A DNA stretch of 63,675 bases, the filler included, from Rhabdomonas costata (taxonomy: Eukaryota): the NCBI GenBank assembly GCA_019059605.1. It is 43 parts of 43 records of this genome, joined end to end, with 100 filler letters (N's around TTAATTAATTAA, not from the genome) between each part and the next. Parts side by side here need not be neighbours in the genome. Positions count along the whole stretch, not along the records: positions 48,958 to 50,340 come from JAHMHO010017576.1; positions 50,441 to 51,823 come from JAHMHO010017577.1; positions 51,924 to 53,306 come from JAHMHO010017578.1; 40 more parts are not named here. One strand, 5' to 3'. The notes under the pieces were generated by a model that was not told the DNA's origin, did no database searches, and saw nothing but the letters and a program-made list of their open reading frames with translations. Shown in pieces: positions 1 through 63,675 of this stretch. Within the stretch, counting starts at the first letter, position 1. Every line of letters starts with the position of its first letter. Position numbers and translations under genes: made by a program.

Positions 1-742
1 GGGGGGTGTGGGAGTAGTGCCCAATTGCAATGTGGGGAAAATTAAGGCAACACAGTGGGCCCCGCCCGATTCTGTGGCGCTCTCGAGAAGATACGATCGT
101 TGTTTTGGGAAGCAGATGCGGCTCAAGTTTGCAACGTGGTGAGCAATTCAAAATTAGGAACATCCGCCAGGAACGCAATGAGGGAGCGTGAGGTAAACTC
201 AAACCGGATATAACCGTGTTATACGTAAGGCAGGCCCATCATTGAGGTGGTGACTCCCCTCCGGGCCCTTTGTTTTTTGTCACCAGGTTTGAGCCGATAG
301 CCGAAGAGAGAAGCGCTGCTCCGGCCGAGGCCACACTGGGAATCCCCCGTTCTGGCCGGGAGTCTCTATGTTCTGAAGGCAGTGAGTTAGGAAACAACAA
401 CATACAATGCAAGCCAAAGCCCTGTCCTGGAGGCAGGGGACTCGCCTGGAGAAAGCCCCACCCTGGAGGAGGAAATAACCGTAATCAAATACCCACGAGG
501 AAGGTGAATACAGCCGGATCTTTACGTTCCATGCACCCCATGTACCCATGCAAAGGACTAAATATCCAAAAAGCTGAAAGGAAGGGAAGGGAATATTAAG
601 AGGGAAGGGAAGGGCGATATAAAGGGGACTAAGATGCCGGAGGTGTACGAGGAAAACTCCCGGCAATCGAAGGTTGGAAAAAAAAAGGGGGGGTGAACAC
701 GGCAGGGCACAACAGCAACAAAAACTGGACAGAAACAGGGAC

Positions 743-893
743 CTTCTCCCGGAAGATTTTTATGGGCTCCTCCGTCTCGCTCAGCTTTTTCATTCGGCGG
801 GATCTCTCGTGCATCACTGTGAGCTTGAGAAACCGGGTCGGGGGTTGCCCGGGGGCCCTGCCCGACTTCCCCATCATCAAAGGGGAGCAGGAC
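743..893 (-). CDS. Probable internal exon, unknown protein
   Basis: GC-richer block bounded by tag| at 894 and |gtccct at 742. Two frames are open and no domain was recognised. Confidence 0.3.
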
Positions 894-1384
894 CTAATCA
901 TACGGAAACCCACGGTCGAACTTCATTTCACAATGCATATGCAATTCTGAAAAGGCGCAACTCCCCTCTCTACCTGACGCCTCAGCCCTTCCATGCCATC
1001 AATTATGTGTATAAACCTCATCCAAGTTGTGAGGTCAATGACAGGTCTGCAGTTTGCGCCGGGCTCGCCTCAGAAAGGTGTGGTTATGGCAAGGCCTCCA
1101 ACTACTGGTCCGTTTCAGGAGGAGGGCTGGAGAGATGAGACAGGCCCATCTGGAAATTCTCCCAGAAATGAAAAGCGACAAAAGAAAGAGCATGCCGAAC
1201 AACAAACACCACTTTCATTCAGACGCAGACCTCGAGCGCGAAGCAGTGCAACACAGAAAATGGCCTCAATCCAGACCCGTGACCTACAGTATCACTGCAA
1301 TGCCGCGTACCTTTGAGAGATTGAAATCAATTCCCTCCCCTGCATCCGGTGGCGACAAAAAAATGCACAGGGCACACCCAACCC

Positions 1385-1484
1385 NNNNNNNNNNNNNNNN
1401 NNNNNNNNNNNNNNNNNNNNNNNNNNNNTTAATTAATTAANNNNNNNNNNNNNNNNNNNNNNNNNNNNNNNNNNNNNNNNNNNN
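1385..1484. other. Artificial contig-joining spacer N44-TTAATTAATTAA-N44 (first of 42 copies)
   Basis: An identical 100-nt spacer recurs about every 1.48 kb. TTAATTAATTAA gives stops in all six frames. It separates 43 similar-length contigs. Confidence 0.99.
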
Positions 1485-1535
1485 CGAGATACGACGGATA
1501 CCAAATAACAGCCCCACCAAGAACCCCACAGCAAC

Positions 1536-2154
1536 CTGTGCAGCAGTCACTGTGAGTGCAGGTCGTTGAGGAGCACAACGTCCTGGGGTCATTTGCAGTA
1601 AACCCACTGAGGCAACTCACACCGCTGCTGCCGCAGGTCGTGTGGGCTGCGGAGAGAAACAATGCCCCCTCCAAAACGAACACATGTCCACATTCGAGAC
1701 AAAAATGCACTTTTTTCTTTCGCCGACTTCTTCTTTTGGGAAAAAGATGTCCCTTTTGTGCGAATGTCGGCGGTGCCTCTAAGTTCAGTAATACCCAAAA
1801 GCACACAATGCCAGCACCTTGACAACTTCCAAACAAGAGCTGGGGGAGGGGGAGTTAAGATGTGGACATCAGATTGGGAGCGGTTTCCACGACGTTTATT
1901 CGCAACTGCAGGCCACCCTGCATTTTCTGGTCGCTTGATGGTGTCCACCGGGCGCGATATACACATCTGCAATCGGGAAAACGAGGATTAGGGGCTGAAC
2001 GTCAGCCCGTGCTGTCGCATGAAAAAACCGACTAAATACCACGTACCCCACCTTCTGGCAAACAACCTTGCGTGCTTCCACCCGGAAAAAGTAATGCTAG
2101 GGTGGTGGTGACCAGCACTATCTGAACCCATTGCGAGGTGGTGGAGAGAGGCAT
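1536..2154 (-). CDS. Secreted Cys-rich protein, first two exons
   Basis: Exon 2154-2067 encodes MPLSTTSQWVQIVLVTTTLALLFPGGSTQ (signal-peptide-like, phase-1 donor gttgtt). Exon 1646-1536 (111 nt, phase 1/1) encodes AHTTCGSSGVSCLSGFTANDPRTLCSSTTCTHSDCCT. Phases join correctly. Confidence 0.55.
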
Positions 2155-2301
2155 TAGTTGGAGCAAAAGTTGGGTCAAAAATAGGGGTGTGGAAAATAAG
2201 GAGAGGAGAGAAACAAAAAAACGAAACGTTCGAAACCAAGCCACAGAGTGTACACTGCAGGGTGAGGAGGCGGAGTAGTACGCAACAGCGGAAGAAGATC
2301 C

Positions 2302-2588
2302 CTACGCGGATAGCTTCTGCATAACAGCAAACGCGGAGACAAGCATCGGAACAGACGCCAAGGTCCGGCTGGCGTGCCATGACCCGTGAACCCACACACT
2401 TGTAGAGCGCGGTGCAGAGGTGAGCGTTGAGAGCATCCCAAAATGCTTTGCCTTCCGAAGACATCCCACTGCCAAATCACCGACCCTCTTCGGTGCTCGG
2501 GGCATTGGCCTTGCGGGTATTGTGGTTGTTGAACTTGCCGTCATGACCTGCCGTCCCTTTTCAAGGATCCTCGCTTGCCCACCAAGGA
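2302..2588 (-). CDS. Cyclic-nucleotide-binding (cNMP) domain protein, 3' exon
   Basis: After the tag acceptor the frame reads LGGQARILE...VGCLRKAKHFGMLSTLTSAPRSTSV, matching the cNMP pattern (x-L-x-x-G-x-x-FGE-x-x-L-x-x-x-PRS-x-S-V), with E replaced by M. Confidence 0.6.
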
Positions 2589-3639
2589 CTAGGTGCTAAT
2601 TTTTTCTCCACGCCACTCGTGAGAAGCACTTGGTCGGCTTGTTCCGAGAAACGTGCACTTCACATCGAGCACTGCCGATTCGCGTTCGCGCTTGCAATGG
2701 CTTGCCAGGTCCGTTTTTCTTCAAAATGATTGGCTATCACACCACCTCCACGATGACAACTGGGTTATTTATTTATTGCCAGTGTCCCTTCAAAAAGTCG
2801 CCGCGGAAAAACTGCACTCTACTCTGTACACTGCTGTCTTGCCAAAAAAACACAAACACACCCACCACNNNNNNNNNNNNNNNNNNNNNNNNNNNNNNNN
2901 NNNNNNNNNNNNTTAATTAATTAANNNNNNNNNNNNNNNNNNNNNNNNNNNNNNNNNNNNNNNNNNNNGGTGGGGGCAGATTACGTCGACTTGACGTGCT
3001 GCCAATCAAACTCGAAGCCAACAGACAGAGCTTTGAGTTTTGAGGGGTGAGGGCTGGTAAGGTGTCTTGAGAAGAAATTTTCATTGGGCCGAGTAGCGCA
3101 GCGGAGGCCAGGTCCTTCCCAGATGCAAACTGGAGCTAACCATCATAATTTGGCAGATCCCTTAAAATGGGAGGGGGTTGCAGAGGGGTAAAAGTTTTCT
3201 TACGCGGCACAATTTTGAGGCCAATTTACGATCTCGCCTCGCCTTGGACGTTCGCGGTGCTTGCAGTCACGCCCCCTACTGCAAGCCATGTGCGTAAAAC
3301 CACAAATAGGCTGGTTCACGGTCAGATTGATTGCAGCGCGCTAGCCTCACCAAAGCAAAAGCAAAAGCTCGCAGCGATGCCACAAAGCTTATTTCTTATA
3401 TCTTTACACCTTTAAACATTCACTATTCACTATCATACCGTTTCTTTGCCAGGCCAAAACCAGGCAACAAGGTACCGTAAAAAGCACTGGCCGGTGTTCA
3501 GCTATCCGGGTGGAGTTCCGACGCCACCCTCCATATATACCATCCGACCCCGCCCTTCATATATCTGGACGCTTGTGGGGCTACACAGTATCCGCAAGAC
3601 TCATTCCGTGGCCGCAACTCCAGGGAGCAGGGAAACAAC

Positions 3640-4082
3640 CTCAGAGATAGGCAAGTTGTCGAGAATAAAGTGCACCCTGTAGCCCTCGTTGATGCGCATC
3701 TGCAGGAGCATGGTGGACGCTCGCAGCTTGTTGGGCTGAAAGGCAACAAGGGAGACAGAAGCGAAGGAACCCGTGCTTGCCGCTGTGATCAGCTTGCACA
3801 CCCACCAGCCAAAAGGGTCAATTTTACGTCGATGGTTCATAACCTCACAAATCTGCACCGAAATGAGACCGCAGACCCACGGGCTCACCAGGAAATTCTC
3901 GGAAGAAGAAAAACCGCCCCCCAAAAACGGAAACAACGCTCACTTTCCGTTGAAATTGAAACGGCGCGGGTACCATTGTAGTACCCGAGGCAGGTATGTT
4001 GCACAGCTTTTTGCAGACAATGTCTTCCTGCATCTTCGCCACATAAGCGGAGGGCTCGATGGCATCTCCCCACAGGATTTCT
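3640..4082 (-). CDS. Transmembrane 9 superfamily (EMP70/TM9SF) protein, partial
   Basis: Exon 4082-3974 encodes EILWGDAIEPSAYVAKMQEDIVCKKLC and exon 3735-3640 encodes LQMRINEGYRVHFILDNLPISE. These match TM9SF GEVLxGDRI..C..LC..YRVxxILDNLP. GT-AG intron in phase 0. Confidence 0.88.
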
Positions 4083-4753
4083 CTGCAGCGCAACGCCCAC
4101 ACTTGCAAGAGGCAGTATGCGAACCCTCGGAAACAGTTATGGTGAATGTCTACGGAAGACCCACAAACAGATAAGAACGCCCTTCACGGAGTTTCAGCTC
4201 AGCTTAGGACACTCAACAATGCAACCTCCCTCTCAGGATGGATTCCTCAAAGACTTACCCTCAAAGGGGGAGTGCCCTTGACTTTGGGGGAGGGGTGACT
4301 GTATTCTTTTACGCAGGCCACAATGGAAATGGCCACGTTAGGCCAACCCACCNNNNNNNNNNNNNNNNNNNNNNNNNNNNNNNNNNNNNNNNNNNNTTAA
4401 TTAATTAANNNNNNNNNNNNNNNNNNNNNNNNNNNNNNNNNNNNNNNNNNNNGGTGGTGGGTGTGTTTGGGGTTTTGTTGGTGTCTGCAGCGTCTGCACT
4501 TTCAGTTTGGTTTGGTGCGGGCCTTTTTCTTCTCACACCAACGGCTTTGGTTGTGTTTTTGGCACACTGCGCCATAGAAAAAATTCGACCACGACGATAC
4601 AACTACGACACCACGGACCGCGCAGAGTCCAGCACCCGCGCCACCATTCCAACAACCGAAAGAGAAAACCTTGCACCCAGTGGGAAGGGGTATCACCAAA
4701 CCAGAACTGTACACAGCAGAAGGTGAGGCACAGAGAGCACAATGGGCTCACAC

Positions 4754-5831
4754 CGTCAGGACGGTGAAGAGGCCGTTCCAGGCAGCCAGCAGGAAGGAGC
4801 TCCAGAAGCTCACCCCGCAGAACCCCGCGGCGAAGTTGAAGATGACCTGGCAGAACGCCAGCAGGATGGACTTGTAGAAGCTGTACTGCACAATGTAGCA
4901 CGTCCGAAGGTAGCTGTAGTGCCCGTGAACCAGTAGCAGCGGCTGCAGGAAGCTGAACCTCGCGAAGCTACGGGTGCGGAAAAAGACGCAGATGAGACCA
5001 GAGAGAGTGCGAAAAGACGGTGTGGGGACGTTGTTACCCCCCTCCACTGATTGTAAACACGAACCGGTGATAGCGGAAGTAAAGCTACCAACGGAACAGA
5101 ACAATCACCACGTATCGTTGAGCAGCTGAAGACGGGCACCAGGCTACGTTTTGGTTCGGATTCGGATGGATTCAGAGGAAATTTGGATGCGCACGTTCCA
5201 TTCCAAGCACGCAGCCTCTTGGATGGAAAAATGGTGCACTGCATTTCCAACAGGAACCAACCATCGAGCAAGCTCAAAAGAACATGAAAAACCACTAAAC
5301 TTGGCACTTGTCGGCACTTGGCACTTGCTGAGGGAAGGGACCGGGTGTTTGTGATTGCGTATGGGAGACGGGGGGGGGGACAGCGGGCGGCAGCGGTGAC
5401 GCGTGCCTGAAGTCCGCGGCACGCGCGGCGTGGAGGCCCTCCTTGCCTGAGATGCCCACCCCCACGTGGGCCTCGCGGATCATAGCCACGTCGTTCCCTA
5501 TTTGTGCCACCGCAAACACACAACGCGCACAACGAGGGATGTGTATGCCAAGAAACCAACCCAAGGAAACAGGGCAACAGCAACCAGCTACAAGAGCAAG
5601 GGGGACAGGGGAGAGCCGCGGAGAGGCAATTCCTCTGACGAACCGCGTAGGCAGGTGGCAAACAATTCCAAATGTGTCCGTTTCCAATGTAACCGCGGCC
5701 TCAACCAGCACCGAGCAAGGAACGGGTGGTTTCTGGGAAGCTTGAAAGACCTCCATCGCCGATGGCTAGGGTCTTGCGGCCCTCCTCCTTCACCAGCTGG
5801 GTCACCTCCGCCTTCTGCCCAGGAGTCACAC
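4754..5831 (-). CDS. P4-type ATPase (phospholipid flippase, ALA2/ATP9-like), partial
   Basis: Exons ~5831-5751 (VTPGQKAEV..KTLAIGDG), 5497-5407 (GNDVAMIREAHVGVGISGKEGLHAARAADF) and 4967-4754 (SFARFSFLQPLLLVHGHYSYLRTCYIVQYSFYK). The second intron is GC-AG. Confidence 0.95.
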
Positions 5832-6950
5832 AAAAANNNNNNNNNNNNNNNNNNNNNNNNNNNNNNNNNNNNNNNNNNNNTTAATTAATTAANNNNNNNN
5901 NNNNNNNNNNNNNNNNNNNNNNNNNNNNNNNNNNNNGTTTTGTTTTGCTTGGTGAGCAGCAATGTCCCGTCTGAACTTGAACATTGTACCGTCGGGCGCA
6001 TACTCGCGGACACAGTCTCTCCAAGCCCCAAAACCACCAGGCAGGTGGTAACAATCGACAACAAAATGTTCAAGTTCAGACGGGACATTGCTGCTCACCA
6101 AGCAAGTCAAAAATCAAAGTTAGAAAGTACCACTGATGAAAAATTCAAGGATGAGAAACGTAAGTGACAAAAAACGTTTTCCGATTACTTTAATCCTCGC
6201 TCAGGCGCTCATATGGTGAGTTTTTTATATTAACTCGCGGCCCGATTTCAAATGACGATAGCGATTGAGTGAATATTATTACAAACAATGCTGAACAATA
6301 AATGAGTCAATTAGTTTGAAGAACATCGCCAAACCATTAAAGCGGGAAACACCGGATACATAGCCAGTCGTGGGAGCAGAGGATAGAAAAAGAAGTTTTT
6401 GGATATTACAGGGTTTATAAAAACCGCCTGGCAAGTACCTGATCTGTACACCTTGAGTGTACCGGGGGGGAGGAGAGGGCATTGTTGTCTTAAATTCGGA
6501 AACCGGATTTACGGTAAGCTACCGGATTTAAGAGACGACCCTCCCCCCCCCCCCGAATAAAAATATGCCGAATGCACCGCCGCAGACACCCATGCATCTG
6601 GGGGAACGTATCGTTTTCGCGGGGGGGGGGGTTCAGGTGTGTGAGTAATGTGAGGGTCCAGGGAATTTTCGCTTTCCAACAAACAACATATGAATCCCCA
6701 CATCCTATCGCTAGGATGTATGCGTCTTGGCGTGCCGAGGTGAGAGGCGCGAGATGAGCCAGCATATGCCCTCTTCGGTCGGTCAGGCGTCGTACATCTC
6801 CTTGGCATGGGATGAGCGACGTACGATGAAAGTGTAGTGTAACGAAGAGGAATTGCATGAAATTCGAAAATCCCCAACAACCACAACAAGTATGGATCAT
6901 TTCTTCTCTCTCGTTCTCATGTTCTCTGTGTGGGTGGGTGGGTGTCGCAG

Positions 6951-7092
6951 GAGCTGTGGAGGTTGCCAGCGGAAGGTGGCGGCGAAGAAGCAGCTATCGC
7001 TGTGGACCGCCCCCACGGTGCTGGTGATCACCTTGAAGAGGTTCAAGACCGCTGCCTTCCTCACGGGCAGCTACGCAGACAAGATCACCAGG
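6951..7092 (+). CDS. Ubiquitin-specific protease (USP/UCH C19) exon
   Basis: After the cag acceptor: CGGCQRKVAAKKQLSLWTAPTVLVITLKRF, the USP CxxC...PxVLxIxLKRF motif. The 3' boundary is uncertain (possible GC donor at 7093). Confidence 0.88.
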
Positions 7093-8139
7093 GCGCAGAC
7101 CCCCCTCCCCCCCCCACACACACACAACTCCCATCCCATCCTGGCGCCAGGCGCTTGCTTTCCCTTCCGCTCAGTCAGAACCATCCGAACCATTTTCTAC
7201 ACATATAAGCACACGCAGTCGTCATCTTCAGCACCACTGCGTTTATGACGGCTAGAGGGCCTGTTGCCACTGTTACCACTAAACGTTTAGCAGTGCTAAA
7301 CGGAGCATCAACCCACCACCNNNNNNNNNNNNNNNNNNNNNNNNNNNNNNNNNNNNNNNNNNNNTTAATTAATTAANNNNNNNNNNNNNNNNNNNNNNNN
7401 NNNNNNNNNNNNNNNNNNNNTTTGGTAGAAGGGGAAGGGAAGACCTGTTGTAGGAAGCTGTAACACCCGCGGAACTAATTCTTGCCGGGGCGCTCTCTAC
7501 TCTGCGTGGTGGCACGAAGAAACTGCGGTCCATGGGGGCCAAGAAAATGGACGGCCGATTGGGCGTTGGTGGGCAGTTCCCCAGGCACTGAGAGTCGTTT
7601 TTTGCCTGAGTATGAATATGCTGAGCTGGATGAATGGTCAACACTGGTACGGATACTGCCAGGCACCGAAATCAGCTCATTAGGTGTTAAGCTGAAGGCA
7701 CCTCTGTCCTCACCCATACTAGTCTTCCCCTGTGGAGCATCGGGGCCAGCAGGTGTCTCAGGTTGGGGACATAAGAGTCTGTCGTGTGTAGGTTTGTTTC
7801 GCTGAAGAAGTCCCCCTTTGTTTTCTTGTCTTCGCGCGTGCTTGCGTGTGTGGAAACTCGAAAGCAATCACACACTTCAGAAAGAATACTCACCGATCCT
7901 TTAATTGGACAGAATGAGAACATCTTAGATTTGTGAAAAGGGTCGTGGGCGAACTTTCCGATTTTTAACCAACAGAGATGAGTGAATGACCTGCTTGCTG
8001 GAGCAATAGTGAGATCTCTTTCCGTTTTGCCTTGCAGACGTGCTGCAGTTCAGGGAAGCTTCCTTCGCGTTGCCTTCCTTGCCCGGATTCCTCCTCACAC
8101 AACCCCCTCCCAAATATATTCCCCTCGAGGGGAAAATAC

Positions 8140-8648
8140 CTGGATCAGAATAGCCTGCAGCAAAGGAAGCTCAATGGCCTTCTTGGGCGCCAACTTGCTG
8201 AGAAGGTCCTTCAGACTGCTGTTCATGTACTGGACAGACACAGAACAGAAACGTGAAGATAACATGGCCCAGAAATGATTGTTCTGATTCTATGACAGTT
8301 GGAAATACGTCAAAAGAGGGGGTTGCAGCCCTTCCAAAGATGCGGCACGGATGGAAAAACAAGCAGTGATGGAAAAAGAGGGAAGCGCCCAACAGCGAAA
8401 AAGCAACTGGCAGGGAGGACAGCGTACAAGGTCAAAAAGCGGCAACAAGCGAATTGATCCCATGACACGTTTGCTAATCTCTCTTCCTCCCCCTACCGTA
8501 AACCTGGCAACAAAAAATCCGACGTACGAAAGGAGGATGATCAGCTTTCTTCTCGAGTGGGGGAGGGAAGGAGAGCGAAAGCCAGTGCAAAGGGGCACGT
8601 GGTCCACACCTCCATGATGATGTGCACAGCTCCATCTTCAAAGAAGGC
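8140..8648 (-). CDS. Protein kinase, MAP2K/STE7-like, partial
   Basis: Exon 8648-8610 (AFFEDGAVHIIME) and exon 8229-8140 (YMNSSLKDLLSKLAPKKAIELPLLQAILIQ) are both phase 0 and give kinase subdomains IV-VIa. Confidence 0.75.
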
Positions 8649-8983
8649 CTGAAAAAAAAACGCAAGCACCATCCCTTCTGCACTTCCAGTATTCGGAACC
8701 AGTATCCCCACAAATCTGGAGTACCCCCCCAACCAACTTTGAGACTGGACCCCATTCTTGGTAGAAGCTTAGGTCGTCATGACCTGAGGTGATGCAAAAC
8801 CACCNNNNNNNNNNNNNNNNNNNNNNNNNNNNNNNNNNNNNNNNNNNNTTAATTAATTAANNNNNNNNNNNNNNNNNNNNNNNNNNNNNNNNNNNNNNNN
8901 NNNNTTTGTTTGGGGTTCCAGGCACGTCCATCATTCGCCTGCTTACTGAGGATTAACTCTCTCTCTCTCTCTCGTTCGTTTAG

Positions 8984-10112
8984 GACTCCGGGGCGCAGTT
9001 CGATGATGCTGTGGGGCAGGCCAAGGTTCGGGCCTCGCAGCTTCTGGGGCTGCCCTCCGCGGAGGTGCAGCGCGGGCTTTCCGCGGATGAGGTGGGCACC
9101 CCGATGTGGCTTCGCGGGGTGGAGCTCGTGCGCCGCCGCAAGGTGATTCCCGCCATGCAGACCTTCCTTCAGGCCCTGCAGGCCGTCAACCCGCAGGTGT
9201 GTCGGTGGGTGTAAGTCTGTGCGCGACCTCAGGTATTGTGCAAACAGTGGGCATGTGTGTGCGTCTGGAAATCAAGTCCGTCGGGATGCGCGGGCCGACC
9301 TCTTGAGGGGTGCTAGGCAATAGCAGGAATCCCTTCCTAAGCTTCTGGAAGCTTGGTTTGGGTAGATGTAGATCATCTCATCGACAAATTGATCTGGAGT
9401 TGAATGATCGGGCGGTTGAAGCAAGGTCGTCGGCTCGCTCTGCTCACGTGAAAAGAAGACGAAGCGAGTTTAAGTGGAGAGGAAGGTGAATTAGGGAATA
9501 GCAGGAATAACATGAGCCGTGGGCGGTCCGACGTTGGTTTTTTTTTTGAAGTGTGTGTGGGGGTCAATGCTTTTTCCGTTGGTGAACCGCATGCCTCGCT
9601 GTGCGGTGTATGTACTATATTGGTCTTCTTGTGGCCTTAGGGATTTATGCGGACTATTTTGACTTTTTTGGATGCGGCACCGACTGCACATCTGTCCCTC
9701 GCTTCTCTCGCCGTGTCAGATCGTCGCCCAGGTGTGCAACAGCTGCTACGACATGCGATGCTGGGTGACCTACTACACCCGCTCCGCTTCAGACGCAGCC
9801 TGCCTCTCCCCTTCCTCTGCCCCGCACATCCGCAGCCGCAGCACCCCTGCGCCCTCCTCCCCCTCGCCCGCGCCATGCCGCTCGTCCCCGTCGTGCTACT
9901 ACAGCGTGGACAACTCCCCAACCACGGCGGACGCAGCAGGGACAGGGGAGACCGAGGGCACTGAGGCGGCTCGGGCTGCCATTGCTGTGGTGAGGCTGGA
10001 GTCTCTGCTGGCCCAGGCTGATAACAGACCACGGCAAAGCCGTCCTGCCGCTCTGTCCGGGGTCCCCCACGGCACGTCGTTTTCCTCCCACATTCGCGTG
10101 CCGTTTTTCTGA
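8984..10112 (+). CDS. Hypothetical protein, last two exons
   Basis: Exons 8984-9196 and 9720-10112 (stop), joined by a phase-0 GT-AG intron. Codons are GC-rich. Confidence 0.6.
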
Positions 10113-10734
10113 CGTGGCGGCTGCTTCCAGTTTCCTCACATGAACGCTGCGCACGCACGCACGAAAACAAGAAGGCACTGATGCATTTTGGGGACCCCCC
10201 CCCTATTACGGTGCATTTTACTAACCCTGCAGCCTAGAGGGCGCGCGGTTCGTAAAATGCACCGTAATGGGGGGGGGTCCCCAACACANNNNNNNNNNNN
10301 NNNNNNNNNNNNNNNNNNNNNNNNNNNNNNNNTTAATTAATTAANNNNNNNNNNNNNNNNNNNNNNNNNNNNNNNNNNNNNNNNNNNNGGCCCTAGCAAT
10401 TGCATAATATCAGTAGCAGGCCTGTAATATTAGGCAATTGCTAGGGCCCCAAGATCGACTCCTAAACCTCTATCGTTTTATAAAACTGCTGTAGTTGTTG
10501 CGCTTGGCCTTTGGCAACGGCATTTCAGGAAATTGGTGGCCTGATGTTGGCCCACCTACAGCTTGGATGCTCCGAAATACAACAACGTAATCTAGCTAAT
10601 AGATGACACATACATTCCGTGTTCGCTTTTGCTCTTCTTGGACCTGCGATGGATTACACATTGAGATGTGTTTTGAAACGTCAGAGGTCAGGGTGCTTCT
10701 TCTACCCCTCAAGCCTTTTTTCTCTTGTCTGCAG

Positions 10735-10991
10735 CTACGGACCCTCTGGGGAAGCATAGTGGGCTCTCGTGTAGCGCGCTGCCCTTCGCGGGGCAGCCCC
10801 GCAGCGGGCTCGCCGCGAGCAACTCCCAGGCCATCGTGGGCCCCCTGGAGGGCCTGACCATTCGGACCCTTCCATTGCTGCACAGCCGGGCCTACGTGCA
10901 CCACTTCCAGCGGTACGGGGTTGGGCTGGAGGAGATGCTGGATAGCCTGGCCGTGGTGCAGCAGGTGCTGCTGGACTACAAGGGCCTGTGA
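10735..10991 (+). CDS. Delta- (or zeta-) tubulin, C-terminal exon
   Basis: SNSQAIVGPLEGLTIRTLPLLHSRAYVHHFQRYGVGLEEMLDSLAVVQQVLLDYKGL* aligns with the delta-tubulin C-terminus SNSQ..PL..AY.H..K/R.G.EE..DS...EQV..Y..L. Confidence 0.8.
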
Positions 10992-11336
10992 ACCCACCCC
11001 GGGACGGAGTTACTGTGAGGAGCCATTTGAGGCGGCTTCGCTCTTGTACGAGGGAGCTGCTACTCGCTGCTGTTCGTATGTGGGTTTTGCACTCGATTCC
11101 CTGCGGGCCGTAGGGCATTTTTATTTTGCCCGGAAGCGGTCTTTCGGGCGCTTCCCTTGTGCTGTACAATGAGTGATTGCGTTTCTGCCTTCGCAGTGTG
11201 ACAAGCCCTGGAATAAATTACTGCACCCATTGTCATGTTTTCATTGCCGAGCGCGGTTCCGTCCCGGTGAGCTCGGTTTGTGCATCGGAAACATATTAAT
11301 TTCGAGCGCGCCAGCAAGATCTTTTACTCGTGTTAC

Positions 11337-11769
11337 TGTTGCAACCGGTGGCTGCCACCAGTGGCGAAGGTTGCCACTGGTCCATCTCGCAGTATCAGTT
11401 GGGCCGAAGGTATCCCTGATTGGACTTACCCCACACACGCACATAACCGTTTTGTTCAGGGAGTTGGGCGATGCGCCCTGATACTGCACCTTTCCCCGTT
11501 GCCCACACAGCTGTTAGTGGGAAGTCGTGTCTTCTGCCCAGTGTGCTTCACGTATTGTAACCATCTATTCTGCACAAGCTCGTGTCCCAGTCATCCAAAA
11601 CGTATTCATCTAGTCACTTCGGTCGTCGCAATGTTGCGGATTTCGCTGCTTTCGCTGGTTCGTTTCATGTTGCAACCGGTGGCTGCCACCAGTGGCGAAG
11701 GTTGCCACTGGTCCATCTAGCAGTATCAGTTGGGCCGAAGGTATCCCTGATTGGACTTACCCCACACAC
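11337..11769. repeat. 102-bp direct repeat (11337-11438 and 11668-11769)
   Basis: Two copies 331 bp apart with one mismatch (ctcgc versus ctagc). Each contains internal hairpins. Confidence 0.9.
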
Positions 11770-12287
11770 ANNNNNNNNNNNNNNNNNNNNNNNNNNNNNN
11801 NNNNNNNNNNNNNNTTAATTAATTAANNNNNNNNNNNNNNNNNNNNNNNNNNNNNNNNNNNNNNNNNNNNTGTTCCGTGACAGGTAAACACAACACAAAA
11901 TGTTCGAGGAATGGCACAGGACAGGGGAGCGTTATACGGAAGGCCGAAAGCAGCACAAATGGCGGAAGTTTCGAAACTGTGAATCTCAGAAAATTCCTTG
12001 TCTTTCGAAATGGATTAGAACAACGCTGATGAGGCGAATGTTCAATCAGCCGTGTTTAAGCGCCAGGGACTCTCTAGACTTAACATCACTACATTCACTT
12101 TTAAATGGACAACCAGTTAGCAAGGTGCAGCAAAAAGAAGTGTTCTCCAAACATTCAGCAAAGTGATGAACTCAAACACTCAAACACTAGTGCCTCTGGG
12201 TGGCTGTAAATACTTCGTCCCCGCAAGCCTCATGACACAGGAGAGCATTCTCGGTGCCTCCCAGGGCCCTTTCTCTGAAACCAGATG

Positions 12288-12956
12288 TCAATAAGAGCTC
12301 TGGTCCAGCTCTCTTCCAAGCTGGACCCTTTCCAGCTCCCTGTGGTGCACTCCGTAGATCCTTTGACAGGACTCCAGAACATCCACCAACTTCTCCTGGG
12401 TGGTGGTGGGCTTCTCCGTCTTCTTTTTTGCTCGGGGCCGGGGCACCGGATGGATCCTCCGCTGGCTGTGCTCGTACAAAAAGAACCCCGCGCCGTGGAC
12501 GCAATGGAAGCCAATCCAGTCCCTCCAGAGGTTTTCCCGGGACAGAGTGAAGAGGTTACCCACCACAATCATGGCCTGGCGGGCCCGCGTCAGGGCAACG
12601 TTAACCCTCCTCCAATGGCTCAGGAAGCCGACATCCCCGTTGGGATTGGCCCGGACGCAGTCCAGGATCATCACCTCCCGCTCACCTCCCTGGAAGCTGT
12701 CCACCGTACTCACCGTAACAAGGCTAGAGGCGTCCTCCAGTCTGGCAAAGACGGAGTTGGAAGAGCCAGAGCCCAGGCGAGCGCTCATCTCGGCAAGAGT
12801 GGAAGAAAGGGCGGTGCAGATGGGCTCGATCTGAGCGGAGTAGAAGCTGAGCACCCCGATGCTTGTCGGGGCAACACCGGAGCGCAGGAAGTCCGCAACG
12901 ACCGACGCGACAGCCTCAGCCTCACTGTAGTTGGCGTACGAGGAGCTGATCTTCTC
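12288..12956 (-). CDS. UPF1/DNA2/NAM7-like superfamily-1 helicase, C-terminal (AAA_12) exon
   Basis: SYANYSEAEAV..IGVLSFYSAQ..VSTVDSFQGGEREVMILDCVRAN..VGFLSHWRRVNVALTRARQAMIVVGN, following a cag acceptor at 12957. Confidence 0.95.
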   Translation of the reverse strand, partial: EKISSSYANYSEAEAVASVVADFLRSGVAPTSIGVLSFYSAQIEPICTALSSTLAEMSARLGSGSSNSVFARLEDASSLVTVSTVDSFQGGEREVMILDCVRANPNGDVGFLSHWRRVNVALTRARQAMIVVGNLFTLSRENLWRDWIGFHCVHGAGFFLYEHSQRRIHPVPRPRAKKKTEKPTTTQEKLVDVLESCQRIYGVHHRELERVQLGRELDQSSY

Positions 12957-13480
12957 CTGCGCAGTGATTGGCGGGGGGCAGGAGAATATGATCACCAATA
13001 AATGATCAATATTATTTATAAATACGAAAAAATACTATTTATAAATAAGAAAGATTAAATTAAAGTATCCATTCTTATGATTTGACAAAACGGATACAGT
13101 TGTGTGCGACAAGGCCTGGGGGCTGCTTGATTGACGGGTGTGGTGGGCGGGCTGATCTGCCCTGGTCCATTGAAAATCTCCAGTGACTACTGCGGACACG
13201 CAACGACCTCACATGAAATCCCGTAGTACTCACAAAGCTGTAGTTGTTTAAACANNNNNNNNNNNNNNNNNNNNNNNNNNNNNNNNNNNNNNNNNNNNTT
13301 AATTAATTAANNNNNNNNNNNNNNNNNNNNNNNNNNNNNNNNNNNNNNNNNNNNGGGGTTTTTTTTCCGGAATGTTTTGAGGCCATGTGCATTGTGGGCT
13401 GCAGTTTTTCATCACCTTTCTGGGAAACTATACTTGTTGAGCTGTTTCATTGAAGATCTGGTCTTTTGCATCTGTCGCAG

Positions 13481-14432
13481 GGTCTGGACTGGGTGCTTGT
13501 AGTGGGCACGAAGAGGTCGGTGTGGATGGAGTACATCAACTCCGGGGTGCCGCTGACGGTGGGCCTGGTGGCGGCCTGTATCATTGGGTGTGTGTGTGCC
13601 ACATCCCTCGCTGTGTGACCATGCTCTGTTTTGGGAGAGCTTTGCCGTTTGCTACGTTCCTTGGCTCGATTGGATGGGTCAATTCTTCCCGTTTTCGTTG
13701 CGAAGGAGGTTTCTTTTGAATTTCTCCATTTCAGGCTGAGTGTTGTTGTGCTGCTAATGGTGCGGCTGGCGACCAACCCGCTGCTTCGGATCATTGGGCA
13801 GCTTTCTCTCCTGCAGGAGATGGACCTGGCCCAGGTGCGTCCGTTTGGGCGTCTGTCGGCGCTGAGCGAGGTGGCGACTCTTATGCTGGCGTTCAATGGG
13901 CTGGCGGCCGCGCTTTTGGAGTACCGGAAGTATGGCGCTGGGAGACGGGGGCGCGCGCGCGGGGGTTCTCGGATCTGTGCCGTATTCTTGCTGTTGACAG
14001 ATGTACTCAGCTGGATAGAAGATTAGAAAATCGTGATGGTACAGGGCTCTCCCCGTCACCCATTTTGTTTGTTCATTCTTGATGGTGTTTGAGTTGAAAT
14101 ACCAAACAATGGCCGTAGCGCTGGTGCTTTTACTGCTGCATGTCTCCAGTCGGGATCATAATCACCTTGGAAGCGATGCCCCACCTTGTCAATTTTATCG
14201 ATTTTCGATGGGGTGGTTTGTGTTCACTTGCGGGCTGGCGGATACTCTAAGGTACATGCCGGAATCCCTGTTCACGAAGGAGGACGAGGATGAGGACGCC
14301 CCGGTGACACGGAAGGTCGCCCGTCTTCGCAGCCACCAAGGAAAGGGCTTGTACCGCGCCGCCTCGCTGTCTTCTGCGGAGGACGTCAGCCTCCCCGGGA
14401 ACAACCACTCCGACGACGAAACCACCAGCAGG
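13481..14432 (+). CDS. Receptor-type (Cache-TM-HAMP) signalling protein, probably an adenylate cyclase, partial
   Basis: Exons 13481-13587 (GLDWVLVVG..TM), 13735-13929 (TM end and HAMP: TNPLLRI..LSEVATL..FN..LLEYRK) and 14252-14432 (YMPESL). All phases fit. The cyclase domain itself is not in the contig. Confidence 0.75.
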
Positions 14433-15389
14433 GTGTTTTGATTTGGCTACTGCGATGCAAAGGGTTCATAATGACGGTTGGGTTCTGAGCTGGGAAACTT
14501 TTTCACAATAGTTTTCTTTGTGATTGGTTGTGAACAGTTGGACGTTGGCTTTTTGTTGTTGTCACAGCATGTCTGCGTGTCTCCCTTATCGCTGCGTGTG
14601 TATGCTGGCATCGAATGATTCTTCTCTCTGGCTCCAGTGCTGCACTTTTGCTTTGCACTGCACCAGAGAGAAGAATCATTCGATGCCAGCATACACACGC
14701 AGCGATAAGGGAGACACGCAGACATGCTGTGACACCAANNNNNNNNNNNNNNNNNNNNNNNNNNNNNNNNNNNNNNNNNNNNTTAATTAATTAANNNNNN
14801 NNNNNNNNNNNNNNNNNNNNNNNNNNNNNNNNNNNNNNTGTTTTTGGGACCTTCGTAGTACAGCTTGCACTTGCGCTCGTTGATCGTGTTCGTAGGTCGT
14901 GTTTTTCCTGAACTTGGAGTATTTGGATGGAGGGTGCATCTTGGGTCGTTTGAGGCTTAGCTGGATTCTTGGCTACGGGGTTCAGAATTCTGTTGGTTAT
15001 TTGATGATTTTTCGCTTTGAATCTTGGCTGGTGATTGTGTTTGGTATTTATGTGGGGTGAGCTATGTCGTTTATTTCTAACAGCTTTTGTAGCTATTGGT
15101 GATCCGGGACTGATTTCAGGGCTGGGTTTGTAGCGGGTTCATGTTGCCGATCGTTTTCTCCTGTGTTTGGTGGCTTGACGTTGGTAGGAATTTTTGCTAC
15201 GGATTGTGTTTGAATGGTGTGTCTGAGCTGGATGTTGTGAGATTTTGCTACGGGATAAGTATTTTGTGATATGTTGTTGCAGTTGCTTTGTTGTTGGTCG
15301 TGTTATGTATAAAGTGGCTTGGTATGGTGATGTGATTCTTCGAAGTGTAATCGCGTTTTGTAGCTGGAGTTTGTTTTTTAAAATTAAGT

Positions 15390-15581
15390 CATGTATCCTG
15401 GTGCCAGTGTGCTTGAGTGGTGATGATTGGTCTTGGAGTTTTAGCTAGTATTGACCGTGTGGTAGTTCTGGGGTTGATTCTGTTGTTGCAGTGCCGTGGT
15501 GTCATTGTGGTAGGTTGAGATGGGATTTTTGCATGACTTCAGTGTTGTTTTTGTGTATGGTTTCAGAGAGTGTATCAACGG
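15390..15581 (+). CDS. Mitochondrial nad5-like fragment (TGA=Trp)
   Basis: VIVVG-W(TGA 15516)-DGIFAWLQCCFCVWFQR is in exact register with Nad5 LFxGWEGVG.....xWYxR. Alignment by eye only. Confidence 0.35.
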
Positions 15582-17861
15582 TAGTTGCATGTATATTATT
15601 ATTATTATTATTATTATTGCATGTAAGTTGTTTACGTTGGTTTGGGTGTTCGTGTGGAGGCGCAGTGGTGTATGATGGGTGCTGATGCTTTGCGTTATTT
15701 GGGTGGTGATATTGGTGGTTGGTTTTGTGTTAGAGTCAGTAGAATTCAAGCCTAGATGTGCAAAAGTGGACGCTACAGTATACACATCTGCATTTCACCA
15801 CGTCATTGGAATTATAGAGTGTCATGGCCAACCGGTAGGAAATCACCAACTACGGTAATCTAGGTAATACAGGTACAAAAGCATGGCCCCATACAAAGCC
15901 TTCTTGAACGCCACGCTGTCTCCACCAACATAAAAAAATCTTCCAAGCCTCCCGTGATTCCAAGGGGTACTGTTGCCATTTGGTTTTGGAGTTAGACTAT
16001 GCAAGTGAGCTCGTAACAAAACAATAAATGCCACTTTAAATGATCCTCATTTTTCTTTCTAAAATGAAAAATAAAACCTTTTCCTCATTCACTAAAACAC
16101 TGCGCTCCATAGGAAGTTCTCCACTGCACAGTTTTTAAGATCTAAAAATGGTAAATATAGGCAAGACCACGAAAAATTGTACATGATTTGCGCTTAATCT
16201 ACATCAATATTTGTNNNNNNNNNNNNNNNNNNNNNNNNNNNNNNNNNNNNNNNNNNNNTTAATTAATTAANNNNNNNNNNNNNNNNNNNNNNNNNNNNNN
16301 NNNNNNNNNNNNNNTTGGTGTAGATTATAGCAAGTTGGTTATACACATAGAAGGTTAGAGTTAGTTGTCCTCAGGTGAATTGAGTGTGCTGCCTGTGCTT
16401 TATTCTGTGCTTTTCTAGTTTTTCCGTTTCATGAGCAATGAACTTGTCTATTAAATAATAAAGTGTGAGGATTTTTTACACACATATAGCCAGTGGTTTG
16501 ATACGTCCACATCTCATATAAATATCACACTCCAGATGATCTGTGAGAGAGTGAGTGTCTTCAAATGTTGAGCGTTTTGGCGTTAGATGTGATAATATAG
16601 AGTGTTCTTTGGTTGTGAAAAAGCTCTGATAAACGAGCTTTATTTTTCATATTTGAGAGGCTTGATTGTGATGAATTACTTCCACGTGTTTCTCAGTCCA
16701 GAGTTTATAATGTTGCAAACACGTCCTGATGTTGTTTCTAAATCACAATTAGAACCTTTTTGAATACGAAATATCAGAAAAATAATTTGCAAAGAAGTTC
16801 TGCAAATTCTCAATGTTGATATTTCAAATGTTGTTGATATATACAAGCTGTATGGTGTAGCCATTATTTCAGATATATAGAATAATGATATCAATAATTT
16901 GGTGTTCATTCTAGAGGATTGGATGACAGAGATGTTTGAAGCTCTACAGGAGTTAAATTAATGGAGATATTTTGCCCTCGTAAATCAAGAGCTAAATTTT
17001 CAGAGTGCAGTTAAGCAAATCCTGGAGTACCATGTCTTGTTGGAGTATGTTTTGAAAGTTGTAGAATAGCTAGATGTGTAGGTTTACCACTGTGACACGA
17101 TATAAACAAATAGAGTCATTTGATGATTATGATTAAGGCCAGAGAGTTTCTTTTAAATCTTCCAGACATAAGACTATACAAATCACCTCTTTATACACAA
17201 GTAGCTAATGCCATGGAATATATTTAAAGGTAGACATAGTAATGCAATCAGCGACAAAGTCAACAGAAATGTACGGGCACTGCACTGAAATGAGTGGCAA
17301 TTGCCACACCATCCACATCCACAGCAAGTTTCCTCAAAGCAGAACCCACCACTGAACCCAATTGAAGAAGCTATCAGTGCTGAGTACACGGTGTGAGCAA
17401 TAAAAAGCACCAGCCAAAGCCAACCAAGCGATCAGAGCATGGCCAGGTGAAAGATGGAATGTCACCGCTGTATAGACAGATAGCCATACAAATAGATAGA
17501 GCAGCCAGAAAACTACTCGACCGCATTGCACATCCACAGTGTATGTTACATTGTTCAGGAGGATAAGGTTTTATTCTAAATTTCCACCACGTTTTCACAG
17601 TTCATGAAGATTTCACGTTTTCATCATATTACCGTGGTATACATGAAAACGTGAAATCTTCATGAACTGTGAAAACGTGGTGGAAATTTAGAACAAAANN
17701 NNNNNNNNNNNNNNNNNNNNNNNNNNNNNNNNNNNNNNNNNNTTAATTAATTAANNNNNNNNNNNNNNNNNNNNNNNNNNNNNNNNNNNNNNNNNNNNGG
17801 TGTTTTGTCACTTTTCTTCGAACAGCTTGCTGCTTTTCTTCGTCCGGCTTATTTGCGATAA

Positions 17862-18184
17862 ATGACTACTTTTCCAATCTTGCGGCATCGCCGCGCCTTG
17901 TTCGCGGTGACTGCAGTTTACGCCTTGTGTCTCTGCGGGATGTTTTGGTCTTCTCGCTGTTGCTGTGACTGCGAACTGCCAAGCCCCCAGCGGTCCCTTT
18001 ACACTCACTTGAACGCAACTCGTGCGGCCCGGCAGTGCTCGTGGGCGAATCAGCCTCATCTTCAAAATCTTCAAAGCCATTCAAAGCCGAGAGACGTTTT
18101 ACCGGGTTGTCGGGCTGTTGCTGGAGAAGTGGCATCTTTTTTTGAGCACCTGTTCGACAATTTGGGGATCATTGTCGTGGCCAG
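17862..18184 (+). CDS. Signal-anchored hypothetical protein, first exon
   Basis: ATG downstream of a pyrimidine-rich stretch and a cag. Hydrophobic N-terminus (RRALFAVTAVYALCLCGMFW). Donor AG|gtgttt. Confidence 0.45.
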
Positions 18185-18318
18185 GTGTTTTTCTAGAGTG
18201 CTGTGAGTTTAGTTTCCTTGCGGAAACCTCCGTTTTTCTAGCAACCCGGAAGGCAAGGCAGAGCACAACAGCACAGCACCACGGGATGCAATGGGCGGGA
18301 AGGCGAAAACCGAAGGAG

Positions 18319-19182
18319 TTACAGGAGGCTGCGCCACCAAAAACGCGTGAGAGCGGAGGTAGGGTGCTTCAGGACGGGATTGAGAGAATGGGGTAGCGCC
18401 AGTACAGGTGGGGAGGAGGGTGGGAGAGAAGGGAAACGAGAGAAAGCATCTGCGGGATTACATGCGGAGGGAGTGAGGGCGAGCTGCATTTGTAGGCCGT
18501 GAGCAAGACACAGGCGAGAGATCCGCCGAAGGAGACGCACGCGCGCCCAGACACGACCGGAAACTCTCCCTGTGAGAACACTGTGGTAAGCTGCCTCGTT
18601 GTCCACGACAACACAAACGTGAGACAGGCCAGAGAGTGCAGCTTGGCGGAGACAACAGAAGACGCTGTAGAGCTCTGCGCTTTGTTGGGATTCCACCCAA
18701 GGGGGTGCCTGCACAGCCACAGCGTAGGAGAGGGGCCGCACACAGGCAGCGATGAAGCCTGATTGGCAGGGGGCAGCATCACAGAACATCACGGGCATGC
18801 ACACGGGAGGGGGGAGCACGCGACAGATTAGAGGTCCCACAGAGGAGAGGCATGCGATGAGAAGAGAGTGCCAAATACGGCGAGGAAGGAGAGCGGGAAA
18901 GCGTGGCTGGAGAAGGAGCTGATAACTGGAGGCGAGAAATGGCGCAGAAAGAGAACACGGGGCAAGGAGCCATTGCAGGAACCCGAGGAGGCGTTGCAAA
19001 CATCGGGCGGAGAGGCGATGACAACGAAGAAACCAGAGATGTTGAAGAGCCATAGCAATGCGAGAGGGAGTGTTGGAGAGAGTGCCATGGTGGATGCGCT
19101 TGCCAAGCCAAGTGATGGACTGCGTTGGAACAAACTCGGATTTATGGTTCAACTGAAGACCTGCAGATGTAATGAGATGCGC
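18319..19182 (-). mobile_element. Tyrosine-recombinase retrotransposon (DIRS/TATE/VIPER-like): RT C-terminus plus RNase H
   Basis: Intronless open frame: GLQLNHKSEFVPTQSITWLG..LQRLLGFLQW (RT thumb), then MFCDAA..QQSAELYS..VVVDNEAA..PSACNPADAFSR, i.e. RNase H with the DIRS-type NPADxxSR ending. Confidence 0.88.
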
Positions 19183-21749
19183 NNNNNNNNNNNNNNNNNN
19201 NNNNNNNNNNNNNNNNNNNNNNNNNNTTAATTAATTAANNNNNNNNNNNNNNNNNNNNNNNNNNNNNNNNNNNNNNNNNNNNGGGTGTTGGGGAATTAGC
19301 CCGTAGAGCTCGAGCCTCCAACCCGTCGAAGACGGTCTCTATCCGCTCCGCTGAAACTTAGTGCACTTTCATCAGACTATTGCTTCTTTCATGTGTGTGT
19401 GTTGGGCGCATTGCGCGCTGACTGTTGCTGGTTGACTGGTTGACTGGTTGGTGGTGACCACTGTGGACTGACTGGCACACGCGCTGTTGGCCACGGGTGC
19501 TCGCGAGAGGTGCCGTTGAAGCGAACGGTGCCGTGGGGAACCGAAAACGGCTCACCACCGAACGTTCCACATCTGGTAACCTCCCTTCTGCCCCATCCGT
19601 CCCGGGCCTTTGTTGCGCAGCTCCTCTTTCCAGCGGCTACCTGCATTGCTCCATGGCGGCTCAGATCTCTGCGACTCCAAACTCCTTCCTTGGGGGGGCT
19701 GGGACCTTTCGGATGGGTGAACGGGCAGCACCGGTTTGTGTGTGTGGGGGTGACGTTATAATGTGAGGCCCATGGTGCAAGCACGGTAGACCTGAAATAG
19801 AGCATTTGGGGGTCGCTGGCACAGTTCAGAAATCCCCGTGCCCCAAACATCACCGAAAAAAAGGAAGAAAACGGTTGGGTTGTTCAACACTGCACAGCCC
19901 ACTCCATGAAACGTTCACATTCATCCGCCCACTCAGCCGCGCCCAGACTCCACTGCCCCTAAATAAACCTGTTCCTACTCATACCCTCCCAATGCACTTG
20001 TCACCAAACATCGAGATAGTCGGGACAGACCAAAGATCGATAACCACAGACCATTTTGGTGCATAATTCTTTGCAGGGATTCTTGGAAATCAAAACAGTT
20101 TTCCGGTGTCTTTCTGCTCTCACCGAGCATTTCCGCCCCTGCAGAACAACGTTATACCGTTGGACAGGGGGTATATACCGACATGTTCTTGGACTCCTAT
20201 CCTGGGCAAAATCAGCGGCAGCAAGTGGAAAGAGAACACGAACCAGCGATAGGCTTCCCGGAAGTCATCGATGATGTACCGCTGCGCACCGCTTCCCGAA
20301 GAAAGCACAATTGAAGGAGAGGAGTACGCCTGCGGAAGGGACACCACAATCCAGAATCGAAAGCGTGCGGCCACGTAAATAGTGAGAAGCTTGCGGTCGA
20401 AGCAAAAGATTGGTCCCAGGAAAAAGAAAACCGCAACAGCCAATGGCCCGTTCTAGCGAATGCCTGTCTACTTCGCTACTCCACCGATTCGAGAGGAAGG
20501 AATCGGGGTTGCCGCACTTGCGCTTTCAAGTGTCTTGCAGGGAGTAAGACCAGGACCAAACTCAAAACCACCAGCATATGTTCTATCGTAACTTTAAGGT
20601 GCACGTCAATGCTCGAAACGCGAGACCAAATCGAGATGCATGCATCGCCCCTATAATTCAGAGCAACANNNNNNNNNNNNNNNNNNNNNNNNNNNNNNNN
20701 NNNNNNNNNNNNTTAATTAATTAANNNNNNNNNNNNNNNNNNNNNNNNNNNNNNNNNNNNNNNNNNNNTTGGGGTTGATGCCGTCTTCCAGGGGAGGCCT
20801 GGGGAACAAGGGGCAGCGCGTTCCCCGTTGCTGGGCGTGGTCTTTGTCTCGCAGGGGGCAGGGGGAGGTGCTGGGACAAAGATGACGAACTTTTCGGGCT
20901 GAGTTGTATTAAACCCTCCAATCATCCGGAAGATGCAAGGGAACACGCCCTCCCCAGTGATCGCCAGGAGTAATCATTATGATTGGCATGATGCCACCAC
21001 GCTTCCTTCCGCACTCTTTTCGGGGGGGGGGTACGCGCCGGGTGCATGTGAAATGCGTGCATGTTTGCTGCTGTTTGAGGTGCTGTGCGTAAATTGACAT
21101 CTGGACCACCCACCTCTTTGATGGCGGGAGGTTGTCTTGCCTTCCTTCGCAACAGTTTAGCGCTTTCCGCTTTCGTGTGAACCGTCTGTATTTTTCAGTG
21201 TGGGCACTTTAGATCGCCGAGTGGGGTTTTGTGGGGTTTGCTCAAACCTTCCTTGCCGTTACGGGTACAGGCCGGACAATGTGGCAGGACTTCGCAATGT
21301 TGTGGTCCTTCAAGTCCTCTCGCGTCTTATTCCAGCAACGCATCTTTGCAATCGAAACACAAAAACACACACCTTTATCGACTGCAGGCAGTGGGTGGCG
21401 AATGAATTGATACATCTCCCACCATTTTTCTCATCTCTCTCTTTGTTTCTCTCATCACCTTTTGCGCCACATTGAACACCAGACTCTGTACTATGTGTTC
21501 TGAACATTTTTCTTTGGCATCATTCAAAAAGTTAGTGTCCATAATCCTGCAAATCGGCGTTTCCAGTGCCCACTTCTTTGATTAGTGAGTAACTGTCGCC
21601 CAGTCAGATGTATGTATATGTGTGAGAGATATCTTACACCCCGCTCGCGCACACCGTTGCCCGACTATTTTTCTTTCTTCAGCATTATTTGTAACTCGAA
21701 GGTGAAGGAGGCATCTCGCCTCCTTCCCTTCCTCACTTCCTCCATCCCT

Positions 21750-22037
21750 ATGTTTCGGTTGAAACACTCGGTGACGGTCAGCCCTTCTCCTGACGTATAC
21801 GTTACCGGGCTCTTTGACAGCCCCTCCAAGGCGCTCGCTGGGGTGCTGTGCTCCGATGGGTGCTTGAAGGTATACCAGGCCGGAGGTCTGTCCTCCAGCG
21901 GGAGCTTTCCCGTGCTTGCCACCCCCGGCGTGGTAGCCGGGGGATGCTTCTGGGGCCCGTCGGAAACCTCTGTGGTGGCCTGCGGGGAGTCCTGCGTGCG
22001 GCACTATGACCTGCGCAGCCCGAGCCCCGAGGCGCAG
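21750..22037 (+). CDS. WD40-repeat protein, first exon
   Basis: MFRLKHSV..CSDGCLKVY..ACGESCVRHYDLRS has WD-like repeat ends. Pyrimidine-rich upstream region and a cag|gtgaca donor. Confidence 0.65.
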
Positions 22038-22285
22038 GTGACAGTGCAGTGTGGGGTGAGGGAGCCGTGTGGCACGATAAGGGGAAATGCTTATCTGCGG
22101 AAGGTATTTAGTTGGTCGAGATTAGAAGGGGAATCCGGTGCACCACACAACANNNNNNNNNNNNNNNNNNNNNNNNNNNNNNNNNNNNNNNNNNNNTTAA
22201 TTAATTAANNNNNNNNNNNNNNNNNNNNNNNNNNNNNNNNNNNNNNNNNNNNGGTGGGGTGGGGGCACGTTAAACACTGTTTCAG

Positions 22286-22435
22286 GTTCCGCCCACCCCG
22301 GTCAGCCCGCTCCAGCCGGCGACGGGAGCGACGATGTCCGCCAGAGTGGTACAACACCGCTCCGCGGCAATCCCATCGTGGTTCCGGCAGAAGCTGCGGC
22401 TTCCTGCTGAGGCTCCCCCACAGGATCGCCGCAAG
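22286..22435 (+). CDS. Probable exon, unknown protein
   Basis: 150-nt GC-rich segment between ag and gt, open in phase 0. Confidence 0.35.
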
Positions 22436-25400
22436 GTTGCATGCTGAACTTTAGCGAGTGTGAGTGCGAGTGTGAGTGCATGCGGGTGTGCGTCTCACCA
22501 CCACCTCACTTAACAAACTGAAACTGAAGAAAGGGGAGTCTCTGGAGCTAAGAGCGATATCCGCTAAGTCGTTTCGGTGTAGCCGACCTAAGTCCCCTAC
22601 GCCATATCTCGTCGGGTGTATTTTCGATGGTTGTTTCTGGCTTTTTAGGAATTTCCCCTTGGTGGTCTTTCTTTTGGCAGACAATGAGTATTGGACAGGA
22701 TGTGAAGGCGGCGCCGATGAAGCGGGGGGGTGGGGCGGCTGAGTAGCGAAGAAGCGATCTTAGTTGGGCTCAAGAAGATGTCTCGCATTATTTGATGGCT
22801 GCCTTCCTTCCCTCCAATACAACAGGGAACCGAAGGATGCTGAGCTTCCACATAAAAAAAGGAGTGCATCCTTTCCCACCCATTTGTCCTGGTGCATTTA
22901 AACCTGCACCCTGTGACCCTGTGACGCCTCCTTACTTGCTAGTTTTAGGTAGTCAAGTGGGGCTGATTCACACTTCCGCTTCTCTCTCGTTATTTGTGTG
23001 ACGGGAGCACAGCACTCCCCTTACACACACACACACACACACACACCTCAGCGGGAGATGGAGGTTCATGAGGTGGAGCTGGAAGATGACTCTTTGATGC
23101 CGACCCGCAGTGAACCAGTGATCGAGGAGTGGGCCCAAAGCCCCACTGCAGGCCCCATTCTCGTTCCCGGGAGCTCCTCGATGACAGGTGGAAGAGGCTT
23201 TCTCTTTCGGCGCAACCCGCACAACACTTTGGACGGAGCCCTGTGTGCGAATTTTATGCGAATTTTACTTCCCAGAACGCCAGACTCACTCGCTCGCTCG
23301 CTCGCTCGCTCACTAACACAAATACAGTGCGGAGGAGTGAGTCGTGCCTTTCTTTTTCAATCGGTCCCTTTTGGTCGGTCGGGGAGCTGTAATTAATTGT
23401 CCGCGTTACTTGAAGGTTGCAGTTGCTCGTTGGAGTGTTTGTACCATTGAGAAAGTCGCCCTGGGATAAATCTGGGTAAAAAGGACGGAGGAAGCTGTCC
23501 TGCCTTCAATTCTTTTTATACGACCCTCGAGCCCGTTTGCCTGCCTACCGAGAAGCACGGCCCAAATTTGAACGTCTTTTCTGAGGAAGGCTTCACAGGC
23601 CTCCCTTCGGCATGCGGAAGCAGCGGGGGGGGGGGGNNNNNNNNNNNNNNNNNNNNNNNNNNNNNNNNNNNNNNNNNNNNTTAATTAATTAANNNNNNNN
23701 NNNNNNNNNNNNNNNNNNNNNNNNNNNNNNNNNNNNAGCCGGGCTGTTCCGTTTGTTTAGTAGTACGTCAACATGATGCCGAGGTGTGGCATTTTCTCCC
23801 GAAATCTACTTTCGGTGCCTTCGATGGAGGGGTTTGAGGACCCCACTGTCTCTCATAAGAGACCTTCACGTGTCTGTAAGCTTACTGGCACCCTTCATGT
23901 CAACAGTTGTATATGTCTTGTTATACTGTAATGCTTCTGTTGCGATGTTGGGACCGACGCGAAATACTCACACTTCTTTTGAGTTGAACTTTGCGGCACC
24001 CAAAACTTCTTTTCTGGCGGCAGTTCTGGTGCTTCCAGCACAATTTGTTGCGCACCAGGATTCCTCCTCGAGCCATGTTGGGGATGACCCTGCGGGTGAA
24101 GTAGTCGCGAACGAGGTGGAAGCCACTCCCTACCCCTCCCATTGCAGACACTGTTCCCTTGCTTCGTGGTTTCTTCTTCGGCAGGTCAACTTTTTGCTGG
24201 CCTTTTTATCGCTCGCCATGCTCTCTATTCCCGTGTCAAATTCGGAAACAAGCTTTTCGTGCACTTTGTTAACGTATTGTCTTTTTCTTTCCTTTCCGTA
24301 TTTGCCTCGAGTCGAATCCCCCGTGGTTTTGATGCTTACCCAATGTATTCGCTTCTCTCGCCAGAGCACGGTGAAAAGGTGTTTTCCAGAAAGGATAACA
24401 AATTTTCCAGAAATATAGCCGTAAAAATGTTGCCATTTATGTCGTTTTGCTTTCCTAGATGGTAAAAAGTTCTATTATAAAAAACGCTAAAGAATTCTGT
24501 ACAACCTCGCGAAAAAATCCCTTTAAGATATTCTAGCGGCTCACCGGCCCCTTCCGGCTGGTAATTGCCCACCACAATGGATGAGGTTTTCCGCTGGTTG
24601 ATATGCGCGCACCTTTCGTCACTTGCTCTCATTCTTTGAGACTGTGTGCTTTGTGTTATTGTTGCTTTATACCCCCCCTCCTCATAGTGGTCTCTTTCCT
24701 TTCTGCCGCCCACGTAGCTTTTGTGATTTTTTTAATTCGGTAGTTGATATTGCGAGCAGAAATACCCTACGGGTTCTCCACTTTGCTCGTTTGTGTTTCC
24801 GGATGCCGTTGGTTTTGAACAAGCTCGCAGTGATTAAGGGCTGGGGATGAGACGATGCAGAGCGTACAGAACCCAAAAAAAGCGTAAAGAGAGAGAGAGA
24901 GAAACAAAGCAATAATGTATGCTTTGATTTGTGACACCATTTGCATACCGTTTGCTGCTGCTTGCTGTCTGTGCCACGTGACACACACACATTCGCACCC
25001 ACAAACGCATAGCGTCCCACCTCTCGGCTGAGGGCGGAGGACCTGGAGCTTCCCGTCACGCTGGAGGACCTGCCCAGGCCCGCGGACGACACCCTCTTGA
25101 CCACACAAANNNNNNNNNNNNNNNNNNNNNNNNNNNNNNNNNNNNNNNNNNNNTTAATTAATTAANNNNNNNNNNNNNNNNNNNNNNNNNNNNNNNNNNN
25201 NNNNNNNNNGGGGGTGGGGGAGAGTTTTGTGAGGGCAGGGATGGTGCGCCAGTGGTACTGCTGGACCGGGCTAGGTAGCCCGCGAGCAGAGGCTGCGGTG
25301 GGGACGTGGAGGACATAGTTGTCAATGAGGGCGATGAGTGAGGCACGATTTGGTGGAATGGTGACAGTCAGCGGCGGATGGGGCTGGGCGTATTGCCGAA

Positions 25401-25981
25401 ACTCGACCCCCCCCCCCCCGACCAACTCCTGGCCAAGAAATAAATGGTGGTGATGCAGGTGTGGGTTCTCTGTCAATAGGCCTCCAGGTCCAGTCACCGA
25501 ACACGGGATGCTGACCTCTGCAGGGTTGTTCAGGTGCCCTGCCAATTCTGAAATCAGCACCTTTTCCCGAGGGGCCACTGGGCCAGGGGCACACCGCGCC
25601 AAGGCGCCATGTGTGGGTGGGTGGTGGGTGCGCAGGGGTGAAAGGGGTGAGCAGACTGGTCTCATGCACTGCTGGAGTGACTGGCGTTTCGACCGGGTGG
25701 AGTGGGTGGTCATAAGGTCAGCAAAGCACTGTCTGTCTTCGGTGGGTACTTCGCGACAGCGGGTTTGAGATTGAAGTTTTGAGGGACCCTGATTATCTGA
25801 AATCGGTGGTGGAGTCGGTTTTTTTCGGCCCAAAATCACATATGCAAAGCGCGAGGTGAAGGATGAGTGGAGGTGAGAAAAGGTGGGAGTAGAGAGAAAG
25901 CGAGGAATAGTGGAAGACAAAAACAGACAAACAGCGGGGGGGGGGTCCCGCAAGGCAGAGCCACAGTGGGGCCCGCCCAAC

Positions 25982-26478
25982 CTGACGGTAAGGTGGCGCT
26001 CTGGGGAGGCCCCTACGAAGTATTTTCCAGCGCCATCGCAGAACAGGAACTTCCAGTAGCACCCGTAGTGCTCCACGAGCCGCCGGAAAATCGTTAGAGC
26101 CTGAAGGCCCCCCCAAAAAATAGCAATGACGAGACTGAAAGTTCCCTCCCCTCTGCCGCGCCCTTTCCCTGTGCATTTTGAAGATGCGCTTCCAGTGTCG
26201 GAAGTGTCGGAAGGTTAATGCCCGTTTCGATTTGGATAAACGCACGTCACAAAAGCGCTCAAATTCATTGGTCCCCCGGAGATATAACCACCACTCCCTC
26301 ATCTGAAGTATTTTCCAGTTTCAAAGCGGTAAAAGGCCGAATACGCTAGGGAATGGGGAGGGGGTCCTACCTGCCCCTCCCTTCTTTTTCCCATAAAGAC
26401 GGGGTAGGGAACCAACCTTGGCTCTGGAGAAGTCCTTGATTTTTCCACTGCACGTGCGCGGCGTAACGAAGCTGGAGC
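25982..26478 (-). CDS. PhzE-type (fused TrpEG-like) anthranilate/ADIC synthase, partial
   Basis: Exon 26478-26417 (GSSFVTPRTCSGKIKDFSRAK) and exon 26100-25982 (ALTIFRRLVEHYGCYWKFLFCDGAGKYFVGASPERHLTV) match PhzE GANFVIKR...ALxxFRxLLxxExGAYWTF...FVGASPERH. Confidence 0.85.
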
Positions 26479-27213
26479 CTGAAAAATGCCGACGGGAAGA
26501 AGGGAAAACCACACTCTTCATCATCACCTTCTACTTCTGGGCGTTTTTGAAACTGCTTTAACCTCCATGTGTGCCAGAAGTTTAAAAAACACCNNNNNNN
26601 NNNNNNNNNNNNNNNNNNNNNNNNNNNNNNNNNNNNNTTAATTAATTAANNNNNNNNNNNNNNNNNNNNNNNNNNNNNNNNNNNNNNNNNNNNGGGTTGT
26701 GGGGCATAGTTCTGGAGAAGAATAAAGTTCGAAGGGCAGAACCTACAGCACTTTTTTAGTCACTGGTTTCAGTGCATTGTAGTGCATGGCGGTGCATAGG
26801 TTTCACTGCAGGATAAATCCATCCTCTCGAAGTGGTACAGTGTGCACCCCAAGGGACTTTTCTTTTTTCCCCTTCAGCTGCACCGCGGTTTGTGTTGTCC
26901 TTTCGCATTTGTTTTCCCGTTTCCTCTCGCCTTTTTTTCTTTTTGGCTCGCATGCATTTATCTTCTTGCAAAATGGAGTGCTCTCTGTGCCTCCGTACTC
27001 GGAAAATGCCTTTCTAGAAACAAGAATTTAGCGGTGCTAAAAAACGGTGTTGCGGCCGCGCCTCGGGCCGCCTTCCACGGCCTCCCCCCTAAAAATTGTC
27101 CAATCGGTCCACAAAGTCCCGAAATGCCGTTAAACACTCACCCACCCAAAAGTTCCCGCCTTTGACAACGCGTGTTTCATAACCTCACGGCCTTTGAAAT
27201 CGTCCTACGGCAG

Positions 27214-27356
27214 AGCCGCAGCGATGTTGTCGGGGAGATGCTCGCCACGGTCTTCGTGGGCTCCCAGGCCCTGGACCTTCACTCTGTTTTCGACCCAGAG
27301 ACGGGCCGCACTACAGCCCAACTCGCCGTGCGGCTGGCGGCGATCTCACTCTGCCC
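27214..27356 (+). CDS. Probable exon, unknown protein
   Basis: GC-rich codons encoding SRSDVVGEMLATVFVGSQALDLHSVFDPETGRTTAQLAVRLAA. Donor gtatgt. The 5' boundary is uncertain. Confidence 0.4.
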
Positions 27357-28959
27357 GTATGTGCGATATGTTATATAAGAAATCCGAAAATTAAAAGAAA
27401 CCAACGCAAAGCAATTGGAAGAAGAAGGGCATCGGATATCGGAAAAGGGGACGAATTGTGCTTGGCCTTTTTTGGAGGGCATGGTGAATGAATGGCACCG
27501 CAGTGTGTCCAGTGAGACGTTAACGGTAATTGTTAGAACTGCACACGAGGAAGAAAGCGAAAGGGGGTTTGGGGGGACTTGGGTTTTTGTTGAGGGAGCA
27601 TCACAAGCAATGAGATCGAGAAAAATGGTTGCCCTCAGCACTGCTTTCTGGCGGTGAATCTTGAGTCCAGAAGTTAGTCCCCCATCTCTTCTCGTTTGCC
27701 TGCGAGGATTGCGGCAGGGGCATTGGGGCAAGTTCCTCTGGTCAGAGCATGAGTACTCTTACTGCCAAGATGGGAGTGAAATTTCTCCACCGCAATTCCC
27801 CCCCCCCCCGTCCATCGCGGCGCGTAAATGCCGCAACCCACTCTCGGTCAACCAAAATAAAGCCCATTTTTTGTATTTGAAAGTTTCCAGTTTGCAAGCG
27901 ATTGCACCGAAAGCTATTGTGCTCCTGTCACAACGGCATGTAAGCGTGAGGGGCCTTGCACTGAGCACCTAAAGATTGCCTCTTTGAACGTTGCACATAC
28001 CTGGAAGTGACTTAATGTTGTGTGGGAAAGTTTTGGTTCGACCTCCGGGAAATCGACCAAACTTTCCCACACCAACANNNNNNNNNNNNNNNNNNNNNNN
28101 NNNNNNNNNNNNNNNNNNNNNTTAATTAATTAANNNNNNNNNNNNNNNNNNNNNNNNNNNNNNNNNNNNNNNNNNNNTGGCGAGCCACGAATCTTCTCGA
28201 TCATCATGTCAACGAGGTACTCACTGGTAGGGTGGCTGAGAGAGAGAGAGCACAACCACAAAATAAATTAAGGTTTCCGGGTTTTATAGTAAATTCTATA
28301 GTAACCGAAGTTAACCTATTCTAAATTGTAGGTTATTTTTCCTGGAATCTATTTCTGTTACGCATCTGCTTGCCTCTTCGTGGATGCTCGACCGGAGGAG
28401 GTGGTCAGTGTGTGCTGACGGACCGGACCTTCTCCGCGCCTTGGCCCATGCTGCTGTTTATGCACCGACCGCAGACCTCACAATGAAGCTCACAAAACGG
28501 AAGGCAGCAACAAATTAAAGAAATTAAATCAAGACAATCAAGACTTTCTCTTGAGATGGACTGCAATCGCATGCAGAGAAACGGAACATGGATTTGCAGG
28601 AGGCAGAGACGGTGGCTGAGATAGGACATCCGATAAAAGTGACAATATCAGGTCAGAAAATATTGAAGCAGCAATGACAAGCGTCGGTAAACGGTGAACG
28701 TGACGGCCGCTGCTCGGAACACCGTTGGTTCTCAGAGAAAGCCTGAGGGGAGAAATCTTTCTGGAAGTACATTCCCAAAAACGAAAGAAAACGTCGCCAC
28801 TTGCCTTCACCATACTCATCATTGGCCTAATTGGTGAGTAGGAATCATCAATGGAAGAATCGGCTTCGGCATTACGCATCACCCTTCCTTGTCGCACATG
28901 TGCATGCAAAGGCTCGGTCACCCATCCCATACCTACCCCCTTCCCGTGACGCACAGTGC

Positions 28960-29240
28960 CTGAGGATCTCTGGAGTTTCCACTGCCGGGCGGAACAGCCT
29001 CTGCAGCAGCCCAAAGCATACCGGGCAAGGTTGGGATAAGCTAGCTACGGGTTGGCTCTCTCCCACCACCAACCTCGCGGTGGCCACCAGCAGCTCATCC
29101 GCAGAGGCAAACATCGGAGGGCAGTCGTAGGCCGTCATCCGCAAACAGCAACGGATGCACAGCCCCAGCTGCAGGGCACGGGCCAGCGCGGGACCCCGCC
29201 CAGCGGCCACAATTGCAGCAGCATACCCTTCCGCAGACAT
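28960..29240 (-). CDS. PUS10: tRNA pseudouridine synthase Pus10, N-terminal Zn-binding region (first exon)
   Basis: LQLGLCIRCCLRM...PCPVCFGLLQ resembles Pus10 CxRCxxR...CxVCLGILQ. Possible GC donor AG|gcactg. Confidence 0.6.
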
Positions 29241-32200
29241 TGTTGCGGAAAAGGTCGAAACGGACTCAAAAAATACTGCGGGATATGAACGACGAATATT
29301 CGGGAGAACTCAAACCGATGGAGGACACGTTGCTGCGTAAGTACTTTCCCCAGTACTGAAATATACCGCTCGCCAATGCCAGAACAAAGAGGTTTCCCAT
29401 TGCACGAGTGCTTGTAAATCCACCCACTCAGCATTCCTCCTGCCAACGCGGAGGTTAACGCTGTGCCCTATCACGTTTGGCGTGCTCGGCGGCGACATTC
29501 CATTCAAGTTCATTTCGAACATCACCTCCGCGAAAGCGCATGTGGACACTACCACCCACANNNNNNNNNNNNNNNNNNNNNNNNNNNNNNNNNNNNNNNN
29601 NNNNTTAATTAATTAANNNNNNNNNNNNNNNNNNNNNNNNNNNNNNNNNNNNNNNNNNNNGTTGGTTTGGGAGCATTTTTTTGTATGTTTGCGCAGAAAA
29701 AAAACTGCAAGTTTTCTTCAGCGAGTGCATGAGGGGCTCTAGAGTGGTGCCTGTGTCTGGTTACCTGAATCAATGCTCTTGTATTAAGGGGTGTGGATGA
29801 GGTTAGAACCTCCCATAACTACTGGCGTTTGCTGGAGTAAGGTGGCGCTGACGAGGCAGTCGCGAGTCGCGGTCAGGGCTGAAGCACACACTCTACAAAT
29901 AGTGAGACCTGGGGCGTTCCAAAAGCTGCCACAATTCCTGCCCAGTCCGGTGCTGAGCACGTGACATGCTCCGCTGCCAGCGACGGCGACGCCGACCCCT
30001 GAAGTTTCAAGAAGACCCCCCCTCCCCGATCCACCCAACCATCGACGGACTCGCGACATACCACCAAAAGGGTTCCGTTGCATTTTACTTGACCCAACAC
30101 AGTCGCCCGCTGCCGACCCCTCCCGCCTCGCCGCCGCGCTGGGCACCGCTCCTTAATATGGACCCATTTCTCTCATCCGTCAAAGCCCAGAAAACAGAAT
30201 TCCCCTTATCAAAAAAAAACCAAAAACGTTCATGGGTACTAAACGTATCACTTCCCCCCCCTCCCCATGCTTCTTTTGGATGGGGGGGGGGGTTGAAAAT
30301 GGATTATTTTTTTTTTGGTAATTGTTAGGGTACGAAACTACACGACTGCACTCCCCGCCCCCTACAAGTGGATCAAACATTGAGCTGGGTGTGAAGGGAA
30401 AACACTGGTACGGATACTGTCAGGCACCGAAGTTGCTCGAATCCATATCACAGTAAAACATGCTGGTCTCGATTAGGCGTTAGGATAAAGGCAACTCTGG
30501 CCCCACCCCAACCGGACTTCCTCTGTGGAACATGCCCGGTTGGGCAGATAAGTTGCCTGGAGATGACGGAGTCTCGAGCAGTCACGAGACTTAAGACTTA
30601 AATGATAACTGAGGAGAAAAGGCTTTATCTCTCCCACAAACATGGGGATCAGGAACCCACCGAAAGAAAAATGCCAAAACGCTACTCTACGAAAGCTAGC
30701 GTACCGAAACACGTCAACAAAAAACGCATTTATTGCGGTGGCAGTCATATAGGCTGCGCCGGTGGCTTGACTCATCCCAAATGGTGACGAAACAAATGCA
30801 AAACAGAAGGGACACACACACACACACACACGATCAGATAGCATCCAAGAGAACCAAGAGAACAGCGAGGACAGGCCGGAGGTTTGTGATGGCCGAAAAC
30901 CAATCTGAAATGGATGCCCGAAAGCAAAGAGAGCTTTTTGCTAATCCCCTGCCACACCACTGAGCAAGATCGCAGCCATAGACGGCGCCCCACCGCGTAG
31001 CTGCCAAGACCGAGGCCGCCGCCACAGATCCTGCACTACAAAACNNNNNNNNNNNNNNNNNNNNNNNNNNNNNNNNNNNNNNNNNNNNTTAATTAATTAA
31101 NNNNNNNNNNNNNNNNNNNNNNNNNNNNNNNNNNNNNNNNNNNNGGTGGTGGGGGCTCCGCGAAACATAGGGAACATTGTAAGGGAAGGGATGACTTTCT
31201 GGAAGGCGGTCTGCGATCACGTCTCGCCGGAGAAGATTGCAGCGGGTGTACGGATGCCAATGATTTGGGATGAAAACCAGGGGAAACGACATGGCATCCA
31301 GAGTCGGTGGGTGCCTTCGTTTCAGATAAACTAAACGGGCGCTGGTCTGGTTTGCGCGACATTGTACGGTAGACCTGGTAGCCGTTGTTATAAGTGAAGG
31401 AGGCAAGGCAGCGGCTTACAAGTCCCCAGAACCACGTTGTAGACATCCCTTTACGTTGGAATACAAAGGTATTTCTCCCAAGTAAAGAACCAGTGGCGCT
31501 CTAACCCCACCGATGGCTCCACAGCGCATAGTAGCAGCCGTGGTCCGTTATGAAAAAAGGTAACATGACTCAAGGCATATGAAAGGGGAACTGCAGGCTC
31601 CGAGCAGAGGCTGCGTTTCTCCTTTTTTAGTGGGGGAGGGAGGGATGTGTATATGTGCGTGTCAATGCAATTCTTTGATATCCTTGGTTATGCGGTGGTG
31701 CGGACCAAACCTTGCCAGCATGCTGGTTAATTCCCCCAAGAGGTATGGAATATGATGCTTTCAAACTGCGTCAAAGCAATATATGTACTGGCTTGGCGAC
31801 ACGGAAGTTGACAGAAAATTTGCTTGGTAAGTTGCCTGCAAGGCGTTGCCTGCAAGCGCAGCCAATGGTGCAAAGGGCCGGATTAGTGATGTCAATGTAA
31901 AAGCCTCACGGGCACACGCTTTCCCGCTGCACCCTTCCCAAAGCAACTCCTGAGTTTCTTCCTCACCCACTTGGGGAAACAAAACACAGGAAAATAGAAA
32001 AAAAAGGAAGTTCAGGCTGAACCCGATGGGTCTAAAGTCGGCTCAAGAGGCACCACGCAAATAGGTGATGCCGGGGGAAGGAAAGGGAATGAACAGCAAT
32101 AAACACAAACGCAACGAAGCCAAAGACGGGACACGGGGCACAGAAGATGCTGTGTGCAGAAAGGAGCAAAGGGTGGCATGGGAATAGTTGCCAAAACAAT

Positions 32201-32735
32201 GGTGGCCCACAGGAGCTAAAACTTATCCGCTGTCCGTCCAATCAAACTGCATTGGCCCAGCTTGGTGTACTTTGATAGTCTGCTTTCGAGATAATGGTAC
32301 TATGATGGTCCAAATGCAAGAGGAGTTGGAAGCACATTTTTTTGAGGCCAGAAGTCACCACTGCAGAAAAATTCCCTCCAAAAAACCGGTCCCACATAAG
32401 CCACAGCTGTCATTTTATTACTTGCCGCAATCGCCCCACCAAGTCTCAAGGCATGAATGAGATAAATCACAGTGACGTATTCCTTCTGGGGTGGTATTAG
32501 CAACCACTTTTCCAAAGCATTTCCAAAACNNNNNNNNNNNNNNNNNNNNNNNNNNNNNNNNNNNNNNNNNNNNTTAATTAATTAANNNNNNNNNNNNNNN
32601 NNNNNNNNNNNNNNNNNNNNNNNNNNNNNGTGTTGTGTGAAAGGAAGAGAGGGGACTTAAGAAACTGGTACAAGGGAAAAGTTGGGTCGTGAAACTGAAA
32701 TTTATACTAAATCGGGCCAAATTTGGACGGTACAG

Positions 32736-33563
32736 GTTCCGGCGAAGCACAGCTCCTGGGTCGGGGAGTGCTTCGTGTTTGACACCCGACATGCCGTGGC
32801 TCATGGTGAGAGTGGAGTGGAGCTGGGCCACGTCTCCCGCTGCTACGCCTGCCGTGCAATGCTCTTCCCTGCGGACCGACTCTCGCCGGACTTCCGCGAA
32901 GGTGCCTCCGCTCTGCTGTACGGCACCTGCACTGGCCCATTCAGTACTTGAACGTTTCCAAACACTGCGTTTTTGCTTTAATTATCCAGCTTATCCAAGC
33001 TTGACCCTGTGCCCCTTTCTTCAGATTTTAGCACTTAAGGGCAGGGTTATGTGAAGTATCAGGTTTTTGGTTGTCAGGCACAAAAAAAAAAGGAGTCATT
33101 CCGACTTTTTTGCATCTCCTGGGTGGTTTTGTACTTTGGACGGATGAAGCTGGGCTGTACATTCGTATGGAGTGGTACCTGTGTGCGACAGTTTGTTGGA
33201 AGTGGGTCCTCTTATCTCAGCTTTTTCATGGTATTGTCCTGGTATTGTCTCCCCAACCCTCACTATGCAGGGGTGTCCTGCCCCCACTGCTGCAAGTCGC
33301 TGACTCCTGAGAGGGCACGCGCCCTGCAAGAGCGGCAGCGGCAGATCGAGCTGGCCGGGCAGAGGGGGGAGGGCCCTCACCTGGGAACCCACCGCCCCGC
33401 ATCGCTTCCGGCTGCCCGAGGAAGCTTGCCCTCGGTTGGCTCCCAAGCGAAGCACGGCCGCTCGGACGCGATTCCCTCCCCAGGATGTCGTATGGACAAT
33501 ATGGGAAGGATCGCCTTGTTTGTAATTTTCAACTTGATGATTGCTATTATCCCCCGGCCCTGA
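32736..33563 (+). CDS. Rhodanese-domain tRNA U34 hydroxylase TrhO (YceA)-like, last two exons
   Basis: Exon 32736-32901 (SSWVGECFVFDTRHAV..RCYACRAML..DFRE) and exon 33271-33563 (GVSCPHCC..LQERQRQIELAGQRGEGPHLG), joined by a phase-1 GT-AG intron. Confidence 0.88.
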
Positions 33564-33819
33564 TTACAGATCTGGCGTTTGGGTTTACGCCGTTGTTCTC
33601 CCACTTTTGTTTAAAGACGAAATGTTTCGCCCTCCGTCCTGAGAAACGAAGGTTGAATTAGTTCCCTGCCTGTTCCCGTTCCTGCCGCGTCTTGCCGTTT
33701 CCACCCATTCCACTTGACTTGTGTTATTTCTACATTTCAGAAGTTCCCTTTGACTGAATCGTTGCTTTGGATTTTCTGTGGATTTTCGTTTTCCCTGCTG
33801 TTCAGCTTCTGTTAAAAGT

Positions 33820-34012
33820 ATGCCTGGATTTGCAGTCGCGTACGCGCCCACCGGCCGTGCTACGTGCAAGAAGTGCGATCGATTGATTTCACAGGACACT
33901 TTGAAGCTTGGCCAAGTTGTTCCCTCCCCCTTCCGCGACGGGGAAATGACCAAGTGGTACCACCCCAGGTGCTTCTTGAAGGTGAACTTCCGCGTCCCGC
34001 CTCAGAGCGCGT
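33820..34012 (+). CDS. PARP-type zinc finger (zf-PARP) protein, N-terminus
   Basis: MPGFAVAYAPTGRATCKKCDRLISQDTLKLG..WYHPRCF matches the zf-PARP consensus. Confidence 0.92.
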
Positions 34013-36051
34013 NNNNNNNNNNNNNNNNNNNNNNNNNNNNNNNNNNNNNNNNNNNNTTAATTAATTAANNNNNNNNNNNNNNNNNNNNNNNNNNNNNNNN
34101 NNNNNNNNNNNNAGTAGGCAAGGGCAAGGAGTACAAGAAAGTTTCGGGATCAATTGTCATCAATTGTTAGAGGAACCTTGACTTGAACACAACCATAAAG
34201 TTGCATAAAGATATGTTAGTGTAGTACATTAAATCCTCAGATTACCCGAATATACGCTCGACATGACTGTGGAACATGTTGCATTGCCCTCTAACTACCT
34301 GTGTGTGTATGTGTGTATGTGTGTAGCATGAGGTAAGTATGTGTATGTGTGTGGCATAAAATAACTCCAGCCAAGGATGACTCAGAATGTATAGCTTTCA
34401 AGAAAAGCTCCAGCACAAAAACAGCACAACCGCTTTCGCTTTTCTGAACTGGACGGGGGGGGGCACCTGGTGAGCGGTGAGCTTTGGTCGCATTGGCTGC
34501 GGTCGCACGGGATAGTTCCGTTCCAGATCCAGGGCAGCTCCACTGATCAATGTAACCTTTACATACCCAGGCAAACAACCCAAAGACCCCCATTTTAAAG
34601 ATAGTGAGGAAGGGAATTGGGCCACGGCTTTGTTTCCGCGACTGTGGCGGCGTGGCGGCGGGCTTCCTGTAAATTGTTTGTTATTTTGTGCTGCACTCTT
34701 CCCGAACTCTTGTGCCTGTGCCACAGGGAGCATTTCATTATTAAAAGTGAGTTATATAAATGCAACGATAAAAACATATTTCAGTGAATGTTCAGTGGAC
34801 AGGTTAGCTAAGGTGTTAAGGTGTTAAGGTGTTAGCTAAGGTGGGAAACTGTGGCTTAGTCGCACGTTGAATATGAGCCGCCTTTCCTCGGAAAATGAAG
34901 CGCTTTGTTCAAGGAATTCTTCGTTCAGTGCTTTGCTTGAGGATTACCGTTCTTGGTCACAAAACAGATTCTCGTACAAGAATTTTGCAGCATTAGTACT
35001 GCAGGCACCCTGTTTGTGGGGGCAGGTGGTGGGGATGAAAACTTTCTCCTGAAGCCCAACTGAAGTCCAACTGAAGCCACATTATCATACGGGTTTGCCT
35101 TAATTCCCAAGCAAGCTTGAAGAAGAAAGAAGCTACCAGAAAAAAGTGCAACACTGGGACGCAGAGCACACTGCCCACCCACCTGCCTCATAACCCCAAG
35201 CTGATGATGGTTCTCCCAAAACCCTTCCGTTTCCGACGTGTGGCACAGGGCGACGCACCGTCGCATCCTTTGACGCAGTGCTTCCCGAACAGAATCAGGC
35301 AGGTTTTGGAGCACGCCATAGCAAAAATTTGATCAAAGCAACTCCGCAGCGCTGGGCAGGTAAATTTGTTGGGATCACCTGCACGAACAAAAATGCATGC
35401 CCCCACCCCCCGCTGCAACATCTTCAGGGAGAACCTACTCACACGCCATAGCAAAAATTTGATCAAAGCAACTCCGCAGCGCGGGGCAGATAACTTNNNN
35501 NNNNNNNNNNNNNNNNNNNNNNNNNNNNNNNNNNNNNNNNTTAATTAATTAANNNNNNNNNNNNNNNNNNNNNNNNNNNNNNNNNNNNNNNNNNNNTGGT
35601 GTTCGATGCACATTGAGTTGCCACCGTGTCAGCCAGCTCTTCGCTGCCCGTGGAATCACACAAGTCAAGGCCATGATGAAACCGAAAAGAAGTCTTGAGA
35701 CACCGTCAATTTCAAATGTTATTGAGCGATTTCAGATAAAACTATCTGCCCATCGGCATATCACCTTCTACAACTTCCACTCACAATTTGCATATATATT
35801 CTAAAGTCGACTTATCCCTTCTATTAATGTCCCGGAAAACCAGGAACAAATTTATTTTCACCAACACCGTATATGCAGGGATCTGTATGGTATTCTCCCG
35901 GGACAGGACTCTCGCCTCCTGACAACTCCTGACAACTAATGTATGTTGTTGTTCATTGCCGATGTGTTTGTGCTCCCAAAACAGATCCCCATTCTCCAGA
36001 GCCTAGGACCGGGCTGTCAAGGAAGTTTTCGGTTACCATGGCAGTAGTAAC

Positions 36052-36390
36052 CTCGGGCTTTGCGTGCGTCAGCGCAGGGTTTTGATGGGATTCATTCTCC
36101 GAGCCGGGGGTCGCCCTGTCAAGCCTTTGGAGAATCCTGGGATCATTGGAGCGGGCCGCAGCCCTCTTCCAATATCCCTCCGCGAGCTCCTTCAGCCCCT
36201 GGCTAGCAAGCAGGTCTCCAATCTGAAGGCATGCCTCGGGGCAGCCATCCCCAGCTGCGGCAGAGAGCAGCTGCCCGGCCCGCTCTACCTGCCCTCCTTC
36301 GTCATTACCTTCAACACCCTCTCGAAGAAGCTGTAGTGCCAGAAGAGTTCGAGGGTCGACTGCGCCTGCATCGGAGGTCATCATATCCAT
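36052..36390 (-). CDS. Sel1/TPR-like repeat protein, first exon
   Basis: AGQLLSAAAGDGCPEACLQIGDLL..LAEGYWKRAAA matches the Sel1 pattern. Confidence 0.55.
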
Positions 36391-37703
36391 GGCACAGCCC
36401 CAAAGTTTGTAAAGTACAAATAACTTAAGAAGAATGGAGGGAAAGCAAATAGATGCAAACCTCATCTAAATCAAAGTAGGGGATCGGTCACACCGAAAGC
36501 CAATCTTTGCACCGCTAACATTGTGGAACACAGTAAAGACGGCTCGGTCGTAAAGGGTAAGCCGACACAGTAAAGAATACCCAACCAGAGCGCATCGCAT
36601 ACAAAAGTTTCTGGATTAATCCCCATACTGTGCATGAATTCAAAATTCATTGAAACTCTATTCTAAAAATATTGCATCCTTTTATTCGAACCTTAACGGA
36701 AATGCTTGCAGCGTGACTGCAATCGCAACTCTTGTGAATCATGTCCTTGAATCCCGTGACCAAAAACTTTTCGTCCAATGATATCTCATCGACTAAGCAG
36801 GTCTGTGGATAAGCTTAAAAGTGTGCCCACAGCGGTATTCGCCCTGCAAAATTGAAGCCGTGATACCTGAGACACAATACATATCAATATGCAACAACAC
36901 ACAGATTGATGATACCAGAGAAAAAAGAGAAGAAATTCAGCTGACAGTTGACGAAAAATCGACTCACCCCCACAACCCCNNNNNNNNNNNNNNNNNNNNN
37001 NNNNNNNNNNNNNNNNNNNNNNNTTAATTAATTAANNNNNNNNNNNNNNNNNNNNNNNNNNNNNNNNNNNNNNNNNNNNGTTGTGGTGGAAAAAGGACTG
37101 TCTCAGGTGCACTTGCATACTTGTGTATCGATCTCGCAGGCCATTGCCGCTGCCCCGGCGGTTCATCGCGGCCCTCTTCTGCTCCTTCCGAAGCACTGCT
37201 GAGGTCGCGGCAATGGCCTGCGAGATCGATACACAAGTATGCAAGTGCACCTGAGACAGTCCTTTTTCCACCTTGACCGAAACACCACAGACAACAGAAT
37301 AGGAAAAATGGATGGACCTGCAAACGGAGATGGAATGATGACCACTGTGAGCAAATACCCATGTAACACTATTCCCTGTTCTCTGTCCTTGCACAGCCCT
37401 TTATTTTCATTCCCTTCTTTTTGTGGCGCGCAGCTCTCCGCATCTGCACTCTCCCCGGGCTCAAATCATGGCACCGTTTCGGAGCCGTTGGCACTGCTGC
37501 CCAATTGTCAAGTGTCGTCTCTCAGAAGGTCGCATTGGGCATTGAGCTATCTGGGGGTTCGTGAGAAAAAACAGACTGGAAAATTTCCCTTGCCCTTCCT
37601 CTTCCCTCCGCCTCCGTTCGTTCGTAGCCCAAGAAACAGACACACACTCCAGAATACGCGTAAGAAACACAGGAAGACACAAACGCAACATCACCACTAC
37701 CAA

Positions 37704-37934
37704 CCATGCACTGAACCCCTCCATCCAGAATGCCTCCAACAATGCCACCAACACGAGAGCCAGGAATACGCATCATGCCATCACTACCAACGCTAACACC
37801 ACCATCCACCATAGCACCATGAGAGTCAAGCACACCAGGAGCACCAACAACAGGAAGGCCAAGCACCACTGCATCAACACCACCAGGAACCACAAGACCA
37901 CCAGGAATGCCATCAACGCCAACACCCTCCGACG
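37704..37934 (-). CDS. Mitochondrial nad3-like fragment (TGA=Trp)
   Basis: Reading TGA 37775-37773 as Trp fuses two ORF-track ORFs into one hydrophobic frame ending FLALVLVALLEAFWMEGFSAW (compare the Nad3 C-terminal WxxGxxxW). The DLE motif is not conserved (LMQ). Confidence 0.4.
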
Positions 37935-38561
37935 ACAAGCACAACAACAGCATACCAGCAGAACCAAACACACTACAACACAAGAAAAGCCTTGGACACC
38001 AACAGCAGAAGGATAAACGACACCACGCATAGGATAAGAGTGAGGTGGGTAAGAAGAGACAGAGACAGAACCAGACACAGAGCCAGAGCCAGAGCCAGAA
38101 CCTGAGACGGACACAGCAGCAAGCAACAGCGACACCAACACCACCAGCAACGTCAACACCAACAGCCCCTCCATTCCACAGCACACCTCCAGCACAGACA
38201 CCGCCCCGACCACAGCCAACACAACCAACCATGCCAACAACCCCAACGTGAGACAGAACAACGTGAGACAGAACAACGTGAGACCGACCAACACTACCAA
38301 CACTACAGCCGACACAACCAACGCTACAGCACCAGCACCCAACACCACACCTCCAACAACAACAACAACAACAACCCCTACTCCTACACCTACAGCATAC
38401 AGCATACCCTACATAAGAATACAAGAAGAACATACGCGCGAGAACCGAAGCCCACAAAAACNNNNNNNNNNNNNNNNNNNNNNNNNNNNNNNNNNNNNNN
38501 NNNNNTTAATTAATTAANNNNNNNNNNNNNNNNNNNNNNNNNNNNNNNNNNNNNNNNNNNN

Positions 38562-38650
38562 GCACTGACAACCACCAACATGACATCCAACCACACCACA
38601 AGGCCCTCAACCACCACCAGCAACCACCACCACATGCAACCACTAACAGA
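38562..38650 (-). CDS. Possible mitochondrial nad4L-like fragment
   Basis: WWLLVVVEGLVVWLDVMLVVVS is in register with Nad4L IELMLLAVNLNFLVFS. Weak, low-complexity match. Confidence 0.22.
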
Positions 38651-38794
38651 GCGTAAGAGACAGGAACACACATAGCGCCACAACCAACATCCCAACCACC
38701 ACCACCACAGAAGGCCTTGAAACAGAGACGCTAACACCAACATACCCTACACTAAGACAGCGTAACACACACGATACCACTACAGAAGGAACAG

Positions 38795-38920
38795 AGAGAG
38801 CATGACATGAAGATAGGGAGCATGATTGCAGAAACAGTGAGCATGGCATAAGGAACAGGGAGCATGGTTAGAAACAGAGAGAGCATGGTTACGGAGACAG
38901 GGAGCATGGTTACAGAGACA
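38795..38920. repeat. ~21-bp tandem repeat with GAGCATGGTT core
   Basis: Six units with cores at about 38798, 38818, 38839, 38860, 38881 and 38902. Same core as the AACCATGCTC array at 51496-51599. Confidence 0.85.
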
Positions 38921-39457
38921 GCAACACCACCACAGAAGGCATGAACCATGAGACCATCACCACATCCACAGCAACACACACAGAGTCAATAGCACCAACA
39001 CCACCCATGATACCGGACACAGAAGCACCAACAACATCCACACCACCCTTCGACCCCAACATCAGCCCCAACAACACCACACGTCAACCTATACGCGAAA
39101 CCACCCTACCACCCAAGAAGCACGAACAGCATGAGACAGGAAGACACACAACTACGCTAGAAGCAGAGACGCGAACACCACCAGGCCCCGTAACAGCACC
39201 AACATCCACAGGCACAACAACAACAGTGAGCATGGTTAGAGACAGCCACAGCCACAGCACCAACACCTTACGCAACACCTTACCCTACACCTACCCCAAC
39301 AGCATAACCCTACACCAAAACCCTACACCTACAGCATAACCTACACCTATAGCATAACACACACCCTACATAATATATAATAGAAGACACGCACGCGTAA
39401 GGAAACCCAAGGCACACACAACGAACAGAACCAGAGAGCATGGTTGACACACGGCAT

Positions 39458-39618
39458 GGTTGACTGACACAGAGAGCATGGTTGCTACAGACCTCTGAAA
39501 CGGACACAACGACACACACACCCACACCCCCACGCACACCCACAGATACAGAGAGCAAGGTTGACTGACACAGAGAGCATGGTTGCTACAGACCTCTGAA
39601 ACGGACACAACGACACAC
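39458..39618. repeat. ~60-bp direct duplication containing GAGCATGGTT
   Basis: ggttgactgacacagagagcatggttgctacagacctctgaaacggacacaacgacacac occurs at 39458 and 39559. Confidence 0.9.
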
Positions 39619-39689
39619 TTCGACACCAACACACCCTACGACACACTGCGAATGCCGAATACCAACCCCATTGACGACAGGCACCGCTA

Positions 39690-39945
39690 CCTGAAGTCGA
39701 ACCCCGAATGCCGAACCCAGAGACGCGAACTCAGAAGACAGATCCTCAAGCCCAGTGTAAAACCCACGAATACCGGATGCATAACCCCAAGAGACACAAA
39801 GACCGAAGGCAAGAACGCAAAGACACGAACCCCAAAGACCCGAGAGACTAAAAGACAGAAGCACAAACCCAGCACAAGCACTGACACCACCAAAGCACAC
39901 CAAGCCCATACAACCACCAGCCCAACCACAACAACCACCCACCCC
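39690..39945 (-). CDS. Mitochondrial atp6-like fragment
   Basis: CMGLVCFGGVSACAGFVLLSFSLSGLWG...LEDLSSEFASLGSAFGVRL resembles Atp6 NLxGLxPY..SHF..LS..W.G...ExxSxxFRxLSLGxRL. Alignment by eye. Confidence 0.35.
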
Positions 39946-40218
39946 NNNNNNNNNNNNNNNNNNNNNNNNNNNNNNNNNNNNNNNNNNNNTTAATTAATTA
40001 ANNNNNNNNNNNNNNNNNNNNNNNNNNNNNNNNNNNNNNNNNNNNGGGGGGGTGGTTGTCACCAACAAAAGGGAAAAAACAAACAGACAAGGTTGCACTT
40101 CATTCGCCAAATAAAAGAAAAAAGTGCCTGGCCCAAACATTTTTTGAAAACTCCATTCGAAAAAGAGCAAACTCTCTAGCTTTTGTGAGCAACCACTTCT
40201 CATTGAAAACACGCACAC

Positions 40219-40839
40219 CCATCTCCACAGCGGTGGCGATTGCCATGATGACCCCGGCGTGAGTGTTCGCAATGTAGGCGATGCCCAAGAGAAGCCCGTC
40301 CATCAGCCCGTTGATGAACACCGAGGTAATCTGAGGGTATAAACCGGAGAGCGCACGATAAAGTTTCCAACGCCATCCAGTTCCGAGCTCGTCGTCGCGG
40401 ACCTCATGGAAGCGATAAAACGTGCCGAACTGCTCAAGAAGCACGGAACCAAATCCTCAGTTCCTCGAAGTTAAACGACAGATCCGGCACACACCACGAC
40501 GAAGTAAAAGTACTGCAAAGGGAAAGTCACCATCCGGACAGACGCTGGGAAGGGGGGAGGGGGAGACACACAGCGAGCCGGAAGCAAGAAGGCAGAGAGA
40601 GAGAGAGAGAGCGGGATCGAGCTAGGATGGATTCACTTCACCATGCCCCAGGGCATGTCGCTCCACGACTTCTGTTGGAAGTAGGGCAGACCCAACTCCA
40701 GGTCCACAGCGCAACTGGCGGACTGCTTCAGCAGCTTCGCCTGCCCGACCATGCTGGACTTGCGGGTGAGCAGCGAGTCCTCCATGGAGTGGTCGGGAGA
40801 CATGGCGATGGTCTCTACCAAGTCGCCCACGCTTTCCAG
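40219..40839 (-). CDS. ZIP-family metal transporter-like membrane protein, partial
   Basis: Exon 40839-40642 (loop ending PWGM) and exon 40330-40219 (ITSVFINGLMDGLLLGIAY..AGVIMAIATAVEMG) resemble ZIP TM4/TM5. Confidence 0.6.
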
Positions 40840-41967
40840 CTGCAGCCAAAGAGTTTAAAAATAGGTTCACCACGATGATTGATGTTGCGTTCAAAGTCTG
40901 GCACAAAAAATCCATTCTAAACCGCTTGAAAAAAACTGACCAATTCAAAGTCTCACATTTCATTCACACAATTCATTCTATGACCATATTATAACTGACT
41001 ATCCTCAAAAGTTCTTGAAAACAATCAACCTCCACTGGCAATGACCCCAAGGTCATGCTTCCCCCATTGCCTTTGCATATTTTTAGTTTATGCCCATTCT
41101 GGGCATGAGAATGTAAAGCGATTCCCGCTCACCCCGCAGATAAAGTGGTGCACCGCCAGCCGACAGACCTACCCACCCAAGGTTGAGTGGCCAAGGTCAA
41201 GGGTCACTAAAATGAGCAGTTCTGTTAATTCGTTCGTGCTTTGTTAGTCTCAAGGAGCGCGGGTAGCGCGCCTGCCTGGATCCACGTTGACGAAAAGACC
41301 CCATCACACAAGCTGAGTTAACCAGGAGTGTCAAGACATGAGCGAAGATAATATAACCCCCCAAACACACACACACCTGACTTTTTTCTGGGGAAAACAC
41401 GCGTTTCTCTTTCCCCCTGAGTCCCNNNNNNNNNNNNNNNNNNNNNNNNNNNNNNNNNNNNNNNNNNNNTTAATTAATTAANNNNNNNNNNNNNNNNNNN
41501 NNNNNNNNNNNNNNNNNNNNNNNNNTTTTTGTTTGTGTGCAATCGAGTCTCCTTGCTCCTTGCGATTTGTGTCGAGTGGGGCAGCATCCGCTGCAAACCG
41601 TGAAGCCTCGTGTTGCGCCATTGATGCCGCGGATTTTTGCCATGTGAAGGAGAGGATGACATGCACATCCTGTCGGAGCTTCTTGGATGCCGATAGTGGC
41701 GGCGGAACAACGGGCTCTCCCCGCCGCCCTGGGGTAGAGGTAAGAGACTTGAAAGCCATCAAGGCGTTTTGTGTCAGGCATTGAAACGTCGATTCCTGAG
41801 GTTATAACCCGCAGCTGCACGACCCTTGTCTCCATGGTTTTGTTTAGAAATTACAAAAACCGAATTGCAAGCCAAGATGTGGCTGCTGTATTTCTTCCTG
41901 GACGGCCGGTCATCGGAGCGCGCCTCGGGTTCACGATACGTTGCCATTTTTATGTGGTACGGTACAG

Positions 41968-42908
41968 GAAGCACGGATTGAAGCCTCGCAGCGGCTTCCT
42001 GTGCCGATTCAGCGGCTGGCGCTGCGGGAGGTCGGCAAGGCCCCATCGGACCTGCGCCCCCCTCGGTCCCGAACCCCTCGGTCGTGTCTCCCAGAGGGAG
42101 GCTTCTCGCAGACCCCTCGGCTGTGCACGGTGGCCTGCTTTGACCTGGTCGGGTTTGAGTCCCTGGCGGCGACCAAGGACGTGGCTTCGGTATTACGCAC
42201 CCCTCCCTCCACACCCGTCCTCCTGGGATACTGAGGATCCTCCTTTCCGCTAGTAACGGCAAGGCACGGCACAATCACAGTGAACGGCGTCCAGATAACT
42301 CTGGAGGACGTTTTTATTTTTGGGGTGGGACACACACCACTGGAAAGCTTTTGCAGCGGACTGTTCTAAAACATTATCTCACATTGGAAGGGTTAGGGCT
42401 GCTCTCCGTCCGCGGAAAAGTTTGCGGGAGAAGGAAAAGTAGGCGAGATGTGAGGTAGGGTTAGGAAGGAGAGCTGATGAGGGAGTAGGAAAGGGGAAAA
42501 CACCGACGGCTGTGTGCAGCAGTGTGGAGACCCCTGTAACGTTATGAACAGACCGGAGAGGATGAGTTTATTATTACCTCTACGACCTACTCTTGTTCAA
42601 GACAGACGAGCTTTCCATCCTGAACTTTATTTGGACGTGTACGAAGGCTACCATAGCGGCAGGCACTGTTGGAAAGCAACTTGTGTGTGCTCGGATGTTG
42701 TTTTTCGTATGCATACAGCTGGAGCAAGTGTACAGCCGGTACATCGAAGTGGTGCACGAGCAGGTCACCGCTCACCGAGGGCTGGTGGACAACGTGCTTG
42801 GGGATCGGGTGCTGGCGCTGTTCAACGTGCCCCGGCGGTGCTCCCAGGCTGAGTACCACGCTGTGGTGTGTGCTTTGGAGGTTGTGGCGCAGTGGAGCAC
42901 ACCTAACC
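41968..42908 (+). CDS. Class III nucleotide cyclase domain protein, partial
   Basis: Exon 41968-42189 (CTVACFDLVGFESL) and exon 42719 to the contig end (YSRYIEVVHEQVTAHRGLVDNVLGDRVLALFN..HAVVCALE). Both metal-binding Asp residues are present. Phase-0 GT-AG intron. Confidence 0.9.
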
Positions 42909-43104
42909 NNNNNNNNNNNNNNNNNNNNNNNNNNNNNNNNNNNNNNNNNNNNTTAATTAATTAANNNNNNNNNNNNNNNNNNNNNNNNNNNNNNNNNNNN
43001 NNNNNNNNTTTTTGGGTCCGGGTGTGTGTGGGGGGGGGGGGGTTGTAATGTCCCCCCTGCACCTCTGTCAGCTACACCATTAAACGCGAGGGCAGGGCAA
43101 CCAC

Positions 43105-43911
43105 CTGGAAACCCGGCGACCGCCGGAACGGACACTCCCGATACGAGAACGGTGTAAACACCGACCACGGGATGCTCCACGCGAACCTGAGTGCCCCCCT
43201 CCCCCCACTTCCCCAGAAAAAAAGGACAGATCTGTGAAGTGGAGCACGGGAAATGAGGAGTTGGAAAGAGAGTGTTGCCGAGACCGGGAGGAAAGGAAGC
43301 GGAGTTGCGAATGTTCACGTGAAGAGAGCGGGTAAAAGGAACGAAGGAAGGAAGAAAGGAAGGAAGGAGAGCAAGGGAGAAAGGGAGGCAGGGAGGGGGG
43401 CATTGCGAGCCGTCAGCACAAGTGGAGAGATCAGGAAAGTGACTATGAGTCAAACCTTCTCCACATTGTTAAGCCGGTCTCGTTGAGGTGCAGCGAGGGC
43501 TGAGGCAGCCACATTGCCAAAGTACACATTACCGGAGGGGTCCACAACCTGCGCGCACGTGTGTGTGGGGGGGACCCTGAGATAATTTTCGAACGAGGGA
43601 CGGACATACCCATAACAATGTCAAAGGATGCTGAGCGAATTTGAGAAGGAGGTTGCTGTAAATCCGCATTAAATTCGCGAAATTTTCTTGGTTTTTCCAG
43701 TTCAAAAACTAATATTGAAAAAGATTACGCAAAAGGGAGAGAAAGAGAAACAGGAGATTTGGAGTGCGTGTTGTATTTCTGGTACCCAGAGCCACGGTAA
43801 AAACAAATCGGACTGGGGTGGGAGCATGATACTCAATGACACTCACCTCGAGGTCAAGATCGTGGTACAACTGCCAATGAAGCAAAGGCGACCCAGGAGG
43901 ATCCATCCATG
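43105..43911 (-). CDS. Subtilisin-like (KP-43/TagC-type) peptidase, C-terminal domain
   Basis: Exons 43911-43847 (WMDPPGSP..LYHDLDLE), 43548-43456 (VVDPSGNVYFGN..DRLNNVEK) and 43186-~43105 (VRVEHPVVGVYTVLVSGVSVP). Phases fit. Confidence 0.88.
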
Positions 43912-45226
43912 CTAAGGTCACCTGTAGTCACCCGACCAACCATAAATGATACACAGGTATTGATCTTTCGAAGACGAACTCATCCCTTAACTGGTCAAAA
44001 AAATCGCGGCCCCGTGAAATTAAAAACAGAGTCGCAGGTCAGGGCATGAGCGGTGATGCCTGCAGGGGGGAGTTATGTCAGCAACTATCACTGCTGCAAT
44101 ACAAGTGATAGAGACCGGAGTGGGATATAAAATACATCCCATTCCCATCGCAGACCTTCATATCATCATCGTCATGTTTCGGAGAAATAGTTACCCCCAA
44201 AGAATCCGACCAAAAGCTTCAGCGTTCACACGCTCGCACACAAGAACCTTGAAAGGGCGACTTGTGTTCAGCACGGAGACGCAGAACGACTGCGCCTGTG
44301 CAAGCATAACGAAACAAAGGAAGCAGGCGGAGCCCCCGAGGTGGCGATGCAACAACAGATAGAACAAAACGCAACAAAAAACAAAACAAAANNNNNNNNN
44401 NNNNNNNNNNNNNNNNNNNNNNNNNNNNNNNNNNNTTAATTAATTAANNNNNNNNNNNNNNNNNNNNNNNNNNNNNNNNNNNNNNNNNNNNGGTGTGTGC
44501 GGTACACAGAGAGTGGGTGAGAGAAGGCTGGTGAGACACCCCGCCACACACACATCCAGTTATGTCATGCCTCCGCCCAGCACGGCCGGCACGTCATCCC
44601 CCTGCACAGTACGCTCAAAGCCAGCCAACACCCTTTTAAAGGGGGACTCCATCAGCTGGCCATATCTGGTCGAGCTTCAGCAGCCTTACGCCCCAACTTG
44701 CAATTGTGCAAGTGAGTTTGTGGTGGTCTGGGTCACGTAGGGGAATGTAGGGGAATCGTCGTATTTTGCAAGCCAAAATTCCGACAGGTATCCACGCCAG
44801 GTATGTGTGTGTGGGGGGGGGCCTCCCTCCCCCCCTCTCTGTGGCACTCATAAAACGTTTAGCAGTGCTAAACGGAGCATCGCCCACCCCATGAAGCGTC
44901 CCAACCCAGCCGCCCGCTCCGGCCGCACCGCGGGCTGACCCTCCGCAGCGCTGGCCTTTGCACGTAAACTAATCAAAATCCCTTTTGCATTTCCATATCC
45001 TGGGAACCGCTCATCGCCCTTGCCTCCTGATCCGCGGTGGTTTTTTTCGCCCAGTTTCGTTCGCAACTACACCAACAAGAGGACTTCCTCGACGTCGAAA
45101 ATGAAATGTCGAAACCATATGGAATGACGTATAAACCAAGAATTACCTGAACCTGACTTTACGATCCAATGCACTTTAGTGGGCGATAGTAAAGACAGTA
45201 AGGGGCGGATATGGGAGTCATGCGAC

Positions 45227-45438
45227 CTCACAGGTGCACAGTCCAGTGCCGTTGGGTCCGTCGGAGCAGGTGCCGTGGTTGTAGCACCGCGCGGCGACGG
45301 TGCCTGGACATTCCAGCAGGCAAGACGGGCCGTACAGCCCGGCCTGGCAGGTGGCACACGCCGGGCCCGCCCAGTAACCCACCGTGGGGCCACACACACA
45401 GCTGCACTCCCCTGTCAGCTCGTTGCACGACCCATGAC
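45227..45438 (-). CDS. Laminin/EGF-like repeat surface protein exon
   Basis: GHGSCNELTGECSC..GYWAGPACATCQAGLYGPSCLLECP..CYNHGTCSDGPNGTGLCTC. Confidence 0.9.
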
Positions 45439-45791
45439 CTGTGCAAGAAGCAGCATAGGAGAGACGTGGGGGTCGGCTCGAATCAATTCGGTAAAAGGGG
45501 CCACGACGCGGAAAAGATCTTTCTTCCGCCTCAACGTCATATCGAAAACCGGAAACTAAACCCCACACCCACCCAGAAGCTTACCTTCAATTTCTAAAAG
45601 TACATGCAAATGCTTTCATGTCTACCGTTCGGCATTGCAGACGAGCTCTTCGGGCATTAGGGGACGCGCGAGCAAGTTGCCTTGCTGCAGTTATGTGAGG
45701 GAAGGGATTTTGCCCTCAAGCTACGGTCTTGAGTGTGGTGCTCCAGCGGTGTATGCGTGAAGGGTGTGGCGGTGTTTAACACCAAAAGCCA

Positions 45792-45837
<46 letters not shown>

Positions 45838-46298
45838 CTTTTTTTGCAAAGAAAACCTTACAAAAAGAAGTGCAACGTTCGATTCAACAACNNNNNNNNN
45901 NNNNNNNNNNNNNNNNNNNNNNNNNNNNNNNNNNNTTAATTAATTAANNNNNNNNNNNNNNNNNNNNNNNNNNNNNNNNNNNNNNNNNNNNTATTTTGCG
46001 GGCGCTGGGTTGGCTGGGTGTGGTGATCTGTGATCGAGGCACGCTATTCTACTGCTTTTGCAAAGTGCTTTTCCATTGGGCTGGTCTGGTCACCCCTTTG
46101 CCATGGCTGTTTCCTCATGCCCCCTTTTAGAATGCTTTGATGATAATGAGCTTTTCCAGATGTTGCGACCTCTTCAAGCTCTTCAGTGTCCTGCAATGAT
46201 GTGTGACCCGCAGCTCAAGAAGCTCCCACCCCACCGTAATTGCTATGAAGTGATGTTGGTGATGTCCGCTTGTCTCTCACAATCGCTGTTTCTCTCAG

Positions 46299-47307
46299 CC
46301 TCCGCGCCCTTGAGGGCTTGCTCCCAGGCCAGCGGGAAACGATGCAGAGCCAGCGCAGCGCGATGGCCGCACAGCTTGCCCAGGCGCAGGAGGAGCTCCG
46401 CCGTGCCCAGGGCGAGCGGAACGAGCTGCAGCGCCAGCTTTCTCAGACCTCCGCGGAGCACGGCGTACTCGCCTCTACCGTTTCAACGTTCGAGGTGAGG
46501 CCAGCTTCGAGGCTCGCACAGAACCTCCTGGAATTGTACTAAACGGACTAAAGGGGAAAGCAGATGGCCGTGGGGACTGGAAGAGGGGGGGTTGGAATGG
46601 AGCGAATTGAGGAGTTGGTGGGTCAGAGAGTGCCCGGTGCCGAAATGCCCATGCCCTGGCCGGAGGGACGAGAGGATGGGAACTGTGTTGCGGAAATTTG
46701 CGTTTCCTCCCACTATCCCATCCTGCCATCGTTCCCGGTGCCGTGAGAATTCTGAGTACCGTGTCGCTGGTCAGCAAAGCATGCAGGGTATATGTCAACC
46801 ATGCCCAATTTAGGAAGTGGCCCATCCTGTTAACCCACAGCAGCAATAGCAATCCCCCCCACCATGATTTTTCGGTCAGTGGAACTCTTTGACCTCATCG
46901 ACTGAATGCACGGCTCCTCCCGTGGAGTTCCCTCGGTCCAACTGTAATTGGACGAGCGCACACGCCCACAATGAGAGCAGAGTTACCAGCTTCCCTTGTC
47001 CACACCCTCAGGCCGACGCCGGGACGCTGCGGGAGCAACTACAGCAGGGCCTGGCCCAGCAGGAGAGTCTGCGGAGCCAGCTCCGCTCTGCGCTCTCGCA
47101 GCGGGACGAGCTGCAGGCCACCCTGCAAACCCAGCACACCAGCCACGTGGCGGCTCTGAGGGCGGCCCGGGGGGAGGCGGAGCAGAGACTTCGAGCCGCA
47201 GAGGGGAAGCAGCAGCAAGCCACTCAGAGCCTTACAGAAGAGCTGGCCGAAGTCACCCTGGAGAAGCAGAAGCTGGCTGCAGAGCTGCTCGCGTCGGCGG
47301 CATCCCT
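46299..47307 (+). CDS. Coiled-coil protein, two exons
   Basis: Exons 46299-46494 and 47012-47307 are Q/E/L/A-rich with heptad character, joined in phase 0. Confidence 0.75.
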
Positions 47308-50300
47308 GTAAGAGATCTCTCGCTCTCTGCCCCCCTTCACTCCCAGTACCCCCAACCGCGAAATGGTGTAAGCCNNNNNNNNNNNNNNNNNNNNNNNNNN
47401 NNNNNNNNNNNNNNNNNNTTAATTAATTAANNNNNNNNNNNNNNNNNNNNNNNNNNNNNNNNNNNNNNNNNNNNGTGTGTGGGTTGAGGCCTCCAATGAG
47501 ATCCACCGAGGGGACTTGAATGGTGTTATCAGGATGAAAAGAGCGTGTTCTCTTTGCTGACCTGAAATCCTGGAGTCAAAGGTTGATAAGGTTGGTGTCG
47601 TAGTGTCCGAGTTCACGTCTTGAGAGTTCTGGCGTTTGCAGACCCAAGGAGCCAAACTCTTCTCTCTTCTCCACTCGCCCGCTTTTGCCCTACAGCTGGA
47701 TACAGATATCTTCGGATATTGTCTTCAACTTCTTCGTTGCCCCGGTCGAAACGTTAAACCCCTGTGTCCGTGTGGAGTGGTGCATTGGCTTAGGTTTCGA
47801 TGTACCCATAGAGGGTGAGCACGGAGCTAAAACAGAACAGAAAATATCGATCGGCGCATCTTTATGGTTTGTTCCCACTTCCCTCAAAGAGAACCAACCA
47901 AAACGAAGGATTCGTGCTCGCCCGGGGGAGGACCACCCTCCCGTCCTGGCCACCACGCCTCACTCCCGGAGAAGTGTCACTGCGTTTGCTGCCAATGCCG
48001 CTGGAGGTGGAGTCGCAACGGAGGGCTCTGCAGTGCGGCTGCAGTTTCCCTCTGGACACCTCTTCAAGGGCGCCAGCTCGGGGAAGATCAAGCGCGTCTT
48101 CAGCTCGGCGAAAAACCTCGGTGCTTGGGGAAGTAAAGAGGCAGGAGTGGGCCCAAAGAAGAAAGAGAAAGTGCGTAATAAAGATAGATAGACGATGAAC
48201 CACTGGCCAATTTGCCACCGGGGGGGGGGCAGTACCACTCTTCAGCATTTTTACGCCCTTCACCAACAGGGAGAGAGAGACGAACTTCGGAAGCTTCTGG
48301 GGGGCGGCTCACCATAGGTTCCAGGCCAAAATATTGTTCTGAATCAGCGAACCTAACCTCAACTCCCGTCCATCTCCTGCCAGGCCAACACGGTGGGCGG
48401 TGGAGGCCTGCTCTAAGCCAAAGTTAGGCTTAACTTTCGGCAGAGGAGGGTACAAGGCTGACCGATGTGACCGAGTGGGGAGCTGGAAGGGAGAGGGGGG
48501 CGCAGCCACTCGACCCACTTCTTCTTTGATCTCTATTGGCCGAATGGGGACCTTCCCAACCCTAAGCTACCCTTCTCTTCTCCCATGTATGGGGGGGGGG
48601 TCCAAACATGTATCCCATGTATCTCCCATGCGTATGGGGGTTTCTTGGGCCAAAAGGAACAGCGCCCTCTTGCTCCCAGCTAACCAATACTCTGTTGGAA
48701 GTCTGACCAATGCCAAAGAACAACAATCTGTGCCGGAATTTTTCGGGTTGTACTTGCCCTATAGGCCTTTACCTGCCCTATCCAATCCCGGCCTTCTTGA
48801 TGCTCTTTTCGGTCCTTCCTTCCCTCACCCCGAATTCATGACGGAAGGGATTTTGCTNNNNNNNNNNNNNNNNNNNNNNNNNNNNNNNNNNNNNNNNNNN
48901 NTTAATTAATTAANNNNNNNNNNNNNNNNNNNNNNNNNNNNNNNNNNNNNNNNNNNNTTGTTTTTGGGGAGGGGTAAGAAGAGTCTTCGTGAAGTAGTAG
49001 TCAAACGAATTGCTGTCCAGTGCTTTGCTTTGTGAGAGGAGGACTTGGAATTCTAGCTTGGTCACTTTCAGTGTGGGGCGTCATTTGAATTTCTTCAACC
49101 GTCGTCCACGGTCGCAAATGCAACAGGAATAGGAACCTGGGCGGAGTCTGGGGAGTCATCGAGTCCGAAAGCTTTGTCTCGTGTATCCCTGGATTACTTG
49201 TTAGTTTGCTCGAGATTGCTTCTAAATATCCACGACGGCACGTGGTTCTTTGGGAGATTTCCAGGATGTCTTCGCCACAATCTCGCAGGAATTTGTCTGG
49301 AGATATAACGGGTGGGAGGGGTTATTTCTCGAGACATATTTCGCGGATACAGTGATTCAGCAGGTTTAAGTATTTGACCCCTTTGTGTGCAGACTCAGGA
49401 CAAGGTCTTGGGGCAGGAGCAGCCGCTGGAGGACCCCGAGGCCATCCTGGGAGAGATTTGTGAGGAGCTGTGAGAGCTAAACCGCGTGTGCCCATCTACG
49501 CTGCGTTTCGGGACACTATACACATAGAAAGGCATGTTTTTTCGGGTGGGTGGGGGGTATCCCGCGATACACAAAGAGTGAGAGAAAAGAGAAACGTGAA
49601 CCCGAACTTCAAGTACTCACTTACGATTGGGCGTAGTTGTTGGCCCTGCAAATGTCCATGATTAGAAATGAAGACCACCATGGCGCGTATGGTGGCGTAT
49701 GTGTGCTTCGAGCCTGACTGAAAGAAGGGGAGATATATATCGTTCGTATATACCATGAGCTTGAGCTTTACTTGGTTGGATGGATGGATTGTCGGCGGGG
49801 GGGACGGGACTCTCACCTGTTTTCACAAACGTGACCGCAAGAATGAAAACATCCCTTTAGGTTATTCTTTTGTGGGAGAGAGAGCTGAGCCTCTCCATCC
49901 TCTCCCCATTTGGCGTCCCTTCCACGTCCACCAGTTTTTTAAGCGTGCCTCACTTTCTTTTGTTGCTGTTTGCGAGATGTCCCCATTGTTGGCATCTTTG
50001 GCAAACCGCGCCCCCCTCCCTCCGTATTGTTCAGGTCTGCCCCCGCCTACTAGGTTCTTTCCTTTCCCTTCTCCTTCCTCTTCCTTTTCTCCTCAGTGCA
50101 CCCCTCTCTCAAACACTACACTCTCTCTACTACGACTTTGCTCATGCACGCTGTTAGTTTTTGTTCCTTGATTTGTAGGATGGTAATATGACCTTCCCCT
50201 CTTTGTGCAAGTTTGCAGACACCTATTATGGAGGCCCAGGAAGGATTACCCCTGACCATTCCACCCCCGTCAATTACCGCCGGCCCCCTTCCACCAAGGT

Positions 50301-50529
50301 GCCCTCCTAACTCTCAGCTTTAGCTGATGCACACACAACCNNNNNNNNNNNNNNNNNNNNNNNNNNNNNNNNNNNNNNNNNNNNTTAATTAATTAANNNN
50401 NNNNNNNNNNNNNNNNNNNNNNNNNNNNNNNNNNNNNNNNGTTGGTGTGTGCCTAGTGTCGTAGGTGTTGAGGTGGTGCTGAGATTTGTGGTGACGTGTG
50501 TGGTGGATGTCGTCTTGGTGTGGACATAG

Positions 50530-50740
50530 TTGGATCGGGCGGGTACTGCGGTGTGTTTGGTGTCGCTGGTGCTCTTTGAATGTGTGTTCTTCTTTGGTGC
50601 GGTGTGGTGCTTGGGGCTGGTGGTGGATTTGCAGGGGTTTGGTGTCGGTGTTGTGGGTGCTTGGGGTTCGGTGTGTGATTCGGGGCTTGGTTCGGTGTTG
50701 GGTTCTGTAGCAGTGGTGGATGGGCCTTATTCTCTTGGGT
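50530..50740 (+). CDS. Mitochondrial cox3-like fragment
   Basis: GTAVCLVSLVLFECVFFFGAVW is in register with Cox3 GLRYGMILFIxSEVxFFxxFFW (conserved Glu at 50578). Boundaries approximate. Confidence 0.45.
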
Positions 50741-50810
50741 TGGGTTCCCGGTCCCACCGGCCGTACAGCAGTGGGTATCCCTAGGTTCTGGTCTTCAATG
50801 TGTTAGTCTC

Positions 50811-51020
50811 CGGTTGTGGGTGGCTTCCTTTGAGGTTGGTGTTACTTCCTGTGCTGGGTTCCTTGCTGGTGTTGCTCGTGGTGTCGTTGGTGCTGCAGTG
50901 GGTTTATCGTGGTGTGGCTTCCGGTACTGTGGTGGGTCGTGCGCGCGGGTCTCTGGATATGGGGTTGGCATTGGGTTCATGGGTGGGTGTTGGACAAGGA
51001 GGGTGTGGGTGCGTAGATTA
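50811..51020 (+). CDS. Mitochondrial nad7-like fragment
   Basis: RLW..VGVTSCAGFLAGVARGVVGAAVGLSW-x17-VGIGFMGGCWTR has the same spacing as Nad7 RIW..IGV..L..GV..GIxW-x17-VPVGxxGDCYDR. Several conserved charged residues are missing. Confidence 0.35.
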
Positions 51021-51042
51021 GGTGGGTTGGATATGATGTAGT

Positions 51043-51225
51043 GGATGCCCTTGGCTAATTGGTATTGTGGTGGTGTGACTTCGGGGTGTGTGGTTAGGGT
51101 TCGGCGGTAAACAGAGCTGGTGCATGGCAGTTTGGTGGTGGTTTGGCATTGTTAGGTCCGTGTGATTAAGTGCAGTGGTTTCCGGTGTGATCCTCACTGT
51201 TTTCTCTTGTGTTAAGGTGTGGGAC
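51043..51225 (+). CDS. Mitochondrial nad5/nad2-like fragment (two TGA=Trp)
   Basis: With TGA 51076 and 51163 read as W: LRGVWLGFGGKQ...VVSGVILTVFSCVKV, compared with Nad5 AGxPFLxGFYSKD...LTxxYSxR. Confidence 0.33.
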
Positions 51226-51239
51226 ACGCTTCCGAAACA

Positions 51240-51440
51240 TTTGGGCTGTGGTTCGTGTGTCAGAATGTTGGTGGTGCGATGGGTTCTGCTGAGTACAGTG
51301 TGTGTTCCTTGGTGTGCTTGACTTGGGGTTTGTTGCTCGTTGCCTTCGGTGCTTGGTCTCCAATCTTGCTTCTCTATGTGTACATGGGCGGTGTCATGTG
51401 GTGTTGGTATCTTGTTGTGGTGCTCGTGAAGGTTCCATGC
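51240..51440 (+). CDS. Mitochondrial nad4-like fragment
   Basis: YSVCSLVCLTWGLLLV...WCWYLVVVLVKVP resembles Nad4 YTLxGSLxxL...FxVKVP. The diagnostic continuation HxWLPxAH is absent from the contig. Confidence 0.5.
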
Positions 51441-51495
51441 TGTACGGCTTTGCACTCCAAAGTTGGCATCCAGGCATCCAGGTCTCGTGTGTGTC

Positions 51496-51599
51496 AACCA
51501 TGCTCTCGATCAACCATGCTCTCAGGTTCTGTGTGTCGGTCAACCATGCTCTCGATCAACCATGCTCACTGTTAACCATGCTCACTCTCAACCATGCTC
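51496..51599. repeat. AACCATGCTC array (6 copies, mostly 16-bp period)
   Basis: Copies at 51496, 51512, 51542, 51558, 51574 and 51590. Confidence 0.92.
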
Positions 51600-51680
51600 T
51601 CGCGCGTACGTGTGTTCTTCTTATTACATGTATGTATGGGTATAGGTATAGGGTATAGGTGTATGCTGTAGCTGTAGGAG
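51600..51680 (+). other. Conserved non-coding block shared by three G+T-skewed contigs (also 38383-38442 and 39322-39398, minus strand)
   Basis: Consensus CGCGT..TGT(T)CTTCT..TAT..TATGTA(T)GGGT..TATGCTGTAG(G/C)TGTAGG. Confidence 0.8.
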
Positions 51681-53406
51681 TTGGAGTTTGTGTTGGTGTC
51701 ACTGTTGGTGTTGGTGTATGTCTCAAACATGCTCACTGTTGTTGTTGTGTCTGTTGGCTGTAGCTGTGTCTGTTTCTATGGTAATGTGTTGATGCGTAGG
51801 GTGTGTTGGGCTTTAGGGTGTCANNNNNNNNNNNNNNNNNNNNNNNNNNNNNNNNNNNNNNNNNNNNTTAATTAATTAANNNNNNNNNNNNNNNNNNNNN
51901 NNNNNNNNNNNNNNNNNNNNNNNGTGTTGTGGGGATCGGGAGAAATAGGTGGTGGTGAAGGAGCGAAGGAAGGAATTCATAAAAGAAACAGCAGAGATCG
52001 ACAAGACATCCACGTCTAAAACGGGTGGGAACGCCCTTTGCCCTCCATCCTCCCTGTGAAAATCAACAACAATTGTGACCTCTTTGCCCTGATTCGATGT
52101 GGTATTTCTTTGCCACAGTGGCCATCCTCCCTACCTCTCCCAAAGACTTCGGTTCCACTCCCACGCCTCCTGATACTTTGTATTTTCTCCTCTCAGCCTT
52201 TCCACCCACGTGTAATTTATGGCATTGTTTTTCCGGAACAATTGGCACCCCGTTTGTGCGCGCTTGCCCTTATTTATTGCATTGTTTCATCTAATACAAT
52301 AGGAAATGTCTGATGATTATTTGTTTCAAATTCTGATAGTTCTAATGTGTCCAAAAATGGCTCAGAGTTAGAGCTTTCACTCAATCCTCCTGTTGCATTA
52401 GAACTAGAGAAAAATACTACTGTAGCTGTGTAGAATGTAATATTGTGTATTGTTTCGCTAATAGATTTGTTTACACTGTAGGATCAACAACATTTACACA
52501 TTATTTTTTACAAGATCGATAATTCAAGCCATTTAACACGAAATAAACAGATTTACACAAGATGACGTGTCTTTTAGAGCCAGATTTAAGTTCATCTCAT
52601 TGTTTTGTTCATTTCATGAGAGCCCGATAATGTTCTTTTGAGGATAAAAATTTGTTAGTGCCAGGAATCCCTGACCACACTACTCAGCCACTACTCAGGA
52701 GAGTGCTTTTCTCCCCGTCATCAAGTCCTTGTGAAGTGGACCGTAGGGGCCCATCTCCTTCCCGCGAGTATCTGAATGGAAGACGGGGTTGAATTTGTTC
52801 TGCTCCCTGAAGAAGCTGGTGAGCCTGGACTGGCCATCGACCAGTGCAAAACGGACTGCCGCTGTGCCAGGAACTGGAGGGAGTGCTCGACCCCCAAGAC
52901 CTGTGCCTTTTTTTTTACGTCCCTCGGCGGCACTCCTGGGTGGTGAACCCAATGCTGCGCGGAACCATTACTCTCACGGACCGCTGGACCACGGAGATCA
53001 CGCCGTTTCAGCCCCCCGCCCTGACTTGGGAGCGCATCAACGGCACAGGAGTGCGGATGGCCTCTGTGGTGAGCAGCAGGGTTTTACTTTACCACGCCCA
53101 CAGGGCTGCAGACAAGGCATGGCGTCACGCTAGAGCTGCAGGCGGACTCCGTGTGGGCAGACTCTGATTTGGGTCAGGAAGTTCCTCCAGGATTTGGTGC
53201 TTCCTCCCCGTGGGCTTGACGCTGGCCTGGAGCTGCCTCAACAGTAGCCAGTCGTGCGCGAAAGAGCCAAAGAGCCGGGCTCAGCTTCTCCTGCATGCCT
53301 CACAAANNNNNNNNNNNNNNNNNNNNNNNNNNNNNNNNNNNNNNNNNNNNTTAATTAATTAANNNNNNNNNNNNNNNNNNNNNNNNNNNNNNNNNNNNNN
53401 NNNNNN

Positions 53407-53580
53407 TCTGTGAGCTCTGCAAGGAGCGGGGAGAGTGGGCGGAGGCTGCGGGGCGAGGCTGAGACTGAGAGCTGCGAATTTGGCCTCCAGGTCGGTTTTG
53501 GACGCTGCAACCTGGGACTGTAGCTCCAGGTGGCTTTGCTCCAGGCTTTGCTGGGAGGCCTGGATCCCGCCGACAGCAGT
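53407..53580 (-). CDS. Probable coiled-coil exon
   Basis: IQASQQSLEQSHLELQSQVAASKTDLEAKFAALSL with GC-rich codons. Boundaries uncertain. Confidence 0.4.
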
Positions 53581-55210
53581 TGTTGGAGCAGCGGGGGTAG
53601 GATCGGGCACAGTAAAGAGTGAACACGTGCCACACAAACAAAAAAGTGAATCTAATAAGGTGGGTGGAAAAACAGCAGTTTTGATGCATCTCTATAAAAT
53701 TCTTTATAGCTTTGCTATAAAGGGGGGGGGCTCATTTTACAAACTTAATCGCTCCATGAGAGAGCAGAGAGTATGCTTAGCCACGCTATTTAGCGTTGCG
53801 CTTTGCTCCAATGGCGCCCTGTGATGCCTGATGGAATACTGGACTTGTCAAGACCTTGTCACTCGTCACTCACTTGTGTTCCAAGCGGGTTTGCGTGTTG
53901 TTTCTCCATTAGTGGGCGAGCGGCATGCGTTGCTTGGAAGGCGGGGCACTGCTTGAAGGGGGTCGCGTGCCCGTTCTCCCATCTTTGTCAAATGAATGTG
54001 ACGGTGGCTGCTTCTGCGGGCGCAAAGGTTTCAACCGATTCCCCCCCCTTTTTGTTCGTTAGAGTTAGGTTATTTGACGTTTTTTGAGGTATTTGGTGAC
54101 CTTTTTTTTTGTGGAAGGGAGCTTGGTATTTTATGACCATCACAGGGAGGCCGGGTCATTGGAACGTAAAGCAGGCCTCCCGAAATGGCCGGTCCTTCCT
54201 AACGTTTTTAGCACGCCTTCGCAACGGGAGCAAACGTTTGTGCGATTGCCGCTGCGGCATTGGCGCGAAAGCACAAGGTAACAATAGGACTGAAAGAGGG
54301 GGAACACGGGGAGGGGGTGTGTGTGTGTGGAGAAGTTTTGAGAGAAAAGGGAAACTTGTACCCTTGTACCTTGGACCCTTGGACCCTAACCTTTCACCTC
54401 AACCTGACATTGTTGGCGGTTCACAGACACAGGAGAAAATGGAGAGGAGTTCAGGAAGAAGCGCAAAAAGCAATGGGGGTGACGTGCGCTGACTTGCAAA
54501 TAAGCGAGAAGGAAAAATGTTCCCAACCTGAAGCTAACCAAGCTTTTAAGAGCACCACCGAAATCCTTCCGAAATCATTTTGCCTGAGAATTAAACGGAA
54601 TGGAACACTGGGTAGCACCTTTTTGCGAGGATGAGGAGTCTGCCTTTGCACTTGCTGAATTCCAATGTCTTTCCAACGAGTGAGGTGTAGGGAGTGTTTC
54701 ATTGGTTAGGCCCACCTTTGCGTGTGCTCTTTATCTGGAGCTACGGGGGTTTAGGATCGCAATATTTGGGTGCAAGGACCAGCCACANNNNNNNNNNNNN
54801 NNNNNNNNNNNNNNNNNNNNNNNNNNNNNNNTTAATTAATTAANNNNNNNNNNNNNNNNNNNNNNNNNNNNNNNNNNNNNNNNNNNNTGTTGTTTGTCTG
54901 CCGTTACCTTCAGCGGCTCGAAGGTCCGAGTGGGCCTGAGCCCCGCAGCAGCGTGGTTCCAGGAGCTGCCGAGTGAGGTGGATGTTCGCGTGCGTTTCCC
55001 CTGCCTGGCATTGCTCGAGATGCTGGGGTGTGGTACTGAGGCAGTTGGAGTGTAATGCATCGCAAAGCAGCTCAAGGGGGTGGGGGCGACACCTTTTTGC
55101 CTTCATGCAGGATCAGTCCGATCGAGCTGAATTCCTCTGTGTGCTGCAGAACTTTTCAGTCAAATATGTTTTATGATTTGATGGACACAATGTTCTCTGT
55201 TTTCTTGCAG

Positions 55211-55356
55211 TTTCTGGGGACGTACAGCAGTGAACGCGGGGCACAACCCTGCCAGGCCTCACTGGAAAGGCAGATGACTAAACGCGAAAAAGCGGGAAAG
55301 CGCTGCGTGATCTTCTGCGAAAGCGTTGCCCCACCATTGGCTGGAATTAAATACAG
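55211..55356 (+). CDS. Probable exon, unknown protein
   Basis: Strong ttttcttgcag acceptor and AG|gtacgt donor flanking an open frame. Confidence 0.45.
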
Positions 55357-56557
55357 GTACGTATGAGTCTTTCTTGGGCCCTGAGGTTCTGTTTCTACAA
55401 TTCCTTTCCCATAGTAGGGATAGTAGGAATTGTAGGGATATTTACGCCCCGAAACTCAGAAGAATGTATGTGACGTATTTCAACCTGGAATCGTCAGACC
55501 CTATATAATTGCCAGCGTCTTCACCCGCGATTCCCCCTGCCATTTCGGCTCGCTCGCATATCAAAGAAAGGTCTTGTTTAGTGTTGCTACGCGCCGCAAG
55601 CGCGAGGATATTTCTATTTTTGCACCCAGCGGGAATTCTACCACATCACACGTGCAGGTTCTGAGGAACTCACTCGGGTTGGTTTTCTGCTTGGGGAGCA
55701 TAAAACAACCGAAGAAACCAAGAATTCTGTGGTTCTGAATTCACGGTATAACGTGCTTTATTCCGCGAGTTGCCACTGACCTTGCAATATGTTTCCTTTG
55801 AGTTTGGATGGAAGTCATAAAAGTAACAGCAAGGATGCCTGATGTTTTCGTTTTTTAATGGCTGCAACTCCGGGTTTGGCGTCAGGTATTCCCTTTTTTC
55901 TTCGCTCAGCTCTGGCCGCTCCTTTCTTCCGCGTCTGAAAGGCGCTGTAAAGGACGTTCAAGTCAAGCTCCGGAGGCTTGTGAGCTAAAATGGCTGTCTG
56001 CTTTCACGGCCATGCCGTCTCGTTTTCCACGATGACACTCTTTCTGACTGGTGTACCCTGCTGACACTGCGTCGCAGTCTCTCACCCGGAGATCGTTGCC
56101 TTTTCTGTTGTTCGTTTTTCCTTTGCCTTGTGTCTGGGGTCCGGCTTTTTGTGCACCCCTGGCTTCCTTCCAACACGCGCCAGAGCTGGCGCTGCTGCAC
56201 GTTTGTGCCACGTAGAATGGTTTCGTGATTTTATTTTTGTGAAAGGATTTCTCCCAAAACCCNNNNNNNNNNNNNNNNNNNNNNNNNNNNNNNNNNNNNN
56301 NNNNNNTTAATTAATTAANNNNNNNNNNNNNNNNNNNNNNNNNNNNNNNNNNNNNNNNNNNNGGGTTGACAGTGTAATCATGATGACGAGAAGTGTAAGA
56401 GGGTGTAAATGGGGCATGTACGCAAATGGTTTTAATTATTGGTGGTAATCGTCATTAAAATTGGTATTAGAAGCCATGATCACCTCTCCCATTCATCTCA
56501 GGCTGAGCGAAGGAAAGCGCTTGAGTGCACCGATGGCAGGGCATGTAAGTCAATGAC

Positions 56558-57596
56558 CTGATTGCAGTGGAGACCCTTGTCACAGGCCTCAACCACCTTG
56601 TCCCAAAGCTTCGCCTCGACGTAGCTCGAGGCCAGTAAGAAATGGAAAATCGGAGCAGCGCCCTTCTTCTGGAGCTCGCCCACAGCCTTCTCGACCACCA
56701 CAAGCCCCGTATCCAGGCGTCCAGCCAGAACCTGCCCCCCATAGGTAACTATTTTCATAAAAGCAATATGAGCTGAATAATGCATTTAGTACATTTCATT
56801 ATAATTTCGCAGCGGTTCTTGCTTTTGAGTCTTTCGCCATTGGTTTTGGATCGGGAAAACGGCTTCCACTGAGCCTGGAAAACGCAACTCTTTTCAATAA
56901 AATGTTCTAAAAGAGTAGTATTATTGAGTGGCCACAAAACATCACCAGCAACATCGCCACCCGGGACGTGCTCAGCAAAGAATAAGTCTTCCAGTTAACA
57001 TGGCAAGACACATGGCACCAACAAGCTGAGATGACACGCAAAGGTTGACCTGGAAAAAAGGCAGCAACCAATTGAGAGAAGGCGCGCTGCAAGTGTACCT
57101 CAGAGAACCCGTAGTATGCCTTCGCCGCCACGGTCCAAAACTCCCATCCGAAGCCGCCCTTCTCCGTGGCGACACGGAGGCTGTAGTGAGAGTCTCGGGC
57201 GAGCTGTTCCTGCTCCCGCCTCAGGGCCAAAATGAAGCACCCGCACACCAGGTAGGACAACTGAATCGGCCAAAGGTCCTCCGCATCCTGAGCACCCGCA
57301 GATGGGTTCAACACTTTCAATGAGGTCCTCTCAACTCCAAAAGGCAAGAAACCATCCCTTTGCTCTGCGATGGAGGGAAGAAGGCAGGCCTGCGGGAGAG
57401 GGATATCGGGGCAGGGCATAAATGCACAAAGGCGATGCCACCTTCCTTCTCACTCTCAAAAAGCGCCGCCCACACCACGGATCGGGCTCTCCAGAAGAGC
57501 TCCACAAGCCGCTTTTGGTCCTCAAAACGGCCCATGAGGTAATAAAGCCGAGAGCCAAATTCCAGGATGGTTGTCGCGGAGTCCAACATGATGTAA
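56558..57596 (-). CDS. Helical (TPR-like) protein, three exons
   Basis: Exons ~57596-57442, 57287-57099 and 56731-56558. The last two are phase 0/0 and encode TPR-like LLASSYVEAKLWDKVVEACDKGL. Confidence 0.6.
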
Positions 57597-59789
57597 CTGA
57601 AGGCAAAAGTGGGCTGCGCAATTAATTCCACTCGCTCTGCCGTAATCCAAAACACTTGAAATGAAGTCAACCTCTTCGTTGCACTCATTCTCGCGCCACC
57701 ATTCCATCCCTCGCCAGTTTAAAAAATGACCTTATACCACAAAAANNNNNNNNNNNNNNNNNNNNNNNNNNNNNNNNNNNNNNNNNNNNTTAATTAATTA
57801 ANNNNNNNNNNNNNNNNNNNNNNNNNNNNNNNNNNNNNNNNNNNNGGTTGTTGGGAGGCCTCAGCGTATCGTATGGGATTGAATGGCTGTGTGGGTTATG
57901 GAAACGACATCGTGACGAAGTTTATGATAGAAAAATGCCTTGCCGGCTGCATTCACCACCACATCCATGCTTTACCGTGTAGTTCTTTGAAATAGTCAGT
58001 AAAGACGCTGACCAATGACACACGGCGCTTGTTACAACTCATTTTCTCTGAACTTTGTTATGGTTCACAAATGGTCAAGGGTTTACCGCATTGTTCTGCT
58101 CCATTAGAGTTATCTAACAGTCACTGGCGTGTTTTAAGAATGCTTTCAAGTTCAAGTTTTCAAGTCTACAATTCTCCAACTCCGTATCTCAGAAACTGCT
58201 TTTCGTGACGTTAAGAACGTTGAATGCTAAGCCTAAAGAGCTCGAGTTGGGTAATTCGCGTTTGCCCACATTATATGACTGCCACTCACCATGGAGACCC
58301 ACATCAACCAGCACATGTGCAAGCGGCACAACTACAGCTACTACTATTACTACTATTTTTGTATTCTCTGCCGTTGCTCTCTCACGACGGAAACTCCAGT
58401 TTATTGGTCATTTCGGTCATTTTGGTCATTGTGACTACGGACTCTTGCGAACCTGCAGCTACCCTTTTTTTTTGCTCCAAGAGAAAGTGCTGTGAGAGAT
58501 TCTATATAGCTGCGGTCGGTGTGGGTCCCCCCCCGCCCTTTCCCTTTGCGCACCCTCTTCACTGAAAATGGTGCACTTGGATCTTCCCTTTTCCCTGCCA
58601 TGGGACCTTCCAGGGTCCCAGCTTGAAAAGTACTACATGGACTTTTTTCACAGGTTTGCCCACACATGAGCACATGAGCCGGCTGCACTCCCTCACCCCT
58701 CTGAAATGTGTTCCTGCCATTGTGTCGTAAAATTCTTTCAGTCATCGCACCGTGTGGGCATAATGGTTGTAATTAGCTGAGCACCTCCTTTTTCCATCGT
58801 TGTCGTTTGGAAATACGCGGCGGACCAGCCAAGGAAGGCCTGGCTCGTCGTGGGTGTCAAAGGTTACCCCACAAGTTCTACGATCGGGCCACAAAAGCCA
58901 AAGGCCAAAACAAGACAAAAAAGAAAAAGGGTGTGCGTGCGGTAGGGAGGGGTTGGCTGGGAGGGTGGGGCAGCGTGTAGTCGAGGGAGGATACTTCGAT
59001 TGCAAGTCTTTCAAACTCCTCCGATGCGCCTCTGAGCACAAGCGATATCAGAAAATGGCGTCGACAGGGCAGCACAACGTGCCCGGCGATGAAAAGGATG
59101 ACAAGGATGAAAAACAGGGTTGGGGATGGGTTACATGGTTCCAACTGCACAAAACTGCACAGCTGCGTACGAGGAAAGAGAAGACAAGAAACTGCGCTGA
59201 GTTGGCACCAGAATAGAACAAAAAAAANNNNNNNNNNNNNNNNNNNNNNNNNNNNNNNNNNNNNNNNNNNNTTAATTAATTAANNNNNNNNNNNNNNNNN
59301 NNNNNNNNNNNNNNNNNNNNNNNNNNNTGTTTGTGTGCTTATGTACGATTCTGTGTGGTCTGCAGGCGGATACCGAACAGCGGATTTTTCCCCTGGCGCC
59401 GGCGTGGGAGGCCCTTGTTCAGGCCAACAACGAACTGAGGTGGGGCTTATTCCAAACGAGTGCTTGCTCGCTTTTGGAATTGTGTCGCTGATCATATCTC
59501 CCATCCTTTCCTCCTTTCCCTACCTCCCCGCACACGCACTCTCGTGTTCCTTGGCCTCATCTTCACTGCTCTGGGCCCACGTGTGGTGATGCGGTGATGT
59601 AGTAATGCTGGCCCCAGCGCACTTCCGGTTTTCTCTCATTCAGTGGATCCCTTTGTTTGCTATTGTTCCATCGATGTCCATAAGGCGAGCGAGCCCGCTG
59701 GATGTTGTAATGTAATTTCAGTGACCGCTTCTCAGTGGTGGAGGGGGGGGGCTTGCTGTTTCTTGTGTGTGCCTGTGTGGCCTTTTTAG

Positions 59790-60592
59790 GCTGATGGTGG
59801 CGAGCATGCACGCCGAGCTGGAGTCCAAGGAGCAGGCCTTTCAGGTGGCGCGGCAAGGCTGGGGCGACCTGGTAGCCAACCTCGAGAGGCAGATCCACGA
59901 GGACGGGCTCTCGCGAGAGGCCGAGCGCAGGTTCCCTCCTTTGAGTGTTTCATGTTGTGTTTCTGAGGAAATTCCTGTTGTTTGGCTGTTGTGGAAAGAG
60001 CACATCCAGTGGCAAAAGCCACGAGCACATAATCATATTTCTGGCTTCCAGTGTTTTCTGCTTGCAAGTGCTGACGACGGAGGTGGCGCTGTGCCAACTC
60101 GGCTGAGACAGTCAAAGGAGAAAAGGAATTATGAGAATTTTCTGGCTCAGAAGATGTAATCAGCTAACTGACTGGTGGACGATGGAGATCACCACACCCC
60201 TACTAATCCTGTTTCCTCTTCCTTGGTTGATCTGGTTGGTGTCGGAGGCCGTTTCGGGTCCCCCCCACCCTCCGGGCTGACCACCGGGTTGTTATGTCTG
60301 ACCCACAGACTGTGGCAAAGCAAAGTATGGCTGCTGGAGCAGCAGCAGCAGAAGAAGAAGCCTGCCCCTCGTCCCACCCGTACCCACGGCCGCCACATTT
60401 CTGAGTCCGGCGATTCTCGCCGCCGCGTTGGGGCCACAATCTCCGCGGGCCAGCTTCCCGAAGAGAAGCCTGCGCGGCCACCGCAAGCACCGCACGGCGA
60501 GCCGGGAAGCCCCTCTGGAAGCTCGGAGAGCGTGGGTGGGGTGTGCACGGACAGCGTGCTGCTTCGGGAGTGCCCGCTGGATGAGCCCCTCG
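59790..60592 (+). CDS. Hypothetical coiled-coil/low-complexity protein, two exons
   Basis: Exons 59790-59930 and 60309-~60592 join in phase 2 across a GT-AG intron. Confidence 0.6.
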
Positions 60593-61177
60593 GTACTATT
60601 GTGCTCCACCACCAAAGGGAAGATCCAAATTATGAAAGCGGTGTGAAATGAACTTGGAATGGAAGGATCCCCCCCTGCGGGTGAAAACACGACCCAAACA
60701 CACCCACCACNNNNNNNNNNNNNNNNNNNNNNNNNNNNNNNNNNNNNNNNNNNNTTAATTAATTAANNNNNNNNNNNNNNNNNNNNNNNNNNNNNNNNNN
60801 NNNNNNNNNNGGTGTGTGGTGACTTTGGGGGAAGTGGGGATGTACTTTCCGCTCAGCATTCCTCCTGCCGAGCCGGTACGGTCCATTTTGTTTGTGTGAA
60901 ATCAAGGTTGGGAGAACGCATTCGTGGGCATTTGGCCAAGACGACGAAGAAGAAGTTGGTAAGCGTAGGTATTCATAGAAAGTGGTATGCCCCCCCCCCC
61001 GCCACTAGGGAAAGCTTCTTCCGCCTGCCAGGTTTTATTCTTTGACTTAGGGACAGTTGTGTCTTTTTGTTCGTGTTTGTATGAGGGTCCCGTTCCTCTC
61101 TCTGCTCCTCTAATGGCTAGTCTGTTTGGAACTCTTGTTTGCCAAATGTTTGCACTTGTTTGCGGGCGGCGATGCAG

Positions 61178-61349
61178 GGTGCCGAGACTCGCCCACTGCG
61201 CACCACCCCAAGCCCCGAGGAGATGCTGTTGGCTCTGCAGCTGGACCACGCCACCCGCCGCCTGCGGCAGCGGCTGCAGCCCGCAGCTGTGCAAAACGCC
61301 ACCCCTTCTGACAGCCTTGGGTCGGGTTCCACGGCGGAGCCTGTTTCAG
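61178..61349 (+). CDS. Probable exon, unknown protein
   Basis: GC-rich open frame between cag and gtgtgc. Confidence 0.4.
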
Positions 61350-62840
61350 GTGTGCAGAGCTCTTACCGTGTGGTCCTGCATCATCTCGACTGTATTCCCT
61401 TCCCCTGGCGATGCACGTGTCCCCGCTGAGATTCTTGTCAAGCGCACGCGTTGTTTTGGAGGGCAATCCGCATCTCCCCTAGTTTTTCCTAGCTGCCTTT
61501 TTGGGTGTGTCCAAACTCGGGAGACGGGGAGATAAAGGTACCTTGGTACCCCCTTTGGACTTGTTGTGTACGTCCAAGGCCATTTGAACTCAGCATTGTT
61601 GTGAAGTTGTGAAAAAAAAACGGCAAGCGCTTGTGGACGCCGCCCCGAACGGGTGAATCGTGGCTACCGTCTTCCACATTCGTTTCGTTGCGCACACCTT
61701 TGTTTTGCTTTCCACAAGGCCCATTTCATGTCATACCTGAGGTTTCAACACTTGCGTCATGCCACCGCGATCCAGCCCACTTCATGCGCCCTCACTATCC
61801 CGCTGCCCCCCACATTGGTTGTTTTCTGTTAGTTTTTCGTCTTTTCTAATCTGTCACCTTTCACCAGATGCTTTAATCCTAAACCTGCACACAGTCCTCT
61901 GTGAGGTTTCAACAATTGTGGGCAACCCTCTGTGATTTGAGTTAAGTTCTGAATTGGAGTTCTGAAGTTCTGAATCTTTCGCTGTTGGTTCGATTCTGCT
62001 TGGCAAAATAAGCAATTTCGCTTTTTTGTGCTGGGAAGGCTTTTGAATTTGGTAAGATTAACATGAAACGTACTAAACTTGCTGAATTGTGGTGACGCAG
62101 TGCCGTGGACCACCTACTGTACTACTGTTAATAACGTGTCGAGCGTGTAAGAAACTCATCAAATAGTGGGGGGTGATTTCGATCCAAAAAAAANNNNNNN
62201 NNNNNNNNNNNNNNNNNNNNNNNNNNNNNNNNNNNNNTTAATTAATTAANNNNNNNNNNNNNNNNNNNNNNNNNNNNNNNNNNNNNNNNNNNNGGGGGGT
62301 GGGAGGTGCAATGAGGGTATGGGAGGAGGAATGAGTCGGGTCTTGCTCTGCTAAGTGGCTCCTCGTGTGGGTCATCTCGCATCCCTGGAGCTCGTTGCTC
62401 CTCCCACCCCAGTCGGAAGGTGGGGCGTCCGCTACCGGGGGAAGGGTCCCCCGAGACTGCCCCCAGGACCTCTCTTGGTGAGCTTCCCAGTCCTGGGGTA
62501 GTTTGCAGACGACTGCCGTCAACCGGACGAGGCGTAGGGTTGTATGGGATTACCCGACGGTGGGAACGTCGTTGCACGGCCTTCTCCTTGAGGAGGATCC
62601 CGACCAACCGTCCCCGAAAGCGACAAACAGAGCACAAGGGGGGTTGTGAATGCTATGAGGACGGCGCTGTTTCGAGCACATACTCTCTTTCTCTGCGTTC
62701 GCTGGACCGTTCATCGATTTGCATACATTTGATGTGGCTCTGGTAGCTCTGATACCAAGTGTGGCAAAGCGTACTCCACAGTGCTTCACAAGTAAATGCG
62801 GGGCATTCGTGAATGACCTCACGAATGCTCTGTGCCTTAG

Positions 62841-63397
62841 ATTATTCGGGACGACCACGACCTCCTCATTGCACACTTCCTGGGGGTGGATCACGCTGGG
62901 CACCGACACGGGCCACTACACCCGGCGATGACGGCCAAGCTTGCCCAGCTGGAAGCTGTGCTCACGGAGGTCTACCGACGGATGCCTGCGGGCGCTGTCA
63001 TGATTGTGATCGGGGACCACGGAATGACCTCCGAGGGCAACCACGGGGGTGACTCTGCGGAGGAGGTGATGAGGGGGAGGGAAAATGTCACTTTTGCAGT
63101 GCCGACCGGGATTTGTGGACATGCTGCCTCTCAGCCCCAAATGACATAACAGCATCGTATTAAGGCATGGAACATGGCATGCTTCCATCCTGCTGTGCAC
63201 AGCTGAAGGGGGGTATGGAGGATTCCCACCCATGACCTGCTCAAGTTTTCTGCTTTCCATACCCCACAGAAAGGCAGTTTGTCTTGCGTGATGCAACTGT
63301 ATCAAAATTCTGAATGTGACTGACCTTCTAATCAAGGAATGGGCGGTGTCACAGGTGAATTCTGCCCTGTACTTCGCTTCACCGAAGGCTCTGCGGG
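62841..63397 (+). CDS. PIGO: GPI ethanolamine phosphate transferase 3 (PIG-O/Gpi13), partial
   Basis: Exon 62841-63065 (DLLIAHFLGVDHAGHRHGPLHPAM..IGDHGMTSEGNHGGDSAEE) and exon 63355-63397 (VNSALYFASP). Confidence 0.88.
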
Positions 63398-63675
63398 GTG
63401 AGCATCACGGTCAACTGTGGGCTCTGCTCAGAGATTTCACTGCCAGGTTTCTCTTACGCTCTCCTCCTCTCCAAACATTTCATACCATTCGTTGTGAAGT
63501 CCCGAAAAAAAAATATGAGAAGGACAATGGTGAAGTTCGAAGCCGAAACCCTAGACAAGCAAGGTTGAGGGATGGAAGTGCCTTCCATTTGTCGCAGAAG
63601 CCGTGAGCGCCAAGGGGAACGACCCTGCTGGAACGACCCCAACCAAGCCGCCACACACCCAACCACACCCAACAC

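What the first reader, a model, noticed from the sequence alone, without database searches (positions are those of the whole stretch)
50441..51823. Candidate 'genes-in-pieces' mitochondrial chromosome: four different gene fragments packed end to end
Seen: the contig is extremely G+T-skewed and intronless. On one strand it carries adjacent ~200-nt frames followed by a repeat array and a conserved block. By eye the frames resemble internal pieces of cox3 (50530-50740), nad7 (50811-51020), nad5/2 (51043-51225, needing TGA=Trp) and nad4 (51240-51440, ending at VKVP just before the HxWLPxAH motif). Established: diplonemid mitochondria encode genes as separately transcribed modules joined by trans-splicing and use TGA=Trp, whereas Euglena gracilis mtDNA has intact genes plus scattered fragments. 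Inference: this is a multi-module array of a fragmented mitochondrial genome. If the host is a euglenid, this architecture and gene set would be unexpected. Caveat: G/V/C/W/L matches arise easily in G+T-rich DNA.
Basis: partly seen in the sequence, partly recalled or inferred. Interest (0 to 1): 0.88.

Follow-up and report, generated by a model that had tools for sequence, protein, structure and literature searches.

The report
Partial euglenid mitochondrial cox3, not gene pieces
This short G+T-rich contig carries most of one very divergent mitochondrial cox3 gene of a Rhabdomonas-like euglenid, followed by non-coding repeats, so it is not an array of four gene fragments.

Summary
The contig (50441-51823) is 72% G+T and ends in a 16-nt tandem array plus a block shared with two other skewed contigs.

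One gene is real. Window frame 1 (50443-~50913) encodes a conserved membrane protein. It matches Rhabdomonas costata RCo002596 (139 aa, 77% identity, E 6e-39) and nine metagenome ORFs. Scores are 87-197 bits against at most 42 in 200 shuffles.

A profile of this family has one solved-structure hit, chain C3 of the Euglena gracilis supercomplex 8IUF (E 0.31). I read that chain as Euglena's short COX3.

- They are separated by in-frame TAG codons, which R. costata mitochondria are reported to read as Tyr (PMC8219788).
- The "nad7" reading used the wrong frame.
- The "nad5/2" and "nad4" frames have no relatives and no codon phase.

There is no evidence of modules or trans-splicing. This copy differs from the expressed RCo002596 by three indels and several non-conservative changes, so it may be a degenerate duplicate.

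The parts
50441..51823 (+). Whole contig, 72% G+T on the + strand. Frame 1 (from 50443) has no TAA and is open over 460 codons if TGA=Trp and TAG=Tyr.
50443..50913 (+). cox3-like coding stretch, cut at its 5' end by the contig edge. 157 codons with 2 in-frame TAG, no TGA and no TAA.
   Evidence: tblastn of RCo002596 covers 50524-50940 (E 6e-39), and nine metagenome ORFs cover 50524-50778. Shuffle control. Codon phase chi2 21.8, p 0.0013. Alignment A4.
50530..50640 (+). Conserved block 1, a helix carrying the LFE.VFFFGAVW motif.
   Evidence: 32 invariant columns in A4, most of them here. T at codon position 2 is 0.53, p 0.014. Aligns collinearly but not significantly with residues 85-99 of 8iuf_C3.
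50641..50823 (+). Variable G/S/V-rich loop between the two blocks. It holds two compensating 1-nt frame differences from RCo002596, and a 50-nt imperfect tandem duplication that begins at 50606 in block 1 and runs to 50700.
   Evidence: Side match of RCo002596 residues 72-93 in frame 2 at 50732-50797. Homologues differ in length here. No codon phase, p 0.43. TRF.
50824..50913 (+). Conserved block 2 (LLPVLGSLLVLL.VSLVLQWV.R helix).
   Evidence: A4. Only solved-structure match: residues 132-159 of the 161-aa chain 8iuf_C3, E 0.31, conditional 1.7e-6. T at codon position 2 is 0.63, p 0.0044.
50527..50529 (+). In-frame TAG, at a column where all ten homologues have Ser.
50782..50784 (+). In-frame TAG within the variable loop.
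50934..50999 (+). Frame-3 stretch matching the C-terminal tail of RCo002596 (22 aa, 73% identity). This marks a third indel difference, and it lies beyond the point where the Euglena protein ends.
51022..51492 (+).
   Evidence: No Pfam or PDB match. The exhaustive phmmer of the nad4 frame found only a repeat artefact. No homologue match by tblastn. No codon phase over 50914-51492, p 0.27, and TGA/TAG occur at roughly composition frequency.
51494..51602 (+). Tandem array, about 7 copies of a 16-nt unit (consensus TCAACCATGCTCTCGA).
51605..51760 (+). Block shared with two other G+T-skewed contigs, at about 39440-39180 and 38461-38240 on the - strand. Mean column identity 63%.
38562..39945 (-). 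Sister contig A. Same skew, two CAACCATGCTC-type arrays and the shared block, but no cox3 homology.
37630..38461 (-). Sister contig B, G+T-rich part. It starts inside the shared block and then runs into ordinary-composition DNA at about 37630.

Best explanation
The contig is a fragment of mitochondrial-type DNA from a Rhabdomonas-like euglenid. Its G+T-rich strand carries one gene, a very divergent short cox3 of the kind known from Euglena gracilis.

Structure of the gene here:
- The contig edge cuts off the gene's 5' end. By collinearity with the Euglena protein, roughly 40 N-terminal residues are missing (inference).
- Two conserved transmembrane blocks (50530-50640 and 50824-50913) flank a variable Gly/Ser/Val-rich loop.
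- All of it lies in one frame, interrupted only by two TAG codons, which this lineage's mitochondrion is reported to read as Tyr.

The rest of the contig:
- About 500 nt of non-coding G+T-rich sequence.
- A 16-nt tandem array, then a block that recurs on other skewed contigs.
- I infer these are the recombination-prone repeats that break such genomes into short fragments, as described for Euglena mtDNA.

The apparent 'pieces' have two causes. TAG was read as a stop, and low A content makes every frame open for about 50-70 codons by chance.

This copy is not the template of the expressed R. costata sequence RCo002596. I lean about 60:40 that it is a divergent, possibly degenerate, second copy rather than the working gene.
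For: Shown:
- Family homology. 5 proteins at E<=0.1 among 478 candidates. tblastn gives E 6e-39 for RCo002596 and 1e-14 to 1e-19 for nine metagenome ORFs.
- Shuffle control. The real contig scores 87-197 bits, against a maximum of 31-42 in 200 dinucleotide shuffles.
- RCo002596 is EP00906_Rhabdomonas_costata_P001577.
- The family profile has a single solved-structure hit out of 177,635 sequences, 8iuf_C3 (161 aa). Block 2 aligns to its residues 132-159 and block 1 lies collinear at 85-99.
- 8IUF and 8IUJ are the Euglena gracilis I+III2+IV and III2+IV2 supercomplexes, and Eg-COX3 lacks three transmembrane helices (PMC10884005, passages).
- That sequence occurs in 3 chains over the two entries. 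I infer one complex-IV copy in 8IUF and two in 8IUJ, which has no complex I.
- Euglena cox3 was first annotated as nad6 (PMC4700960, passage).
- Codon phase is present in both blocks and absent from the loop and from downstream sequence.
- All six non-redundant family members compared are 53-67% G/V/L/W/C/F, so the G+T-rich coding is a trait of the family.

From the literature:
- R. costata mitochondria read UGA as Trp and UAG as Tyr. Contigs homologous to all seven Euglena mitochondrial genes were found in a very fragmented SPAdes assembly of whole-genome-amplified DNA: N50 1194, GC 51.6% (PMC8219788, section 8 and passages).
- This matches the window's contig sizes, its GC content and the terminal fold-backs on 7 of 43 contigs.
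Against: - The Cox3 identity rests on a weak match. E is 0.31 database-wide and only block 2 scores.
- Pfam COX3 detects none of the 11 family members.
- hhalign of the family against E. coli CyoC gives probability 0.4%.
- The AlphaFold model is poor (pLDDT 55), and the atlas gave nothing usable.
- Mitochondrial location is inferred only. I have no read depth, no neighbouring mitochondrial gene and no RNA. Sister contig B joins the same repeat block to ordinary-composition DNA.
- Neither TAG falls at a conserved Tyr. One replaces an invariant Ser.
- If TAG is read as Tyr, the frame has no stop anywhere in the contig.
- The copy has five private, non-conservative changes and three indel differences from RCo002596.
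Confidence: 0.72

Rival explanations
1. The conserved ORF is real, but it is some other small hydrophobic mitochondrial protein of euglenids rather than Cox3.
For: No Cox3 HMM recognises the family. The link to Eg-COX3 is E 0.31 over 28 residues of Leu/Val-rich helix. hhalign against CyoC is negative.
Against: The only solved-structure hit of two profile versions is the one protein the cox3 hypothesis predicts. The two blocks are collinear with it. The final motif sits at about residue 152-157 both in the window translation and in the 161-aa Euglena chain.
Confidence: 0.12
2. The contig is a nuclear insertion of mitochondrial DNA (a NUMT), that is, a dead copy of cox3 with its flanking repeats.
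For: There are two in-frame TAGs, one at an invariant Ser. The copy has five private non-conservative substitutions and three indels relative to the expressed RCo002596. Sister contig B links the shared block to ordinary-composition DNA. A fourth skewed stretch, 14851-15750, also abuts normal DNA.
Against: The whole 1383 nt keeps the extreme skew. Codon phase survives in both blocks, and the two loop indels compensate so that block 2 stays in frame. TAG is a sense codon in the published code. Whole-genome-amplification chimeras are evident in this assembly (7 of 43 contigs with terminal fold-backs) and could have created the junctions.
Confidence: 0.12
3. One reading: a diplonemid-style chromosome carrying modules of several genes (cox3, nad7, nad5/2, nad4) that are transcribed separately and trans-spliced.
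For: The cox3 stretch is incomplete at the contig's 5' end. A shared block plus variable region loosely recalls the constant-region/cassette layout. Multi-module chromosomes do exist in diplonemids (PMC7049700, sections 16 and 17).
Against: - The first two 'modules' are one continuous frame of one gene.
- There were no Nad7, Nad4, Nad5 or Nad2 matches in 22 code-4 frames, in 10 frames under TGA=W/TAG=Y, in PDB searches of four frames, or in an exhaustive phmmer of the nad4 frame against 1.84 billion representatives.
- Smith-Waterman scores against E. coli NuoD, NuoM, NuoL, NuoN and CyoC were matched or beaten by 10-40% of 200 shuffles.
- Real Diplonema modules were found by HMMs at E<0.005 (PMC3035467, passage).
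- The shared block is only about 63-80% identical between contigs, against 97-98% for diplonemid constant regions.
- The R. costata authors saw no sign of editing or introns in four mitochondrial genes.
Confidence: 0.04
4. My own first reading: a nuclear, strand-skewed minisatellite-like repeat with no gene, where all peptide resemblances are chance.
For: There are many short tandem arrays. ORF lengths equal those of shuffles. Pfam and PDB searches were negative.
Against: Contradicted by the family homology, which is far above the shuffle scores, and by codon phase in the two blocks.
Confidence: 0.01

Closest known systems
Euglena gracilis COX3 (chain C3 of PDB 8IUF/8IUJ, deposited as 'Putative NADH dehydrogenase subunit 6', 161 aa)
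   Same: It is short and mitochondrially encoded. The final conserved helix ends in an LQ.V.R-type motif at nearly the same residue number. An earlier helix with a Glu followed by Phe-rich residues lies in the same order. Pfam's COX3 model does not detect the window's family either. Eg-COX3 lacks three helices of the canonical seven (PMC10884005).
   Different: The match covers only 28 residues at E 0.31. The window's family has a much longer, variable Gly/Ser/Val-rich loop between the two helices: about 75 residues against about 33 (inferred). Its composition is G/V/L/W/C/F-rich.
Rhabdomonas costata RCo002596 and the R. costata mitochondrial contigs (Soukal et al. 2021, PMC8219788)
   Same: The P0001 frame is 90% identical to RCo002596 over 85% of its length. 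Both have the same two blocks and the same G+T-rich coding. The published code (UGA=Trp, UAG=Tyr) removes the breaks in the frame. The assembly properties match the window.
   Different: Identity is 77% over 139 aa, with three frame-changing indels and non-conservative changes at otherwise invariant positions. The paper completed cox1, cox2, cob and part of nad4 but not cox3. Its list of cox3-homologous contigs is in Supplementary Table S7, which I could not read.
Euglena gracilis mtDNA architecture (Dobakova et al. 2015, PMC4700960, citing Spencer and Gray 2011)
   Same: Heterogeneous short fragments bearing repeats. Intact genes sit alongside scattered, probably non-functional gene fragments. 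The seven-gene set includes a highly divergent cox3.
   Different: I saw no description of a G+T skew in the passages read. The repeat units here (the CAACCATGCTC array and the shared block) have no published counterpart that I could find (one search returned 16 papers; all 10 listed used the string as an unrelated primer).
Diplonemid mitochondrial gene modules (Vlcek et al. 2011, PMC3035467; Kaur et al. 2020, PMC7049700)
   Same: Euglenozoan. There is a shared repeat-bearing region next to a unique region, and a strand skew.
   Different: This is a single gene in one frame, not several modules. There are no pieces of nad genes. The shared block is far less conserved than diplonemid constant regions. 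No RNA evidence was obtainable.

Membership tests
Cytochrome c oxidase subunit III (Cox3) | Significant match to the curated COX3 profile (Pfam PF00510) | tested here: not met
0 of 11 family members match at E<=10, including the window's translation. I infer the model would also struggle with the divergent Euglena protein, but I did not test that.
Cytochrome c oxidase subunit III (Cox3) | Sequence relation to a protein placed experimentally at the COX3 position of complex IV | tested here: inconclusive
   The only PDB hit of profiles A3 and A4 is 8iuf_C3 (E 0.34 and 0.31; conditional 2.9e-6 and 1.7e-6). Block 1 is collinear but does not score. The chain's identity as Eg-COX3 is inferred from the chain name, its 3 chains over 8IUF and 8IUJ, and papers PMC10884005 and PMC4700960.
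Cytochrome c oxidase subunit III (Cox3) | Multi-helix membrane protein with a conserved Glu-bearing helix (the canonical motif is recalled from memory, not taken from a call) | tested here: inconclusive
   The AlphaFold2 model has three long helices (3-27, 32-67, 128-161) but pLDDT is only 55. An invariant F-E-.-V-F-F segment sits in block 1. No fold search was run because the model is of low confidence.
Diplonemid-type fragmented mitochondrial genes (modules) | Short non-overlapping pieces of a gene, each bounded by non-coding flanks | tested here: not met
The frame is open to the contig's first base.
Diplonemid-type fragmented mitochondrial genes (modules) | Pieces of several different genes on one chromosome, recognisable by HMM | tested here: not met
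   No nad7, nad5, nad2 or nad4 signal appeared in Pfam, PDB, the exhaustive phmmer or the shuffle-controlled Smith-Waterman test.
Diplonemid-type fragmented mitochondrial genes (modules) | Separate transcription and trans-splicing of the pieces | not testable with these tools
Euglenid mitochondrial genome (Euglena/Rhabdomonas type) | The gene belongs to the seven-gene euglenid set and reads as one uninterrupted frame, as expected for a gene without introns or editing | tested here: met
   cox3 is one of the seven genes. The frame is continuous under the published code. Absence of editing itself could not be tested without RNA data.
Euglenid mitochondrial genome (Euglena/Rhabdomonas type) | Genetic code with UGA=Trp and (in R. 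costata) UAG=Tyr | tested here: inconclusive
   The conserved stretch has two in-frame TAGs (1.7 expected from composition) and no TGA. All 6 Trp codons are TGG. Neither TAG aligns with a conserved Tyr.
Euglenid mitochondrial genome (Euglena/Rhabdomonas type) | Physical location in the mitochondrion | not testable with these tools
   No read depth, long-range linkage or RNA data were available. The genome-contig scan failed three times.

The most novel reading that the evidence does not exclude
cox3 really is split in this euglenid. The N-terminal third would be encoded elsewhere, and the three frame differences and two TAGs between this genomic copy and the expressed RCo002596 would be resolved at the RNA level by joining or insertion/deletion editing. 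That would place diplonemid- or kinetoplastid-like RNA processing in a euglenid mitochondrion. My data do not exclude it, because the contig ends inside the gene and no RNA or whole-assembly data could be consulted. However, the scattered amino-acid differences fit no single editing type, and the published analysis of four other genes saw no editing.
Probability: 0.04. Interest if true: 0.8.

Novelty: new member of a known kind. Interest (0 to 1): 0.24.

Why it matters
The finding as posed, diplonemid-like genes-in-pieces in a euglenid, would have been striking, but it does not hold. What remains is modest but useful.

- It gives a concrete cox3-type sequence for a heterotrophic, Rhabdomonas-like euglenid. 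The published draft could not complete this gene.
- If the Cox3 identity holds, the short Cox3 seen in Euglena would also occur in this lineage and in several uncultured relatives.
- It shows that this clade codes its mitochondrial proteins on an extremely G+T-rich strand.
- It is a warning for annotation. Standard HMMs miss this family entirely, and reading TAG as a stop chops it into module-like frames.

Tried and rejected
This rested on Pfam, PDB (19-22), ORF-length shuffles, periodicity, tandem repeats and two junctions to normal DNA. One search overturned that reading for 50443-50940.
- A+C-strand coding of Thr/Pro/Asn-rich proteins: no Pfam families in 4 frames and no phase in the target. 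Dropped.
- Scan of metagenome contigs for the tandem CAACCATGCTC motif: 69 loci, none related beyond the motif.
- Host identification from a helicase exon (best hit 39% identity), a retroelement ORF, Rfam and tRNA scans: uninformative.
- Sister contig B's 277-codon phased frame: no homologues at E<=0.001 among 7408 candidates of 171-546 aa.
- Exhaustive phmmer of the nad4 frame: its one hit is an 11-fold repeat protein, an artefact.
- Rfam at E<=1 on the three skewed contigs: nothing.
- hhalign of the family against E. coli CyoC: probability 0.4%.
- AlphaFold2 model pLDDT 55, so no fold search was made.
- Atlas on P0073: nothing usable.
- The search for related loci: viral contigs returned 95 pattern matches but no relative. 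Genome contigs gave no answer three times.
- An idea that heavy transition-type editing masks the genes was considered but not tested, because no euglenozoan reference sequences were available.
Supplementary files of PMC8219788 (Table S7, Fig. S3) were not read and may already list this very kind of contig.
Full report
**What the window is.** The 63,675-base window is a string of 43 contigs of about 1383 nt, joined by N/TTAATTAATTAA spacers. The finding covers exactly one contig, 50441-51823. Its composition is A 0.12, C 0.16, G 0.36, T 0.36, so 72% G+T. Two other contigs show the mirror-image skew: 38562-39945 (27% G+T) and 37080-38461 (34% G+T). A fourth contig has a 900-nt G+T-rich stretch at 14851-15750.

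**The observation.**
- Their length carries no information. Under code 4 the longest + strand frame is 207 aa. The mean of 500 dinucleotide shuffles is 212 aa, and 46% of shuffles reach 207. The opposite strand is equally open. With A at 12%, TAA and TAG are expected only about every 48 codons.
- The repeat array is real. About 7 copies of a 16-nt unit lie at 51494-51602.
- The block after it (about 51605-51760) is shared with the two mirror-skewed contigs, in the same orientation relative to the skew. CAACCATGCTC with up to 1 mismatch occurs 19 times in the window against 1.5 expected, 16 of them in these three contigs.

**First round of tests, all negative.**
The same was true for 18 further code-4 frames of the three skewed contigs.
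- phmmer against all PDB chains at E<=10 gave only unrelated weak hits: 4, 1, 1 and 0.
- An exhaustive phmmer of the 'nad4' frame against 1.84 billion representatives found one protein. It is made of 11 near-identical repeats, so the hit is a summed artefact.
- I ran Smith-Waterman against E. coli NuoD, NuoM, NuoL, NuoN and CyoC, fetched from the annotated K-12 record. Between 10% and 40% of 200 composition-preserving shuffles matched or beat the real contig's best + strand score.
- The contig as a whole has no 3-base periodicity.
- At that point I read it as a skewed, minisatellite-rich repeat. Two of the four skewed stretches run directly into ordinary-composition DNA.

**The result that changed the reading.** This gave 5 proteins at E<=0.1 out of 478 candidates.
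- One is 90% identical over 85% of the query and is named RCo002596. The cluster look-up identifies it as EP00906_Rhabdomonas_costata_P001577.
- The other four, and five further cluster members, are unnamed metagenome ORFs of 144-307 aa (a sixth further member, 69 aa, was left out).
- An alignment of the ten with the window (A4) shows two strongly conserved hydrophobic blocks separated by a variable Gly/Ser/Val-rich loop.
- Both blocks lie in the same window frame: 50530-50640 and 50824-50913.
- Local tblastn places RCo002596 on 50524-50940 (139 aa, 77% identity, E 6e-39) and the others on 50524-50778 (E 1e-14 to 1e-19). No other contig of the window matches.
- Without any composition correction, the real contig scores 87-197 bits. 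The maximum in 200 dinucleotide shuffles is 31-42 bits.
- Codon phase is present in both blocks (T at position 2 is 0.53 and 0.63; p 0.014 and 0.0044). It is absent from the loop (p 0.43) and from the 193 codons downstream (p 0.27).

**Is it Cox3?**
- Pfam's COX3 model detects none of the 11 family members. So my earlier Pfam negatives say nothing about cox3. They remain meaningful for the far better conserved Nad7, Nad4 and Nad5.
- A profile of the family searched against 177,635 distinct PDB sequences has three hits at E<=10 in one version and a single hit in the other. The top hit both times is chain C3 of 8IUF/8IUJ, a 161-aa protein deposited as 'Putative NADH dehydrogenase subunit 6' (E 0.34 and 0.31; conditional 1.7e-6). 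The other two hits of the first version are unrelated (E about 7).
- Block 2 aligns to its residues 132-159. HMMER also prints block 1 collinear with residues 85-99, though that part does not score.
- 8IUF and 8IUJ are the Euglena gracilis I+III2+IV and III2+IV2 supercomplexes. The paper states that Eg-COX3 lacks three transmembrane helices (PMC10884005, passages).
- The sequence occurs in three chains over the two entries. I infer one in 8IUF and two in 8IUJ, as expected of a complex IV subunit.
- Dobakova et al. note that Euglena's cox3 was first annotated as nad6 (PMC4700960, passage).
- The final motif sits at residues 152-156 of the window translation and 153-157 of the Euglena chain.
- I take this as good but not conclusive evidence for Cox3, roughly 85%. 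The database-wide E-value is not significant, hhalign against E. coli CyoC is negative, and the AlphaFold2 model is too poor (pLDDT 55, three helices) to justify a fold search.

**Why it looked like pieces.** Soukal et al. 2021 report that R. costata mitochondrial ORFs translated with code 4 keep many UAG codons at positions where homologues have Tyr. They conclude that UGA is Trp and UAG is Tyr. They found contigs homologous to all seven Euglena mitochondrial genes, and saw no editing or introns in the four genes they could complete (PMC8219788, section 8 and Discussion passages).
- Under that code, window frame 1 is open across the whole contig: 460 codons and no TAA.
- So 'cox3' (50530-50740) and the region called 'nad7' (50811-51020) are two parts of one gene.
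- The 'nad7' frame is frame 3, the wrong frame over block 2. The exception is 50934-50999, where frame 3 matches the tail of RCo002596. That tail lies beyond the point where the Euglena protein ends.
- The frame is open to the contig's first base. MAFFT aligns residues 3-28 with the preceding hydrophobic segment of the homologues, with V20 and D22 nearly invariant. So the 5' limit is the assembly break, not a module boundary.
- By collinearity with Eg-COX3, about 40 N-terminal residues are missing (inference).

**The rest of the contig.** The stretch 51022-51492 holds the 'nad5/2' and 'nad4' frames.
- It has no relatives in Pfam, in PDB (which includes the Euglena ND4 and ND5 chains of 8IUF) or in the exhaustive phmmer.
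- No family homologue matches it and it has no codon phase.
- TGA occurs 5 times and TAG once in frame, roughly what composition predicts (3.1 each expected).
- I read it as non-coding. The array and shared block that follow are, by inference, the kind of repeats that make euglenid mtDNA a set of short recombining fragments (PMC4700960, passages).
- The block is only about 63-80% identical between contigs. This is unlike the 97-98% identity of diplonemid constant regions (PMC3035467).

**Live gene or dead copy?**
- Relative to the expressed RCo002596, the window copy has two compensating 1-nt frame differences in the loop and a third after block 2.
- It has five private changes at columns where the other non-redundant members agree: G27W, S29 to TAG, W41S, G47C and G106R. 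All are non-conservative. The others carry 2-4 private changes, mostly conservative.
- The assembly described in the paper matches the window: SPAdes, N50 1194, GC 51.6%, whole-genome amplification. In the window, 7 of 43 contigs end in fold-backs, all at contig ends.
- If the organism is the same, this contig is not the template of RCo002596 and is a second, divergent copy. If it is a related species, it may simply be the orthologue.
- I lean 60:40 towards a divergent, possibly degenerate copy.
- Whether it sits in mtDNA or is a nuclear insertion cannot be decided here.

**Comparison with what is known, and verdict.**
- Multi-module chromosomes are established in diplonemids (PMC7049700, sections 16 and 17), but none of their defining features is met here.
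- The contig fits the euglenid pattern: one of the seven genes, in a single open frame, next to repeats.
- It is a new member of a known kind. The R. costata paper lists cox3-homologous contigs only in a supplement I could not read, and it could not complete the gene.
- Its interest lies in three things: a short Cox3-type gene in a heterotrophic euglenid lineage and its uncultured relatives, the extreme G+T-rich coding of this family, and the annotation trap it creates. Overall interest is low to modest.

Noticed in passing
window 37630-38461 (- strand), sister contig B: The G+T-rich strand has strong triplet phase, and nearly all its tandem periods are multiples of 3. One frame has no stop in 277 codons under the standard code (0 of 500 shuffles reach this), and it continues into ordinary-composition DNA. 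No homologues at E<=0.001 and no Pfam family. It may be an unrecognised gene or a triplet-repeat tract.
   Followed up: partly
window contig ends: 5938-6112, 10188-10284, 10389-10448, 14556-14738, 17569-17698, 28016-28077, 37085-37272: 7 of 43 contigs carry an inverted repeat (fold-back) of 48-190 aligned nt, all 7 at a contig end. This is the pattern expected from whole-genome-amplification chimeras or assembler artefacts. The one at 17583-17684 hits several hairpin miRNA families on both strands, below their thresholds.
   Followed up: partly
window 39239-39943 (- strand), sister contig A: There is a weak Pfam ATP-synt_A match (E 0.0014, 18.9 bits against a cutoff of 33.9) under TGA=W, TAG=Y. 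It lies across the tandem-repeat array, so it is probably spurious. Euglena mtDNA is reported to encode no ATP synthase subunit.
   Followed up: no
window 14851-15750: A fourth skewed stretch, T-richer (73% G+T), with an (ATT)n microsatellite near 15596. It abuts A+T-rich ordinary DNA at about 15750. It has no similarity to the other three skewed contigs and no Pfam family.
   Followed up: partly
window 12288-13034 (- strand): An exon-like ORF encoding the C-terminal part of a UPF1/DNA2-type superfamily I helicase (hits carry PF13087). The best hit is only 39% identical, so the host's nuclear proteins are poorly represented in the collection at that length range.
   Followed up: partly
window 18322-19182 (- strand): A 287-aa ORF resembling eukaryotic retroelement proteins. 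The atlas feature score is 0.96 to unnamed eukaryotic clusters, with RT/RNase H families on a minority of members of lower-ranked clusters. Pfam itself finds nothing.
   Followed up: partly
proteins P0074, P0077, P0078 versus P0079 and the window (alignment A4): Three environmental ORFs end exactly after '...SLILQ', where the window and RCo002596 have Trp. This would happen if the next codon is TGA and the gene caller read it as a stop.
   Followed up: no
window 45795-45847: A run of about 50 T residues sits inside an otherwise ordinary contig.
   Followed up: no
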